Below, piece by piece: positions 1 to 64,000 of a stretch of DNA of 64,000 bases. The position numbers and the translations under genes were made by a program. Numbering within the stretch: position 1 is the first letter of the stretch; the number at the start of each line of letters is the position of its first letter. This DNA is from Mytilus edulis (lineage: Eukaryota). Under the pieces are notes generated by a model. That model made no database searches. It was not told where the DNA came from and worked only from the letters and a program-made list of their open reading frames with translations. The stretch spans positions 66,464,001-66,528,000 of the forward strand of contig NC_092344.1 of NCBI RefSeq assembly GCF_963676685.1, given 5' to 3'.

Positions 1-207
1 TATACAAGATTAAAACATGTGTAAAATGTCTAGAGATGAATTATGTTATACAACAGTTGATGAGGATGATAACAGCTGACCTATACAGTCAGAAAACGTT
101 ACAGTCTAGGCAAACAAACATGTCAGGTGTGAGATCTTTACGAAAATTAATTCTGATGGCAAATCACATGTTTATATTACCATATCTGCATATCTTATAA
201 TCTGTAT

Positions 208-360
208 ACATCTCATAAAGATTTCATATGTAGGTTGTATCTTAATTCTTATGCTGAATGAAAGAAGGTAATAATTCTTTAGACCTGAGAATGCATCTCA
301 TAAAGATTTCATATGGGGTCTTTCATATCTTAATTCTTATGCTGAATGAAAAAAGGTAAT
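208..360 (+). repeat. Local direct duplication, period 86 bp
   Basis: catctcataaagatttcatatg...atcttaattcttatgctgaatgaaa.aaggtaat occurs twice. Confidence 0.85.
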
Positions 361-367
361 TCAGGTA

Positions 368-507
368 TTCAATGCTCTTCAAATGTGTACTTGTTTGGCT
401 GAGACTTTCTAACTGTTTTGATCTGAGCATCACTGATGAGTCTTATAATGTAGACCAAATGTGTGTCTGGGGTATTAAAGTAAAAGACTGGTATCATTGA
501 TAACTAT
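368..507 (+). mobile_element. Repeat family C copy with a degenerate hammerhead motif (425-473)
   Basis: Reverse complement of 59808-59936. CUGAUGA at 433-439 and stem II gtct/agac are present, but GAAA is mutated to CAAA. Confidence 0.7.
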
Positions 508-3500
508 GTACTTCTTTAGACCCAAGATGAAAATACCAGTCTGGCTGTCTTTTGGACAAGACACACTCTTAATGGAAGTCATTAGGTTTCCTCCATGCTT
601 CATATACATGTACATGGAAAAAGGCTGTTCGTGTTCACAAAAAACCAAAAGCTATATTTATCATTCTTTCATTCCAATTAAGATATGAATTATGATATAA
701 CGAACAGCAAATGGGGAATTCACATTGTTTAGTGTCAGAATTCGAGTGAAAATGAGATAGCGGTTGTTGCTTTTAGTGCAGAAACAACAAAAACAATATC
801 CTTGTTTTCAGCAAACAAGTTTTTGTTTTAACGTGAGTGTTGTAATGTAAAAGATGATTTTTGCTGTGGAAGAATTTGCTTTGTTGGTATATTCCCAAGT
901 CTTATTTTATCATTTTGTAATCCATTCATGTACCAGCTGTAGATTGAATCTGATAGGGTTAATGCAATTCTTGTTTGTTTATTTTGTCACTTATAAAGTA
1001 CAAACTGTTGTTGTTCTCAATTTAGTAATATTAATCAGATTTGGGTTAGGGCGTAACCCTGAGTGAGTCCTTACCAGGTTTCTTAAAGATCTCCTGAATA
1101 ATTACCCTCCTGACCAAGTTTCCAAATTTCTGATTTGAAGAACTTTTGGACCAGCTAGTCAGTGCCATGATAGGAGGGGTAATTTTATTGAACAAATTGA
1201 GTTAAGTGGTCTTAATTTAATTGAGAAAAAACTGCAATCATGAGTGAAAATTGAATTGAAAAATTGGATGTAATAAATGATAAAAAATATGATTTGATTG
1301 GTATAATTTAGATAACATCATATTTTATAGATATTATGACCCAATTAAACAAGAAATTTGTAACAGTTTATTTTTAACTTATTAAGCATTTATGTGATTC
1401 TAGTGTTTATCTGCCAAGTGCATGCTGACATTTCAATGTATTTCAATACTAAAACAGCTTATTTGAAAATCTTTTTTGACATATTGGAATTATTTTATCT
1501 AGAATCTTGAATCTTTCATGGCACCAAAGTGTTTATGTTTTAACTGCCTGTAAAATTTCTGTCAGAACCATTTCTGCTCTGGTTGAACACTTGAAAATTA
1601 ATAGCATTTCAAGTACAACCATTTTACCATAATCTACGTGTTTGATCAGATGTTTTTTAAACCTTCAGACTATAAAAGGTTTTTTAGCAACAGCTATTTG
1701 TCACGATATGGCATAATGTCTCTTGACGTAATAGGAATTGCTGAATGAGGATAAAATATATTGGTATTTTTTGTAATATAAATTTTAATATAAATCTTAG
1801 TTATGGCATTATATGTTAAATGATATAGACAACAAGATTATATTGTTAAATGAATTCAGAAAGAGAAAGTTTGAAAAACACATGGTAGGAATTGTTTTGC
1901 TACCTTAGGTCCACTGAGACTTACATGGTGAAATTAAGTCATTGAGAAATCGATGTCTTTTCACATTTTGAATAATATTTAGGGAACAGAATAATGTGTA
2001 CTAAATCATACATGTAATATGTGGTAGTCCCATGCCAATTCTTTGGCATCATTCTAAGAATGATTGACCTCCCTCTGGATCAGATAAATCCCCATGCATC
2101 CAATATCCTTAATTGTAAAAGAGCTAATATCAACTCTTTTAATTTGACTGTATCCATGGGTCTTGCAGACTCCTACATGTACATGTAGCTGGAGAATTCC
2201 CAAATTTCAGCTGCAGGTTGTCAATTTTAAGCTGGAGGACCTTGTAAAAGTCTGGTGAATCAATTTATACCTTATGTCTGGCACTTCACATGTATGTTCT
2301 AATGATGTACTCTATATTCCCATTGAGGATGTCAAATAAATTGAGAAATAAACATGGTAAATAAAAGCTATGGAACTGTCAACAATCTTTTATCTTCAAA
2401 TTATCTAAAGCAACAATAAAAAGGAGATTAACCCAGCTATAGAGGATAATATCATAAAGTGAAAGTTATAGGTAATTAATTATAAACCATGTTATACATT
2501 AAAGAGTACTTAATCAAAAAATATTGTCAATACCATTGATTATCACTTGGTGGAAGTGATTCTTAGATAAATACTTGGTCTATTGTAAATGAGGCTCCTT
2601 CAGAAATCTTTATGGCTATGTTTTATGGGATTAAGTTCCTTAGTTTATGGACTTTTATGTAACTAAATGGCTGATACATGTATATATCAATTTGATTGAC
2701 ATCTCTTAAAAGACTGGGTTTTTCAAAATGTTCCCATTTTCTGAAATCTAATGTGAGTTTGTCAGTTTAAGTTAATATAAATGATGTCACTTTTATTTTA
2801 AATTCTATTTAGAATAGTTACTTTGGGTAAATATTTTTATACTCTGCACGCAAATGTGCATAACCATAAAGTTTATACTGACAAAGAATTCAATAAAGTT
2901 TTCCTGGATATAACTGAATAAAAGACCAGATATAAGATTTGACGGTGAATTCGATGGTGAATCACTCGTCAATGATTGTTTCTGATATTAATTTGTTATA
3001 TGCAAACTTCCATTATTTACACTGAAGCTTACAAGTTCAAATCACAATAGACAAGTTATTGGACAACATGTAAACCACCAATTGAGTTTATTATATTTAT
3101 GACTCATTATCCAAGGTAGTAGGAGAATACTGGTAGATGTTGTGACCTTTGTAGTCTTCTTTTCACATCACACTTTTGTTCATCTGAATTTAAAATATTG
3201 AATATGAGGTTAAAAATTTCTGTAGTCCTGTCCTTGCTTTGAATTATTACACACACACACTTTATGTGTTGTTTATGTAGTAATAACAACAATAGGACCT
3301 TTTTTACTGCAGCAAGTGCTCTTTCGGACAATTATTTCATAGGACATCAAGAGGAGTGAACCAACTCCTTGTAATAGTACAGGCTGGTAGAGTAATCAGG
3401 ATGTATACCTAAGTATGCTGCGGTTGTCTTAAAACCTCTGGAAAATAAAACTAGTTACAATTATTTTATAAGTTCAAAAATTTTATAGTTGAAGAGTTGT

Positions 3501-5522
3501 CAAAACCTTGATTTTGAAGAGTTGTCAAAACCTTGATATTTTTTCCTGCAAATCTGACCCAAGTCTAAGAAGAGTGAAGACGTAATAGTTCTATGTAGGT
3601 CTATTCTGGTTCTGTTCCTCTAAAAATTGTTCATAATATATATTTATTGGCCTTGATGTTCTTTAAGCGTGATATTCTTAAAAGGTGTGTCATGGACATG
3701 GTCAGTCAAATTGGAAGCACATGTTTATAATAGCATACATCCCTGGGAACTCCTACTGTCTTAGGCACTATACTAATCATTGATGAGATGAATTGACCAG
3801 GCAATCAGATCCTCAACCATGAATCATCTTCTGACAATAAAAGATTATTACTTAATTACAATTCAAAGCAGTTCTTATCTTGTAATGATAGTATCACTCC
3901 ATCCCTGTTAGAAAAGATGTTCTTGTGATATCTCAGTAATCCAGGGAAACATTGTAATACCTTACTCATGGGTTGACAAGCTAGACAAGTATGTAAACTG
4001 TTGGGTACAAATAAAAGACAATGTATTGGAGTTCTCAGAGGGGAAAAAACAGACATGGAAACAAAAAAGACTGGAATACTATTCATTGTAACATAATACA
4101 GCATGCTCTGAAAAAATAACCTTCAAAGAAGACATATTCCACTTTGCATGTGTTATCTGTTTAATATCTCTGCAAAGGTTGACATTCATGTAGTAGCATT
4201 TAAAGAGAAGGGTGACAATCGCACAGTTTTGACACTTAATATCAAAACAAATGTCAGGGACATATTAACATTATTCTAAGTATATATGTCAAACTGTCAT
4301 TTGGTCCAGCCAGTTTGTATCAGGTAGAATTGCTGCATCAGAATTTCAAAATGAAGTCAGGGCATTGAACTGTATGGTCCTCACAAAAACTAACTAAAAG
4401 TCACATTATAATTCAATACTTCTGGTAAAGTTCAGTATTTTACAAAGTTACTGACAATTGGAAACTTTGAATTTTTACATTTGCCTTAAAATATTAGCAC
4501 TTTTGATATCAGATCTTGTATAAAGTGTCTGAGGATAATTCATTGCTGAGTGTGAAACTCATGTTCTTAGTGCTAATGTTCTTAGTGTTAATTTTCAAAC
4601 TTTAAAAAAGCTAAGCATGCAAAAGTTTTCTCCTTAAGTTTAAGATTTCTTAATCTATATATTATGAGACTTTCAGTAATGTCAGATAGGATTTTACATG
4701 TATAAAAAGCAGGTCATTGAAATGATCTAAATCTGATTGTATGGTATTGAATACAACCTAAGATTAGATTTAATTTAGAGAAATCGTAAAACTTTAATCT
4801 TTGCAATGCTGCTATACAGGGTTGTCTGTATACAGACAAGTCTGTCAATTAGAAGAGACTTCCTGTTATGTAATTGGCGGAGATACACCATTTCTGGAAT
4901 TCATCAGGTTACTGTAAGTGAGTGTCATTTTGTATTACGGTTTCTTTTTAACTATATGCTAATGGTAAATTCTCTAAAATCAATGTCATAACATTTATCA
5001 GTCGCATAGATAGATTAAATGAAGTCCAAGCTCATTTCTTTTGTTTTAAATAACATATTCAGGTAATAGATTTTGTATTATTTACAGTCCAAAAACCCTG
5101 GATGTGTTAACATTTCCTTGCTTTATTGTTTATGGCATTTGATTTTTATAAGTTCATGTCTTGTAAGGTGTTAAAACTATAACTGCTTAGGTGTAATTCG
5201 GTTAATCATCAAGAAATGTCATATGCATCTATTTATTTAAACAGAACTGTTAGAAGATTTCATGTCCCTGCCATTAGGCAACTGGGGCATTTAAACGTTA
5301 CCCTTGACTGTTCGTGCTTCCATCTTTCTGTCCATCTCATTTTTGTTGCAAGCTTGTGCAAGGGCACTGCATCCTCAGATGCATTTTTCTTTCATTTATA
5401 AAACTATTTTTATTTAAATATCTGTAGACATTTTTTGTTGGACCTCACAGACTAGTTGTAATCTTTCATCTCTTATGTTCTACCTTATATTTACACATCC
5501 TGGTTAACAAATGTATAGGAAT

Positions 5523-5566
5523 GAGCATTCCTGATGAATGAAAATCCAGAAAAGTGCTTTGGACGC
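5523..5566 (+). ncRNA. Degenerate minimal hammerhead-like motif of a second family
   Basis: gcattc-CUGAUGA-augaaaaucca-GAAA-agugcu-UU-ggacgc. Helix I pairs 5 of 6, helix III is a near-palindrome, stem II is disrupted. Confidence 0.45.
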
Positions 5567-6177
5567 TTAAAAATACATAAAATGTTTGTAAGTTTCATTT
5601 GTAAGAAAGTTACAGAACACAGTAATGGTTTATGCTGTAATTGAGTGAAGATTACATGATACTTGTACTGGGCAGTATGAGATAGATCCTCACAGTGTAA
5701 ATAGATTTATGCAAGATAGATGTGTCATGATTTTCTCTGATTAGTTCTAGGGGATTTAATGCTGCCTCCTACATTATATTTATCTTGTAGTGCTGTCAAA
5801 ATTTATAACAACATGAAACATAGTTTGTTACAATACTTCTTCCATAATCTTGCTAAGAAAATATTGTTGGATATTAAGACTCAATAAGATATTTTTATGT
5901 TTTGTATGTTGGCATCATATGTTTGCCAATCCCAGAAAATGTTGCTTTGAAATGGAAATTAGGAAAACGCTGTTGGGTCAGAAGTGCTATCGTTTCATGT
6001 TCGGGATTGTGACTGAAAATCATGAACTAGATAAAAATCCGTTATATGATATATGTATATATATATTTATATTTGAAAGTTGAATGTAACATGAATACTA
6101 TTTTTTATTACATCTTGAAAGAAAGGTTAGGTTGATGGCCTAATACATCAAAGAATATTTCAAATGTCTATCATTTC

Positions 6178-7252
6178 CAGTGGTCTCGCTAGCCCAAAAT
6201 AGAAGGGCGCCGCGCCCTGGGTGCCCTCAGCCGCGCCCTGGGTGCCTTCATCCGCGCCCTTCTGCCCTGACGTCTTTTTCCAAAATTATCTTGTGCCGTT
6301 TTGGTAAAATTTTGTTTCATCGATTTCTGATCTCCAAGTTAATTACATATATGACACCTGTGTGATTGCCCCCAGGTTAATCATGTCATTACAATCAATT
6401 ACAAAGATAAAGACTTCAAAGGTGTTAATAACTAGGTAATTTAATTAGGACAATGTATCTTTTTGTCATACTTTTGATGAATGTGTCAACGAGTGTGTTT
6501 AGCTTGGGTCGGCATTTTCGATCTCCAAGTCACAATGGAAGGGCGTATATAAATGAAGACTTTCATGACTTTAGAATTGAATTTAAGTCATCAAAATAAA
6601 ACTATGCCTTTACAGAAATGCCTTCCATCTCAACTTGTTAGCGACAAGCACAGTTTTTAATTAACTCAAACGTGGTGGAAATTGATTTTGGAGTTACTTC
6701 CCCTGTTTTAGCTTATTACAAATTTGTGCTCTAAAAATATTATCTAGTATCAAAAAAAGGAATAAATTACCAATTGAATATATAATAACATAATAATGTT
6801 ACCTTAAAGATATAAACTGTCTTTGAACATATTAAAAAATATATATTGCAATTTCTACTTGATAATTATACTTTTAGCAATCCATGTTCTAAACATTGTT
6901 AAATTAGTAATGCTCTCAAATTTAGATCAAATGATGTATTAAAAGCTATGGTTCCTATATAGTTAAAATTTGATAATGGGTAGAGTGAAGTTAAACTGTA
7001 AAAACATAATATGTTGACGAAGATGTAATATATCATTCATAACTACACAAACAATGAAATAAAGACTATAGTTGAAAAGCATCTTTATTTAAAAAAAAAA
7101 CAACATATACAGTTAAAAAAAAAGAGAGATTAGTTAACTCGTGATGCACACAGAAACGTAGACAAAAAAATGAGCAGTGCCTTTTCTTATCATAAAGAGT
7201 GCCCTGCCCTCCACTGGCACCCTGCCCCTTTTGATTTCTAGCTAGAGCACTG
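6178..7252. mobile_element. 1075-bp non-autonomous DNA transposon, hAT5-like
   Basis: 15-bp TIR cagtggtctcgctag / ctagctagagcactg (13 of 15 match); ATTTC duplicated on both sides; gccct subterminal motifs at both ends. Confidence 0.8.
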
Positions 7253-10200
7253 ATTTCAAATAGATGAAATCTGAGATTTATTAAATTTCTATCATTTACA
7301 AACTTGTCATACTTTACTATAGTGACTATGTATGTAATATAATTTGAGTTTTTTCAATATTCAGTCAGTATGGTGTGCCTCACCACTTCAAGGCATTCAT
7401 ATGCCATTACACACGGCTCATAATGAAAATACTAATGCTTAACCTTGACAATAACTTTTGATCATTTCAATTAAGTGGGGAAAAAGCTACAGATGCTGGC
7501 TATGTTTTGATCTGATCATTATTCAATTAGTGATAATTGTGAAAGTGACCATAAATCTAACGTTATCACCTTTAATATCAAATAAAAATTATTTTGTGAT
7601 TCATTGAATCCTTTGTCAACTATTAAAGAGTCAAATGATTGACTATGGAAAATGCCATCTGCTTATTTGGTGGTCATTCCTTAATTATCTCCCTTTGTTG
7701 ATGGTATTTTAACATATTTGTGGTGGCTGGGAAATTTTTTTTATTTATTGTGTTGACAAAAAGAAAGCAGGAATTATAATTTGTAAAAAATTCCGACTTC
7801 ATTTTACTGAAATCCAAATATCAATTCTAATTTGCTTTTCCAGAATCTTAGTAAAGCATTCTGGGTAATATTTGACACTTAAAATAATCAAGATTGGTTC
7901 TAAACAATGTTAGTGGTTCTCTTAAATTAAACCCCCACTCTCTTGCTCAGCCTAACACCAATAACTCAACTGCTAAGTCATGATATAGTAAAAGTCGCTG
8001 AAAATGATTTTTTACCAACTTACATACAAACAAACAATGAGTATCCAACCAATGGTTTGTCTATTCAGATTTCATTTCTGATTACAAACAATAAATTACT
8101 GTTCGTCTTTGAATTATGAAATGAAGTTCATGTAGATCATCTGAAGGAACCATATTTTAATTAAGGAAACAATTTATTGCTTGTTCAAAATCCTGAATCT
8201 TGAAATGTTTTACTTGCTTTCCTTGGAAAACACAAGCTTTGAAGATATTATTAATCTATTGAAAATTCATACTTAAGGAAGATGGAAATATCGATGAAAA
8301 TAAAACGCCTTTGTCGTTCTCAGCAATTTATTCAAAAAATGACACATTTATAAGAAATTCTCTTTCTTTCAAATCCATACCATCAAAAGACCCTAGTACA
8401 ATAATATTGTGATGAACAAAAATAAGGCTTATTTCTTAATACATCAAAGTTTTCACATCAAATACTTGACAAGAAAATTAAATTGAAGAATAACAAGACT
8501 TGTAGAAATCAATTTCAGTAACCAGCTGGTAGGGGATAATTGACCAAGGAGACATGTTGGGTTTCATACCTCATAAAACATCATGATGACTTTTGTTTAG
8601 TTTATTTTTATCAGAGTACACAGTTGAATTAATTATTTGTTTTATGCGGTAATTATTAATTTAGAAATGATTGTTTTATAGTTGATTTCAATAATGAAAA
8701 ACAAATTTATGTCAATACGACAGGTGAAAGGGATGATAAAGTCTTTTAAGAGGGTGTTAAAAGTAAATGAAATCATTCATGTTTCTTTAATAGTGAAGTG
8801 TGCTTGTGATTAGTGACTCATCTATCTATATAAACTTGCAGTTGTCAGCTAGGAACACTGTCAGCATCATGGTGTACATCCAATATTTAGGGGGGGGGGA
8901 TCTAGGATTTTTGAAAGAGGGTATAATTGCTTAAAAATGAATAGATAGAGCATCGGAAAAAGCAGGGTAAAAAAAATAAATCTGATTGTTTTATGGTTTA
9001 AAATGATATATTTTCCAGTCGTCATGGTCGTAGGGGGTGTATTATTTAATCATAAATAATCTCCAACTAAAATAGTTCAAAGATAATGCCTATGATTTCT
9101 ATGGATTCACCAACTTATATGTCCTTTCTTAATTTGATGGACATTGAAAGTTATATACTTAGAAGAGTCATGGCTTCGGTGTTTCCTCATTTAGAGTGTA
9201 AGCTTGTAACAGTTTGTTGCTTTATACCAGGCTTCAATACTTTCTGATTTTATAATTAAGGTTTGTAACCTTTTTATATTACACTGGCTTTATTTGAATT
9301 TGCTATGTATTTCATGTACTGGATGAGCATTGTGCCAAGTCAGGACTATGACCGTTTTGTGTGTTTGAGCTTTTAATTTTGACATCTGATATTAGGGACT
9401 TTCCGTATTAAATTTTCCTTGGAATTGAGTATTTTTGTTATTTTACCTTTAATTATTTTTAAAGTCCAGGTGATGATTCAAGATTTTTGTGGGGGAGGAT
9501 CATAGTCACGAGATAAATACTGTGAAGGTGAGAAGTCTATAATTGGTTTATTATCTACAAACTTTACACCATTTGATACTAAGATGAGGAGGAAAGAAAA
9601 CAGATACCATTTATATTCATGACAACTTCATCCTGAAAATTAATATCTCTGGTCATTGCGTAAACCCCTGAGGGTTTACGCAGTATATATTGGACGAGTG
9701 ATGTAGTCTTTCGGAACACCGGATGTTATTCGGAACACTTCTGTTCTTTCTATGACCACCTTTCAAATACATGCGCAATAGCTATGACCACCTTTCAAAT
9801 GCATGCGCAATAGCTTACTAATCTGTTGAATATGCATTAGCATCTTAAGTTGCTATAGAGATATTTTACGTATGATCTAAAATTTATTATGATATAATAT
9901 TTTCTTGCACACGATTACAAGCTGCTAATATCAACCTACATGCATAGTATTTTAATTAGTCAAACGATGTAACCAGCTGTGTTTAGATATGAGATAAGAT
10001 TTCATGTAAACAATGCGCTTTATATTCTGAACGAGAATAATTAAAAATAAAATCTTTAGAAAAAGTTTTAGTAGCATTTTATTTTAGATTTTACGTTTAG
10101 TGAAGATGTACATGTTGTAAAAAACAAGCTATTTTTTTTTTACTGAAATTAAAGGGAAGTCTTTCTTGCATATGATTAAATTACAGTTATTTTTTGGGTT

Positions 10201-12654
10201 AAATATTGCAACTTTAATAAAAAAAAAAAAATGGTTATTAAAAATAAAATTAAATAGATATTGAATATGAAAAAATAAAATATTTTGAACGAGAACAATT
10301 AAAAATAAAATCTTTAAAAAGGTATTAGCACTATTTTGAAATTTTACGTCTAGGATAGACCAAGGACATGGAAATATAATCATAAATATGTGCCTCTAAT
10401 AGGTGTAAAAACGAGGATTTTTCACAAAAAAATCGTTTTTTGAAAATAACGTTAAAATTAATTATGAAAGTTATGTTCGTATTTATTTTCAGTAATATTG
10501 CAAATTTAAAGTTATTTTCTTTGTTTCAATATTGCAACATTATTTACTTTTTTTTTAAAACAAGGAGGTCACATAATAACCTCTGAATCCTTTTCGTCAT
10601 TAAAATGCGACTGATAAGTATAGATATTCAATATGAAGGGGGAAAAATAACCGTGACTGAAATCTAAATCTTAGATTTATTTTAAAAAAATACACACTTG
10701 ACCATGCAGATGTAAGAAATGATACTTCAAGCAATGAAACAACTAATTAAATGTGCCACTTTAATTACGACTGATAACCTAAAAATGAATCATGCATGCA
10801 TTTTTAGCAGACTTAACCAGGTCGGCGATAAGATATCGAAATATAAAAAAGAAGATATCAATGAGAAAACTATCTACAAGAAACCAAAATAACACAGAAA
10901 TACAAACTATGGGTCACCGTACGGCCTTCAACAACAGGCAAAGCACGCACCGCGTAGTCGGCTATAAAAGGCCCCGAAATGACAATGTAAAACAATCAGT
11001 CAAAAAAGAAAATTAACAAAGTCCGTATCATCGTATGCGTAACTTAGTTGCTCACCAGAGGAACGCTACGCAAGCGTTTAAATCCGCGTTCCATAAGTTT
11101 GAAGTACGTCGAAATGCAAAGGTATAGGCTTGGTGAACGTTTTTACTTCATAAAAATTTTAATGGAACATAAAAAATTTCATTCAGCTCAAGCGTTTGTC
11201 AAGCGTATACCTGTAAACTGCACGCACATAATATACACGCTATACGAGCGTTGAAAACGCTACAGATAAGTTTGAGACACATACAAAAATACGCGTCGCC
11301 TTAAAGCTTTCATTCAGGAGAAGAAGTCCGATACGGGTGAAATTCTTCAAACCTACAGAAGATATTACACCCTCTCCAACCATGCAACATGGGACTAGAC
11401 ATAGAAGTACAGGAACTACTCCCATTAGTTTGAGCTGTACAAGATCTACAAAAATATCCCGCCTGCCTCAAAGGTGCATAGGATCGACCATGTTCCAGCA
11501 CTAATGATACAAGTACCAACCAGAGTTACAATGCCGTGGTTGTAAGTCTTTAAAGGCATGCACCGAGCGGCCTCCAAAAATGAAAAAAAAAAAAAAAACA
11601 CTATTTAGTCGGCTATTAAATGCCCCGACCATTAAGATTTAAAAACAAAAATCAAACAAAACTAACCAGCCTTATTGATAACAAAATAATTTACGAAAAA
11701 AACTTGACCGACATGAATTATGAACAACAACTACTTCACTACATGTTCCTGGCTTTATAATGGACGTTGGCACATAAACAATGTGGTGGCCATAAATCTA
11801 ACCCTCCCAAATGAACCAAACCTTAAGGACAACACATCGCAAGAAAAAAATGTAAAATATCAGTTGCAATTCGCGTCCCTAAAAATATGGGTACGGTGCA
11901 CAATAATCACTTACATAAAAAACAATAGACACAAATCACTGAAATAATCGCACTTACCGAAAGCTTGTGAACATTTAGACGAATCAGTGGACATAGACGG
12001 ACTGGTAAACATGTAAACAGACGGGCGAATGTGACAGACGTATTGACAAACATTCACATATAGACAGACCTGCAGTTGGTAATGTAGAAAGACTAGGAGA
12101 AACGCTTAGGTACGCTTTACGCACACCCAATACACGCTTTAAGCTCGTTGTGCACACGATACAGATATGATTGACAGGTTGAATGCATCAAAATTACTAG
12201 CGTATTGGTAGCGTGCATGATTTTTTTTTTTACCACGACCGACGTACGTCGGATCTATACGTTGATGTGTGAAGCCGGTATTACATTAAATAAACCAGGC
12301 AATGTCAGTTTCTAATTCTTATGCACAACAAAAGTAATATAAGACAATACATCTTTATTAAACAATTATCTAATATATATATAATGCCAAACAAGCATTT
12401 GGGTTTACGATTGCATTTCTTTTTTTAAAGAAAGCAACTTGTCTTGGCCTTTGGTCAGAACTCATTTAACTGACCACACACCAAGCTACATGCTGTTTAT
12501 AATGTATACAAATATGTTTGATGATTCTGTGATATTGGCTTGTCAGTATTCATTTATTTATGGCGATCTATGTATAGGGTCTATGTATAGAGTTTGTATT
12601 CATAAAGCACAGAAGTGACTTTGTTGTTGAGGTGTGACCATATATATATATATA

Positions 12655-13235
12655 ATAATTTTGAATTATGGTATATCAGGTGTTATATGTGTATTGTTCA
12701 AAGATTGGTCATTGTAGAAAACTTGTGGATACATTAAGGAAGGGGCTATAGTTTAAGTTTTCATATTGAGAATGGGTTATAATTTATGGTTTTAAGTCTA
12801 TTTTAGTTAAATGTCTTCATTTCTTATATATTTTGTGCCTGCATGTGCAGAATAAATATTAGTTATGATATATCAGGTGTTGTTTGTGTACTGATCGAAG
12901 CTGGGTCATTGTAATATGTTTGTAGAAAACCTGTTGATACATGTACATGTATGAAGTGAGAGTCTTTGATTTAGTATTTCTGGTGACAAAGGTTTATGAT
13001 TCATGACTGCATTAGTCTATTTGAGTTTTCTTAGTTTCTTTTATAGTAAGATCAGCAGTGTCTGTACATAATAGTTTTGATTTATGATAAATAAGGTGTA
13101 ATTGTCTTTTTTCCAACAAAACAATTGTCCATACATGTAGGAAGAGAAAGTCTAGTGCTTGACTTAGCATCCATGGTGAAAAAGGGTTATGATTTATTGT
13201 TTTGAGACTCTATTTCAGTTTTCTTGATTTCTCAG
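12655..13235 (+). repeat. Old tandem repeat, ~3 units of ~200-215 bp
   Basis: Recurrent ttatg.tatatcaggtgt...tcattgta...ggttat.att.atg...tctattt.agtt blocks. Confidence 0.65.
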
Positions 13236-15894
13236 TAAAGTACCATCCTCAATTAGATCAGATCATACTTTATTGTCTTTCTATATTTAGATTTACTGCA
13301 TGTCTCCTAAAATAGTTTCTGTCATTGCTTAATAATGTGACAAGATGAAGGCTTGTCTAAGTGTAACATGTCCCAAAATAGATATTTTTGTAGTAAATGC
13401 AATCTTAATTTCATGTTAAGTTTTAAATGATACATTGGTTAATCATTCAAACTTACAATTTACTTTCTTTTAAGTACAGGATGACCGCGGAATGATGATT
13501 TAAAGAACTGAATTAGTATTAATTTGAGATACACTTGTATTTATATATATGTCCCGGATATTAATTATATTCATTTGCAAATTAGAGTTTGAAATCTTAT
13601 ACGTAAGATAGAAAAAATGTTAAGCAATTTGTCCAAGTATGAAAACCTTAAAGCTTCCAAAAATAGATTTCATTTAAAATTTTAAAAAGAAAAATTTATG
13701 TCAAGTGTGGTCCGTTTACATTTAAACATTATTAATATAAGAAAGTAAATGATAAGATCGTATTATATGCATTGAAATCAATAAAAATTGAAAAAATTCT
13801 AAAGTTATTCTAAGGAAATCAGCAGTATATGAATGGTAGTCGAGTCTGTGTAAACACAATGTGTTTTCTAATAATCCATAAGCTAACATGAATATTGTCT
13901 GAGCACTTCCGTTGAATTCAGGCCCAATATTTACATAGTATAAGTCTCATTACTACGTTTAAAACTTCCACTGTTCATGTTTCGCAATTCTAATTTTAGC
14001 GTTGCTATAAAAAGATCATTATCTAAACATGGGAATACTTATATTTAAAAATCAGTCAGTTGTTATTCGTAATGACACCAACGGTTTGACTAACAATTGA
14101 GACATTTCAACAAAGTTTACAAGTAGAATTGTCTTGTGACATGAAGATAAGACACTTAGGGTGTAATGCAGTTGACAAGTGTTTGTAGAGTGTCTGACTA
14201 TTTTACTTTTATGCATGTTGTTTTGTTGATCGTTAAGGGGTCAGGTTACCTAAATCTCTAGTGGGATTGTGTTCTTTCTACTTTCTCAGGAATTGAACTG
14301 ATTGGACTTTGCATTTTGCTATAGGGATAATTACTCGAAAAGTCCAGTTTGAAATAATGTTACAGTCTAAAAGTTACTATACAAAACGTTCAAAAAAATA
14401 TACTTAACTCCAAGGTTAATTCAAAACAAAATCAAACATTATCAACCAACAAAAGTATTGTAGGATATGAAACTGCTTTTAATCCGTTGCATGATTTTAG
14501 TTTATATTCATACATATCCTATCACACACTATGGGATGTATGGTTGCATGGGTGTTATATAATAACAAAAACTTACTATCTTTACTATTTTCATCTTGTT
14601 TGTTTTTCTTTAATTTTGAAATAATGTATTTAGGTTTTTGCAAGGTATGAAATTTTATTGATAAAAAGTTTCTTAGCAGAAAATTGATAAGTTTTACATT
14701 CTTGACCAACTTATTTGTACTTACATAATGGTTTATGAAATCACAAAAGATGTTAAATAAGTTTTCTGATCAAATAAATAAAAGATGAAAGAAATCCAGC
14801 GACTATATGAGACTGCATTCCAAAAAAAAAGAAATAGTAGACAAATTATAAAATTTAAAATCATATCAATTTATATATATTTTAATGGAACTTTTCACCA
14901 AGTAGTATTTCACATCAACTTAATAAAAACTTCAAGGATTATAGAATATATTACACTGATCAAAAGTCTAGATAAACTATAAAGTACTTAATCATGATTG
15001 TATCGGTTGGAAATGTTAAAATAAACTGTTTTAGAACCAGTGTGATAGGGTATAAAAAATGAAAAAAAAAAGCTGAAAATTTAAAAATGTTGACACAAGT
15101 AGTTATTGGGTTATCATTCAAATTCAGCCATATCTTTTCCAAATCAGTGTCTGTGGTGATCTTAACATAAACTGTAATATGAGTGTAACTACCAAGATCT
15201 AACAGAACCTTGCATTGTAAGATATTTTAAAAATTTTGAATGTTGAGAAAGTTACTTTACTGAAGGGCCCATGTTGTATTTATTGAAAGACGTCTCTGAG
15301 AGTTAAGTGATACTGATTTGTATAAAAGAACTTGGCATTGAATGATATGTTATGATTAGATTGGTAGAGAATACTTCTAAATGAAAGGTTTATTGAAAGA
15401 TCTAATTTCCCTGACAGTGGCAGTTCATGTAGTAAACTTTGATATTTTTTTTAATGATGTTGAATTTTATCAATAGTGTCTTTTCTGTATTAAACTTCTA
15501 CAACTTCTTCTTGGCATTGGACAAGATGTTGATAATTTAAATCTTGTTTTATAAGTTATTTTCATGTATTAATTGGTCATCAGTTTATTTTTAGTGTTGT
15601 GCTTGTGACTGGTTGCTATTTCATTGATGTACTCAGTGCTTAAAAGTGTACCAGTGAACAGCAAGAATTTGGTTCACCATAAAATGACTCTTCATGAGCC
15701 TCACTGTAGTTCACCTTTCTCATTATGCATGATGATCCAAAGCATTATGTACTTTTCATCTTAAATTTGTCAAAATTTAGTAGCCTGGAATACATAAATT
15801 GTCATATAAACAAATAAAAATAGGTATGTGACAAACACAAAAAAAAAACAACATTATATATGGAACGCCAACACTGTCTTATTATGCCCATTTT

Positions 15895-16485
15895 TCATTA
15901 TATGTTGTGCATTTACCTTTATATGATGTGCATTTACCTTTATATGATGTGCATTTACCTTTATATGATGTGCATTTACCTTTATATGATGTGCACTTGT
16001 CATCATATGATGTGCAAATATCCTTATATGATGTGCAAACATCATTATATGATGTGCAAACATCATTATATGATGTGCAAACATACTTATATGATGCGCA
16101 TATATACTTATATGATGTGCAAATATACTTATATGATGTGCAAATGTACTTATATGATGTGCAAACATTCTTATGTGATGTGAAAATATGCTTATATTAT
16201 GTTGTAAGATCCTTATATGATGTGCAAATATAGTTATATTATGTTGAAAGATCCTTATATGATGTGCAAATATACATATATGCTGTGCAAATATACTTAT
16301 ATGCTGTGCAAATATACTTATATGATGTGTACATATCATTATATGATGTGCAGTTTCCCTTATATTACGTGCAAACATCTTTATATGATGTGGTTGTGTC
16401 ATTATATTATGTGCTTGTAATCTTATATTATGTGGTTAGGTTTACTTCATTATATGATGTCGAAACGTCATTATATGATGTGCTT
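15895..16485 (+). repeat. 21-bp minisatellite (ttatatgatgtgcaaatatac) inside the left TIR
   Basis: Roughly 28 tandem units; accounts for the repetitive ORFs in several frames. Confidence 0.95.
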
Positions 16486-17324
16486 TCATCGTCGTTATGG
16501 TCAATGAACATGATTACGATTAGAATGATTACTGTCTACGTCATAACTGATTCCGATCTGCGTCTGCGGAGTAACCGTTATTACTAATTAGGATCAAATC
16601 TGTTGCTACCGTTTGGAAAATGGTTGAGACTTGAGATAAACCTTAGCATGTTAGTACCTCGTTTTAAGATGCAAAAAAATCACATCTGATATTGTTGGAA
16701 AATTGTAAAAAATATATATGAATTGCAAAGTTTTGTTTAAATCGCAAATCTTTAATAATAAACATACGGAGTCTTCAATACGGTTAAGGTTATTGAATTG
16801 AAGAAATAATTCTTTTATGTCATGCTATATGATCGTTTTAACGAGGGAAAGCATTATATTTGTCAATTTCGGTATACCTAACGTTAGCAATTTTTCTATA
16901 AGAAGATAATACACGAAGTTTAGTATTTTCATTTATGTAAATATTGCCTTTCTGATCATGGTTAGCTGTTCGAGTTTCTCTTTATATATTCTCAAGATAG
17001 ACACAAACAATTGGGAATAAATCGGACTCTGATAGAGTAATGGCTCATATAAGGAACCGGTCATTTGTAACAAAAAAAAGAGGGGATAGGAAAAGTGGCA
17101 TTCAATTTTATATAGTTATAAATTTGCCGCGGTATAATGTTATGGCGAATTCTTCGTCAACCGTAGGCATCAATCTTTACGCCTCGTTTCGCTCATCTGA
17201 ATTGTTAAAACCTGAAAATTTAGTTTCAACAATTTCTTCTAGCAGAGAATTTTTCATCTGATGCTATTATTGAATGAAGGTGTGGTAAATATTAATGAAA
17301 CCACAAACGGCAAATCCAAACTAA

Positions 17325-17698
17325 TATAAAAAAGAAGATGTGATATGATTGCCAATGAGACAACTATCCACAAAAGACCAAAATGACACAAACATTAACA
17401 ACTATAGGTCATCGTACGGCCTTCAACAATGAGCAAAGCCCATACCGCATAGTCAGCTATAAAAGGCCCCGATAAGAAAATGTAAAACAATTGAAACGAG
17501 AAAACTAACGGCCTTATTTATGTAAAAAAAAAATGAACGAAAAACAAATATGTAACACAAAAACAAACGACAACCACTGAATCACAGGCTCCTGACTTGG
17601 GACAGACACATACATAAATAATGTGGCGGGGTAAAACATGTTAGCGGGATCCCCCCCCCCCCCTAACCTGGAAAGTGGTATAACAGTGCAACATAAGA
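17325..17698 (-). mobile_element. Interspersed repeat family A copy with a degenerate twister motif (17573-17679)
   Basis: Same sequence recurs at ~10845-11010, 19382-19542, ~21525-21640 and ~22060-22200. Carries ctgtcccaagtcagga and ccccgc, but UAA is changed to UUA and GAGGG is lost in a poly-G run. Confidence 0.8.
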
Positions 17699-17904
17699 AT
17701 AAACTAGTTCCCTGAAGTCGCAAACGATTTTCATACTTCAGTACTTTGATTATATATGTTCTTGTCTATACCTTACAAGAAAAGATTTCTCTATTATTAG
17801 TTATCAAGATAATAGCCAATAAAACAACAAAACTCTGAAAAGCCAAAACTACCCAAAAAGTACCTTTACTATAGAGTATATTCAGACACATTGCACTATT
17901 TGTT

Positions 17905-18110
17905 TTTTTTAAATCTTTTATGTTTCCAGGATAAACGCAAAATATTAAAAGCCGCTGCCGTAAATCTTCACTTTGGAAATTCAAAACACCACTCTCTATA
18001 TGTAAGAGAACAACAGGTCTCAGTAAAAAATAAATAAATGCAGTGTTTTAAGTTCATTTAGACACCAGATTAAAAACGCTCAATTCTCTGGTTTTGTTGG
18101 ATTGATACAC
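17905..18110 (-). pseudogene. Remnant of an integrase-core (DDE) segment, NQRIER motif
   Basis: Minus strand SIQQNQRIERF* with NQRIER at 18076-18093, followed after disruptions by ESGVLNF...LIFCVYP. Similar to the S..NQRIER.W motif of IS3-like eukaryotic transposases. Confidence 0.5.
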
Positions 18111-18584
18111 ACCTTCAAAAATTTGAAGGCTGAAATGTCATTGGCTGATGTAATATATACAAGGACAGAAAATAAAATGACGTGTTGTCAGATCCTTGTA
18201 TCCAAAGCTGAAACAGATGATCTGTACATTATATATTAATAAATAAATGTGTTAGACACCGACTCTAGTTTGAGGGAAGGAGCACGTGTATTTCCTTTTT
18301 CGAAATTAAAAAAACAACAAAAAACATGGTTTATTTTTTTTTAAGTTTCATCATTGTTTTATTTTTTCCTCATTTTAAATAGAAACAAACTATTTCGCTT
18401 CCCTTCTGAAATAGATAAAATCTCTTTCAAGAAATTTAGAATCAAACGTTTAAAAAACAACTTGCCCCCCACCCTCACATAAAAATATCAATGGTCGGTA
18501 AGTTAGCCCTGTTTAATTGAGTCTAGAGGTGAATACTAGTATATGAGCGGCTTCCCACGAAACCTTTTATATTGCGGGTTACTG

Positions 18585-18885
18585 CATGTCTAGTGGTGGT
18601 ACTTTCGTCGTAGTATATTCGCCTTGAGAGGTCGTGGGTTCGAACCCCGGCCGGGTCAAAACCAAAGACTTTAAAATTCTTATTTACATGCTGCTTCCCA
18701 GCTAATTATATAAGCACGCGGGATTAAGGATTAAGAGCAAAAGCTGGTCGGCTCGGAATCAGAAAAATGTGTCCGGGTAAGGTGAAATACATGTCTTCCT
18801 TCGGAATGCTTCCTTTTGAACTAGCATGTTAAAAAGTCCGGCTCAGGGTGTCGGTCTAGTACAAAACAGGGTTAATATTCATACC
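18585..18885 (+). mobile_element. tRNA-derived SINE with a Meta/MESC-like central domain
   Basis: Pol III B-box GGTTCGAACCC at 18637-47, followed by ggtcaaaaccaaagactttaaaatt...gctgcttccc..gctaa...gcacgc, which resembles the Meta domain of mollusc SINEs. Confidence 0.7.
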
Positions 18886-18889
18886 ACAT

Positions 18890-19180
18890 TAAAATTGAGA
18901 ATGGAAATGGGGAATGTGTCAAAGAGACAACAACCCGACCAAATAAAAAAACAACAGCAGAAGGTCACCAACAGGTCTTCAATGTAGCGAGAAATTCCCG
19001 CACCCGGAGGCGTCCTTCAGCTGGCCCCTAAACAAATATATACTAGTTCAGTGATAATTTACGCCATACTAATTTCCAAATTGTACACAAGAAACTAAAA
19101 TTAAAATAATACAAGACTAACAAAGGCCAGAGGCTCCTGACTTGGGACAGGCGCAAAAATGCGGCGGGGTTAAACATGTT
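18890..19180 (-). mobile_element. Family B copy, 5'-truncated within the twister motif
   Basis: Reverse complement of ~57156-57443; ends at the aacatgtt palindrome. Confidence 0.85.
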
Positions 19181-19360
19181 CTTGTACGAATATGCATATA
19201 TCAATTTGCTGCTGGACCTCAAGAATCCACCCATAATCATCTATAGTTGAAACTGTGAAATATATGCACAAAAAACATGATAAAAAGCTGCACGTTAATG
19301 TAATACACCGAGTTCTGGTTCATTCCATATCTCCTTTCATCCATTTCGGGTGAAAGTGAT

Positions 19361-19775
19361 GGGCGCTGGGTGGTTGAGTGGTTACATTGTCATTTCGTGG
19401 CCTTTTATAGCTGAATATGCGGTATGGGCTTTGATCATTGTTGTAGGCCGTACGGTGACCTTTACTTGTTAATTTCTGTGTCATTTTGACCTATTGTGGA
19501 GAGTTGTCTCTTTAGCAGTCATACCACTTCTTCTTTTTTATAAGTAGTCGAACTGCTGTATCACTAGCATGTCAACCCTTAGGTGTGCGATTTCAAATCC
19601 CGCACGTGGCAGGTAAGCTCGATTCCAATCTTAATTGACCAGAATTGTATGTTTTCCAAACAAAGGTCAGGGGGTCTCTCCGGGCACTTTTGCTTTCTCC
19701 ACCAATATAAACTCACCGCCACGAAATAGCATGAAAGTGTTGAAAGTTGCGCGAAATAACAGTCAATCAATCATC
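19361..19775 (+). mobile_element. V-domain-like SINE interrupted by a family A fragment (19382-19542)
   Basis: tctctccgggcact...tctccaccaatataaactcaccgccacga core and (caat)n tail. The head is contiguous in the uninterrupted copy at 32958. Confidence 0.7.
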
Positions 19776-19989
19776 CATACCGGTATACTTATGGCCTCTA
19801 AATCTATATAATAGCAATGTCAATGTATGACATCAGTATACAGAGATAAAAATAATAACTATTTACAGTATATACAAAACAAGAGAGAGAGAGGTTTCAA
19901 AATTACTAAGCCAGCTGGAGGACAAACGCACGTGTTTATATATTTTTTATAAACGAACAAGCTGAAGTTGACATTTTACAGAAATCTTA

Positions 19990-20480
19990 TACATCCTTCC
20001 TGTTTTCAAGTTTTCGTACATGGCTTAAAGCCTTATCGGATAAATGTTTTTTGTCATATTGAAATTTCCCGTTTTAGTAACAACAATACCCAAATAGTTA
20101 TATTGTTTTATCATCTCAATGTTAGTATCATTGTAAGAAAATCGAAGATTTTTTGGCATCCGTCCAAAAAAAAACCTCACTAAGACTTTAATTTTGACAA
20201 CTTTCCTTTCAAGTTCCAAGCCTTACAATAATCATGGAAAGCATTGAGTTGAGTCTGCAGGTCCTGTGCTGTTTCAGCCAACAACACCGTGTCATCTGCA
20301 AACAATATAACAAAACACTTAAGATATATTTCTAATTCTCTTTCCAGATTTTCTGGTATAGTTCTGTTAAGTCATGTAATATTTCTAGTCACTAAGAAAT
20401 TATTTTAGTCAATCAAAAGTAAATAAAATAGGAAAGGTGATAAGTTTTCTCCTTGTCGAACACCATTGTCACAAGCAAGC
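19990..20480 (-). pseudogene. Non-LTR retrotransposon (LINE) reverse transcriptase fragment
   Basis: Minus strand GVRQGENLSP (20435-20464), LFADDTVLLA (FADD at 20291-20302) and YNYLG in ORF 20025-20219; stops and frameshifts between the motifs. Confidence 0.9.
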
Positions 20481-22202
20481 AAAGTATTCCGAATTATAAT
20501 TACTATTTTGTATCATCGGTACAGCGGATATAGCTTTGTAGGTACTTCGAAGCATGAAAAACTATATACCGTACATTCATTTAACTATGCACCGTACAGA
20601 ACGATTCATGTGGTCAGCTATACACAACGCTTCTTGTCGGAATAAAATATCGAAAAATAACATATGTACAAAATATTTCAATGCCAATTATTGAAACAGC
20701 TATACTTATTACGCACAAACAGTGGCCTTCTATCAGAAAAAGAGTTGCAATGAATATAGAATCATATCGGATGAAACGAGCGCCAACTTCTTTGACAAGT
20801 ATTTGCACATGTTTTTAGTAAGGATTCTTGTTTTGGGCAAATAGTGAGACTAATCACCAACCTACGACCAAAACATTTCTTAAAACAACAAATATGTTTA
20901 GATTGAAGTACACATTGATATAATGTAAACAAAACAAAGATTTTCGTACCGTGTCAGAAGAAAAATCGATCACGACCCCTTGGTTAGTACCTATATCCGC
21001 TGTACCGATGATACAAGGAGACGCCAGCGAGTGGGCAAGTGTTGAAACAAAGAATGATGATACAGTAATAAGGTGGACACAGTAATGACAAAGTTAATGC
21101 TTTTTATTCTATTTTTTGTTAAAGAGACGAAAAAGAGGAACAAAATGCGAAAGACGGGCGTCACCCCATTCATCTCGGTTGGAAAATAAAAATATTAAAT
21201 ACCCTAAATTGGAAAAAGTGTGGCAAAGTGTGATTTTCAGTGTTTTTTCCCCCCTTTTAACTCAATAACTGTATCGTCTACGTAAAATCCGTTGCCATTA
21301 CCGAAAAGGATCAAAATAAGTACCTCAAAGGTAAAATCCGATCTAATTGGACAAAAAATTAAATCTAAAACACTTCATCAGGAATCAACCCCTTATATCT
21401 TAGAAATCGTTAACGCTACTCCAAATCTGTTGACATACTAGTACTAATGTTTCAGATTTTTATTAGCAATTAAAAAAATCTTTATTAAAATAAGTTGAAA
21501 ATAAACAATCTGTATATGCCAATATGTGCTCATTGTTGAATACCGTATGGTGACCTATAGTCATTAGTTTCTGTGTAATTTGGTCTGTTGTGGAGAGTTG
21601 TCTCATTAGCAAAGATACCACTTTTTCATTTTTTATAATTTCCCACATAGCCATTTCGCATTTTGTGGGCACTACGTCGACTAAGCTTGCAGTCTTCGAA
21701 ATTGGGTATTTTCTCACATAATTGGCGTTTTCTGTGGAAAAAAGATTGGTTCAAAGACAAATTAAAAGTCCTATCACACATATTTCCGACTTGGTATGGT
21801 TTTAGAGGAGTTGCGACTCAATGAAATCGGTCTACTCCTTTAGTAGCACAGATTATATGATATACTAGATATAATATCATTGTACATATTCAATACTACA
21901 TTATACATCTTACCATTTACAGATTAATATTATTCAATAACATTTTATAAAACAAACCATCTCGCCATAGTATGCATCAGTAGATAATTGTATAGCTATT
22001 GTTATGAAATATTTTTGAAACAGACTGTGATTTCAATGGTGTCTTTTGCAATAAATAGAAATAAGCAGATGTGGTATGAGAGCCACTGAGACAACTCTCC
22101 ATCCAAGTCATAATTTGTAAGAGGAAACAATTATAGGTCATAGTACGACCTTCAACACGGAGCCTATGCTTAAACCGAATAGCAAGTTATAAAAGGCTCT
22201 TA

Positions 22203-22343
22203 TTTGTTATCATTTTCTCCACAGCCGGAGATTTCTTCAACTAGCTCCTGTATCAACTGATTTTAATCTTCAACCGAAATGTTTGAAACGTTGATTTTGT
22301 TAAATTGCTTTGTCTCATTTTCCCTATAAATTGCACTTTCGCT
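22203..22343 (-). pseudogene. Remnant of an IS3EU-type transposase N-terminal region
   Basis: With compensating frameshifts it reads SESAIYRKMRQSNLTKSTFSNISVED*NQLIQELVEEISGCGE, resembling the recalled S..TIYRRM...L....S.IS.E.L.......CGE pattern. Not database-verified. Confidence 0.5.
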
Positions 22344-22459
22344 AGCGATAGACACATATTTGAGCCGGGTTAATAATTTACAGAAGCAGATCGGAATCAG
22401 TTATGACGTAGACAGTAATCATTCTAATCGTAATCATGTTCATTGACCATAACGACGAT

Positions 22460-23050
22460 GAAAGCACATCATATAATGACGTTTCGACATCATATAATGA
22501 AGTAAACCTAACCACATAATATAAGATTACAAGCACATAATATAATGACACAACCACATCATATAAAGATGTTTGCACGTAATATAAGGGAAACTGCACA
22601 TCATATAAGGATATGTACACACCATATAAGGATCTTTGCACATCATATAAGTATATTTGCACATCATATAAGGATCTTTGCACATAATATAAGTACATTT
22701 GCACATCATGTAATAATGTTTGCACATCATATAAGAATGTTTGCACATCATATAAGAATGTTTGCACATCATATAAGTATATTTGCACATCATATAAGTA
22801 TATTTGCACATCATATGAGTATGTATGCACATCATATAAGTATGTTTGCACATACTATAATGATGTTTGCACACCATATAAGGATATTTGCACATCATAT
22901 AAGGATATTTGCACATCATATAAAGGTGTTTGCACATCATATAATGACAAGTGCACATAATATAATGACAAGTGCACATCATAAAAAGGTAAAAACACAG
23001 CATATAAAGGTAAATGCACATCATATAAAGGTAAATGCACATCATATAAG
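22460..23050 (-). repeat. 21-bp minisatellite inside the right TIR (inverted copy)
   Basis: Tandem tgcacatcatataag units, the reverse complement of the left array. Confidence 0.95.
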
Positions 23051-24557
23051 GAAAATGGTCATAACAAGACAGTGTTGGCGTTCCATAATTATAAACAATA
23101 TTTCATTTAAAAAGACAAATTGTAAATAATAAGTATTTGTCTTTGATAGGGGTTAATAGTTGTCTGGTTCATTTTTCTACTCATGCCTACTCATTTAAAC
23201 CTGAACAACATTAGGACAATACCAGTATAAGATTCCTTATTGGCCTGATCAGGAAGTAAACACAAGAATCACTAAGAATTGTCACTAAATGACAGATGTT
23301 TCGCTAAGAAACTTGTCTTATATATATAATGTCACATGAAGAGAGAGAGACTTAATGAGATTGGACGACAGCTGTTTTATCACTTCCTTACTGAAGTCCA
23401 TGTTTCTTTTGTAAACAATTCTGTTGCTCAGCTGTTACTAAACTCTGATGCTGTTTTTGAATACAGAAAAGTACCTGGGTATAATGATTATTAGCTTCCC
23501 TTTGATGTTTGTAGTTTATTTTCGTTGATGACCTTTTAAACTCTGATAAAATATTCACTTTCTGTAAAAAAAAAAGATAATGGCTTGTATTTTAATATGG
23601 AAATTGGATGATTTTCAAAATACATACCTGTCAAATATTGATATGTAGGGAGTTAATAGGTATATATGTAAGTAAAATAACACTAGAGAATGGAATGTTG
23701 TAAAAGTACATTTATCTATGTTATCGTCTCAGATTGAAATTTTTGTGTTTAAAGTTGAATAAAATCTGGTTACCCTATGATATAAAGATTATTGACATAT
23801 TCTCAATTCAGAAAGCCCAATTTACAAATATATTTGTTTATTGAACTTAAAAAGTCTTATATTGGAATTTTAATTTTATCTTGATAAAAAGGTTTTGGCA
23901 TAACATAGTTCTTATGTGTACATTTAACTGTCACTTTCATGATTAACCCTTTACTAGTTTCCAACGTCCCCTACTCTACTAAAAAATACCTAAATAACTC
24001 GCACTTTCATGAGTAACCCTTTTCAAAATGTTCCCTGAACCCCCACCCCACCCTATCTGACCCTAAATTGATTTATTCTAATGGTTCCACAGTAGGGGAG
24101 TTCTTACATCAATAATTTCTGTACCATTCTGACATCCTTTAATTCTAAAATACAGTGCATGTGTGATTCTGATAACCACAAAAATATAAATTTAACATTT
24201 TTGCTAAATTTATGAGCCAACTGATGTTTGTTATTCTTGACAATCATCCCATTTTAAACTGAACTTGAATTATTTAAAGAAGAATAAATTGAGAAACAAC
24301 AGAGAAAAGATTAAAGATTAAATCTACCATTAGATTTTGGCACAAATGCAAAAGTTATTCTCTTCTATCCAAACGCTTCTTATCATTATACAAAATAAAC
24401 AAGTCATATTGATACAATTATGTGTCTAACAGTCAATCACAGATAGTCTAAACAGTACTGTCCCCCATCAATACATTGGGTTATTAATAGATTCTCTTGC
24501 ATATGCAAAACAGTTGTTTTTCATTCATATGTTCTTGTTTTGACTTAAATGTACTTA

Positions 24558-24965
24558 GAGCGCATTTGTTTCTAACCTAAACGATGTAAACGATTACGCA
24601 CGTAGTCGTTTAATCCATTTGTTTCTTACATTTTTTGGTCAACGTTGACATCGTTCACATAAACGATGTACACGCAAAATAGTTGTGTAGTCGTTGATCG
24701 TTAATCGTTGAGACGTGTAAACGATAAATTTGTTTCTGCATCTGTCGTTTAAATAATTACGAGCACGTGTTGTTTTCGCAAAGTCCTGGTTATTTATTTC
24801 CCGCACTTTTACCTGTTTGTTTACAGTGCGTGAGTGTAATCTATTTCTGTCTGACTACGTGGGGTCGATAAAGTTTATTAAACGATGTATTTGTTTCTAG
24901 CAGCTTAACGTTTACTAAACGATAGTCATCGATGACAAAATTTCGGGTAAGAAACAAATGCACTC
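24558..24965. mobile_element. 408-bp PIF/Harbinger-like MITE
   Basis: 20-bp TIR gagcgcatttgtttctaacc / ggtaagaaacaaatgcactc (2 mismatches); TTA on both sides; CpG-rich interior with repeated aaacgat motifs. Confidence 0.82.
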
Positions 24966-27900
24966 TTAGACTAAAGTTATACCCTTCATATACTGAACTA
25001 ACATTGATGGGACTAAACTAATGCTGACTCTCATATGTAAATGTAGAAATTATTATCGCCTCAAATATCTGGACTAAAGTTCCTTAAAAAGTGCTTGAGT
25101 TAAGTACATATTCCTCACATGCTATGGACTAAATTATACCCCTCACTGTTGAAGAACTTGACTTACATTGATTCTACAAGAATAACTATATATAGTTAAA
25201 TGTATTCCTTCCCATTTACTGGCTTAAAGTTTTTCCTCCCTTACATCCCTCAATTTTGTGGACCTCCTCTGAGATATCCCATGCCATAAAATTGAGAATG
25301 GAACCCATGGAGAAGGTGTTGAAGAGGCAACAACTCGACCAAAGAGCAGAACACAGCCCTGAAGGCCACTTATTGGTCTTCAACACAGCATCTCACATGT
25401 ACTAACTATAGTAATTCTGTCAGAAGCCCTCATATAATGTAATGTAAAGATAATGCCCCCACTTGTAAGCAGGTCTACCATTAACCATGAGACCCTCTGG
25501 ATAAATCTAATCCCCAAAATGGTGCTGGATCAAAGTTATAAGATTGTTGTAGTATTGAGTAAAATTATTCCCTCACATGTAATGGGCTACAGTTAATCCA
25601 TCGAACACACTCGATCAATGTAATCCTCTTACTGGTAGTGAATCAAAGTTATCATATATTATTCTGTAAAGTCATAATTTTTTGGAGTTTAAATTACATA
25701 ATTTCTTGGGTCAAACCTGTTGGAAAGGATTTATTTTTACGCTTTTATTGTCCCAGATTAGATAACCTCCTTAAATATCGAATTTACATAATGGGATATT
25801 TTCAAGATTTTATCAAGATCGAGAAATTAGTGAAAATAAATCCCTCTTGAAAATTTAGAAACATTTGAAGTATTCTGTATACAGGTTTGAAATGTCGGCC
25901 AGTAATATTCATCAATGACATTATGTTTTTTTATAAACAGGACAACTTAGGCCACAATGATGCTGTAAGGTTAACATAAACTGAACATAACTCATCAATC
26001 TGTATTAGCCGTTTATTTCCTGTTATATTCTGTTGGGTCGAACATTGAAAAAAGTAGAAATTCAATTTATAAAGAATCATTTTCTTCTCTTTTCAATGCT
26101 AACTTTTGTTCCAATGGTGCATTTCCTCTCGGTTTTATTGGTAAAAATGTAATCAAATCGGAATTGATCAAAATTAATTATTTCTGGAAATGAGATAAAT
26201 CTCATTTTTGTTTTTGGGAGTCAGTTAAAATGTCCAAATAATCAATTTTTATGTACAATTAATTAAGATTATTTCAGTATAGTGAATCGTTGAAATGATG
26301 CTGTACAGCGTCTTGATAAGTGAGGTGACCGAGCCGATGTCAGAGTAAATTAGTTTTTTCGATGCAAACTTTATCCATATCCCTTGGAAAATTCTGCATT
26401 AATTGATGCATCTTCCTTTAGAATGAGAATGACATCATTTTCCCTAGCTTAACTCTGTTGCTTCTGCAGATACGGCTTCGATATAATCATCAAGTGGTTT
26501 TATCGTCCATGATGAATGGTCCCAGCAATCAGTATGTCCTTTTAATCAAGCGTACTGGGAAAATCTTTTCTGGAAGTGAAGTCTTTATGACCAAGTGTAC
26601 TTATATGTACATGTCTTTCACGATTAATGTTGCATGTTTTAACACGAAGTGACATTAAATTCTTTGATTGGTGTTTCTTTGGAATTAAATTCATTGACTC
26701 AGAACATGTGATGCAGTAGAAAAGTGTAAAATCGACAGCTCTACAACTAATGCTGTAATTCCTCGCCTTTTTAACTTGCCATTAGTTTATGCCTCAGATC
26801 TTCATCGTAATGCTGTTCAATTTTGTTATATAGAATTAGACGAAGAGATGGTTCTTCAGCCACTTTTCTTTATAGTTTGTAAAGACTTTTCCACTATGAT
26901 TGTTACTTAGAAATATTGTAGAGTGGTAATTTTAAATAGCACAATCAATGTTAGAATAGTAAGATTGATTCTTAGCCAAAGTTCTTCGCTACTTTAATTA
27001 TAAAGATACAATTTGTTTTAACGTTTAATTGAATGATTTTTTTTTTTAGTTTATTACATTTGTTGTAATTAATTGAGAAGAAAACCACAAACAAGCAAAA
27101 TCATGAGAAAATTAAAAACAACAACTTCAAAACAAGTTGAAATTGAAAAAAGAAGTTTTTCTTTTTTTAAAGTTAAAATTTCTAATGAACAAGGAAAGCA
27201 ACAATTTAATTAGTTTCCTTTTGATTTAGATCTTTTCCATCAAGACAATTTATTTCTGAAGTTTGTTCTTAAGATAAGATTTATATCAAGATTTTAACAC
27301 AATTATTTTTGGTGTTATATTTGAAGGTTTAAAAGAAATGCATGTATGGGTATAAACATCGATGTGACAGCAACCAAACAAGACACAAAAAACAACAACT
27401 TCATAATTATGTTAGTCTTTAAATTTTTTCCTGGAATTCTAAATTTCTATAACACATGTATGTTTTCATCTTTGATTTGTTCTTGTTCTCTCAAAGAGAG
27501 ATTTGTTACAAATTTAGATAACCCTAACAGTTGAAACAGTACTTTTCTTATTTGGATCAGTAAGTGTTGCAGATTTCACTAAAGGCTTTTCAAATTGGTA
27601 AAAGTTCTAGTGAAATATTTGACCAGGTGAGGATTTCTTTTAAATGGCATTTCGGTCACGATCCAGTTCATTTTTAGTGTCAGAAGTTGACTTTTTCAAT
27701 GTCAGAATTACTATATTATTTATACAAAATTGTAATGTTTTCTTGGACAAAGGGCAAGGTTACTTAATTTGGTTACTTTTTTTTTACCGTTATAAGCATG
27801 GTTATGAATCACTACAATGTAAACAATACTGCAGTAAAAGTCACCTTAAGTCCTTAAAAAGTTCTTCATTTAATATTATTTAATTGTCTTATTACACAAA

Positions 27901-30900
27901 TGTCAAACACATAAACAATTTGAAAGATACAACCTTGGCTTCTGTTCTGAAGTACTCCTAGATGTCAGCCACTTTAATTTACAACCAATCTGGAAACATT
28001 ATTAAAGTCAGTTAGACTCATTTTTTTCCTAATTTGATCTGATTCTGTATGTATAAATAACATACATGTAATTTATTAGAAAACACATCATGTATTTATG
28101 AGTCATGTTTTAAAGCATGGAAAGTTTGAAATTAGACCTTGGGACTTTTTGATGTGGTCTCTATCTTACATTAGGTTTTCCTATTGCTCCTTGCTTCCAG
28201 GAATTATAAGAAAAACTAAAACATAGGTGACACATGAACTTTTATCAACTTCTTGAATGTTTTAAAAAATGTTGAAACTGAAACTGTTAAGAAGGAACAA
28301 AGTGGGTAAATCAAAGTTACCTAAGCGTTACCTGAATCATGATGTTTAATTGCAATAATCAATCTCAACCTTTATGTGTCTCTTTTAATAAGATTACCCA
28401 GAACGCATTATATACTGAAACATCAAACTTAAGTAACCATGTGGCAGGGACAAAGGTATTTGTTATGTAATCATGTGTTAACATTGCGATAGTCGATGTC
28501 ATATCCTAATGAAATTTCCTGTGAATGAATGCACAAGTGTTTGTGTCAATTAATTTTGATGCAAAACATGGCTACTGAAAACCAAGGCTAAGTAGCATTA
28601 TCAAAGTTACTGTGATGACAGAGGAGAGAGCCAAAATATGTTGGTAATAGGTCCAGTGTTAAAGGCTTATAAATTGGATGTGGCTAGTTTGTCTGGCTAA
28701 TCGGAAGAAAAGTTCTAGGACTATTTGTCTGACCATTATTCAATGAGCATGTCACTTTATCACCATGTGTGTGCATGCATGTAATATTATCTTCAGCAGC
28801 ACCAAAGGATGTTGCAATCATTTCTTAGAATGAACTTAAATAGATATCAAACTTTATAAAAGGGACTCGTTAGGACAACAGAAATCGCAAATCATGATAT
28901 TCTTGAAGACATCTGAATTATTTAATTTTGGTATTGAATGATTGAAAGCATTGTTTTTTGTACAAATACAATAATTTTGGCTTTAACGTGTTTAAGTTTG
29001 GAAAAAATGTGTTCATTAAGTAAGCATTGTCAAATTTGGGAAAAAAGACTAAATCAAACACCAAGTATACTGAGTGTTCCTATACTTTTTGTTAACATTC
29101 CTGATCAAACTTGTTTATAGCAGTAAAAAGTGCGCTGCAAGTTTCCTTTAACATTAATAAATAGCATTGTTGTATCGGAAATAAAATTTTCAAGTTGTTA
29201 CTGTTTTAAGACGAAGTTACTGGATTGCAATCTCTCCCTCTATGTTATCTCTTTCTAAAAATGTATTGTAAAGGAAATAAGTTAAAGATTATGATGTATA
29301 TTTAGAGTAAACTCAAACAGTTTTCCCTGTGATATTTCCTCTTCTGTAACACATGGAGGAAGCCTAGTTTTGTTCAGTTATTATTATTAATCCTCTTTCT
29401 CTTCAGTCATTTTCACAAAATAGTCCTACACCACTGAATATTTTGCTAGCTGGAAAATAGTCACAGCACTTAAAATTCTTCTTTTTAACTGGACAATTAG
29501 TTCCAGTACTATTTAATGGGCTAGACAGAAACTATACTAATCTAAGTTGTTTGCTGAAAATGGCATTGGTTAAGAATTAATCTATTCATGAAAAAAAAAA
29601 GTTTAAAAAAAATAAAATAAGTTGAAAAATGTTTAATATAAAAATTGTAAGATTATAATAGAGAGTATAGATGTCTCAAAAAAAAGTTATTAAGGGAAGT
29701 CTTTGATCAGTTTTGAAGTTTGTTTGAATTTGACTTAGGTTAAGTAAAACAGTGGACTAAATTTAATAAAATGTTATTAAAACCAAGCAAAACACATGTT
29801 TATAGACAGATTTTGATGAAATTTAAGTCATTGATATGAAGCCCAAGTGTATTTAAAGGAGAATAATAGATAGCTGACACTGTTATAAATCCTTGAATTA
29901 CATTTGTTTTATTAATGAAAATTTGTCACCAATTCTTCATATCTAACCAAATAACATTTGTGGTCCTGTTTTATGGTGTGTGAGATTTTTTTAATGATTT
30001 TCAGAAGTCATAATGACAAACCTGAGACACCTAGATCACAATACAAGAAGTCGTCGATGTAATATTTAATCTTGATTAAATTTTTGAATTGTGTCAAGTT
30101 GACAAGGAAACAAAACCCTATACATGTCAAGAAATTATAAGATGTTTTGTAATTTCTTATATTCAATTGGTACTTTCCAAAATTAGAGCTATAATGGTGA
30201 AAGTCTTTATGGATTTAAACATTGGTTTCACTTGGTTTCTTTTCAATGAAGTTGTCAGAACTTATATTCTATAATGTCATACTACTTGAAAGAATGATAG
30301 ACATGAATGTTTGAATTAGGTTTTTTTTATAGATGGAAAATAATGTTGTGTAAAGGTTTTGTTAGAGAATTTGGGTTTTCCAAATATTTTTTTTTTATAA
30401 AAATATTTTTTTCCTAGTAGCAATCTTTACATCTTAATATTATTTAATAATTAACAATTTAAAGTTGAGAAAGATTTAGGGACTCCCCAAGAAGTTTGAA
30501 ATCTTTTTAAGAAAAGTTCATGGATTTGTAAGGTCTAAGGTTTTTGGTTATCTAATGTTGTTGTGTTGCTATCTTATTGACCTTTCACCTCCCGTCTGCT
30601 TTAATCGTACTTGAAATCATAAGACCCCTATCGTGTCATAATCTTAATAAGTCCTAGACTTGAGATTTTCACCGTATAAACTCAGCTACAAAACTGCTAT
30701 GAAAGGGATGTTTATTTTATAACATGCAGTATAATCAATATTACTAGCTCATATTTATACTTCATTAAAACACGATAAAAACATTACTATTTATTGATAA
30801 GTTCCAGGGAGGCTTCATTAACTGTAGTGATTAGTGATAGTGAGTTACTCATCCTGTCATTAAGAACCAGGGTCTTTTCTGATTGGTTGAGATAGTCCTG

Positions 30901-31412
30901 GTGTTCAAACAAAGATCCCCATCTTCCTTCTCATTTAAACAGATAGGATCTATTGTTTCATGATTCATGGTAGCAGCTTCCTTATCTGTTTCTCTTTTCT
31001 CTCTTTAAATGTTTTCTAGATGTTTACCATATTTCGGTACTTATGTCATTAAAGGATATGTTTATGTAAAGATAATGTAACTACTTGTTTGTGAATTTTG
31101 ATCAAATTTGGAAGATAAGTTTCAGTAATAGTAAATTATTTCTCCCTAGGGTGTCTGCTGCTGGTTTGTTTTTGTGATATATAGTATATAGACATAAAGA
31201 GCATTCATTTTGAAAACTGAATTCTCTCCCAGACAAAATGATATAGATGATTTATGTATTTGTGCTTTTGCTGTCAATTAAATGGATTTTGATTTTTTCA
31301 TTGATGTGGTTTTGCTTTAGAAACTGACAACATTTTTCAGACAATAGATTTTTTTTGTCTAGTCTCCTAGAATTGAGTTTCAAATGGGAACTGTTTCATA
31401 TATGCACCTGGT

Positions 31413-31603
31413 GTTACAGCTGATATCATTGAGTGTGTAGGCAAAGGTAATATCTTTGGTTAGCTTGCCTGCTAGCTAAACCATGAAGTCATTATTAGAT
31501 TAGTATACCTGACCTAACAATGACTTCACGTTTCAGCTAATAAGCAAGCTCACTAACCAAAGATATTACCTTTGCCTACACACTCAATGAAATCGGCTGT
31601 AAC
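31413..31603. mobile_element. Fully palindromic ~190-bp MITE
   Basis: Arms gttacagctgatatcattgagtgtgtaggcaaaggtaatatctttggttag... pair almost to the centre; TA-cagc...gctg-TA ends. Confidence 0.85.
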
Positions 31604-32957
31604 TATTTTTGAATAACCTAAATATTTTATACCCCCTCTTATCTTGGATGATGAAAATTGTATTGAGTAAATTTTTGATGTGACCTTGTCTTTTTAATCA
31701 TGACCTTGACCTCATGATTTTATTTCTTAGTAACAATAAATGATTTGCTCATAACTTTTTTCCTTGGTTTCTCATGGATAATAAGTTGTCCCATTGGCAA
31801 TCAAACAACATTTTTTAAAGATTGTTTTTAAGAGAGTATATTCATCTGTGATATATTATTTAGCCTTCATCTCAACTTTGACTCTCTAATGAATGTCACA
31901 TGATGACTTTGACAACTTCAAGCTGTAATTTGTTAGCTTTTGATAATACCTTATTTGAGTATGCAGCTATTAAATTATGCATACCAGATTGAATAAATTT
32001 TCTAAAATATATGAACATATGCACTATAAAGATTTTATTTCACCATGGATTTGACCTCAGTTTAAGAGTTCATTGCATTTTTTAAAACCTTCCAATATAT
32101 TGAAAGGGGAGATAATCTAGTGTGTGTCATGTCATACCTCTCCTGTAATCCAATGAATGTGTTCACTTATCATTGGAGTCTGAGATTATATCTTTTTTGT
32201 AGTTATTGTTTAACGTCAGGTGTTCTCTCAGTGGAACAATCAACTGTATTATGACATTCCTTCCCCGTTGGAGCCTCAAATGTTATGACAGCCTCTCATA
32301 TTTCTTTCCCCCAAAGTAACAATTTCGTTAAAGATGAATATTAATAACAGATCAGCTTTAAATGGAAGAAAACAATTTATTTTGTAGTTTCAAATTAAAA
32401 TAATGATTTAAGTTTGTGAAATTAAATAAATATCCTGTTGTAAATGAGAATTGTGCAATAGAGATGATTTAATCTTGTAGCAGAGGTATAATATATGATT
32501 GTTTATTGTAATTACAGAGTCTATAAAATACTTGTACCAAGGATTTTACCAACTTCATTATCATACCAAGAACTATGTCCCTTGTAAGAATCAATTTGGA
32601 AAATGAATGTCTCCGAGATCACTTTATTTATATAATACCTTGTTTGCACTAAAAACGTAAAAGTACAATTCTATACTAAATTAATTTTAAAAGTACTAGT
32701 TGTGTGGTAGGATATTTGTTTCAGAAGTACAACTAATTTGTAATGTAGTTGATGGTGTTTACTCTATTTTTTCCTGATATTTATATGATTAGGTTGATAT
32801 ACAGTCATATTGACTTATTAAATACAGTTTGAAGCTCTATAAATTATTCATAGAGAAAAACTGTTTTCTGTCATAAACATAAACAAATGATCTAATTTTT
32901 GTGACATTGTATGGCAATAACTTTAAGCATACAGCTTTATTTCTCACTAAGATTATA

Positions 32958-33165
32958 GGGTGCTTTGGTGGTTGACTGGTGTAAGTAGTCTAACTACTTT
33001 ATCAGTAGCCTGTCAACACCAAGGCAGGTACGTTTGACTCCAATCTTAATTGACTTGATTGTCAGTTTTCCTGCTGGAGGACAGTGGTTTCTTCAGGCAC
33101 TGCCAAGAATCCTGCTCCAATAAAAACTGACTGCCAGGAAATAGCATAGTAGTGCTGAAAGTTAC
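32958..33165 (+). mobile_element. Older copy of the V-domain-like SINE
   Basis: Aligns to 19361-19381 joined to 19543-19750. A further 3' fragment lies at ~51325-51440. Confidence 0.65.
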
Positions 33166-33314
33166 TTTGTTAGAACTTTTCAAATGAAGAAAGCATAAAA
33201 TTAAGAGGTCCTTTGAAATGGCAAATTTTTCATAGACCACAAATATTGATAATAGCATAAAATGCATTAATCTGCACTTAAAAGCCACGAGTTATGGCAA
33301 CCTTATTAATATAT

Positions 33315-34072
33315 GTCACCTTTAGTCGAAAGTTTCAATAATAGAGATCACCCTAATATAATCTAAAGTTTCAGTAATCAAGATCAACATGAGTTCAGAG
33401 TTTAAGTAATAGAGATCACCCTCAGTCCAAAGTTTAAGTAATAGAGATCACCCTCATTCCAAAGTTTAAGTAATAGAGATCACCCTCAGTCCAAAGTTTA
33501 AGTAATAGAGATCACCCTCAGTCCAAAGTTTAAGTAATAGAGATCACCCTCAGTCCAAAGTTTAAGTAATAGAGATCACCCTCAGTCCAAAGTTTAAGTA
33601 ATAGAGATCACCCTCAGTCCAAAGTTTCAGTAATAGAGATCACCCTCAGTCCAAAGTTTCAGTAATAGAGATCACCTTTTAAGTCCAAAGTTTCAGTAAT
33701 AGAGATCACCTTTTAAGTCCAAAGTTTCAGTAATAGAGATCACCCTCAGTCCAAAGTTTCAGTAATAGAGATCACCTTTTAAGTCCAAAGTTTCAGGAAT
33801 AGAGATCACCCTCAGTCCAAAGTTTCAGTAATAGAGATCACCCTCAGTCCAAAGTTTAAGTAATAGAGATCACCCTCAGTCCAAAGTTTAAGTAATAGAG
33901 ATCACCCTCAGTCCAAAGTTTAAGTAATAGAGATCACCCTCAGTCCAAAGTTTCAGTAATAGAGATCACCCTCAGTCCAAAGTTTAAGTAATAGAGATCA
34001 CCCTCAGTCCAAAGTTTAAGTAATAGAGATCACCTTTTAAGTCCAAAGTTTCAGGAATAGAGATCACCTTTA
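33315..34072. repeat. 32-bp minisatellite (agtccaaagtttaagtaatagagatcaccctc), about 23 units with 34-bp variants
   Basis: Highly homogeneous tandem array with degenerate units at the left edge. Confidence 0.95.
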
Positions 34073-34782
34073 GCAACTGCCTACAGTCAAAGAAAACTTT
34101 TATAGGCAGAGAAAATGTTCAATATGTTGTTGAGATAGCTTGCATGTCAGAACACCATAAAATCTCAGACTTATGTCTCCTAATCTGTTAATTAGCTATA
34201 AGAAGATATGATACATTATTAAGATGCAAGAGATCTGTTTATATGGTAATAAGAACACGAGATGGGTTTTTTTTTCCTGCAGGAAATCCAATAGGAATCC
34301 AATAGAATTTACATTAAGCAGCTTTTAAAACTCATTCAATGTATCAAAGAGGTTAAAAGCATTCAAATGCCAAATTGTAAAAGAAGGCCTTTTATGTGTT
34401 TGTGATACAGTAAAGATATAATTTTATATGAGTGGTGTTTTATGATTGCTAATAAGACAAAGACAAGGATGAAATAACCATAGATAATAGATGCCTAATA
34501 CTGTGATTTCCATTTGTTATGGTCTTTAAAGGCTTTATGTAGATATTACAATAACAGTTGTTTGAGTATATAACAAATGAATTTAACAGCATAATTTGCA
34601 TTCTTCACTACTTGATTTATTGTACTACTCTTCTTTATTTCAGAAAGGGCAGTGTTTAAATTGTAAGATGAAATGGATGGTTTGTTATGTAATGCTGTAT
34701 ATGACACTTTATTTTGAATTGAAAAATGAATTAACTCTAAATAATGTTTATATAAAATTTTATATTTTTTTTTATTTTCCAG

Positions 34783-34883
34783 ATATACAAGTTGGCATTA
34801 CAAGACTGTAGCCAGTATAAAAGTTGTGGTGAATGCAGAGGGGCAAATGATCCATTCTGTGGCTGGTGTTCTTTGGAAGACAA
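34783..34883 (+). CDS. Plexin exon: start of PSI-1 (IYKLALQDCSQYKSCGECRGANDPFCGWCSLED)
   Basis: Pyrimidine tract ttttattttccAG acceptor, GTAAGT donor at 34884; C..C..C....DP.CGWC motif; phase 0 in, phase 2 out. Confidence 0.95.
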
Positions 34884-37800
34884 GTAAGTTTAGACAAGTG
34901 CTCCTTAATTGGTATATCCGTTTTCCCTTCTCTGGACCAATATAACCAGTTTCCCCCCCCCAGTATGGTTCTTTTTACAAATTTAATTAGATTCTAACTA
35001 AGTTAATGATTTTATTCTCCTTTCCACCATTTTAATGAATGTTACCTTGTCTTCAAAACAATTTCCAAATAATTCCTCATTGTTGGAGCACCCCTCTGTC
35101 CTTGATTTTTACTTGGTTAATGTATCCAACTGCTTAATTCAGCCTCTACGAAAATTGTGAATACAATCAAATTCTAAAACTGTTACATTATTATGTAATT
35201 CTTAATTCTTATGTAATATTGCAGATAAAAGATTTATTTTTAATAACAATATTGCAGATAAAAGATTTATTTTTAATAACAATATTGCAGATAAAAGATT
35301 TATTCTTATGTAATATCGTGGATAAAGATTAAACTCATAATTTTACATTTATGTATATTATTCGTGGTGATCTTTAACTCATAATTCTTTTATTTATGCA
35401 TATTATTGACGTTGATCTAAACAAAGTTAATGATTGTTGTCAACCTTTATACGGAAGTGTCAAAATTGTCGAATTTTTAATCTGACGTCTTATATATGTT
35501 TTACCATATCATTAACATACCAGGTAATTTAACATCCAATACAGGTGCTTTATTAAGATGAGTGATTATTCGGTGACTTTATAAATAAATCAGAATAATA
35601 TAAAACATTCTAGATGCCTGCAGCTACTGTTACAATTTCTATTGTGTAATGTTGTGCACATTCCTGGCGTGGAAGATTTAATTGAATTAAATTACAAAAA
35701 AGGATTAAACGATTTTTAAAGATTTGAGTTACTAATCCAATTAATTAAGTAATAAGGATAGCTGTTAATCTTTGTTAATAGCTGTTGGAATGCTCAATAC
35801 ACATTTCACAGCGACATTTTGGGATTGGCTCGGTCAAATATTCAATGCTCTGCCAGATAACTCTCCGTCATCTTTGTGTTTTAAGTCCTATTTATAGTTC
35901 TTCTGTAATGAAAAAGATTGACCGCACTTAATGCTATGAGCAACTATTAAAGGTAGAGACTCTGTTTTGTAAAAATTGACTACTCTTAAGGCTATGTATG
36001 AACAACTATTAGAAATAAAGTTTCTGTTTTATAAAAGATTGGCAACCCTTATTATATGGGAAGCTATGAGAAACTATAACAAAGGAAAAACAAGAAATTT
36101 AGTAAAATTTGACACAAACAAATATTGGTAATCCTAATTCGCTGTTTCAGAATGTAATGCATCCTGGGTAATATTTCCCAAAACGTACACCAAAACGTTG
36201 TGATTGGTTTACAACGTGATAAACAAAGGAAATTCAACCAATGACGTAACGTTATTTTCATTTTGGGGTACAAACAATGAGATTACCCATAGTCCTTTAG
36301 ATTCTGAAAAGGCGAATTGCTTACAAACTGGCATATATCCTGCACCGTGCCTATACTGTATGAACACCCCAAATATGAATAAAAGAGTTTAAAAGTCAGT
36401 TGTTCAAAGACTTAAGGGTTGTATTTTTCCTAAAGTTTGAGATTTAGGATTGTGATTTATGTGCAAATAAACAAAAATGATTTTAAGAACATTTAACATC
36501 TTGGATTTTTCAGAAACTTTAATTAGTATTGCTTATTTATTAATTGCCTCATTTCAAGATGCTGTAGAAAACTTTCACCTTCCTTGCAGAAAGCTACAGA
36601 AGTAATGACCTATGTGCGTTAGACTTATAACTTGACTTGTCAGAGTTGTTGCATAGTTTCCAACTCTCTCCGTGATGTTCTATTCTCCCTGGATAGTCAA
36701 TTATAATAATTATGGAAATTTGGTTAGGATATTTTCCATTAAACTGACTCATTTCTCATAGGAGTACATACTTTAACTTTTGTTCAGTTCAATGCCATCT
36801 TAACCAATTGCTATAATTGCCCAATATAATATAGCAGCGTAAGAATTTTCCGTGTATATCGTAATGAACAATCGTTGGATACAGGACTTGTATAAAGTTT
36901 GACAGAACATATAAATTACTTTGCAGACCGATATTGAATATTCCGAGCTTTCCTCTTTTATTTGGTAGAAATTATTTGATGAATAGTCATGGGTATTTCG
37001 AACGTCTTTTGAGAAAAGAAGAATGAAAGATGTAATCAATATTACTGTTACCCTGATGATACATTAATCTGGTTCCTGGTCTAGGCATTTATAGCCATTA
37101 TCTGTCTCCTGGAAACTATCTTGTGAAGAATATTTTATAGAAGTTGAAAATAACATTGAAATATAGCTCTGCATTTTTTTTTATAGAAACATTAGAATAC
37201 TAAAAAGTTATTTTAGATTTTCTTTTTCCATTTCAATAAGTTATGTTCACTGAATGATTTTTATACATTTTGCAGACTTTAATTATTGTTTTTTAGGATG
37301 AAACAGAGATTTTAGTCAATGTTTTTAAATTGTTGGGTTGTTGCCATTAATATCAGGAATTAAGGAAATAACACATTTGATGGGCCTTTTGATTTCTATT
37401 CAGTCAGATTTCGTCAGATCTTAATCGCATTTACATTGTTAGCTTTTCAATCATTTCTGCATTACATAGGAAAAACAAAAACAAACTCTGAAAAACACTG
37501 TTTTATTTTTACTTAGATAGTTTTGGCAAACTCATCATTTAGTGTAACTAGGTATACTCACTTCCTGAATTGAGGCTTTAAACTTTTTTTTAAACATTTT
37601 ATGTTAAATTTAGGTAAACATTAATGCATTGATTCTTTTACTTTTTTATAGTTTTTGTCAACAGATATTTACACAGCTTCCAAGTCACAAAAGACTGCTT
37701 GACAAACAAGAAAAAATGACTTTTTCAGTTGAATTTCAGCTTTCATATTTACCATTTGATATAGTGTTATACATGTACATGATATAGGACATTCACATTT

Positions 37801-40800
37801 ATTTGTAAAAGGTCCAGGACCTTTTCAATTTTCAATTAAAGACCCATTTTAAGACATTCATAAGCCCTTAAAAAGCAACAATCCATGTAAAGAATCCTAG
37901 ATTCTGGACAATTGTAATTCAAAAATCAAAGGATTCTTCTTAGAAAAGACAGGTTCTAGACCTTTAACCAACACTGCCTTACAGCTAATTTGCTAATGCA
38001 TGTAAAGCAAAACTTTTTTTGGTTTGCTTGCTTTATTTGTATAATTGTTTATACAAGATTTGTTAATAAGATTGACATCTTTAAACAACATATTAAGGCA
38101 TAGTTCAACCTGTATATATAATATTTGAATTTAATTGGGTGTTATCCTAATGTATGTGCAATATAAACACAAAGCAAGCAAGCTAACTAAAGTCTTGCTC
38201 TACATGCTTTAGGAAATTAGCTGTAAAGCCCCTTTAAAAACATATTGTTTAGTATGATGGTATGAAAATTATATAACATTATCTTTGATCTCTAACAAGT
38301 TCCCAAGAATTAATGTATCCTATAAGATGTCTTAGGGGAGTAAACAATAAATGGCTTCGGCACCATGTATGATAAATTTGCAGTCTTCATGCTTCTCGTG
38401 GGGAAACTCTTAACACAGCTATATAGAAATATTTCTCTTAGATATGAAATTATAGATAATTATCTCAGAGTTTTTTACCGCATGAACATATCTGTTTTGC
38501 GTTTATGATCTATTGTTTGTCGATATTTTGTCACCTGTTGTAGCAGAAAGCTGGCTACGAAATTTGCTTTCCTGATTGTTTTATGTTCCGTCAGGGAATT
38601 CCAAGAATATGATGTTACTTGTATTGAGCTTTTTACAGTTACAGGCTGCGGGTATGTGGTAAAAATGGTAATGAAGGAAAAATTGGTTCCCTACCAAAAA
38701 ACATTGTTGCTGATGATCTCACTTCATATTTGCAAACATTTAACAAATAAATATGTGCTATTATTGAGAACTTTATCAATAAACCGTTTAAAACTTTCAT
38801 CAATGTCAGTTTAAAATAAGATTAAGCTGTAGATCTTATAATTTAGTGAAGGTTATTGCTGCAAGTATATGTTTTCTTAAGTATTTTCCAAAATTGAAAG
38901 TGCAATTGTATGGCTAAAAAGTTCTGACTAAAATAAAATTGTGACTCACCACTGCAGTTGACCCAAATAAGTCCATAACTGTGATTTTTTATGCCCCATT
39001 TATGGGCATTATGTTTTCTGGTCTGTGAATCTGTTCGTCTGTTCGTTGTTTCGTCCGTCCGATCGTCCTGCTTCAGGTTAAAGTTTTTAGTCAAGGTAGT
39101 TTTTGATGAAGTTGAAGTCTAATAAACTTGAAACTTAGTACACATGTTCTTTATGATATGATCTTTCTAATTTTAATGCCAAATTAGAGATTTCCCCCAT
39201 TTTTACGGTCCATTGAACATAGAAAATGATAGTGCAAATGGGGCATCTGTGTACTATGGACACATTCTTGTTTGTCCTGATATTAGTTAAACCCTGACTC
39301 TAAGTTGCCTATTCCATAGGTGATCAGACAGTTTGACATATATATATATATTTAAGGGACAAAAATGAGGATATTAAATAATTAACTTTAAATTTGTTTT
39401 AATTTTTATGTTTATGTTTTTAGATGTAGTGTTAGAGAACAATGTGAATCCAATGAGTCAGAACTAAGATGGCTGGGCTACAAAGGAGCAACGTGTACAA
39501 ATATTACATCTGTTTACCCAGACAAACTTCAGAAGAACAACAAAGTTTCAAGGACTACAAGTGTATGTTTTATCACATTAAATATGGTGTCAACTTTATA
39601 TCAATCTAAAGAATGCAGTTTTACTTAAAATAACCAAAGTATTAGACAATACAGGAGATACCTGCACCAACTATTACAACTACCTCCAAGAAAAATAGAC
39701 ATTCAAACATCACATTCATGACATTAATGGCCAACACATGGCTAAATAGCTGAATAAATAAATAAATAGACAAATCTTGTTCAAGTATTAGAAAAAATAA
39801 TAACATTTTGTTGAAACATTAAAAATTCAGATGTTTGAAATTGAAAAATGAAATGATACAAATTTTAATAATTTTCAATAACAGAAGCATTTAAAATAAC
39901 CTGATTCCAAGTCCAATATTACATGTATTAAATAGAATTCAGTTAATGTTCATTGCAAAACTATTATCAGGTAGCTACAGTCAGTTTCCATCTTTATGGG
40001 AATCTAATGTGTTTTTGTCAGGGATCGGAGTGGGAAAATCTTCCATTTAACGATAGGCATTCTTTATGGAAATAGCCCCCTATCGCTCAAATCTGCATTG
40101 GAATATTTTAAACCAGTATATGTCCTGAAAATAAACTTGTTTTCATAATTAGAAATTGTTATCAAATGAATTGGTAATATGAGAAAGATTGTGTCAGCAA
40201 GCTCCACTGTTTAAGGAAATGGAATTGTAACGAGAATGCAAATTGCCAATGTAATTTAGGCTCCCGTAATGCATTAAATTACACACTTGGAGTACAATAT
40301 TTGATACATGGTTCTGTACAAAAATTATGATTAATGCGATAAAAACAAATTATATAAAATGATGCTGATACTGAAAGCAACATTCCGAATTAGTCACCAG
40401 CGTGTATATCGTTTACGCTTGTACGATGTTAAAGGTCAGAATATGGTCATGTCGGCTTTTATAAGGATTCTGTACTAAACCACTTGGTTATTTACTCCAG
40501 TGTAATTGGATTGTCAGAGTAACAAATCGCAAACATATCGCTGTCCTCAAGTTCATTTGTTTGTAATCATAGATCAGAAGTCTGGTGAAAAAAATGTAAT
40601 TTGATTAAATCGCCATAATGACACAAAGTGTTAACAATACATGTGATATGCACTTTGATGTTTATAAAAAAAACTAGGGTAGCCATAACTCATCGATCAA
40701 TTACGTTTATGATTGAAGTTATTAATCGTAATTATTAGATATTGAATAGGAATGAACTGATATTTATATTGCATTTTTTTTAAATCAAATTTGTTCGTCT

Positions 40801-43800
40801 TTCATTCGATAAACATCTGATTTTTAAAATATTGTTTGTCCAAATGTCATTTCAGAAATTCTCAATTGGTAAATGCAATCTTAGTGCATGTTGTGATGGA
40901 AAATATGTAACTTACTAAAGGAATTTAAGGACGGCAGTGTTCATTGTGTTATATTTGTGTTGCTAACAATCATTGAATATTGCTGATATTTCAGTTACTG
41001 AGGCTTCAAGTGTAAATATTCTGTCTCCTGGCGAGAGCAAAATTGCTTTACAAACTAGATAAAGATACCATATGAAAATTGAAAGAATAAGAAATTAAAT
41101 TTTCATATTGAAATTAGCATTGATCCTTTGACACAGTCAAACGTTATATTGTTATCAAAATGAATTTTTTCAAGTGAAAAAATTAATAGTATTTTAGTGA
41201 AAATTATGAAGTATTTTATTTATTTTCAGTTAACTTTAAATATATCGAATCTACCAACATATAAGCCATTGAACGTGGTGTGTCAATTTTCTGGATATAA
41301 TGCTGTACTGTCAACCAAAGCAAACAGGACATCATCGAACACCATGACATGCGAAACACCATTACCAAATCAGCTCCCATCATTCCCTGTTGGTGCAGGT
41401 AAGTGGTTATAGAACTCTTGGTATAATTAAGTGGATTCTTTTTTTAATTACGTGGGTACTGATTTTTTTGGTACGGAGAAGAAAAGGCAAAATCGAGAAA
41501 ATTTGATTGCATGTTTTGGCCATAGTCTGCATACAACCTTGGGCTGTTTTCTGCTTTTTGCAAGAGTAAATACAATGGCAAACACTAAGTTATAGTAGGG
41601 AATTTTATTAAAGGGTTTAAGATTTAAAAAAAAGATATGATAAGGAATGGACATGCAACAATTCTCAATAGAACCCATGTTTCCATATGAAACTATTATC
41701 ATCTACATGAAGGTCTAACTTGACAATGGAATATTCCTGCAAAAGAATTTAAATCAAGGTCTTTATGAATTAAGCACACCCTAAATAGTTTCAGGCTAAA
41801 TGTTAACCACAGAGTTTTGGTTAATTACATGTACATGCTCAACTTATTACACAACTCCCAAGATGTCTGAGATACATGTGTCGTAATTTTATACGGTACA
41901 TGTAGTCTATGATATTAGAGATATCGTAGATTACTTAATTCATTGTTGATCCTGTGAACAATATTTATTTATCAGTTAACCACAGAGTTATGATTCATCT
42001 CCTTACAATTGATATCCAGCTCTGTTAGATTTCCCTAGTCTGAAATTTTCCTTATCTGATGAACCAATATTACATCCCCTACTACTTCTCAGGAATTGAG
42101 GACTAATTTGAATGGAGAAAGTACCAACCCTTAATTGCTTCCCTGCTTTCTGAATTGTAGATTTCAGCAATACAAATTAGTTTTGAAAAGTGTTTTGAAG
42201 ATAACTGACTTTGGTTGGTAAATGTTCTAGGTCACCAGTACTGGTTGTAGAGTTAATACAGGGTACCAGTTAGTATAAAGTTTTAAAGAATGATTCACTA
42301 CAATCCCACAAAACTGATGATCTGTTCCTGTATGTTATCACTGATGACCAGTATACAGTTTCTTAATTAACTGGACCGCAGCTGTTTCCTTGCTTGTGAG
42401 ATATCACAGGTTACCAGTTAGGTAGCTCCTTATCAGATGACCATTGCTTCTGTGGTTTCAGAGGTGACTAGTATAGCTTCCTTATCATGTGACCTCAAAA
42501 TTCATTCATTATAATGTCCAGATAAATCTTTTGATGTTTATCTGCGCAGAGAACACATAGATAGCATACCTGTCTGTTAGCCGATCATCAATATTTAAAC
42601 TTTTATGTGATGCTATCGGCACAGAAACAAATACTTAGACTAGAATTTAAACTTCTGTTTGATGGTTATCTATATGCATTGTCACGCTGATTTATTAAGA
42701 TTTTGACCCTGTTAGTCAAGTGCAAATTAAAAAAAATTTTTGTCTTGCTTGCCTTTGGGAAGTTTTCATTCATTGAAGTGTACATCCTCCTTTTAAAATT
42801 TCTGTCAAACATTTAGCTCATTGGTTTCACCTTGTTTTTATCTAATTGTTAAGTACATCTCTGATGTTAATGGTAGATTTTATTATGCAAGATGTAAGCT
42901 GAAGACTTGTAAAACTACCTAATTGATAAGAAATAGCATGGGTAGAAAGTATTTTCTGACCACCTAGTTAGAAGTATTTGCTGTTTCTGGTACATTGTTG
43001 CATATAGTACAGTTCAAAGTGAGTATGTGCAGTGGCGGATCCAGAAATTTTCCTAAGGGTGGGGGGCGCTGACTGACCTAAGGGGGGCCCCTCAGTCATG
43101 CTTCAATGATTTCCTATATAATCAACCAAATTTTTTCCACAAAAGGGGGAGCCAGGACCACCCCCCCCCCCCCCCCCCCCCCCTGAATCCACCTATGATG
43201 TGATAGTGGTAGATTGATACTTATAAGGTCAAATACTGTATTGTACTGTACAAGTCAGACCATATTTTGGGAGTCATTTTTCGATTCTTTTAGTCTTATT
43301 TATACTCTTTGTCTGTTTGATTTTCATGGGTTTCATGGGTTCAGATGAACCATGAATTCAAATGTTTAACAAATTTCAAAATTCTACAGGTCTTCTTTGC
43401 TGAAATTGGCAAAACCACAGAATCAAATATCCACCAAAATGCAAGTTTTCCTCAATTCACAAAAATTGAAACCTACGAAAATAATTTAATATACAGTATA
43501 TTTTTTGGCATTATATTTGAAGACTACATAATTGAAAGCAATCATTGATCAGTGGTAGACATTTAGGTTAGAAGGGTATCTACCCTTTTCAGTGACTTCC
43601 ATCCCTCTCATCATCTCAAAATTTGTCTATTTTTTTTGTAGATATTTCCTTTCATTATGTGGTAGTTTTTTTACGGAAATCCCAGATACCTTGGGAATTT
43701 CACTTTGCATTCTTGCACAGATGGAGAAGAAAGTCATTAAAAAGTTTAAGATTCTAATGAAACAAATTAAAGGCATATTTATTCACCTGCTACTCAACCT

Positions 43801-46800
43801 TCAAATGACCTTGAGAAGATAAATATGGATTAATGCCATTTTAACTTAAAGACATAATGATACCTTCAGACATAATCATTGAAACATTAGAGTTTTCTAT
43901 CTTATTTATCAAATACAAGTATTGATTAAAGGAGGGATTTCAAACTGGAATTTTGTTCATTGCCTTAATCTTTTTTCAGGGGGAAATGTTCAAATTGATT
44001 GATATTTTCCTACTGGGAATTCTGGGATTAAAATCTAGATGTTGACAAAAGAATCTATTACAAAAGAGGACAGATATTTGAAATTTAGATTAGTTCTTAC
44101 TATATTGATGGGTTGTAATTGGAAATACTGTGCTTTCAGAGTTGTGTAAGATTATATCTTTATCGTATTTGGGTTTTTAATTAAGATTTTTTTAAAAGTT
44201 GATTGGATATAAGCAAGATTTTGTCTGTTAACACAGCCAGAGAGATATAAAAACATTAATGTTTTATGTCTGATACAAGTCACAAAGGCTTAGACTGTTT
44301 TCTGCTTTATACTTTTAGCATATTAGTTCTGTGTCATGGATTTTTCAAAAGGGGTATACTATAGGAGAGTAAAAAGGATATGAAATTGGTATTCATTGCC
44401 CTTCCAGTGCACCTGAAATCACCTCCAGTTTTGGTGGGTTTTGTTTTGTTCATGTTGTATAAAAATGAATGAAACTTGTCAGAAGCTTAATTTTTTAGGG
44501 TAAGCCCTTTTCGAGACACTTTTCTGCTCCTCTCTAGATGTAGCCAGACGGATTTGTACTTCCCAATTTTGATTTGTTTAGTATTGGTAATTAAAGGCAT
44601 TTACACCATTTAGTTTAATGGTTGGGACATCAAGAGCAGGGAATTTGTTCTTAAGACATGAAAATAATTAACTTATACTTTGATATTGGCTTTGTTTACT
44701 AATAGAAGTGTTGAAAGTCATCATACTTAAGTTTGTGATGTACTCTTTACTACTGTAATATTACATTGACAGAAATAAAAATAGAAGAAGTGGTGTGATT
44801 ACTTTAGAACAAAAGAAAAAAGTCAAATCACAAAAATACTGAACTTAAAGGTAAATCAATTCGGAAAGTCCATGATCACATGGCAAAATCAAATAACAAA
44901 ACGCATCGAAAATGAATGGACAAGAACTGTCATATTCCTGACTTGGTACAGGCATTTTCAAATGTAGAAAATGGTGGATTAAACCTGGTTTTATAGTGCT
45001 AACTAACCCTCTCACTTTGAAAACATGTTTCCTAATACCTAATTTGTTGACTTTACAGAAATAACTTGTGGGGGAGATTGAAAATGTAAAATCCATGCTC
45101 ATTTTCGTCAAGCATTATCTCAATTAGAGAAGTTATTTTCAGTTCTTTCTTAATGTGAATCATTGAAAAAAAACATTGTATAAATGATGTAACATATTTA
45201 TTTATTTTGAAAGTTTGGAATGCATCATTAAGTTTCACACAGTTCTCTTTTACTCTCTGTTTCCTAATGCACTTGTAGAAATATAGTATCTAGTATTTCT
45301 GCTTATAATAGAGACAAGTATATGTATTGTAGAGGTTTTTCCTTGTAAATGTAATACATGTATTATACATAACCTGTGACTTTCTAGGTTAAATATTGAT
45401 ATCTTACTAGTAAGTTGCTTGTAACCTAGTCCTTACCACAGCTGTTGAAAAGCCAATTTAATTCATTCATCCATGCTTTGTGGAACAAGTACTTCTCGTT
45501 GAACTTATTACTGTCAAAAGGAGTGAGACACCTAATGAAACAAGAACTTGTCATGGTTTAGTAAGCACTGCTGATTAAATTCCATAAAACAATGGGGACA
45601 TTGAACTAGGGTGTATATGAAGGAGTATACAATGACAAGTGGGGTTAATCTTGACAATTTATATTCTGATTGTAGTAATCCCTGGTAACTGATATTATGA
45701 ATATTGGGTCTGTTGATTTGTAATGTATATAAGTCGGGAAAGTCAATAGATATGAGAAAAATTGTTTGAAAATTTTCAGAATAGATTTTTTTATCAGATT
45801 ATGATGACTTATAATTTTTTTTAAAGATTTTAAGAATAGAATATTTAGTCAGATGTATATATATGATTAATTTTTTTACTAAGTGACATAGTATTTTTTA
45901 ATAAGAATTTACGCAATGTCCATGTTAGTGCTCTTAGGAAGTCATAAGACATTAGAAAATTTAAACTGACTTAGGATTTTTAAGTTGTCCGTGTTTATTG
46001 TCTCTGAATATAAAAAAAAAACATGCAAAAAATTATTTGAGAAATTTTTAACAATAGAATTTTTATTTATATAATACGAGATATGATTAATTTTTGACAG
46101 AGTGACACAAGATATTTAAGAAGGTATAATGTAGTGTCCATGCTTATTCTCTCAGGAAGTGATATGCAAATTAAAATTTATTTTAGAATTTTTAAATAAT
46201 TAATTTTTTTGTCATAAATGATTAATTTTGGACAAAGTGACAAGATTTTTAAAATTAGAACTTATTTATTCTCGTAGGAAGTTGATAGACATGCAAAAAT
46301 GTAGTCAAAGAAATTTCTTAGAGTATTTTTTTTTTTATTATCGGATATGATTAATTTTTGACAAAGTGACATAGGATTGTAAAGTAGTTATACAGTGTTG
46401 GTGTTGATTCTCTTGTGGTTCTTAGACATTTTAAGCTGACAAAGCCTGTTGCCATATGATTTATTTACATATGATGCATGTTGCACATTATATGCAATCA
46501 GTATGCAGGTTTTGGGTTAGATAATCTAGTTTGCTTGGAGAGAGAAGCTGTTATGTGACAGTGGGTGTGTTTGCTAGTGTCAGTGATAACATCAACTATT
46601 TTGGTATGACAATATGACTGTGTGTCATAGTCTAGTAACAGCAACAACATGGAGATTAAGAATAACATTGCATAATTTAGGGAATTACTGACCGTTCAAG
46701 GGCTGTATAGCCAGTCAAGGTCGTTAAAAACTTAAAATCAAAAAAAGTAATATTGGGCAAAGAATACAGGATACATTGGAATATACATTTTTGGCAAAGG

Positions 46801-47022
46801 CAGCATAGAAACCTCTAATCTTTAATTTTTGGGGAACCTTTTATGAATTTCATATCCTGTAGTATTAGCAAGCTATAACTAGTTTATATTAAATTACTTT
46901 CTCACAGATTTATTCTATATTTCTCATTATGATTGCTAGAAAAAAATATTTCATTATAAGGCCAAAAAAAATATATGTCTGTTTCCTGCTGCCAAGGCAA
47001 AAAAATCAGGGTCGGTAGGTCA

Positions 47023-47060
<38 letters not shown>

Positions 47061-50000
47061 ATTTTTGCACTCCCTGTCAGATTTGCAGATGGTTAAATGT
47101 CATGTTTGGTTAGGGTCCTTTACCCTAAAATCGTTTAATCTCTTTAAAGAAGCTTTAATTGAATAAGCCTCCCAGTGCCGACATTTTTTAAACCTTAATT
47201 GTAGCACATTTGTGCTGGAACATCTGAATGTATATCAAATACTGCATTGCTTAATTTCAAACCTAGGTTATATATTAATAACCTGCTTATCTATCACTTG
47301 CTTTGGAGAATTGGTTTTGAAACAATTGAACACTTGAGAAAAAATAAAGTTGAAAATCAGAAATACAGATGTATGTAACGCCATTATTATCTATCAGAAT
47401 ATGTCTGCAAATCACAGGAAATTGTAGCAAGTATGAAAACAAGTGTTATCTGGGTTTACATGCTCCACAGCTGTTACAGACAAGAATTGTAAATTGGTAG
47501 TGGTTTTATATAAGTACAATATACATGATATAGATTGATACATAAACAGGGGGTGGAGAGGGGGGCACTGTGCAAGCTGATTGTAAAAATGTTAAGAACA
47601 TGATGATTAAGGCTTGAAGTGTCCTACAGTGTGAAGGGTAGGATATTTGATGACGATAAGGCCATGTTTGCTCGTATTTTGAAGTACTTTGTAGCTAACT
47701 AGATTGTTTTTTAGAAAGAGTGAGATATTTTGATAGTTGTGAGGGGTCAATGATGTTGAAATGGCTCTCAAATGGTTATGGGAGGGGGATGTTGTTTTTC
47801 ATTACCAAATGTAAAGCAAGGTTTGAAAGATTATGGGGTATACATATTTCGTGTTTACACAAGTAGTTGTCATATTTGTCATAATTTTAACATCTGTTTA
47901 TCAGATCAGCTCACATAAAAACATGCCTAACCTGATTCACCTCACAGCTCATATCTCGATGACTGCTGTGCAAAAATTTAAATTCATACATCACAGCACA
48001 TGTCTTGGCTTATAATCTGTAGAATTAATTTGTAAGGCATTGGCACTAATACATGATAATTGCTAAAGATATGAAATATCAATCTGAAAAAAAAATGTTT
48101 GTGATAATGTATGAGTTATTGTCCTTGTATCTGCATTTTTGATATTAAATGTGTCACTAAACATAAACACAGCAGAATGGTGGACAACAAAAGTCAATTA
48201 TGTTTTTACAGTACTGGGGTCTCTATTGAGAGATTGACATATTATATATTTGTCTTTTTTTTTGTAAGGCTGTGTGTTGACCCTCAGGTGTTTTTTTGGG
48301 GTCGTTGTGTTATTGGATTGCTGTCATATTGAGATATACTCTGTACCTTCTTTTATTCATATTACATAGTTTGTACAATGACTGATTTTGTCGGTTAATA
48401 TTTTGTAGTTAGATCACCATTATTGACAAACCTGTGTTGCATATTTCCTGTTAGTGGAATCTTGACTTTTAATAATTGTCTGTGCCTTGTTTTACCATCT
48501 TCTCAAGACTATTAATAATGTAATTGAATTAAAGTACTGCCAGACAATTCCGTTTGAAGAATTCTCCGCCAAAATTGAGAACTTGATAGCTTCTGTCTTT
48601 GAAAATAGTATTAAATAAATGTCATACAGACAAAAAGAATTCTTTCTTATAAAGACCTGTTTTTTGTCTTGTGTACACCGGCAGTATTGTGAGAACGTTG
48701 ACTAGAATCAGAATAGTTGTCATTCTTGTCCCAACGTTATGTAATCGGAATCAGTCATATTCGCTGTGGATAACTTGGTTACGTCTGTTTTCACGGGTTT
48801 CATGGTGCTAAGATGCATATTTTCTGCATTCATGTAACATCTGCATGTGCTTACTCTCATTAGAATATTAGCTTAATTTACATGTGATGCAAGAATCAAC
48901 AAGTACATCTTGATTAAATTGTTTTTCTAAAAAAAAAGTTGTAAGAGAAAGAAAGATAATTATTTTCCAAGATATAAGGGTGTGTATAATGTTGAAATCG
49001 TTGACAATTAAATTAGAATACATGCTTGCTTTCTCACATTTCAGATGTCTTAGGTTTTTGTGGAATTTACGGTTATAATAATGAATTTTTAAATGGTTTT
49101 GGTATGTAAAGTGAAAACTTAAACAGTATCAGTGTCAGAAAATGTTTTCACTATTGAGGTTTTTTCTATGTTATTGTAACCTATAGGAGGGCGGTAAAAT
49201 TACAACACATAAGATCAGAATCATACCCTTAATATGACATTTTTACAATAAAAAAATAGAATTTGATATTCTACCTGATAGAAAAAAGAGCTATGTTATA
49301 TATACACCCAATTCAAAGCAATGACTGTGCCAGTCCCTAACCCCTCTTACAATTATGTAAAATAGAAGAAAACTTTTTGTTGACAATAAAATCAGGTGAC
49401 ATGCTTGTTTTCTCTGACATTTCAGTTGTCTTAAGGTTTTTGTGAAATCTACGGTTATAATTATGAATTTTTAAAAGGTTTTGGTTTGAAAGTGAAAACT
49501 TAAACAATATCAATGTCAGAAAATGTTTTTCACTATTGAATTCTATATTATTGTAACCTATAGGAGGATGGACTACTAGAATAACCACACGTTAGATCAG
49601 ATTTGTAACCTAAATATGACATTTTACAATAAAATAACATAATTGAAAAAATCATTTGCATGTTCTATTTGATGAAAAATAAAGACTATTATATATGACT
49701 CCAGATCAAAGAAAAAGCACGTCATCTACCCCTATTTATTTTGGAAAGTTTTTACTTTGAAACTGGAGCAAATTAAAGATAAAAATTGCAACTGATACAG
49801 TGCCCCTTTAAAAGCTAACATTTAAGCTATCTAGTGACTTTCACAACAATTAACGAAAACCAGTTCAACAAAACTCAATTGGTTAATTATGAATAGTCAC
49901 CTGTTTTAATTTTCTGTTTAATATGGAAAAATAACCAAGAAGCAGCTCACAAAATACTTGTTTTCCATTTGAAATAAGAGACATTAAAGAATTGTTAAAT

Positions 50001-53000
50001 CAGTTTAGTACTTTCCTTCTTTTGGTCTTGATGAGTTGCTTAAGAACTAGTTATCTTTTCCTGCAAAAAAATCATGTCAAATATTTGTACCAGAAATTTC
50101 CAATTTGTGACATACCGCGATTTGCGTTGGACACAGCGTATTTAATACTTGTAACCCGAATATTTCATGCCCTTCTGGTAATCTTTCTATATTCTCCGTA
50201 GATGACACTGTCATCATTGAGCAGCAGATTTTGTCAACATAATCGTTTTAAAGTACTCGAAACAAGAAATATGAAAACAGAAATTTTATAAACAGGAAGT
50301 TCGAATGAAACGAAATTATTGACGGTTACCGGTAACTGAAATGAACAAAATCCCGAAATCGTAAATTTTGCAAAATAAAAAAAATCGGGGCGGGCAGGGA
50401 TGAAAATCTATCAATTAATTTTAATTGGCCTTATATGGAAAAATATCCAAGAAGCAGCTCACAAAATACTTGTTTTCCATTGAAATAAGAGACATTAAAG
50501 AATTGTTAAATCAGTTTAGTACTTTCCTTCTTTTGGTCTTGATGAGTTTCTTAAGAACTAGTTATCTTTTCTTGTAAAAAAAAAGCATGTCAAATATTTG
50601 TACCAGTTAAAAGATATACAGAGTATAAGAAAGATTCTAAAGCATTACTAGAGCGGATATGTTTTAATTACATCTGTTTTCAATTTCCAATTGTCTTTTA
50701 AGGACCATTGTTTATTACGTAATACACAATAATGACATCAAATAAAACAATCATTAGTAAAGCTTTATTTTAAGTTTAAATGAGGAATATATCACTTAAG
50801 ACGATTAGAATCTTAGTAATGACCTGTTCATGAAGTGCTGACTTAGATAGATGTACTTTGCTTCAGATCTGAAGAAAATTGTGTGATATCTGGGGAATTG
50901 TTTCTTGATTACATTCCAAGGCAAAGCGTTTTGACGGTTTGATGGTTGGTGGAATCATGTCAGGTTGTTCTGCATTATGTAATGGTGTTAACTGTTTTCT
51001 TTGCAAGGGGAAGTAAAGTTCTCCTGGGGGTTCATATTTCACAAATTGTTTAAAATTATGAAAATATTTTTATACTTCCTTGTTCAAGGGGTGTGTCCTT
51101 TGGGTATATTAACACCTTATTAGGGCATTGTTCGGAAGCAAAGGATAAAGTGGTAGAAAGACAACCTAATTAGATTTTGAATTTATAAACTATAGGTGAT
51201 AATTGATCTTTTGGTATCTAGAATAGGTATCTGTTGTCTTAAATTGTGTCCGTGCAGAGACTGTATTTTAATTGCATAGTAGTTAGAAATAGCAACGATG
51301 TAAAACTATAATCTTAGCTTGCAAAAGGTTGTGCTTCTCTCTGGAAAACTCTTGCTTCCTCTATCAATAAAAACTAGCTGCAATAATATCCAAGAGTACT
51401 GAAAGTGGCATTAAACACTAACTATCAATCAGGCAATCAATACGGTTCTTTAATCTGTATTTATATCCCTTTGTCCAAGGTGATATTGCTAGATACTGAT
51501 TGATTGTTGTGTGGCATTTGTAGCATGCTTAAATTGATCAACACAAAACAAACAAATTATCTAAGACCGTGAAGTTAGGTGTTCAGGAATGGTGAACAGT
51601 TTCTACCCTTCAAGAGGTTCAAGAGGTTCATTGTTGCTGAGATAAAATAACAAACAAGTGACATTTAATTGTCAACCATTTAATATGGTAGCAGTATTTA
51701 TCTCATAATCACAAGTTCCAACGCAATGGTAAAAAAAAAAAATAACAATTAAACGAAAATTGTTTGGAAAAGTAACAACAATGAAGGGAACATGACAAGC
51801 ATCATCTAGCAAACAGAAACTGATGCTTGAATCTAAGCTACTTTTCTGGTTCAAAATCATAATATTTTTTCTTTCCATTTCAGATCACATCATTATGAAG
51901 TTGTCTGTTGTCATCGACAAACGTTTGTTTGTGTCCACTAACTTCACCTTCTTTGATTGCGAGGTACACAGTGATGATGCGTAAGTATATCTTATTGATT
52001 TTGTTAGATGGTGGAGGACAGGAGGCTATTTTGGTTGTTAAGAAACTTTACTATGCTTGTCAGGCTACTGTTCTGTCGTTGACTAGGATGCAATGGTGTA
52101 AGTTTTTACAACATTCTCCATTCAAGAAAATGAAAGGAAAATTGGTCTTTGCTAAAAACTTATAACATTTGTTGTTCACCTATTCCCATCAAATCCTCTA
52201 AAAAATTAGTACAAAACAAATAATAATGAATTCACAGTACAGTTGGCCCTTTGGGCTACTTATATATAATTTATAATTGTATAATATTATGTAAACATAT
52301 TTTTTGTTGTAGTCTTTGTAAGTGTTAACAATATGCCAGACAGTCCCAGACTTACTTGAATTATAACACAAAGCAATAGTTTATTGGTACTTAAAGTGTT
52401 GACACAAATTGAGGAAATAGGGTTTATTTTATCATATATTTCATTTCATGTTCATAAGATAAAAGATTTGTATTTTCCTTTCTTTTGTCAATTACAATCA
52501 AGTTTGGCAAAGAGAGTTCTTCCTGTGTTTTAGTTGACAGACGTGATCTTGCAGTAAGGGTCAATTACAAGCGGAGTTCTGTACTTGTTGGTATCCTGAA
52601 AGCTGATATAAATAGGCTAGATACTGCATGATAATACTTGCTCTTAGCTTCTTTTTTTAGCTCACTTGGTTCAAAGGAAAGCCAGTGTGAGATTTTGTGA
52701 TCACTTTTTGTCTGTCTGTCTGTGACATTCATCATTAACTTTTAAAGAAGTCTTCTCTGCTGAAATTACTGGGTCAGTTGGATCAAATTTTTGCCTGCAT
52801 TACTTTAAGATGAATTACTTTGAAAGGTGTTTTCAATAACCCTGTCACTTGAGCAAGTTGGGGCTATTGCTCAAAAAGGACATAGTACTTTAATTTTTAA
52901 AAAGAAAAAAAGTCTAAAAATCCAGAAATCCTAAAATATTCACCAACCAACATAACTACTACAGTTAATTTTAGATAGACATAGTTGTCAGTGTTGCAAA

Positions 53001-56000
53001 AAAAATTGTCTAATTCACTTATGGTCTTGTATTCCATCATGAGTTGGACAATGAAGTTTACCGTTTGGCTTTTTTACATAATTGATGAATTGATAATAGA
53101 TTGATTGTTAGCTAATAGTTGATCATACTAGTTTGGGATAGACTTGCATTTTTTTTAGTGACAGTTTCTTTAAGTCACATTTATCTTTACTCAACTAAAG
53201 TAAACGATAATATCATAACTATAAACCAGACATTGAATGACTCAGAGTCAATAACCAATAAATTCTGTTGTCATTCAGAAACCCCTTCTCAAAGTGTTAA
53301 GACATGCAAGGTAAGATTAGGTATTTCCTGAAGGAGTTAACCTAGAGTTCAAACTTACGCTGCAGTCGCCCAGAATGTCATTGATAATTTTCTGTGTTCA
53401 GGGTGTCTAGGTAAATATTTGTACACCTGTCTGTTACCTTTGGATTGTGATATAATACAATATGTTTTTATCGGTCTTTCGTTAATCTATGGAGGTTAAT
53501 TTTTTTATTTTTTTTTTATAAGGTTTTTGGTGCATAGCTACATGTTTTTATCAGTTTTCATTACTCTATGGAGGTTAATTTTTTATTTTATTTCTCATAA
53601 GGTTAAGTTTTTTGTGCATTGTGCTATTTGTCAAAAATGGAACCTTGACCTGGGTCATGTGATGGTTCCCACCCCCTTTATTAAGACACCTAGATTGTAA
53701 CAGGACAAATCAATCTCAAAGCTTAATTTTGTATTCAAACCGTTTGAAGAAAATGTGATTATTGTTAACATATTATATTTGGAAGTGATGGATCCATTTT
53801 GTTGTTTTACCAAGTTGCCAAAAGCCAGAGTCAAAGGTGATATTCGAGAAAAAAAATGATCTTTTCTTCAGGTTGCTATTTTATGACATAGTATCAATGT
53901 TATAACTGCATTTCTAGCACCTCATATAGCCAAATATTTTTGCCTTCCAATTTTTTTGCTCCGATCGTAATTTATTAATGTTAATCTCAAATAGTACTAT
54001 GGAATGCAATATATTCAGTATGTTTGATTTTGATAGTAGAACTCTTTTGTACACAACACCAATGTCATTGACAATGTAAATTATTTTACAACATTAAACT
54101 GTTTAGGACACTTTGATATTGTCAACTTAATAATGTTTTCTCCGTGATAACAGGAAATTGCTCCTGATTTAATATGATTGATTTTTTATTTACACAGATA
54201 TTATGTGTCCAAATTAGCCAATATTTGCTCCGTAAAAACTCTCCGCAAATATAATGATGCTTCTTTATAAGTTTTGACACTGATTAATAAGCCATGGAAA
54301 TAATTATAGCCTTTTCTGTATTAGATCTATTGTCCTTTTAATCTTGGGCAACTTTTTTAATATGATTAATTTGACGGAGATGATAATTGTATCGTAATCG
54401 CTATAAATTGTATTACTACAAGATAAGTAACTTGATCAACATTTCTCTTATTATATTGATTTGGTGTATTACATGTCTTACTAAGGTTTTATTTACAAGA
54501 ACTCTTTTGAAAGGGTATACACATTTATACTGACTGAGATATCATAAACTGTATACAGATTTATAAAAATTAATGTCTGAGTGCTTTGTTCATTAAGGTC
54601 CAGAATAATTGTGGTCTGTGTATGTTAAAGTGTCTTGGTATATCTTCAAGACATCAGCTGATCTAAACTAATAGCCAACAGTACAGAATAAACCTTTACC
54701 TGAAATAAATTGAAATAATTGTAGTTCTGTGAGCAGACATTATGGTATTTAAGGATGTATATGACCAAGTATTATCAGTATGAAAGTTGTATAATTTTGT
54801 ACATTACTTATATACATATAGGAAACAGAACTTTCATCAAATGTCTTGATTTTTTTGTTGGCAAAAGCAGGAAAAAAGATGATCAGACAAATTTACATGA
54901 AAAAAGCTATTTTCCAAGTAACTGCTGACAAAGCATGCATAGCAAAAATGACAACCACTTTTCTGACCTGATTTTTAAACATGAAATGTTAACACTTCTG
55001 ACAAGACATCAAGACATGAAATTCTTTTATGGACCAGACAGTCACATAATAAGTGTGATGCAATTTACAGATGTACACTTGTCATTTAATAAAGTTTAGA
55101 TTGAAATGCATTTTGTAAATTAACAGAAAGAATTGTCACAAGTATTTGACATTCTACACTTTACAGCTAGAATGACCAAAGATGTATCAAGTTTTCAGAC
55201 TTTCCCTGAAATTTTGTAGACTTACAGAAAGATTGTCACAAACAACTGAAGATACATCAAGTTTTGAGGCTTGCCTGAAAATTTGTAGACTTTAAGATAA
55301 ATTGTCACAAATATTTGACATTCTACACTTTACCACTAGAATGATGAAGATGCATCAAGTTTTAAGACGTTGCTTGATTTGATTTTGTCCTAATATGGTG
55401 GGACTGTTCGGAAATCTGTCATACAGATATGACAGTTCACACTTTAAAGCATTTGGGACAGACGCACATGACAATGATGAATTAGAATTTAAGCTGACAA
55501 TTGTTGCTTAGGGTTGATTAGAGAATTGAACTGGAATTGGCCATTGAAACAGGATGCCTCTGAAAATCTTTGCATAGGCCTTCGCTCTGATAGTATTGAT
55601 AGAAGACACAACGCCAACTGTTGCTCATGGTTGATTAGAAGATTTAACAATTCAATAAATGATTAGTGATTCACTCTTGTTCTGATGCAGAGTTTTTTTT
55701 CCTTGCAATTAATTTACTCCAATTTATAAAAGAATAAATCACAATTTGGCGGCAATCAATCAGCCATCTTTGTTTTATTTATATGAAGGAATGGTAATAA
55801 AAGTATTAGTATCTGGTGGTATTAAAGTGTTCTTGGTTGAAATCAAGCAATTTCAGTGACAGTTTGAAAAGATAAGGCAAGAAGAATCTGGAATTTATTC
55901 AAAAACTAGGACTCCATGTCTATAATACCAGGGTTTTTGCAATACTTTTATGTTTGTTCTCATTTGGATTGGCAGCTTAATGACATTAATGACTTACAAT

Positions 56001-59000
56001 AAAATGACTTTAGATGCAGGTTGCATTAATTTAGATAGGAATATTAAAATTTAATGGAAAAAAATATTAAAAATAGAAAATAGGTTTTTCTAGATAATTT
56101 TTTTCTTTTATTTAAGAAACATGATAATCTTTGACATTTTATGACATTAAATCTTTTGAAAAAACCTAGTCAAAAGATAAAAATTAATATTGAAATCAAA
56201 TATATTGTAGGATGATATAAAAAAAAATGTAAGACATGTATGAAGATATGTGGAAACCTGAGAAGCAGAACTAATCATGTTTTTGACATATATGCTAATT
56301 CTTAAGTGATTTATGAAATTTTAATAATCGAACAATCTGGTTAATCTGGATTCTGAATTCAACTTTCGAAACTGTCTTTACATGTATCGTAATTTCCAAA
56401 GCTTAATGAGAATAATCACTCAGACTGCTAAAAAAACAAAAAAATGAATCTTTCCCTAGATAGTTGGTCTAGACTTTGGTACATAAATGAATATATTCAT
56501 TATTAGGTGTTTTAAGCTATTAACAAGTAACTCTGTCCCACAGCAATGAGTTGTCACCTATTTATTGTTCTATTAGTGTAAGTGGTGGTTTGGGAATTAC
56601 TGTTTATAACACTTTTTTGCGGAAATTTGACTTTATTATTCTTTCCACTTTCCTTATGCCTTCCCTTGTCTGGCTTCCAATTTGCACTTCTGGATTCAAT
56701 TGCCGCAAATTTGGGAAATGTTATGTATAATAATGAATAAAGAATCTATTATATATTTGGTGAACTTGTTTGTCTGTCTGTTATAAAAGTGCTTCTCTTT
56801 GAATATAGACATTATTTCTAAAAAAACAGTTGTTGGCATGACACGGGTTATGTTCTTCTCATATATTTTATGATAGTATGATACTAAACCCCTAACGGGA
56901 GGGATTGTACCTGATATTCATATGATGAAGACATAATCTTTCAATCAGTTTAATTGAGATCTGGAGCTGGCATGTCAGTTAACTGCTAGTAGTCTTTTGT
57001 TATTTATGTATTATTGTCATTTTATTTATTTTCTTTTGTTACATCTTTTGACATCAGACTCGGACTTCTCTTGAACTGAATTTTAATGTGCGTATTGTTA
57101 TTGTTTTACTTTTCTACATTGGCTAGAGGTATAGGGGGAGGGTTGAGATCTCATAAACATGTTTAACCCCGCCGCAATTTTGCGCCTGTCCCAAGTCAGG
57201 AGCCTCTGGCCTTTGTTAGTCTTGTATGATTTTAAATTTTAGTTTCTTGTGTATAATTCGGAGTTTAGTATGACGTCCATTATCACTGTACTATTATGCA
57301 TATTTTAGGGGCCAGCTGAAGGACACCTACGGGTGCGGGAATTCTCGCTACATTGAAGACCCATTGGTTGCCTTCGGCTGTTGTTTGCTCTATGGTCGGG
57401 TGGTTGTCGCTTTGACATATTCACCATTTCCTTTCTCAATTTTATTTTAGCATGCTATGAAAGTACCTGCACATATGAAATTGCTCCTAACTTTCACAGA
57501 ACGAGAAACATTGATAAAGATCATCCCCTTAATCTCCATTTGGATTGTTTGATAGGGGAGAAGTAAAAGTGCAATCAAAGCCTCAATTTAAATGTACAGT
57601 TTATTGATAGGGACCTATTGCTATTATTTACTGTTATAGTAAATCACAAATAAGGGCTTCACTAAAATAGGCCCCTAAAATGCACAGTATATTGTTAAGG
57701 TGTATGGTAAACCACTTAGATTGTTGACTCTATGGAAAATGACAGTACAAGCCTCTAACTAAATGTACAATATAATGCTAGGGTGCTTTGTAAATTGCTT
57801 CTAGAGTTGGGCTAGAGTTTATCTAAGTTGGATTGCAATTGAGAGGAATATCTGACGTAACAGTTCTGATGTATGAGGATACACAAATTTAAAAAAGTAG
57901 TAAAAATTATGAATTTAAAAAAAACTCAAAACCTCTAAACATCTTAAGTGCAAAACAGATAGTAAAAATAGAGAATTATTACTGATACTTGTAATTTTAT
58001 ACTGATAAGAAAATAATGATAGGTCTGTGAAGCAGTTATATACATCTTCTCAAGAGCAATTTAAAGATTTTTACAGGCTGTCCATCAATCATACAGACTT
58101 TAAAATGATACTTTCATTATAATCAATAGGAACCATAGACAAAACATATCACTAATGTAGTTATCATAATAGACACAGGCTTTTTTTTTATTTTATAGAT
58201 AAACCCGGAAAACAGTAAAAATAATATTTTTCCAAATGATGTGGTAACGATTTAATCAAAAACAGACATTAGTTATTAGTGTATATGTTGAAATTTGTTA
58301 TTTAATCGAGCTGGGATACTAACCAGACTCTCTGTAAATGTTTCCACAGAAAATTGGTTTGTAAGGTGATGCCCATGATAATGTTTTTTACATATATCAA
58401 TGTTGGTATAATAGATCCAGCTCTGAGCATAGTGATTTAACACAAATCTATAGGAATTGACCTGGTTTTGTCCAGAATATGTGTGGTGATATATTTGCCA
58501 CTGTACATATAAATTACAATGTTTTAATCAGATCCTTAGAATCATGCAAAAGTTTATCTCATAGGGTGTATGCAAAGAGGCCCCTATGCATTAATTTAGG
58601 CCCCATCCTTTCAATTTATAATTTCCATTTAGCTGTGTATCAGTCCTCATCCTTCAATAGTTCATCTGAGACTCTGCATCAAAAATTTCTAGATAAAACA
58701 CAGTGTTGACAACAAGAAATTACAATGCAAACTTTTATTTTGGTCTTATTTGTTTGAAATAAAATTTAAAAGAATGGACAAAAATGTTTTCAACTTAAAT
58801 TTATCTGTTCATGCTTACATAACTAAAAAGGCTGCTAAAACAATTATGATACACCTACATAATGTTGAAACAGGTAACTCCAAATTTTGATTTAGGTGGA
58901 TATTGATCGATAATTACAGAGGGCGGACAAGATTCTAATTAAGTATGAGTGATTGGTGTTTGCTGAATGACAATTGTCCAAATTAGAAATTAAAGTAATA

Positions 59001-62000
59001 ACATGGTTTACAAAATAAATATACATCTTATATGTAAAATTTTCAAAAAATCATGTTTTTTCTCTCTTCAGATGTTACAAGTGTAGTCTGAGCAAGTTCA
59101 ACTGTACATGGTGTATCAAGAACCATATGTGTACATATTATCCACTTCAGGATTGCAGTGAGACAGATGAATTTGTAGCAGCTTCGAATGTAAGTTGACG
59201 TCTGCCACCTAAAAGAGTGGGAAATCTTTAAAATGTATATTCTAATTTTAAGTCAAATCTTAAGTAGATTGAATACAATTGAAGGATTTATCTTAAACAG
59301 GAAAGTTGCTAATAGATCTGCAAAGATCTCTCAATGATACTAGACAATGAATCAGTATTCAAAAACTTTGCATTAAAGATCAGTCTAAAGACCAAGAGGG
59401 ATTTCATTAAAGCAATGTCCTTGATTTTTTTCTTCTATAAAGAGCGTTAATTATTTTAACTATTTGAAATTATCAATTGTCTGTCAACCTACGACTTTCT
59501 GTGTAAAAAGTAAAATAACAAAAATATAGAACTCCAAGGGAGATTCTAATGGTGAAATCAAAAGCTCAAACACATCAAAGGAATGGAAAACAACCGTCAT
59601 ATTCCTGACTTAGTACAGACATTTTCTTATGTAGAAGATAGTGGATTAAACCTGTACTTGAATACCTGGTTTTATAGATAACTTAACCTCAAATTGTCTC
59701 TAATATACATATGCAAAATATTATCGCATATATGTGAAACTGTCTATTGAACAGAAATGCCTTGCATGAATTCTAGATTCTTATTTTCAACAAAGTATAT
59801 ATGTCAATAGTTATCGAAGGTACCAGACTTATAACTTAATATGCCAGATGAGCATTTCATCTACATAAGACTCATCAGTGAGGCTCAGATTAAAATGGTT
59901 AGAAAGCCAAACAAGTTCAAAGTTGAAGAGCATTAAGGATGTACTTAGGTGAGGTTAGGTGAAAATTAATTAAGAAGTTAAAATTGATACTACATTGTAT
60001 AAGCTGGTAGAGCATCAATTAAGGATAAAAATAAGCTAAAAATATTGATAGGTCATGGACCTCCTTTTCGAGATATTTGAGATTTAAAATATGGCAGGAA
60101 AAGGCTGACTCAGACTTTTACCTTATATTTGCATTGGTATTTTTAGGTCTCAAAACAAAAGAAAGAAAATTAAGAATCTTTTAAAATTTTGGTAAATGAC
60201 CTTTCATGAGCTATTAAGTCTTATATGAAAAAATAAATGGGTGTTATGGGGCAAAATATTTTACATTGTATTGTATGGAAAAACACCAAGGAGTCCAAAC
60301 ATTTCACATAAAATCCAAAAACTCACCTAAGTACATCCTTAAGGACCAAAAATTCCAAAAAGTTGTGCCAAATACGGTTATGGAATTCAATGACCGGAAT
60401 AAGTATTTCGATTTTTTGCATACTTTTGCAAACAGTAAATTAAAATAAAATGACCACATGATTCAAATAGACCCTCAAATTTAAGAAATAATAATACGAA
60501 AACATCTTTTAGACTGTTTAATGTCACTGTATATTGAAAATTTCACAAATTGATCAGTACATAACAAGAAGACTTTTATTTTTACAGAGTGGAGGATTTT
60601 TACACAAGCATACAGTAGGACCTGAAAAATGTCCCAGGATAAGTAAAGGACATCCAGAAATACTGGTACCCTCTGGAAATTACAAGAAAGTTGTCCTATT
60701 TGCGCATAACCTCAGGGTAGGTTATTTGATATCATTCATGGCAGATTTTTAACTTGATTGGTTGTTTTCCTTGTATATTTGTAATCAAAAAAAATGTGCA
60801 TGCTTCTGTTTGCGGCCAAACTTGGCACATTATATCAAAATTTGAAAGTTAAAATAGTTTAGTCATTAAAGTTGAAAATGACTAGGAAAACATCTTTTTT
60901 GTGCTATTTTTGAACATCAAATTTCCAGTTTTATATATAGAAAAAATTGTTTTACAAAAATCAGTTTTTCTTCCTATGAAAGTACAAAATGTTTTGCTAT
61001 TAATCTTTGAATATAAACCTTTCAATTATTTCTTTCGTAATAATATGTAGTTAACCTGAAAATTCTTTGATTGCAAATGGTTTAATTTTAGATGTTTCTG
61101 CTGAGATTATACAAGTTTTTGTTTTGATTGTTTTTCAGGCTTTTCAGTACCCTATCTACTGTTACTTCAGCATAGGATCTGGAAGAACTGTTACAGCTCG
61201 TCTAATATCCCACACAGAGTCAGAAAAGATCGTAGAATGTGAAAATACTGAGGTATGGCCCCAGGCTTTTACCATTCGTACAATTTAAATGTCAAACCAG
61301 AAGAAAAACATGTTATTTTACCAAAAACATTTAGCACAAGTTTTTTTAATGTATTATTTTGCACAAAATATTTGTATCATGTTCATATATCTGCATGTAT
61401 ACATCTTAATGAATTGTCATAGAAGTTTCAACATATGGTATCAATATTTACACAAATGTCAAAAAATATTTGGTGCCATACATGACCAAGACAAAATTAC
61501 ATATATAGTTTAAGATTAAAAGAAAATGTACCTTGTTTTGTTGTAGTTGAGTAATGAATTACAAAGATTTTTTTTATAAATTGTGTTTTGTTAATCTTGT
61601 ACTTATTTACTTTCAGTTTTCTTATATTGAGAATACACAAACTTGGAATGTGCCATTCAAAATAACATGGGGTTCCAAAGACTTGAACAAGCCATTTGAT
61701 AATCCTGCAGATGTTCAAGGTAAGTTTATACTAGTAGCGTCAATAGTCGACATGATGTGTACATATAAAGATAAGGAGATGTGGTACCATTGCCATTGTG
61801 ACAATTCTAAATACATAAATATGAATTACAGATCAACTTACACACTTAATCAGAAAAAATCATTGGATTATATAGCTTTTTTTGACGAACACTAATTTTG
61901 ATTGCCGAGAAGCTTAATATTTCATTAACAATAGAACTTGATTATAACGTTCAGCTGAGTTTTACAGAGTTATCTCCCTGTAGTGTTATATACCACCATA

Positions 62001-63434
62001 CCAAGTATATATTTTCATTTTTTACTGTTTTAGTCCACATGATGCATACATACATGGTATATTAGATTAATTTGTGTTATTAATTTTTTCAATTTTTTAC
62101 AGTGAAGATGTATAAATGTGAGATGATGGGGAACAATTGTGGATCGTGTTTGATCATCCCCACAGATTACAATTGTGGCTGGTGTGATTCTAGATGTAGT
62201 ATTCAGGGCGATTGTAGAGACTCCATCTGGTTACATAGTTCTTCTACATGTCCTAACCCTAAGATCATTAGCGTAAGTATAGTGGATTTTATTATAGTAT
62301 TGAGAGTGTCATCTTCAAGGACTGGAGAGATTTCAAGATGGGAAATCAAGGGAGATTTATAAATGAAAGTAAATTTCTATTCAAAACTTGTTAGCACCAG
62401 ATCACTGCTTTTTGACTGGCAGTTGATTTCAAAATATTCCATTTTTGTTAAAGTACCTGATTGAAAAACTAAAAAAAGTATTATCATAGTCAAAAGAATA
62501 ACCAACTGTCATAATAATGGAAAACAACAATTTTGGTATAAACAAAATTTTGGTATAAACATAATGTTGGTATAAACAAAATTTTGGTATAAACAAAATT
62601 TAAGACATACTCAGATTACAGTTTTACAGAAAATTTTAAAATTTCATTTGACATATAAAATATCTTAGTTTATTTGCTCAAAAATTATATTCATAATAGT
62701 GGTATTTCGTGGTAGTTCAACGGATCCTTCTCTTTTCTATAGATAAATCCAGTATCAGGACCAAAGAATGGTGGAACAGAATTGACAATCATAGGAGAAA
62801 ATTTAGGCAGAACATATGCAGATATTGTCAGTTATGTTGATGTTGCTGGAATTTCTTGTTCACCACTCAGAGATAAATATCAGCCACCTAGCAGGTTAGT
62901 AGAATTTAGACCCCCCAAAAAATGATATTAATGTTCAAATGCAAGTTGAATGTATTGTGCATGGATTTTTCTTCATTTTGTAAAACTTTTTATTGCAATA
63001 ATAGTTATAAAGATCAAATTTGACCCATATATAGATAAAGAGTCTGTTTATGATAATACGGTTTAACTAAATCACTTGCTATTGGGATAGTACGTTTTAT
63101 TGGAGTTTGTTGAAACTAAATATCAGAAGGCGTATTTTACCGATGATTTATTATGAACTTTAGAATATCAAGACATCTCTGCAAAAAACAACTCTTGGTC
63201 CAGAATGTTTCCATTTTAACAGACATATTGAAGCTAGAATTTCAAAATTCAGGTACATAATCCATTAAAAAAACAAAAAGCACCATTATAATTGCAATCT
63301 TATCTGACATTTATAATTTTAGAATTGTTTGTGAGACTGGTGAATATTTTGAGGCATTCCAACAAAGAGGACCCGTCCGAGTCACAGTCAATGGACAATA
63401 TCTAGCAGAATCCAAACAGATATTCTCTTATGTG
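34783..63434 (+). CDS. Plexin (Plexin-B-like), partial multi-exon gene: 11 exons encoding PSI-1 to first IPT; Sema domain lies upstream and the rest downstream of the window
   Basis: Exons 34783-34883, 39424-39562, 41230-41398, 51884-51980, 59072-59189, 60588-60716, 61139-61252, 61617-61719, 62103-62272, 62743-62894 and 63323-63434 all have AG/GT boundaries and compatible phases, totalling 1404 nt (468 codons) with no stop. Three Cys-rich PSI repeats followed by an IPT domain is plexin architecture. The DPFCGWCSLE.KCSVR..C...RWL pattern resembles recalled protostome PlexB more than PlexA. Confidence 0.93.
35215..35330 (+). repeat. 33-bp tandem repeat, ~3.5 units
   Basis: aatattgcagataaaagatttatttttaataac repeated. 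Confidence 0.85.
36136..36318. mobile_element. ~183-bp MITE
   Basis: 18-bp TIR aattcgctgtttcagaat / attctgaaaaggcgaatt (2 mismatches); a related fragment lies at ~7829-7915. Confidence 0.7.
37979..38226. mobile_element. Diverged ~250-bp inverted-repeat MITE
   Basis: ttacagctaattt...gcatgtaaagcaa...gcttgcttt versus aaagcaagc...ttgctctacatgc...aaattagctgtaa. Confidence 0.7.
38985..39273 (+). mobile_element. HINE/DINE-1-like (Helentron-associated) non-autonomous element
   Basis: T-run, then subTIR atgccccatt with an adjacent inverted copy, a (cgtc/cgtt)-type microsatellite, 3' subTIR aatggggcat, terminal stem-loop gtgt-actatgg-acac and cttgttt end. Confidence 0.75.
39424..39562 (+). CDS. Plexin exon: end of PSI-1 (KCSVREQCESNESELRWLGYKGATCTNITSVYPDKLQKNNKVSRTTS)
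   Basis: tttttAG acceptor, GTATGT donor at 39563; continues the frame from the previous exon. Confidence 0.92.
41230..41398 (+). CDS. Plexin exon: TIG-like domain (LTLNISNLPTYKPLNVVCQFSG...TCETPLPNQLPSFPVGA)
   Basis: ttttcAG acceptor, GTAAGT donor at 41399; lies within ORF 41197-41412; C.F and C.TP motifs. Confidence 0.93.
43030..43197. mobile_element. 168-bp MITE with CA..TG ends and a 5-bp TSD
   Basis: cagtggcggatccag ... ctgaatccacctatg; ATGTG at 43025-29 and 43198-202. Confidence 0.75.
44810..45020 (-). mobile_element. Interspersed repeat family D copy with a variant twister motif (44928-45018)
   Basis: Related copies at ~59505-59690 (-) and ~9330-9450 (+). Minus strand reads GAGGG...UAAuccACcauuuuc...gaaaaugccugUACCAAGUcaggA. 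Confidence 0.75.
45745..46400 (+). repeat. Old tandem repeat with core atatgattaatttttgacaaagtgaca
   Basis: Core recurs at ~45861, 46081, 46217 and 46346. Confidence 0.65.
46960..50430. mobile_element. Possible GGCCA-terminated DNA transposon ends (Zator/Harbinger-like); uncertain whether they form one element
   Basis: tataaggcca at 46956-46964 region and tggccttata at 50426-50435 are inverted; both ends carry an aaaatc(a/g)ggg.cgg.agg motif; the interior is heterogeneous. Confidence 0.4.
49000..49710 (+). repeat. Diverged tandem duplication, period ~380 bp
   Basis: ttgacaat...acatttcag...gtgaaaacttaaaca...ttgtaacctataggagg begins at ~49001 and again at ~49380. Confidence 0.85.
49921..50606 (+). 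repeat. ~173-bp direct repeat (49921-50093 and 50433-50606)
   Basis: Near-identical copies atatggaaaaat...atatttgtaccag bracketing 339 bp. Confidence 0.92.
51884..51980 (+). CDS. Plexin exon (DHIIMKLSVVIDKRLFVSTNFTFFDCEVHSDDA)
   Basis: ctttccatttcAG acceptor, GTAAGT donor at 51981; NFTFFDC motif preceding PSI-2; phases 1 in and 2 out fit both neighbours. Confidence 0.92.
52652..52880 (+). mobile_element. Degenerate 5' part of a second HINE-like family
   Basis: tttttagctcac...gtgag hairpin followed by a (tgtc)n microsatellite. Confidence 0.5.
55130..55450 (+). repeat. Diverged short tandem repeat (attgtcaca...gatgcatcaagtttt)
   Basis: attgtcaca recurs at 55132, 55232 and 55301. Confidence 0.6.
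56828..57445 (+). mobile_element. Interspersed repeat family B, ~620 bp non-coding element carrying the twister motif
   Basis: Its 3' ~290 bp closely match 18890-19180 in the opposite orientation; a degenerate fragment lies at ~25287-25390. No ORF and no clear TSD. Confidence 0.8.
57121..57211 (+). ncRNA. Candidate type-P5 twister self-cleaving ribozyme; predicted cleavage between U57164 and A57165
   Basis: P5 57121-30/57202-11; P2 GGGG 57134-37/CCCC 57167-70; G-A-GGG 57138-42; U^AA 57164-66; T2 GC 57171-72/GT 57195-96; P3 cgca/tgcg; P4 cctg/cagg enclosing UCCCAAGU; A after P4. Matches the recalled twister consensus element by element, except for an atypical P1. Confidence 0.8.
59072..59189 (+). 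CDS. Plexin exon: PSI-2 (CYKCSLSKFNCTWCIKNHMCTYYPLQDCSETDEFVAASN)
   Basis: tctctcttcAG acceptor, GTAAGT donor at 59190; C..C....C.WC...H.C motif. Confidence 0.94.
59505..59690 (-). mobile_element. Family D copy, more degenerate
   Basis: Aligns by eye to 44815-45012. Confidence 0.7.
59841..59886 (-). ncRNA. Minimal type-I hammerhead ribozyme motif, core intact and helices degenerate
   Basis: Minus strand: gagcctca-CUGAUGA-gucu-uaugu-agau-GAAA-ugcuca-UC-uggcau. It lies in repeat family C (59808-60376). Confidence 0.65.
59937..60338. mobile_element. 402-bp MITE, Kolobok-like
   Basis: Perfect 17-bp TIR ggatgtacttaggtgag, with TTAA on both sides (59933-36, 60339-42). GG termini favour Kolobok over piggyBac. 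Confidence 0.85.
60588..60716 (+). CDS. Plexin exon (SGGFLHKHTVGPEKCPRISKGHPEILVPSGNYKKVVLFAHNLR)
   Basis: tttttacAG acceptor, GTAGGT donor; GP..CPRI...EILVP motif. Confidence 0.92.
61139..61252 (+). CDS. Plexin exon (AFQYPIYCYFSIGSGRTVTARLISHTESEKIVECENTE)
   Basis: tttttcAG acceptor, GTATGG donor at 61253; phase 0 at both ends. Confidence 0.88.
61617..61719 (+). CDS. Plexin exon (FSYIENTQTWNVPFKITWGSKDLNKPFDNPADVQ)
   Basis: tactttcAG acceptor, GTAAGT donor at 61720; W......DNP motif. Confidence 0.92.
62103..62272 (+). CDS. Plexin exon: PSI-3 (VKMYKCEMMGNNCGSCLIIPTDYNCGWCDSRCSIQGDC...WL...TCPNPKIIS)
   Basis: ttttttacAG acceptor, GTAAGT donor at 62273; YKC...CG.CL....Y.CGWC and CPNP motifs. 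Confidence 0.96.
62529..62601 (+). repeat. 18-bp tandem repeat, 4 units
   Basis: aattttggtataaacaaa repeated. Confidence 0.85.
62743..62894 (+). CDS. Plexin exon: IPT domain (INPVSGPKNGGTELTIIGENLGRTYADIVSYVDVAGISCSP...)
   Basis: tcttttctatAG acceptor, GTTAGT donor; P.SGP..GGT.LTI.G.NLG IPT signature. Confidence 0.96.
63323..63434 (+). CDS. Plexin exon: end of first IPT (RIVCETGEYFEAFQQRGPVRVTVNGQYLAESKQIFSYV)
   Basis: aattttAG acceptor, GTATGT donor at 63435; IVC.T and F.YV motifs. Confidence 0.94.
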
Positions 63435-64000
63435 GTATGTGTAAAATCAGCTTGAATAATGAATAAGCCAGAATGATCTCTCTTTGGAAATGACCTATAA
63501 TGTTGAGACTGATTATAGCTAAAAACTATAATAATGGGGAAAGGATGTTGCAATTAAAGTCACATATTTTTAATTAATTCATTTTCATGGGTACCATATT
63601 TTGTGGATTAAGGAACAACTGATTTCGTGGATATTTGATTTTATGATTTTGCAAAAGTTTGCTTACAAACCTCTTGTTGAACATTTTGATTTGCCTCTTA
63701 TTCATACCCAAAAAAAACCACTAAAAATTTAGTAGGTATCTTATGATTGAAATGAGTTAACAGTATAGCTGTATAAGATACAAAATTAGAAGCATTATAG
63801 TGGCATACAGATTATGTGAGATGATCTTTGCACATAACAAGTTTTTAACCCTGGGTGTTACCTTTATTCAAGCTAATCTGGCCAAAACCTGTCAATCTAT
63901 CTATGTTAACCTTTTAGAAGTAATTTACTATTATTGTTATGTATTATGTCATGTTTCATTACAGCAGATTCCATTGAATGTGTAGCTAAAGGTAATATCT

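What the first reader, a model, noticed from the sequence alone, without database searches (positions are those of the whole stretch)
15859..23087. 7.2-kb IS3EU-like transposon with minisatellite-built 700-bp TIRs
Two 21-bp arrays 6 kb apart are the arms of one element: matching termini TATGGAACGCC, 708/707-bp TIRs and a 6-bp ATTATA duplication. IS3EU is a small, little-studied superfamily. The inner unique part of the TIRs is almost identical between arms while the repeat units differ and the transposase is ruined, suggesting recent mobilisation in trans. In plexin pre-mRNA the arms could form a ~700-bp dsRNA stem.
Basis: partly seen in the sequence, partly recalled or inferred. Interest (0 to 1): 0.7.

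Follow-up and report, generated by a model that had tools for sequence, protein, structure and literature searches.

The report
IS3EU foldback transposon with 21-bp arrays
This is a recently inserted 7.2-kb jumping element, absent at this spot in other individuals, that has lost its enzyme; its mirror-image ends are rows of 21-base repeats, a layout shared by most IS3EU transposon families examined in this genome, and the repeats likely serve as docking sites for the transposase.

Summary
Confirmed. 15859-23087 is one element with TATGG termini, 708/707-bp arms of 28 repeat units each, and an ATTATA duplication. It belongs to a family of at least ~115 copies; 30 of 32 paired copies have an exact 6-bp duplication. 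Contigs of 5 of 8 public runs carry the empty site with one ATTATA, so the insertion is polymorphic. It is a non-autonomous IS3EU: transposase-bearing elements share the 11-bp terminus, and their cores match Repbase IS3EU (closest by eye IS3EU-3_CGi). Two corrections. The near-identical inner arms are inherited, not a clock. No catalytic core exists in 53 copies, only N-terminal scraps at both ends: both ends match the 5' end of a parental element, so the family likely arose as two 5' ends head to head around captured DNA. The wider result: 64 of 74 such termini lead into a 21-bp array with family-specific units, and a distant IS3EU clade has 21-22-bp arrays too. These are likely transposase sites, as in IS21, Tn7 and foldback elements; binding is untested. 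The scan found IS3EU-type foldback and transposase-less elements before in other genomes. The dsRNA idea is untested.

The parts
15859..23087 (.). whole non-autonomous IS3EU element, 7229 bp
   Evidence: empty site
15853..15858 (+). left copy of the 6-bp target duplication
   Evidence: single copy at the empty site
23088..23093 (+). right copy of the 6-bp target duplication
15859..16566 (+). left arm (708 bp): terminus, 28 units of the 21-bp repeat, inner unique part
22381..23087 (-). right arm (707 bp), same build
16496..16566 (+). inner unique arm segment; occurs once, on the 5' side, in the parental type of element (93-94% over 70 bp)
16567..16778 (+). decayed start of the parental transposase gene; 16481-16778 aligns with parent 623-918, 226 of 309 columns
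   Evidence: profile hits in sister copies
22212..22346 (-). decayed helix-turn-helix piece of the transposase, 45 codons, 60% identical to the parent, E 3.6e-11
20046..20494 (-). LINE reverse-transcriptase fragment carried in the interior
   Evidence: RVT_1 E 4.9e-7; tblastn
17322..17706 (.). common interspersed repeat inside the element (others at 19374-19546, 21524-21640, 22045-22197)
   Evidence: each shared with 24-36 of 111 unrelated stretches
18887..19180 (.). interspersed repeat inserted in this subfamily only (shared with L031 and L048)
34756..34884 (+). first plexin PSI exon downstream (host gene, not part of the element)
   Evidence: PSI E 3.8e-8; TIG and PSI exons at 41.2 and 62.1 kb; Sema exons about 16 kb before the window

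Best explanation
A non-autonomous IS3EU/GingerRoot DNA transposon, inserted recently with a 6-bp duplication and likely moved in trans by an IS3EU transposase that would bind the 21-bp units in its arms. Both ends match the 5' end of a transposase-bearing relative, so the family likely arose when two 5' ends facing each other were moved as one unit with the DNA between them; this explains the long arms, the duplicated inner segment and the missing catalytic core. The arrays gain and lose whole 21-bp units, likely by slippage. The period is inferred to be the footprint of the tandem helix-turn-helix domains, two DNA turns, as in IS21, Tn7 and Mu ends.
For: Shown: 30 of 32 paired copies with an exact 6-bp duplication, 17 of 20 sister copies. 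Empty site in 5 of 8 runs. Nearest copies 0.9% apart. Same 11-bp terminus on transposase elements; 7 of 20 such loci gave both ends with a 6-bp duplication. Their cores match the published IS3EU alignment by eye. Parent type: arms only 345 bp, inner segment on the 5' side only; the left end runs into the ORF start, the right end into the HTH; N-terminal scraps in 50 of 53 copies, core in 0 of 53. 64 of 74 terminus matches lead into a 21-bp array and none into another period; control DNA of 101,650 bases had no 21-bp array. A second clade (100/100 split) has 21-bp (B, F, G) and 22-bp (H) arrays with different units. 49 of 61 arm lengths fall in two adjacent classes modulo 21. The transposase model (pLDDT 89) has a helical N-terminal part with HTH-type matches and an integrase-type core; top matches IstA, retroviral integrases, TnsB. 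Precedent: IstA repeats 23 bp apart bound by tandem HTH, 22-bp TnsB sites, Galileo and Muta1 arm repeats bind transposase.
Against: Binding was not tested. No intact cognate transposase was found: the nearest relative (C12, 79% over the end) has a break after the core and no second end within about 15 kb. Families C, D and E showed no array and family A has a 19-20-bp period; D looks young and intact, so arrays are not needed by every IS3EU. Very short copies (352 and 970 bp) have exact duplications. Units of the TATGGAACGCC clade share a core, so their common period is not independent. The HTH matches are weak (Z 6-7). No single-copy donor of the interior was identified.
Confidence: 0.72

Rival explanations
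1. The element is IS3EU, but the arrays are neutral. One ancestral 21-bp duplication next to the terminus expanded by slippage, and the period persists by descent while the units drift.
For: Shared core among the units of one clade; unit number ranges from about 5 to 56; families C, D, E have none; arrays keep their period without selection (general knowledge).
Against: The period is 21-22 in a clade separated by long branches and with unlike units; arrays begin at a similar short distance from the terminus; experimental precedent in related and unrelated transposases.
Confidence: 0.2
2. The element is a plain internal-deletion derivative whose 3' end was overwritten by its own 5' end through conversion or template switching, and the interior filled up later, without capture of flanking DNA.
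For: Arm-to-arm exchange happens in this family: variants carried by 15 left arms and 1 right arm are absent from the young subfamily, and four copies share variants on both arms. L060/61 and L062/63 have arms of 3.7 and 2.0 kb.
Against: Outside the ends, the interior matches the parent only at common repeats. The two ends keep different parts of the parental gene. This rival changes only the origin, not the classification.
Confidence: 0.3
3. Two independent insertions, or another superfamily with TA duplications.
For: The flanks also read TA on both sides.
Against: Exact 6-bp duplications of many different sequences in 30 of 32 copies; shared interior in most copies; empty site with one ATTATA.
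Confidence: 0.01
4. The arms act in the plexin pre-mRNA as a long double-stranded stem with a regulatory role.
For: 651 pairs in a computed duplex, -999 kcal/mol; lies between Sema and PSI exons on one strand.
Against: The insertion is recent and polymorphic and one of over 100 copies; the arms are 5.8 kb apart. Any copy in an intron would give the same stem.
Confidence: 0.05

Closest known systems
IS3EU/GingerRoot superfamily; nearest named member by eye IS3EU-3_CGi of Pacific oyster (PMC10045372: passages and supplement passages read; PMC6839031, PMC12730594: passages, and Table S1 rows for the latter)
   Same: TA..TA (TAYGG..CCRTA) termini, 6-bp duplication, integrase-type DDE transposase in relatives; core motifs of relatives match IS3EU-3_CGi, IS3EU-1_SK and IS3EU-1_CVi.
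   Different: No catalytic core; arms of 700 bp against 100-150 bp in GingerRoot and over 30 bp in fungal IS3EU; arms built of a 21-bp array, not mentioned in the passages read and not visible by eye in the first 400 bases of three fungal consensus rows; both ends of 5' type. Repbase entries were not seen.
Foldback-type elements: Galileo (P superfamily; PMC3688188, abstract and outline) and Muta1 (MULE; PMC5499845, passages)
   Same: Long arms of tandem repeats; there the repeats bind transposase, and in Muta1 more repeats raise excision.
   Different: Other transposase superfamilies; Muta1 has 8-9-bp duplications and a 12-bp unit with 3-4-bp linkers.
IS21 (IstA), Tn7-like (TnsB) and Mu ends (PMC10122671, PMC9371665, PMC8649781: passages)
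   Same: Integrase-type core, tandem HTH domains, repeated sites 22-23 bp in size or spacing near the ends.
   Different: Prokaryotic, 2-4 sites per end instead of about 10-30, helper ATPases; fold match covers mainly the core.

Membership tests
IS3EU/GingerRoot | TA..TA termini (TAYGG..CCRTA) | tested here: met
   definition
IS3EU/GingerRoot | 6-bp target duplication of variable sequence | tested here: met
   30 of 32, 17 of 20 sister copies, empty site
IS3EU/GingerRoot | terminal inverted repeats | tested here: met
IS3EU/GingerRoot | link to an IS3EU-type DDE transposase (for a non-autonomous family: shared ends and remnants) | tested here: met
   shared terminus; parent end 79% over 734 bp; HTH remnant E 3.6e-11; relatives rva_4 E 1.5e-68 and motif match by eye to the Repbase alignment
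IS3EU/GingerRoot | placement in a tree with Repbase IS3EU proteins | not tested
   published sequences were compared by eye only; the tree holds 11 rows from this genome
autonomous IS3EU | own intact DDE transposase gene | tested here: not met
   core in 0 of 53 copies;
Foldback-type element (structural class) | long arms made of subterminal tandem repeats | tested here: met
   28 units per arm; 61 of 62 arms with best period 21
Foldback-type element (structural class) | repeats bind the transposase | not testable with these tools
   needs a binding assay
Tc1/mariner-type elements with TA duplication | TA duplication | tested here: not met
   empty site keeps one ATTATA

The most novel reading that the evidence does not exclude
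Animal IS3EU transposons have turned the two to four end sites of their IS21/Tn7/Mu-like relatives into self-amplifying arrays of 10-30 sites held at two DNA turns, with a family-specific unit as a recognition code. Any two inward-facing ends can be moved together, which makes foldback elements with captured DNA and, as in family D, giant elements with a transposase gene in each 6-kb arm.
Probability: 0.45. Interest if true: 0.62.

Novelty: new variant of a known kind. Interest (0 to 1): 0.42.

Why it matters
IS3EU has no described mechanism in the papers seen here (PMC11934779 calls its structure and function largely unexplored). This genome offers several families, each with its own transposase and its own 21-bp unit: a ready set for testing how the enzyme reads its ends and whether spacing matters. 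It also traces one origin of scattered 21-bp minisatellites and of long hairpin elements, and gives a 7.2-kb presence/absence marker in a likely plexin intron. The single insertion itself is ordinary.

Tried and rejected
Arm identity as a clock: rejected. A decayed catalytic core inside the element: none by tblastn or profile in 33 copies and none in 53; the long broken ORF in the middle is LINE RT. Search for an intact cognate transposase: about 90 loci picked from 151 rva_4 matches (only 150 of 421 candidates scored) and 87 N-terminal matches gave one close relative, broken; absence is not shown. Metagenome scan for relatives in other animals: 1 locus, 99% identical to L123 and frameshifted, so generality beyond this genome is untested. 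Runs X12, X2 and X7 did not span the junction and say nothing. The filled junction appeared in one contig of X15 with only 26 letters on the element side, under the tool's bridging threshold. Nesting of L038 in the end of another copy (lead from e1-8630879): not supported, the upstream copy is a 351-bp stub about 6.5 kb away. No plexin exon found among 52 + strand ORFs upstream of the element within the window (short exons would be missed). Base composition of target sites was not computed. Literature: IS3EU (62 papers, 40 listed), IS3EU/subterminal/tandem repeat/transposase binding, foldback + IS3EU (1 paper), 21-bp + TIR + 6-bp + mollusc, Mytilus + TIR showed no description of 21-bp arrays in IS3EU arms. 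The Kojima 2019 review is not held and Repbase Reports were not seen; either may describe them. No RNA run was examined.
Full report
Observation. The sequence shows identical 22-bp termini at 15859 and 23087, ATTATA on both sides, and arms of 708 and 707 bp; the longest ungapped inverted pair is 675 nt at 91%. Each arm holds 28 units, spaced 21 bp in 26 of 27 intervals. The host is called a mussel in earlier notes of this scan; I did not test that.

A family, not a one-off. The terminus occurs 341 times with at most one mismatch, the reversed control 0 times. 109 of these are a sister terminus, leaving about 115 copies of this family and about 55 of the sister, as lower bounds. From the first 100 listed ends I picked 33 facing pairs; 32 had both ends in the fetched stretch, 30 with an exact 6-bp duplication, one with 5 bp, one with none. 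Of 20 sister pairs, 17 had one. Most 200-bp bins of the interior are shared by 22-26 of 28 other copies. Among 23 full copies the nearest differ from this one by 0.9% of interior bases, the farthest by 8.7%; the closest pairs differ by 0.3-0.4%.

Empty site. In 5 of 8 runs laid (X15, X5, X9, X18, X11; five studies, three organism labels), contigs follow the left flank and continue directly into the right flank with one ATTATA. Three runs did not span the junction. The insertion is therefore polymorphic, and the rival of two independent insertions is dead.

Superfamily. Published IS3EU features are TA..TA termini and usually 6-bp duplications (PMC10045372, passages), TAYGG..CCRTA in fungi (PMC12730594, passages). 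The Pfam family rva_4 (accession recalled) has 151 scored matches in the genome. Of the top 30 loci, 13 carry the same 11-bp terminus within 1.5 kb; of 20 loci extended, 7 gave both ends with a 6-bp duplication and arms of 284-366 bp, one interrupted. Their cores match the IS3EU rows of the supplement of PMC10045372 by eye, best IS3EU-3_CGi; a second group matches IS3EU-1_CGi and IS3EU-1_DR. The two groups split at 100/100 in a tree of 11 rows.

What is left of the gene. Profile search found a 46-residue piece in the window element (E 0.005; best copy 1.2e-5; reversed control at best 0.33). A wider search found the nearest transposase-bearing relative on C12 and a deletion derivative of it. 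Its end is 79% identical to ours over 734 bp; its gene has two exons with apparent splice signals and a break after the core. Against it, the right end of the window element continues into the HTH (22212-22346, 60%, E 3.6e-11) and the left end into the ORF start (16481-16778, 226 of 309 columns). The inner unique arm segment occurs once in the parental type, on the 5' side, and the derivative's arms are only 345 bp. 50 of 53 copies keep N-terminal scraps, none the core. So both ends are 5' ends. I infer a head-to-head pair moved with the DNA between; overwriting of one end by the other is the rival. The interior holds a LINE RT fragment and five common repeats.

Arm identity is inherited. The inner 232 bp differ at 2 places between the window's arms, but the left arm equals those of L031 and L048 and the right arm those of L032 and L044; in 28 of 29 copies another copy's left arm is nearer than the own right arm. 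Variants on 15 left arms and 1 right arm are missing from the young subfamily, which fits one old arm-to-arm exchange. Arm lengths step by 21: 49 of 61 fall in two adjacent classes.

The 21-bp period is clade-wide. In 72 transposase-selected loci, 64 of 74 matches to the 11-bp terminus lead into a 21-bp array, 10 into none, none into another period; six of the ten look like chance matches inside the gene (inferred). At least eight families have their own unit. In the second clade, B, F and G have 21-bp and H 22-bp arrays; C, D and E show none, and A, an intron-bearing family, has 19-20 bp; only the ends of D and F were confirmed by duplications. Control DNA of 101,650 bases held no 21-bp array of four or more units.

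Mechanism. A relative's transposase folds with pLDDT 89. Foldseek ranks IstA first (E 4.9e-7, low TM), then retroviral integrases and TnsB; VIA ties them at Z about 16, rmsd 3.0-3.9, on the core, with weak HTH matches of Z 6-7 for residues 7-63 and 65-127. IstA binds repeats 23 bp apart with tandem HTH domains (PMC10122671, passages); TnsB sites are 22 bp (PMC9371665, PMC8649781, passages). Arm repeats bind transposase in Galileo (PMC3688188, abstract) and raise excision in Muta1 (PMC5499845, passages). Shown here: anatomy, family, duplication, polymorphism, descent of the ends, period. Inferred: binding to the units, movement in trans, capture. Against: families without arrays, shared descent of the period, no intact cognate enzyme found.

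Host gene. Sema exons lie about 16 kb before the window on the + strand, PSI and TIG exons from 34.8 kb on; one plexin gene is inferred from domain order. The arms could pair (651 pairs), but no RNA was examined, and a recent polymorphic copy among over 100 is unlikely to be a tuned regulator.

Novelty. A new non-autonomous family of a known superfamily with a foldback build. Searches showed no account of 21-bp arrays in IS3EU arms; PMC6839031 has no hit for tandem repeat or satellite, PMC10294476 none for IS3; PMC8268682 lists two oyster satellites as IS3EU-linked and an unassigned 21-bp one (table passage). Repbase and the Kojima review were not seen. The scan has noted IS3EU-type foldback and transposase-less elements in other genomes. 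Verdict: real, known kind, new variant; interest 0.42, carried by the clade-wide arrays rather than by this copy.

Noticed in passing
G000:C7:42305980-42325665 (L104-L106); copies on C10, C14, C4 (L170-L175): Family D: a 19.7-kb IS3EU with 6,024-bp arms 99.9% identical, each holding the same 436-residue open transposase frame; 6-bp duplication in 4 of 4 copies checked. More paired hits on C3 and C5. No 21-bp array. Looks young and worth its own study.
   Followed up: partly
L060+L061 (C9:64084494-64095386) and L062+L063 (C4:77680488-77691867): 10.9- and 11.4-kb relatives with the right-hand part on both sides, arms of 3.7 and 2.0 kb at 97-98%, exact 6-bp duplications.
   Followed up: partly
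L157+L158 (C1:84813500-84833499): Another long palindromic region with transposase pieces facing outward, 13 kb apart; ends not located.
   Followed up: no
regions G and H (C1:61870500-61890499; C6:74519000-74538999): Long ORFs (604 and 699 residues) opposite the IS3EU transposase that look HECT-ligase-like by eye, possibly a second gene; not scanned.
   Followed up: no
family A, five near-identical copies (C1:52164219 and C5, C5, C6, C12): Intron-bearing IS3EU transposase with equal scores at five places and a 19-20-bp array near the likely end; possibly active.
   Followed up: partly
L064 (C2:107677464-107683500): A 4.9-kb insert with a 931-residue gag-like ORF sits about 70 bp inside the left arm of a family copy.
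   Followed up: no
G000:C1:66407268-66413008 (-) and 66447649-66448702 (+): Two Sema-domain genes in divergent orientation just upstream of the window.
   Followed up: no
window 33316-34068: 32-bp minisatellite, 23 copies, 91% matches, about 700 bp before the first PSI exon.
   Followed up: no
run X2, contig at window 15827-15858: A contig from another locus matches the 32 bases ending in the target hexamer and then diverges; the flank is partly repetitive.
   Followed up: no

Follow-up and report, generated by a model that had tools for sequence, protein, structure and literature searches.

Among described ribozymes, those closest to the motif reported here are the type-P5 twisters, which in the accessible parts of PMC5408937 and PMC11662667 have helices P2 and P4, two pseudoknots, an NAA cleavage site, a general-base G, an auxiliary P3 and termini in P5. 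Bivalves are among the groups for which the accessible part of PMC11662667 gives new type-P1 candidates. Mini-twisters and the T-variants of Perere-3 in S. mansoni (PMC5408937 and PMC8501958, in the sections available) are linked to retroelements and have a missing or imperfect P1; the strings "dimer" and "palindrom" do not occur in the main text of PMC8501958. The hammerheads of Penelope-like elements (PLEs) cleave as dimers (PMC6765202, part available), and in the minimal dimer-cleaving forms from PLEs and amphibian retrozymes the ribozyme lies in the pLTR and a palindromic loop takes the place of one helix (PMC6765202 and PMC7229834, same limitation). Naiads, which are also PLEs, are reported without a canonical hammerhead in the available sections of PMC8557442, the searches described there having used hammerhead descriptors.

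The motif considered here is situated in a 64,000-nucleotide stretch of Mytilus edulis DNA, referred to below as the window. It shares with type-P5 twisters all of the features named above, but it lacks P1, has a conserved loop of two palindromes (X and Y) and, in positions 56900-57500, gives no match to the Rfam twister model at E values up to 10. Missing P1 and linkage to a retroelement are shared with the mini-twisters and T-variants; the T-variants, unlike the motif, are of type P1, occur 5'-terminally in an APE-type non-LTR element and obtain P1 from the target site. As with the PLE hammerheads, the ribozyme is located in a pLTR with a palindromic loop, and in both systems a tandem layout could unite two copies. 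However, hammerhead dimers use one short palindrome to form a swapped, continuous helix, whereas the motif has two palindromes and belongs to a different ribozyme class; X and Y lack complementarity to one another, so that the geometry must be unlike that of hammerhead dimers, and a swapped duplex of the hammerhead type is ruled out. Dimer dependence has been shown for the PLE hammerheads in the papers cited, whereas here it is a proposal. The host element shares with Naiads, including the clam selenoprotein Naiads (PMC8557442, in part), the domain order, CxC and DKA motifs, partial tandems, 5' truncation, a unit of about 4.0 kb and an in-frame UGA accompanied by a SECIS. No report of the motif or of a Naiad twister was found in a literature search that mostly excluded subscription journals. 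The features of the locus are as follows.

56809-57444, plus strand: 5'-truncated family B Naiad copy, 3' UTR only (blastn against a long RT-bearing copy, 90% identity)
56860-56924, plus strand: SECIS-like element in the same 3' UTR (Rfam SECIS_1 with 30.9 bits against a gathering score of 35, E 1.3e-4)
57121-57211, plus strand: twister-like ribozyme, opened in P5 and without P1 (segment parse of five families; constrained fold)
57121-57130, plus strand: 5' strand of P5, pairing with 57202-57211 (fold; other sequences pair in families A, D, E and F)
57134-57137, plus strand: 3' strand of P2, GGGG, pairing with CCCC at 57167-57170 (constrained fold; covaries in family F and in clam and jellyfish Naiads)
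57138-57142, plus strand: GAGGG, comprising the predicted general-base G57138 and the 3' strand of T1 (57140-42) (layout of the S. mansoni twister table)
57144-57153, plus strand: palindrome X, a predicted intermolecular helix (self-duplex -14.0 kcal/mol, hairpin +1.1)
57155-57164, plus strand: palindrome Y, directly 5' of the predicted cut (self-duplex -8.2 kcal/mol, hairpin +4.2)
57164-57165, plus strand: predicted scissile bond U/A, with A57165 the predicted general acid (twister layout; RNA-seq depth step)
57171-57184, plus strand: 5' strand of T2 (GC) and P3 hairpin (segment parse, constrained fold)
57185-57200, plus strand: P4 and its loop L4, with the T1 5' strand at 57190-92 and the T2 3' strand at 57195-96 (segment parse, constrained fold)

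Sequence comparison identified the host, which the earlier note had left unnamed, as a Naiad Penelope-like retroelement truncated on its 5' side, with the motif in its 3' UTR. The 36 family B copies compared have variable 5' ends and 3' ends that mostly lie about 281 nt past the predicted cut, and longer copies continue into an RT frame; in all 20 of the long RT loci fetched the core lies some 1.5 kb past the RT query start. Reading of the ORF for motifs identified an N-terminal GIY-YIG motif (IIYLLT..QYVGET) some 520 aa ahead of the RT query start for five of the seven long copies translated, together with CxC (SCNCS) and DKA (VPADKAANN) motifs, and all three are diagnostic of Naiads according to section 6 of PMC8557442, the paper being accessible in part. 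A Pfam search with the RT fragment returned a single match, which was unrelated and below threshold. The other Naiad hallmarks of 5' truncation, partial tandems (pLTR) and unit length were also found, the unit being about 4.0 kb against 3.4-4.4 kb; the genome holds 180 precise head-to-tail junctions, with a spacing of 4030-4032 nt in the four pairs listed. At three loci (L185, L195 and L196), short tandem units join the initial 47-65 nt of the 5' UTR to position +203 or +229 of the 3' end, a structure suggestive of template jumps or of circular templates of small size.

Family B appears to be a selenoprotein Naiad: besides the SECIS-like element, 16 of the 20 long family B loci (L083-L100 among them) have an in-frame TGA 99 codons ahead of the RT query start, and up to three further in-frame TGA codons occur at Cys-like positions near the nuclease. 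Family F has a weak Rfam SECIS match too. The available sections of PMC8557442 list selenoprotein Naiads for clams and spiders, not for mussels. The other families are linked to related RTs less firmly than B, with sense RT matches within 1.5 kb upstream of 2/14 cores in A, 5/27 in D, 3/24 in E, 2/28 in F and 0/24 unassigned cores, and three of these non-B matches (85-99% identity) may be nested B pieces; family D, for its part, matches the 3' end of the published Naiad_Mgal. Copy numbers in the genome were defined by exact-pattern searches, in which the flanks of family B gave 7,400 matches in 1.37 Gb (control 0), family D 4,019 and family E 4,740, and all families together at least 19,000. 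Four further copies of the motif were located in the window.

17575-17680, minus strand: family A copy, GAGGG and AA both decayed
18890-19180, minus strand: second family B copy, truncated within the loop and retaining most of Y only
44921-45015, minus strand: family D copy, X decayed, matching the published Naiad_Mgal 3' end
59588-59680, minus strand: second, decayed family D copy

Repeats of other kinds are present in the window as well. Inverted arrays of a 21-nt repeat at 15889-16566 and 22381-23055, with arms of 675 nt that are 91% complementary and 5.8 kb apart, are possibly the ends of a foldback or MITE-like element, and a tandem array of 23 copies of a 32-nt unit occupies 33316-34068.

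Segment parsing recovered the twister layout opened in P5 in families A, B, D, E and F, in a segment order that agrees with the S. mansoni twister table in the available part of PMC8501958. P5 is a 10-bp closing stem of family-specific sequence that contains the termini, and P2 and P4 remain paired with changed sequence in the five families (P2 has 3 bp and is imperfect in D and E). P2, P4, P5, T1 and T2 covary across these families and six published consensus ends: T1 is CCC/GGG, ACC/GGT or CCT/AGG here and CAC/GTG in the jellyfish Naiad, with a U-U mismatch in three published consensus ends; T2 is GC/GT, AC/GT, CC/GG or GC/GC; and P4 in other species is CCG/CGG, ACCG/CGGT or CCGG/CCGG. The positions corresponding to A57165, A57166 and G57138 are present and kept across families, the general-acid A and general-base G being assigned these roles in PMC11662667 (part available). 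The twister layout proposed in the earlier note is thus borne out by the parse and by covarying stems and pseudoknots, and we regard the fold as very probably that of a twister. A P1 stem is absent from every family parsed, the strand 3' of GAGGG being unpaired with the strand 5' of AA, as had been claimed. Rfam found no twister at the gathering score in the window and none at E values up to 5 in five loci, nor any hammerhead in the window or in 56900-57500, and these scans detected no ribozyme of another kind either. As P1 is absent and Rfam detects no twister, the motif is filed as a twister-like variant and not as a canonical member of the class.

The position of P1 is occupied by palindromes. 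In the window 22 nt separate GAGGG (57138-42) from AA (57165-66), and the loop at 57143-57164 consists of T, TGAGATCTCA (57144-53), T and AAACATGTTT (57155-64). X and Y are perfect, non-overlapping 10-nt palindromes, and two such palindromes with arms of at least 5 arose in only 13 of 200,000 shuffles of the loop; the two family B palindromes claimed between GAGGG and the cut are confirmed. The claims made for the other families held in part. Family A does have both, GGGATCCC (17646-53) and AACATGTT (17635-42) in its window copy, but in this copy neither GAGGG nor AA is intact, and it is probably dead. In family D, AAACCAGGTTT (44991-81, minus strand) does directly precede AA, but a first palindrome of this family, TAGCGCTA or TAGCTAGCTA, had been missed; it is decayed in the window's copy. 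X is TGGCATGCCA or TGGCTAGCCA in family E and TGGATCCA or TGGTACCA in family F, and the forms seen in B and A are those of the window.

Among the family B matches listed, both palindromes were read as intact in 87 of 100 copies, with the linker base between them the polymorphic site. The X centres GATC, GCGC, CTAG, CATG, TGCA and GTAC are all self-complementary, as is the centre of every family majority form, and within families E and F the centre flips between AT and TA: the 100 family E matches listed comprise 78 CATG, 14 CTAG and 8 others, and the 22 region-retaining family F copies, from 30 loci, comprise 9 GATC, 10 GTAC and 3 others, two of which are single-change intermediates. Loop length is held at 21-24 nt where counted, and in every family seen Y ends at the scissile bond or one base before it. 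Of the 54 published Naiad consensus sequences in the supplement of PMC8557442, the 3' ends of 19 were read, and six (Mgal, Bpla, Mphi, Scon, Mmer and Movir-1), from mussels, clams and a jellyfish, have the twister layout with two palindromes. Palindromy is accordingly kept while the sequence changes, both in the five families here and in these six published ends, and the palindromes are conserved in the family consensus sequences, a point on which the earlier note had let its proposal depend.

Eight of the 19 published ends, from oysters, an ark shell, a pearl oyster and hemichordates, contain a different motif, which lacks a twister core and has one 10-nt palindrome enclosed in a conserved helix; in the part seen of the remaining five, neither motif was found. 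Eight distinct matches to this second 3' UTR motif occur in the fetched loci (L241, minus strand, near 246; L123, L131, L157, L249, L265 and L287). It has a predicted self-duplex of -16.4 kcal/mol and no Rfam match, and is a candidate for a new type of ribozyme or for a dimer signal. The Chlamys-1_cAtm consensus in the same supplement begins with a twister-like stretch just past the would-be AA, and twisters may thus be present in Chlamys elements too.

It could be argued that no dimer forms and that the palindromes serve as a neutral linker or fold into short hairpins within one molecule. Y often has an unpaired central base, so that a triloop hairpin is possible, and in family E the X hairpin is marginally stable at -0.4 kcal/mol. 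However, the predicted X hairpins have energies between -0.4 and +2.5 kcal/mol and are too weak to form, in B with probabilities of 0.0, as the earlier note had anticipated in calling the intramolecular loops too tight, while X self-duplexes reach -11.4 to -17.8 kcal/mol across the families. Self-complementary centres in at least six variants, with AT/TA flips in two families, also speak against hairpins, and we consider this explanation very improbable. Since the X centre is self-complementary although a hairpin loop need not be, intermolecular pairing is the simplest reading, and pairing between RNAs through the palindromes is, to judge from these patterns, probable. The Y self-duplex is weak (-5.3 to -8.2 kcal/mol) with a frequent central mismatch, and in each family between 9 and 51 of 400 shuffles equalled the self-duplex of the loop.

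Whether the RNA is cut was addressed with raw RNA-seq reads of run X24, about 6% of which were read, giving 2,428 aligned reads. First mates on the minus strand had depths of 441, 493 and 627 in bins 57155-59, 57160-64 and 57165-69, while the other read class was flat in the same bins (766, 777 and 781). There is thus a strand-specific rise of about 30% at 57160-65, within 5 nt of the predicted bond, in a single run in which copies are pooled, strand orientation is assumed and a transcription start would look alike. If the stepped class is sense RNA, as in the usual kind of library, about 30% of molecules would start at or just before the bond; some 70% of reads in this class span it. No single read pile-up was listed at the step, and none of the six loose ends listed, out of 116, lies there, a weak argument against the step stemming from a single truncated genomic copy. 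The same read class falls from 477 to 416 at 57139/57140, inside GAGGG and 25 nt before the predicted cut. Three contig runs also aligned to the region, indicating presence only.

In genomic copies, 5' truncations at the site are not enriched (162 matches against 136 and 97 at control sites), and about half of the 100 listed of these 162 are loop mutants. The 5' ends of pLTRs, mapped at 67 of 70 loci, lie at least 90 nt upstream of the site in 35 cases and downstream in 27; five lie between -14 and +7, one of them exactly at 0. Among 20 long loci, one full-length copy (L096, near 3120) has an upstream pLTR that starts exactly at the predicted cut, and L234 is a second copy of this kind. Exact cases (1/67 and L096) were too few to count, and pLTR ends were set aside as evidence of cleavage. 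With so few 5' ends at the site, templates would often be uncut or re-ligated, or tandems would result from template jumps; insertion of the anole PLE in vitro does not need hammerhead cleavage (PMC11167929, part available).

A step of this kind would also be expected if the palindromes acted at the DNA level, as a promoter element or binding site within the pLTR, the rise marking a transcription start and no cleavage taking place. The Y of family B fits the p53 half-site consensus, and we count this in favour of such a role. PLE transcription starts have been located in pLTRs (PMC6765202), and the anole PLE is described without reads starting or ending at the hammerhead site (PMC11167929), both papers being available in part. 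However, the palindrome sequence varies freely among families, both pseudoknots covary, A and G persist at the catalytic positions, and no more than 5 nt separate the step from the predicted bond; this reading is very improbable. Self-cleavage of the motif at 57164/57165, supported by the one RNA-seq run, is likely.

The proposal that dimerisation activates cleavage has found no support so far, P1 being dispensable and the monomer trap lying within the shuffled range. In the accessible parts of the literature, twisters without P1 cleave at almost the wild-type rate (PMC5408937) and P1 imperfections have no effect (PMC11662667); activation would therefore need a trapped monomer or strain in the closed loop. 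The alternative pairing of 57141-46 with 57163-68, suggested previously as sequestering the active site, does exist and prevails in the monomer ensemble computed without pseudoknots (pair probabilities 0.93-1.0), and in the monomer folds the T1 strand is sequestered, the gaps being 1.1 to 5.5 kcal/mol when pseudoknot energy is left out of account. However, the trap is no stronger than in shuffled controls: of 400 shuffled loops, 88 in B, 213 in A, 300 in D2, 326 in D1, 385 in E1 and 28 in F1 reached the gap, which is within the shuffled range in all six family representatives. As 28 to 385 of 400 shuffles equal it, there is no selected monomer trap, and the idea of a conserved trapping helix was dropped. 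Pairing of both X and Y between closed loops also poses a linking problem.

These results leave room for a P1-less twister that cleaves as a monomer and whose palindromes pair RNAs to serve a different function, for instance to keep ends together for re-ligation or circle formation, to bring two templates to the RT, or to allow the template jumps that build pLTRs. Together with the dispensability of P1 and the lack of a selected trap, the 30% step would agree with this, as it probably derives largely from dispersed solitary copies, given that both strands are similarly deep; and since a palindrome is found in the twister-less Naiad motif (8/19 ends), pairing may be a general Naiad need. On the other hand, the palindromes lie exactly at the position of P1, Y ends at the cut or one base short of it, the loop is 21-24 nt long where counted, about 70% of stepped-class reads span the site, and the 3' site stays uncut in reverse-transcribed copies. 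Monomeric cleavage is thus possible, but on the whole doubtful. Activation by dimerisation, for its part, is favoured by the position and fixed length of the loop, the equal lengths of X and Y, the partial cleavage in vivo and the hammerhead precedent, and a dimer may be needed for efficient cleavage, a proposition to which we give somewhat less than an even chance.

The explanation which we find best, and offer tentatively as having almost an even chance of being right, is that a P1-less, twister-like motif of Naiads cleaves itself, that its palindromes pair two copies and that the dimer raises cleavage. The Naiad 3' UTR would hold a twister-like fold in which P1 is replaced by a double-palindrome loop of 21-24 nt, cut at 57164/57165. 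The palindromes would pair with those of a second copy, X with X' and Y with Y', as two helices of about one turn lying side by side while each core folds in cis, and the dimer would raise cleavage by giving the helix support that P1 gives elsewhere. The two copies could meet in a tandem (pLTR) transcript or in abundant element RNA, and the motif would fill the place of the dimer-cleaving hammerhead in other PLEs. A stronger form holds that in Naiads of jellyfish and bivalves alike the twister is obligately dimeric: the two palindromes of each of two copies would form the paired helices that replace P1, cleavage would take place only on an encounter of two element RNAs, and the tens of thousands of solitary copies in host transcripts would remain largely uncut. 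This is somewhat less likely still.

Naiad elements thus contain a genuine and conserved variant of the twister that is unusual in its form; the comparative evidence that it pairs between molecules is good, and the first read-level support for its cleavage, from one RNA-seq run, is new here. The searchable papers describe no natural twister that depends on dimers and has a double-helix interface. If the preferred reading is true, it would explain how Naiads have proliferated without a hammerhead, one branch bearing a twister instead, and it would represent convergence of two unrelated ribozyme classes on palindrome pairing at the same genomic position. With at least 19,000 exact-pattern copies in the mussel genome, such motifs could also cut host transcripts.

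Follow-up and report, generated by a model that had tools for sequence, protein, structure and literature searches.

Positions 57121-57211 (+) of the window, the whole 64,000-nucleotide stretch of Mytilus edulis DNA analysed here, raise the question of whether 91 bases inside a dispersed repeat encode a self-cleaving RNA and what kind of element carries them. A preliminary description saw in these bases an intact-looking type-P5 twister core, housed in a non-coding, non-autonomous and retrozyme-like repeat. The first of these views is supported by what follows, with the fold backed by covariation in related elements, while the second has to be abandoned. The motif is probably a twister-class self-cleaving ribozyme of type P5, located in the 3' UTR/pseudo-LTR of a selenoprotein-encoding Naiad Penelope-like retrotransposon.

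Layout of the motif

The 91 bases match a type-P5 twister base for base (P5, P2, P3, P4, T1, T2, G-A and N^AA), and the chain order P5-P2'-GA-T1'-(P1)-N^AA-P2-T2-P3-P4-P5' can be read directly from the plus strand, with the chain ending in P5, which is the type-P5 permutation. The outermost strands, GGCUAGAGGU (57121-57130) and GCCUCUGGCC (57202-57211), pair over 10 bp to form P5. An AUA junction (57131-57133), in which A57133 is kept in 27/30 sequences of the alignment described below, leads from P5 to P2' (GGGG, 57134-57137), the 3'-side strand of P2 in twister numbering, which pairs with the 5'-side strand CCCC at 57167-57170. P2' is followed by the conserved G-A (57138-57139; G in 29/29 and A in 28/29 aligned sequences), with G57138 as the candidate general base, and by T1' (GGG, 57140-57142), the half of pseudoknot T1 that pairs with CCC at 57190-57192. 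Beyond two palindromic tracts considered later lies the predicted cleavage site U^A-A (57164-57166), with the scissile bond at 57164/57165; A+1 is found in 27/29 and A+2 in 29/29 sequences, with N-1 being U in 26 and C in 3.

On the 3' side of P2, the T2 half GC (57171-57172) is the partner of G57195-U57196, and is followed by the P3 hairpin CGCA-AUUU-UGCG (57173-57184), an optional stem in twisters, and by P4 (CCUG/CAGG, 57185-57200), in which 57185-57188 pair with 57197-57200. Loop L4, U-CCC-AA-GU (57189-57196), contributes to both pseudoknots through 57190-57192 (T1) and 57195-57196 (T2'), which flank an AA pair (57193-57194) kept in 28-29/30 sequences, and a conserved A (57201; 26/30) follows P4. 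In the resulting fold the P2 arm, P3 and P4 meet in a three-way junction closed by the long P5, with L4 folding back to form both pseudoknots. Each of these elements lies where the preliminary description placed it, and its choice of G57138 as general base and of U57164/A57165 as the site agrees with the twister consensus.

The nested part of the twister fold has a predicted energy of -31.6 kcal/mol versus -36.8 kcal/mol for the minimum free energy fold, in which a competing hairpin, GGGUU/AACCC, replaces P2 and T1. This hairpin was rejected as the true structure, being lost where P2 changes, as in locus L115 with P2 of ACAC/GUGU.

A strict descriptor (GAGGG, N-AA, CCCAAG and paired P2, P4 and T2) matched 57121-57211 as the sole site in the window, with 0 matches in 51.2 Mb of shuffled window sequence. 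A generic descriptor holding 7 fixed bases only is much weaker, giving about 1.9 chance matches per Mb or about 0.25 per window. The latter figure, together with the lack of an Rfam match described next, is what could be said for a resemblance arising by chance or for a decayed relic that no longer functions, to which the strict descriptor already runs counter.

Searches with Rfam models

At gathering thresholds there were 0 twister matches in the window, the thresholds of RF02684 and RF03160 not being reached. A search relaxed to E=10, covering eight divergent loci as well as the window and the full element, returned only sub-threshold matches, namely partial twister-P1 and SECIS. The partial twister-P1 matches reached 12.9-23 bits, compared with the 67.2 required for gathering, the best in the window being 12.9 bits (E=9), and in these the P4/L4 region aligns to the twister-P1 model consensus (...CGGUCCCAAGCCCGg). 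No twister-P5 (RF02684) match was reported on any copy; a genome search with this model scored only 79 of 31236 candidates and is uninformative. Rfam likewise revealed no hammerhead in the window or the full element, and nothing for hammerhead or other ribozymes at E<=0.1 in twenty distant RT loci without the twister. The preliminary description had treated a non-significant covariance-model result as counting against the ribozyme, and with the Rfam twister models, none of which reached its threshold, that outcome was formally obtained; a purpose-built model and the covariation set out below outweigh it.

The host element

The motif lies in a copy (56809-57445, +) of a 4031-bp Naiad-type Penelope-like element that is 5'-truncated to the 3' UTR only, beginning 2-3 nt past the stop codon of the element and holding no coding sequence. 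The main family comprises at least 30 other copies of 99-100% identity, which start at different points but share a single 3' end, falling at 57444-57450 in the window; the 3'-terminal segment downstream of the motif (57212-57445, +) is present in all copies up to this end. The full unit, L048:1165-5195, comes from a tandem array of period 4031 in which the 4031-bp units stand head-to-tail, preceded by a truncated copy. The twister motif sits in the 3' UTR/pseudo-LTR of the unit, with 321 nt separating it from the stop codon and a further 235 nt or so remaining to the 3' end.

The full unit has an EN-RT ORF (L048:1546-4554) of 1002 codons that ends in TAA and contains four in-frame TGA (UGA) codons, three of which fall in the zinc-finger/GIY-YIG part. 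Its translation contains IIY...YVGET (N-terminal GIY-YIG), CNC...GHVITGDL (CxC), ADKA (DKA) and YLDD (RT). Pfam gave no domain match on pieces of the ORF, and the domain calls rest on these motifs and on the criteria of Craig et al. (2021), who described Naiads as having an N-terminal GIY-YIG, a CxC linker, DKA instead of DKG and a C-terminal RT, in a body of 3.4-4.4 kb with a tandem/pseudo-LTR layout and no canonical hammerhead, a selenoprotein form being included. Judged by its sequence, the element is a Naiad-type Penelope-like element showing the features of that clade. A type SECIS_1 element at 56860-56924 (+) of the window has the same sequence as L048:4609-4673, which scored 30.9 bits with RF00031 (E=5e-4), below the gathering score of 35, with SECIS-like matches also in L110, L054 and L112. 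The in-frame UGA codons at Cys-like positions and the 3' UTR SECIS mark the element as a predicted selenoprotein-encoding Naiad.

The repeat had previously been taken for a ribozyme-bearing, non-autonomous, retrozyme-like short repeat, in keeping with a window copy that lacks coding sequence and with the several twister-bearing repeat families in the window. The copy is instead a 5' truncation of an autonomous ORF-bearing element of 4031 bp: graded 5' ends with a fixed 3' end are what such truncation typically produces, neither a hammerhead nor a short tandem unit occurs, and the array spacing is the full 4031 bp. Because full-length copies exist, the retrozyme-like view is refuted for the main family, and as an account of the motif overall it is highly improbable.

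The other repeat copies in the window all lie on the minus strand. A second, older twister-bearing family is represented at 17584-17671 (54 bits with search model R1), where compensatory changes in P3, P5 and palindrome 1 accompany a mutated core (A-to-G in the G-A and A+1-to-U); this family has 2821 first-look candidates in the genome, and 39 other places that were scored are 92-98% identical. The main family recurs at 19129-19239 (alignment, R1) as a copy 5'-truncated inside the ribozyme, and so without the 5' strand of P5, P2', the G-A and T1'. A third family provides a copy at 44930-45023 with the same fold, T1 of ACC and an irregular P2 (R1 50.8 bits, R2 66.9 bits), and a fragment with the P3-P4 part of the motif at 59597-59702 (R1 19.7 bits, R2 28.6 bits).

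Recurrence and covariation in related elements

Relatives of the element were taken from marine metagenome contigs encoding a related RT. Among about 30 such loci that have an RT of at least 50% identity and a 3' flank of at least about 360 nt, R1 found the motif in 27 and the second-round model R2 in one more (L114). Where RT is at least 50% identical, R1 placed the motif on the RT strand 276-862 nt past the stop codon; it was also present in some loci at 43-48% RT identity (L097, L104, L113 and L115), in three of which (L097, L104 and L115) it lies 28-36 nt past the stop. In L060, L083 and L113 the motif was additionally found upstream of the ORF, as for a pseudo-LTR. R2 added only L114, L100 (cut at a contig end) and a weak L121, and most loci with RT of 48% identity or less had no motif detectable with R2.

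Covariation was assessed on an alignment of 30 sequences, with T1 and T2 being absent from the search model. In these sequences 91.1% of cells were paired, compared to 73.4% in shuffled alignments (0/500 shuffles reached the observed value) and 33-44% when strands were slid, the shuffle statistics overstating independence since the aligned sequences are interrelated. The covariation score was 0.453 versus 0.150, and both-sided changes occurred in 18/27 pairs. In P2, 94.4% of cells were paired with both-sided changes in 2/4 pairs, giving forms such as UCCC/GGGA, GCCC/GGGC and ACAC/GUGU; in P3 the corresponding values were 96.7% and 4/4 pairs, while in P4 99.2% of cells were paired with 2 covarying pairs. 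The pseudoknots behaved likewise: T1 had 85.5% of cells paired and both-sided changes in 2/3 pairs (GC to AU, UA), with forms such as CCU/AGG, UCU/AGA and ACC/GGU, and T2 had 100% of cells paired, one pair showing five types (CG 10, AU 8, GU 7, GC 1, UG 1). In one large lineage group the third P2 pair is recurrently a C.U or C.A mismatch, and T1 is only 2 bp long. A P5 duplex is present in every lineage, each with a different sequence, with a mean of -18.0 kcal/mol versus -7.6 kcal/mol for swapped partners. Beyond the conserved bases listed above, U57189 is kept in 30/30, A57193 in 28/30 and A57194 in 29/30 sequences. The fold, together with the G-A, the N^A-A, the loop AA and the A after P4, is thus conserved with covariation across Naiad lineages.

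This covariation on 30 sequences effectively refutes the reading of the motif as chance or relic, which can be given almost no credence; moreover, the position is kept across lineages down to 44% RT identity, and the family is young and abundant, with copies that are 99-100% identical.

Covariation proves a fold rather than catalysis, and a non-catalytic conserved RNA with a twister-like fold has to be considered, for instance a 3' UTR handle for RT/EN in target-primed reverse transcription. Recognition elements of this kind lie in the 3' region, as does the motif, the P1 hairpin is absent and the Rfam models are unmatched; furthermore, insertion of one Penelope-like element in vitro had no need of hammerhead cleavage, with no cleaved ends seen in RNA-seq (PMC11167929). 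Set against this, the invariant bases are exactly the twister active-site set (G-A, A+1, A+2, loop AA and post-P4 A) and both twister-specific pseudoknots covary, a combination that a protein handle would have no reason to keep, while P1 is unneeded for catalysis. A purely structural role is accordingly regarded as unlikely, though less so than the other alternatives, and the twister ribozyme remains the preferred reading.

Two palindromes in place of P1

A departure from known twisters lies between T1' and the cleavage site, where the P1 hairpin is not formed. The ends of 57143-57163 cannot pair, and the place of P1 is occupied by two separate palindromic tracts of 8-10 nt. Palindrome 1, UGAGAUCUCA (57144-57153, +), has a self-duplex energy of -14.0 kcal/mol, and palindrome 2, AAACAUGUUU (57155-57164, +), which ends at N-1 (U57164), one of -8.2 kcal/mol. 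Across lineages, symmetric changes keep palindrome 1 palindromic, with 77-86% of it paired and the two central bases included, while in palindrome 2 86% of cells are paired and the variants include AACUAGUU, AACCGGUU and AACGUU. The symmetry is kept through complete change of sequence, as in GAGATCTC, GGGCGCCC, GGTGCACC, GCAGCTGC and ACGCGCGT. Small hairpins were rejected as an explanation since the two central bases are also complementary, which is needless in a hairpin loop. The retention of palindromic symmetry through these substitutions suggests that two copies pair with each other.

The twister consensus counts P1, which adjoins the cleavage site, among three 'essential' stems. P1 is nevertheless dispensable for twister cleavage in vitro (PMC5408937), such that its absence lowers strict twister membership but not the claim of twister-like action. 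Twisters are also active with C, G or A at N-1 (PMC8501958).

Alternatively the palindromes, and perhaps the whole block, could act at the level of DNA, as a symmetric protein-binding site in a pseudo-LTR promoter or as an endonuclease signal, with the likeness to an RNA being incidental. Penelope pseudo-LTRs do bear promoters (PMC6765202) and both tracts in the P1 region are perfect DNA palindromes, yet symmetry that survives full sequence change fits base pairing and not a sequence-specific site. In addition, G.U counts as a pair in the stems and the motif occurs on one strand only relative to RT, leaving a role in DNA very unlikely.

Relation to known ribozyme-bearing elements

Compared to type-P5 twisters (Roth et al., 2014; RF02684; reviewed in PMC5408937), the motif has the same P2, P4, optional P3 and P5, T1 and T2, the same G-A, N^A-A, loop AA and post-P4 A, and a chain that ends in P5. 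It differs in having palindromes for P1, a very long P5 (10-19 bp) and Rfam scores far below threshold, and in sitting in the tail of an animal retrotransposon.

The closest parallel in position is provided by the hammerheads of canonical Penelope-like elements (Cervera and de la Pena, 2014, PMC4209133; Lunse et al., 2017, reviewed in PMC6765202). The element class and the location in the repeated 3'/5' flank of tandem copies are the same, as are a palindromic tract implying two-copy pairing and the proposed job of converting multimeric transcripts to units. In Penelope-like hammerheads the loop of stem III is palindromic, and the ribozyme works as a dimer (PMC6765202). The motif described here is of the twister class and is found in the Naiad clade, which has been reported to be without canonical hammerheads (PMC8557442). 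No link between twisters and Penelope-like elements was found in the literature searched.

Twisters serving a retrotransposon are known from Perere-3 (RTE) of Schistosoma mansoni (PMC8501958; for RTE also PMC7761336), where, as here, P1 of the twister core is relaxed or absent. Those twisters are type-P1 and lie at the 5' end of a non-LTR element, trimming upstream transcript and permitting translation, unlike the Naiad motif, which is P5-permuted and follows the ORF of a Penelope-like element. Retrozymes (PMC4918200, PMC7229834, bioRxiv 10.64898/2026.07.22.740005) share with the Naiad element a ribozyme in a repeated flank, and in both a circle could form from unit-length RNA bearing a 5'-OH and a cyclic phosphate at its ends. 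However, retrozymes are non-autonomous, hammerhead-flanked and circRNA-forming with short units, while the Naiad element is autonomous, 4 kb long and ORF-bearing, has no hammerhead and shows no short tandem units.

Proposed mechanism

By analogy with the catalytic role of the conserved G in the twister literature (PMC5408937), G57138 would act as general base on the 2'-OH of U57164 with A57165 as general acid, and cleavage would yield U57164 with a 2',3'-cyclic phosphate and A57165 with a 5'-OH. Since Naiads appear to insert head to tail, cutting by two consecutive ribozymes in an array would release unit-length RNA of 4031 nt. The same role has been suggested for the hammerhead of canonical Penelope-like elements, and the released RNA could be ligated into a circle. 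The palindromes in the place of P1 probably pair with those of a second copy, either in another RNA or in the other pseudo-LTR of the same transcript, such that activity may need two copies to meet, as in the dimeric hammerheads of Penelope-like elements.

A more speculative extension, which we hold to be possible but doubtful, is that Naiads swapped the hammerhead for a twister in which P1 has become two self-complementary tracts and which cuts only when two copies pair, be these two RNAs or the two pseudo-LTRs of one tandem transcript. The ribozyme would then be a tandem/copy sensor, freeing unit-length RNA for circularisation and rolling-circle reverse transcription. If true, this would explain both the tandem arrays and the strong proliferation of the 'ribozyme-less' Naiads.

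Significance for Penelope-like elements

The motif would represent a naturally occurring twister that lacks a P1 hairpin and may depend on dimer formation, and its relatives a potentially very large new set of animal twisters missed by Rfam models. The 5'-truncated copies scatter genome-wide a compact 3' cassette of stop codon, SECIS, twister and terminus. In the standard account, canonical Penelope-like clades always have a hammerhead while the very successful Naiads have no ribozyme, which has been the basis for arguing that the ribozyme may be unnecessary or parasitic (PMC8557442). A twister conserved at the hammerhead's position would reverse this argument, and self-cleaving RNA may be a general need of the Penelope-like class, met by two unrelated ribozyme folds.

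A Twister Fold in the 3′ UTR of Naiad Elements

Naiad elements have a conserved twister fold at a constant position in their 3′ UTR or pseudo-LTR. In the window the motif occupies 57121-57211(+), where the sequence reads exactly as in the preliminary description, with a closing stem of 10 bp enclosing a 5′ part of GGGG, G-A and GGG, a middle part of a 21-nt region, U-AA, CCCC and GC, a small hairpin CGCA/UGCG, and a 3′ part of CCUG, the loop UCCCAAGU, CAGG and A. Set against the twister consensus (reviewed in PMC5408937), the order P5, P2′, G-A, T1′, the P1 position, N^AA, P2, T2, P3, P4 with its loop L4, P4′, A and P5′ is the type-P5 circular permutation, as had been claimed. Within the window a strict descriptor (GAGGG, N-AA and CCCAAG with paired P2, P4 and T2) matched this motif alone, and 51.2 Mb of shuffles of the window gave no match. 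A relaxed descriptor that fixed seven bases gave about 1.9 chance matches per Mb, such that a loose match by itself carries little weight. The nested twister fold has a predicted energy of -31.6 kcal/mol vs. -36.8 kcal/mol for the minimum free energy structure, which contains a competing hairpin. The U residues at 57143-57144, directly 3′ of T1′, are near-invariant (29/29 and 24/30) outside every assigned pair. Their partners could be A57165 and A57166 in that competing hairpin, or they could make tertiary contacts.

The comparison with Rfam twister models put forward in the preliminary description gave no window match reaching the gathering threshold, the best being a twister-P1 alignment limited to P3-P4 (12.9 bits, E=9), and a genome-wide run with RF02684 scored too few candidates to bear on membership of the motif. 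Rfam found no hammerhead in the window, the full element or the distant RT loci examined. The fold recurs in the window as four more copies or fragments, at 17584-17671(-), 44930-45023(-), 59597-59702(-) and 19129-19239(-), which represent at least two further repeat families. A first look at the genome gave 2821 candidates for the second family, its window copy having mutated core bases.

The Host Element

Among 391 first-look candidates across the genome (1.37 Gb), at least 40 scored places are 100% identical to the 131 bases around the motif. Alignment of the flanks revealed a single constant 3′ end at window 57444-57450 alongside many differing 5′ ends, with most other copies reaching further 5′ than the window copy. 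On another contig a head-to-tail array with a period of 4031 bp, made up of a 5′-truncated copy and then two full units, allowed the full element to be read (L048:1165-5195). Its ORF (L048:1546-4554, a full-length copy on contig G000:C2) has 1002 codons with four internal TGA and a TAA stop, and encodes an N-terminal zinc-finger/GIY-YIG endonuclease part (IIY...YVGET), a CxC linker (CNC...GHVITGDL), ADKA and an RT with YLDD. Of the in-frame TGA, three occupy Cys-like positions of the zinc-finger/GIY-YIG part and the fourth comes past the DKA motif. These features match the Naiad diagnostics, as do a size of 3.4-4.4 kb and a tandem or pseudo-LTR layout (Craig et al., 2021; PMC8557442). Pfam recognised no domain in any piece of the ORF, so the domain calls rest on the motifs, the published criteria and 4376 homologues of the RT part.

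In clam Naiads selenocysteine is encoded by UGA and accompanied by a SECIS on the 3′ side (Craig et al., 2021; PMC8557442). A SECIS_1 match scoring 30.9 bits against a gathering score of 35 (E=5e-4) lies 55 nt past the TAA stop, with its counterpart at window 56860-56924. With these features the element is a selenoprotein-encoding transposon of the kind described by Craig et al. in clams and spiders. The window copy begins 2-3 nt past the stop codon, and what had been taken for a non-coding, non-autonomous retrozyme-like repeat consists of nothing but the 3′ UTR left by 5′ truncation of an ORF-bearing element of 4031 bp.

A satellite array of about 3.7 kb with a 41-bp period (L047:1-3754, G000:C2:6410500-6414253) lies about 280 bp upstream of the Naiad tandem array, a location that may accord with the preference for inserting at simple repeats reported for these elements. 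A second tandem array (L049/L050, G000:C6:88900000-88916000) has a period of 3090 bp rather than 4031 bp. Its units are shortened internally, and ahead of each lies a 316-bp 3′ piece beginning about 10 nt inside the ribozyme.

Recurrence in Related Elements

Relatives were sought in 80 marine-metagenome contigs encoding RTs of 35-100% identity. A profile built from four copies (window, L053, L089 and L110) matched stretches resembling the motif in about 30 of the 80, on the RT strand and nearly all downstream of the RT, and a first-round covariance model from eight lineages, containing P2, P3 and P4 only (R1), gave 41 matches. Where the RT is at least 50% identical and the 3′ flank extends about 360 nt or more, R1 matched in 27 of about 30 loci, starting 276-862 nt past the stop, with the second-round model (R2) adding L114. 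Below 48% RT identity the motif is sporadic (L097, L104, L113, L115 and a cut match in L100), most loci being without it in R1 and R2 searches, and in L097, L104 and L115 it starts merely 28-36 nt past the stop. Three loci (L060, L083 and L113) have an additional copy on the upstream side of the ORF, in agreement with a pseudo-LTR. Sub-gathering SECIS_1-like matches (23-33 bits) were also seen between RT stop and twister in other lineages (L110:2106-2170, L054:1913-1977 and L112:1044-1106), indicating that the stop-SECIS-twister cassette predates the family of the window element.

Covariation and Sub-types

The full twister structure, including T1, T2 and two palindromes that are absent from R1, was scored on 30 aligned R1 matches. 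Paired cells amounted to 91.1% vs. 73.4% in shuffled alignments (0/500 shuffles reaching 91.1%) and the covariation score to 0.453 vs. 0.150, figures that overstate independence because the sequences are mutually related. With partners slid by 1-3 columns only 33-44% of cells paired, and it is these slid controls, together with the pseudoknots outside the model, that are the stronger evidence. Both-sided change occurred in 18 of 27 pairs. Pairing reached 94.4% of cells in P2, 96.7% in P3 (all four pairs covarying), 99.2% in P4, 100% in T2 (at one pair CG 10, AU 8, GU 7, GC 1, UG 1) and 85.5% in T1, with the compensatory forms CCU/AGG, UCU/AGA and ACC/GGU. P5 has no fixed alignment columns; its flanks form a duplex in every lineage from unrelated sequences, averaging -18.0 kcal/mol vs. 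-7.6 kcal/mol for swapped partners. Bases of the active site and the loop hardly vary, and where they do the copies are visibly decayed.

One lineage group (L072, L074, L060, L067, L081 and relatives, RT 51-58% identical) is a distinct sub-type, with the third pair of P2 recurrently mismatched as C.U or C.A, a T1 of two G-C pairs only and CC/GG as T2. In a third family (window 44930-45023(-), L113:617-708, L104:3400-3486 and L100:2218-2270) UCCAC or CCCAC follows 3′ of N^AA and the irregular P2 does not fit a clean 4-bp P2 plus T2, reflecting either a bulged base or a differing architecture.

Palindromes in Place of P1

In all lineages the position of the P1 hairpin is taken by two palindromes, one to a few bases apart, the second ending at or beside N-1. 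Those of the window are UGAGAUCUCA and AAACAUGUUU; elsewhere the first is GGGAUCCC, GAGCGCUC, GGGCCC, GGGCGCCC, GGUGCACC, GCAGCUGC or ACGCGCGU and the second AACUAGUU, AACCGGUU or AACGUU. Self-complementarity is kept in 77-86% of cells and symmetric double changes are numerous, a feature that disfavours a sequence-specific DNA site. Hairpins are likewise disfavoured, as the two central bases are also kept complementary, for which a hairpin loop has no need. The pattern of sequence change instead points to pairing between two copies, with predicted self-duplexes of -14.0 and -8.2 kcal/mol. In Penelope-like elements the hammerhead has a palindromic loop on stem III and is thought to function as a dimer, with the tandem layout as an aid (PMC6765202). 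Twister catalysis does not need P1 (PMC5408937), and the N-1 base is free to vary (PMC8501958). By inference, the predicted cutting might depend on palindrome pairing.

Possible Role and Relation to Known Twisters

Self-cleavage would occur between U57164 and A57165 via the twister mechanism, with the palindromes coupling two ribozymes. Successive cuts in tandem transcripts would release a 4031-nt unit with 5′-OH and cyclic-phosphate ends, which might be ligated into a circle. Against a necessary role, hammerhead mutants of the sole Penelope-like element reconstituted in vitro still inserted, and the cleaved ends of this element were not seen in RNA-seq (PMC11167929).

Twisters serving retrotransposons are known from RTE/Perere-3 LINEs (PMC8501958; PMC7761336), where they lie at the 5′ end, whereas the Naiad motif lies in the 3′ UTR or pseudo-LTR. 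A literature search outside subscription journals retrieved no paper that connects twister in this way with Naiad, pseudo-LTR or Penelope-like elements. Naiads had been searched for hammerheads only and were concluded to be without ribozymes (Craig et al., PMC8557442). Fold and conservation both support the ribozyme reading well, with catalysis predicted, and the motif would represent a novel form of the twister class in a clade of elements thought to have no ribozyme.
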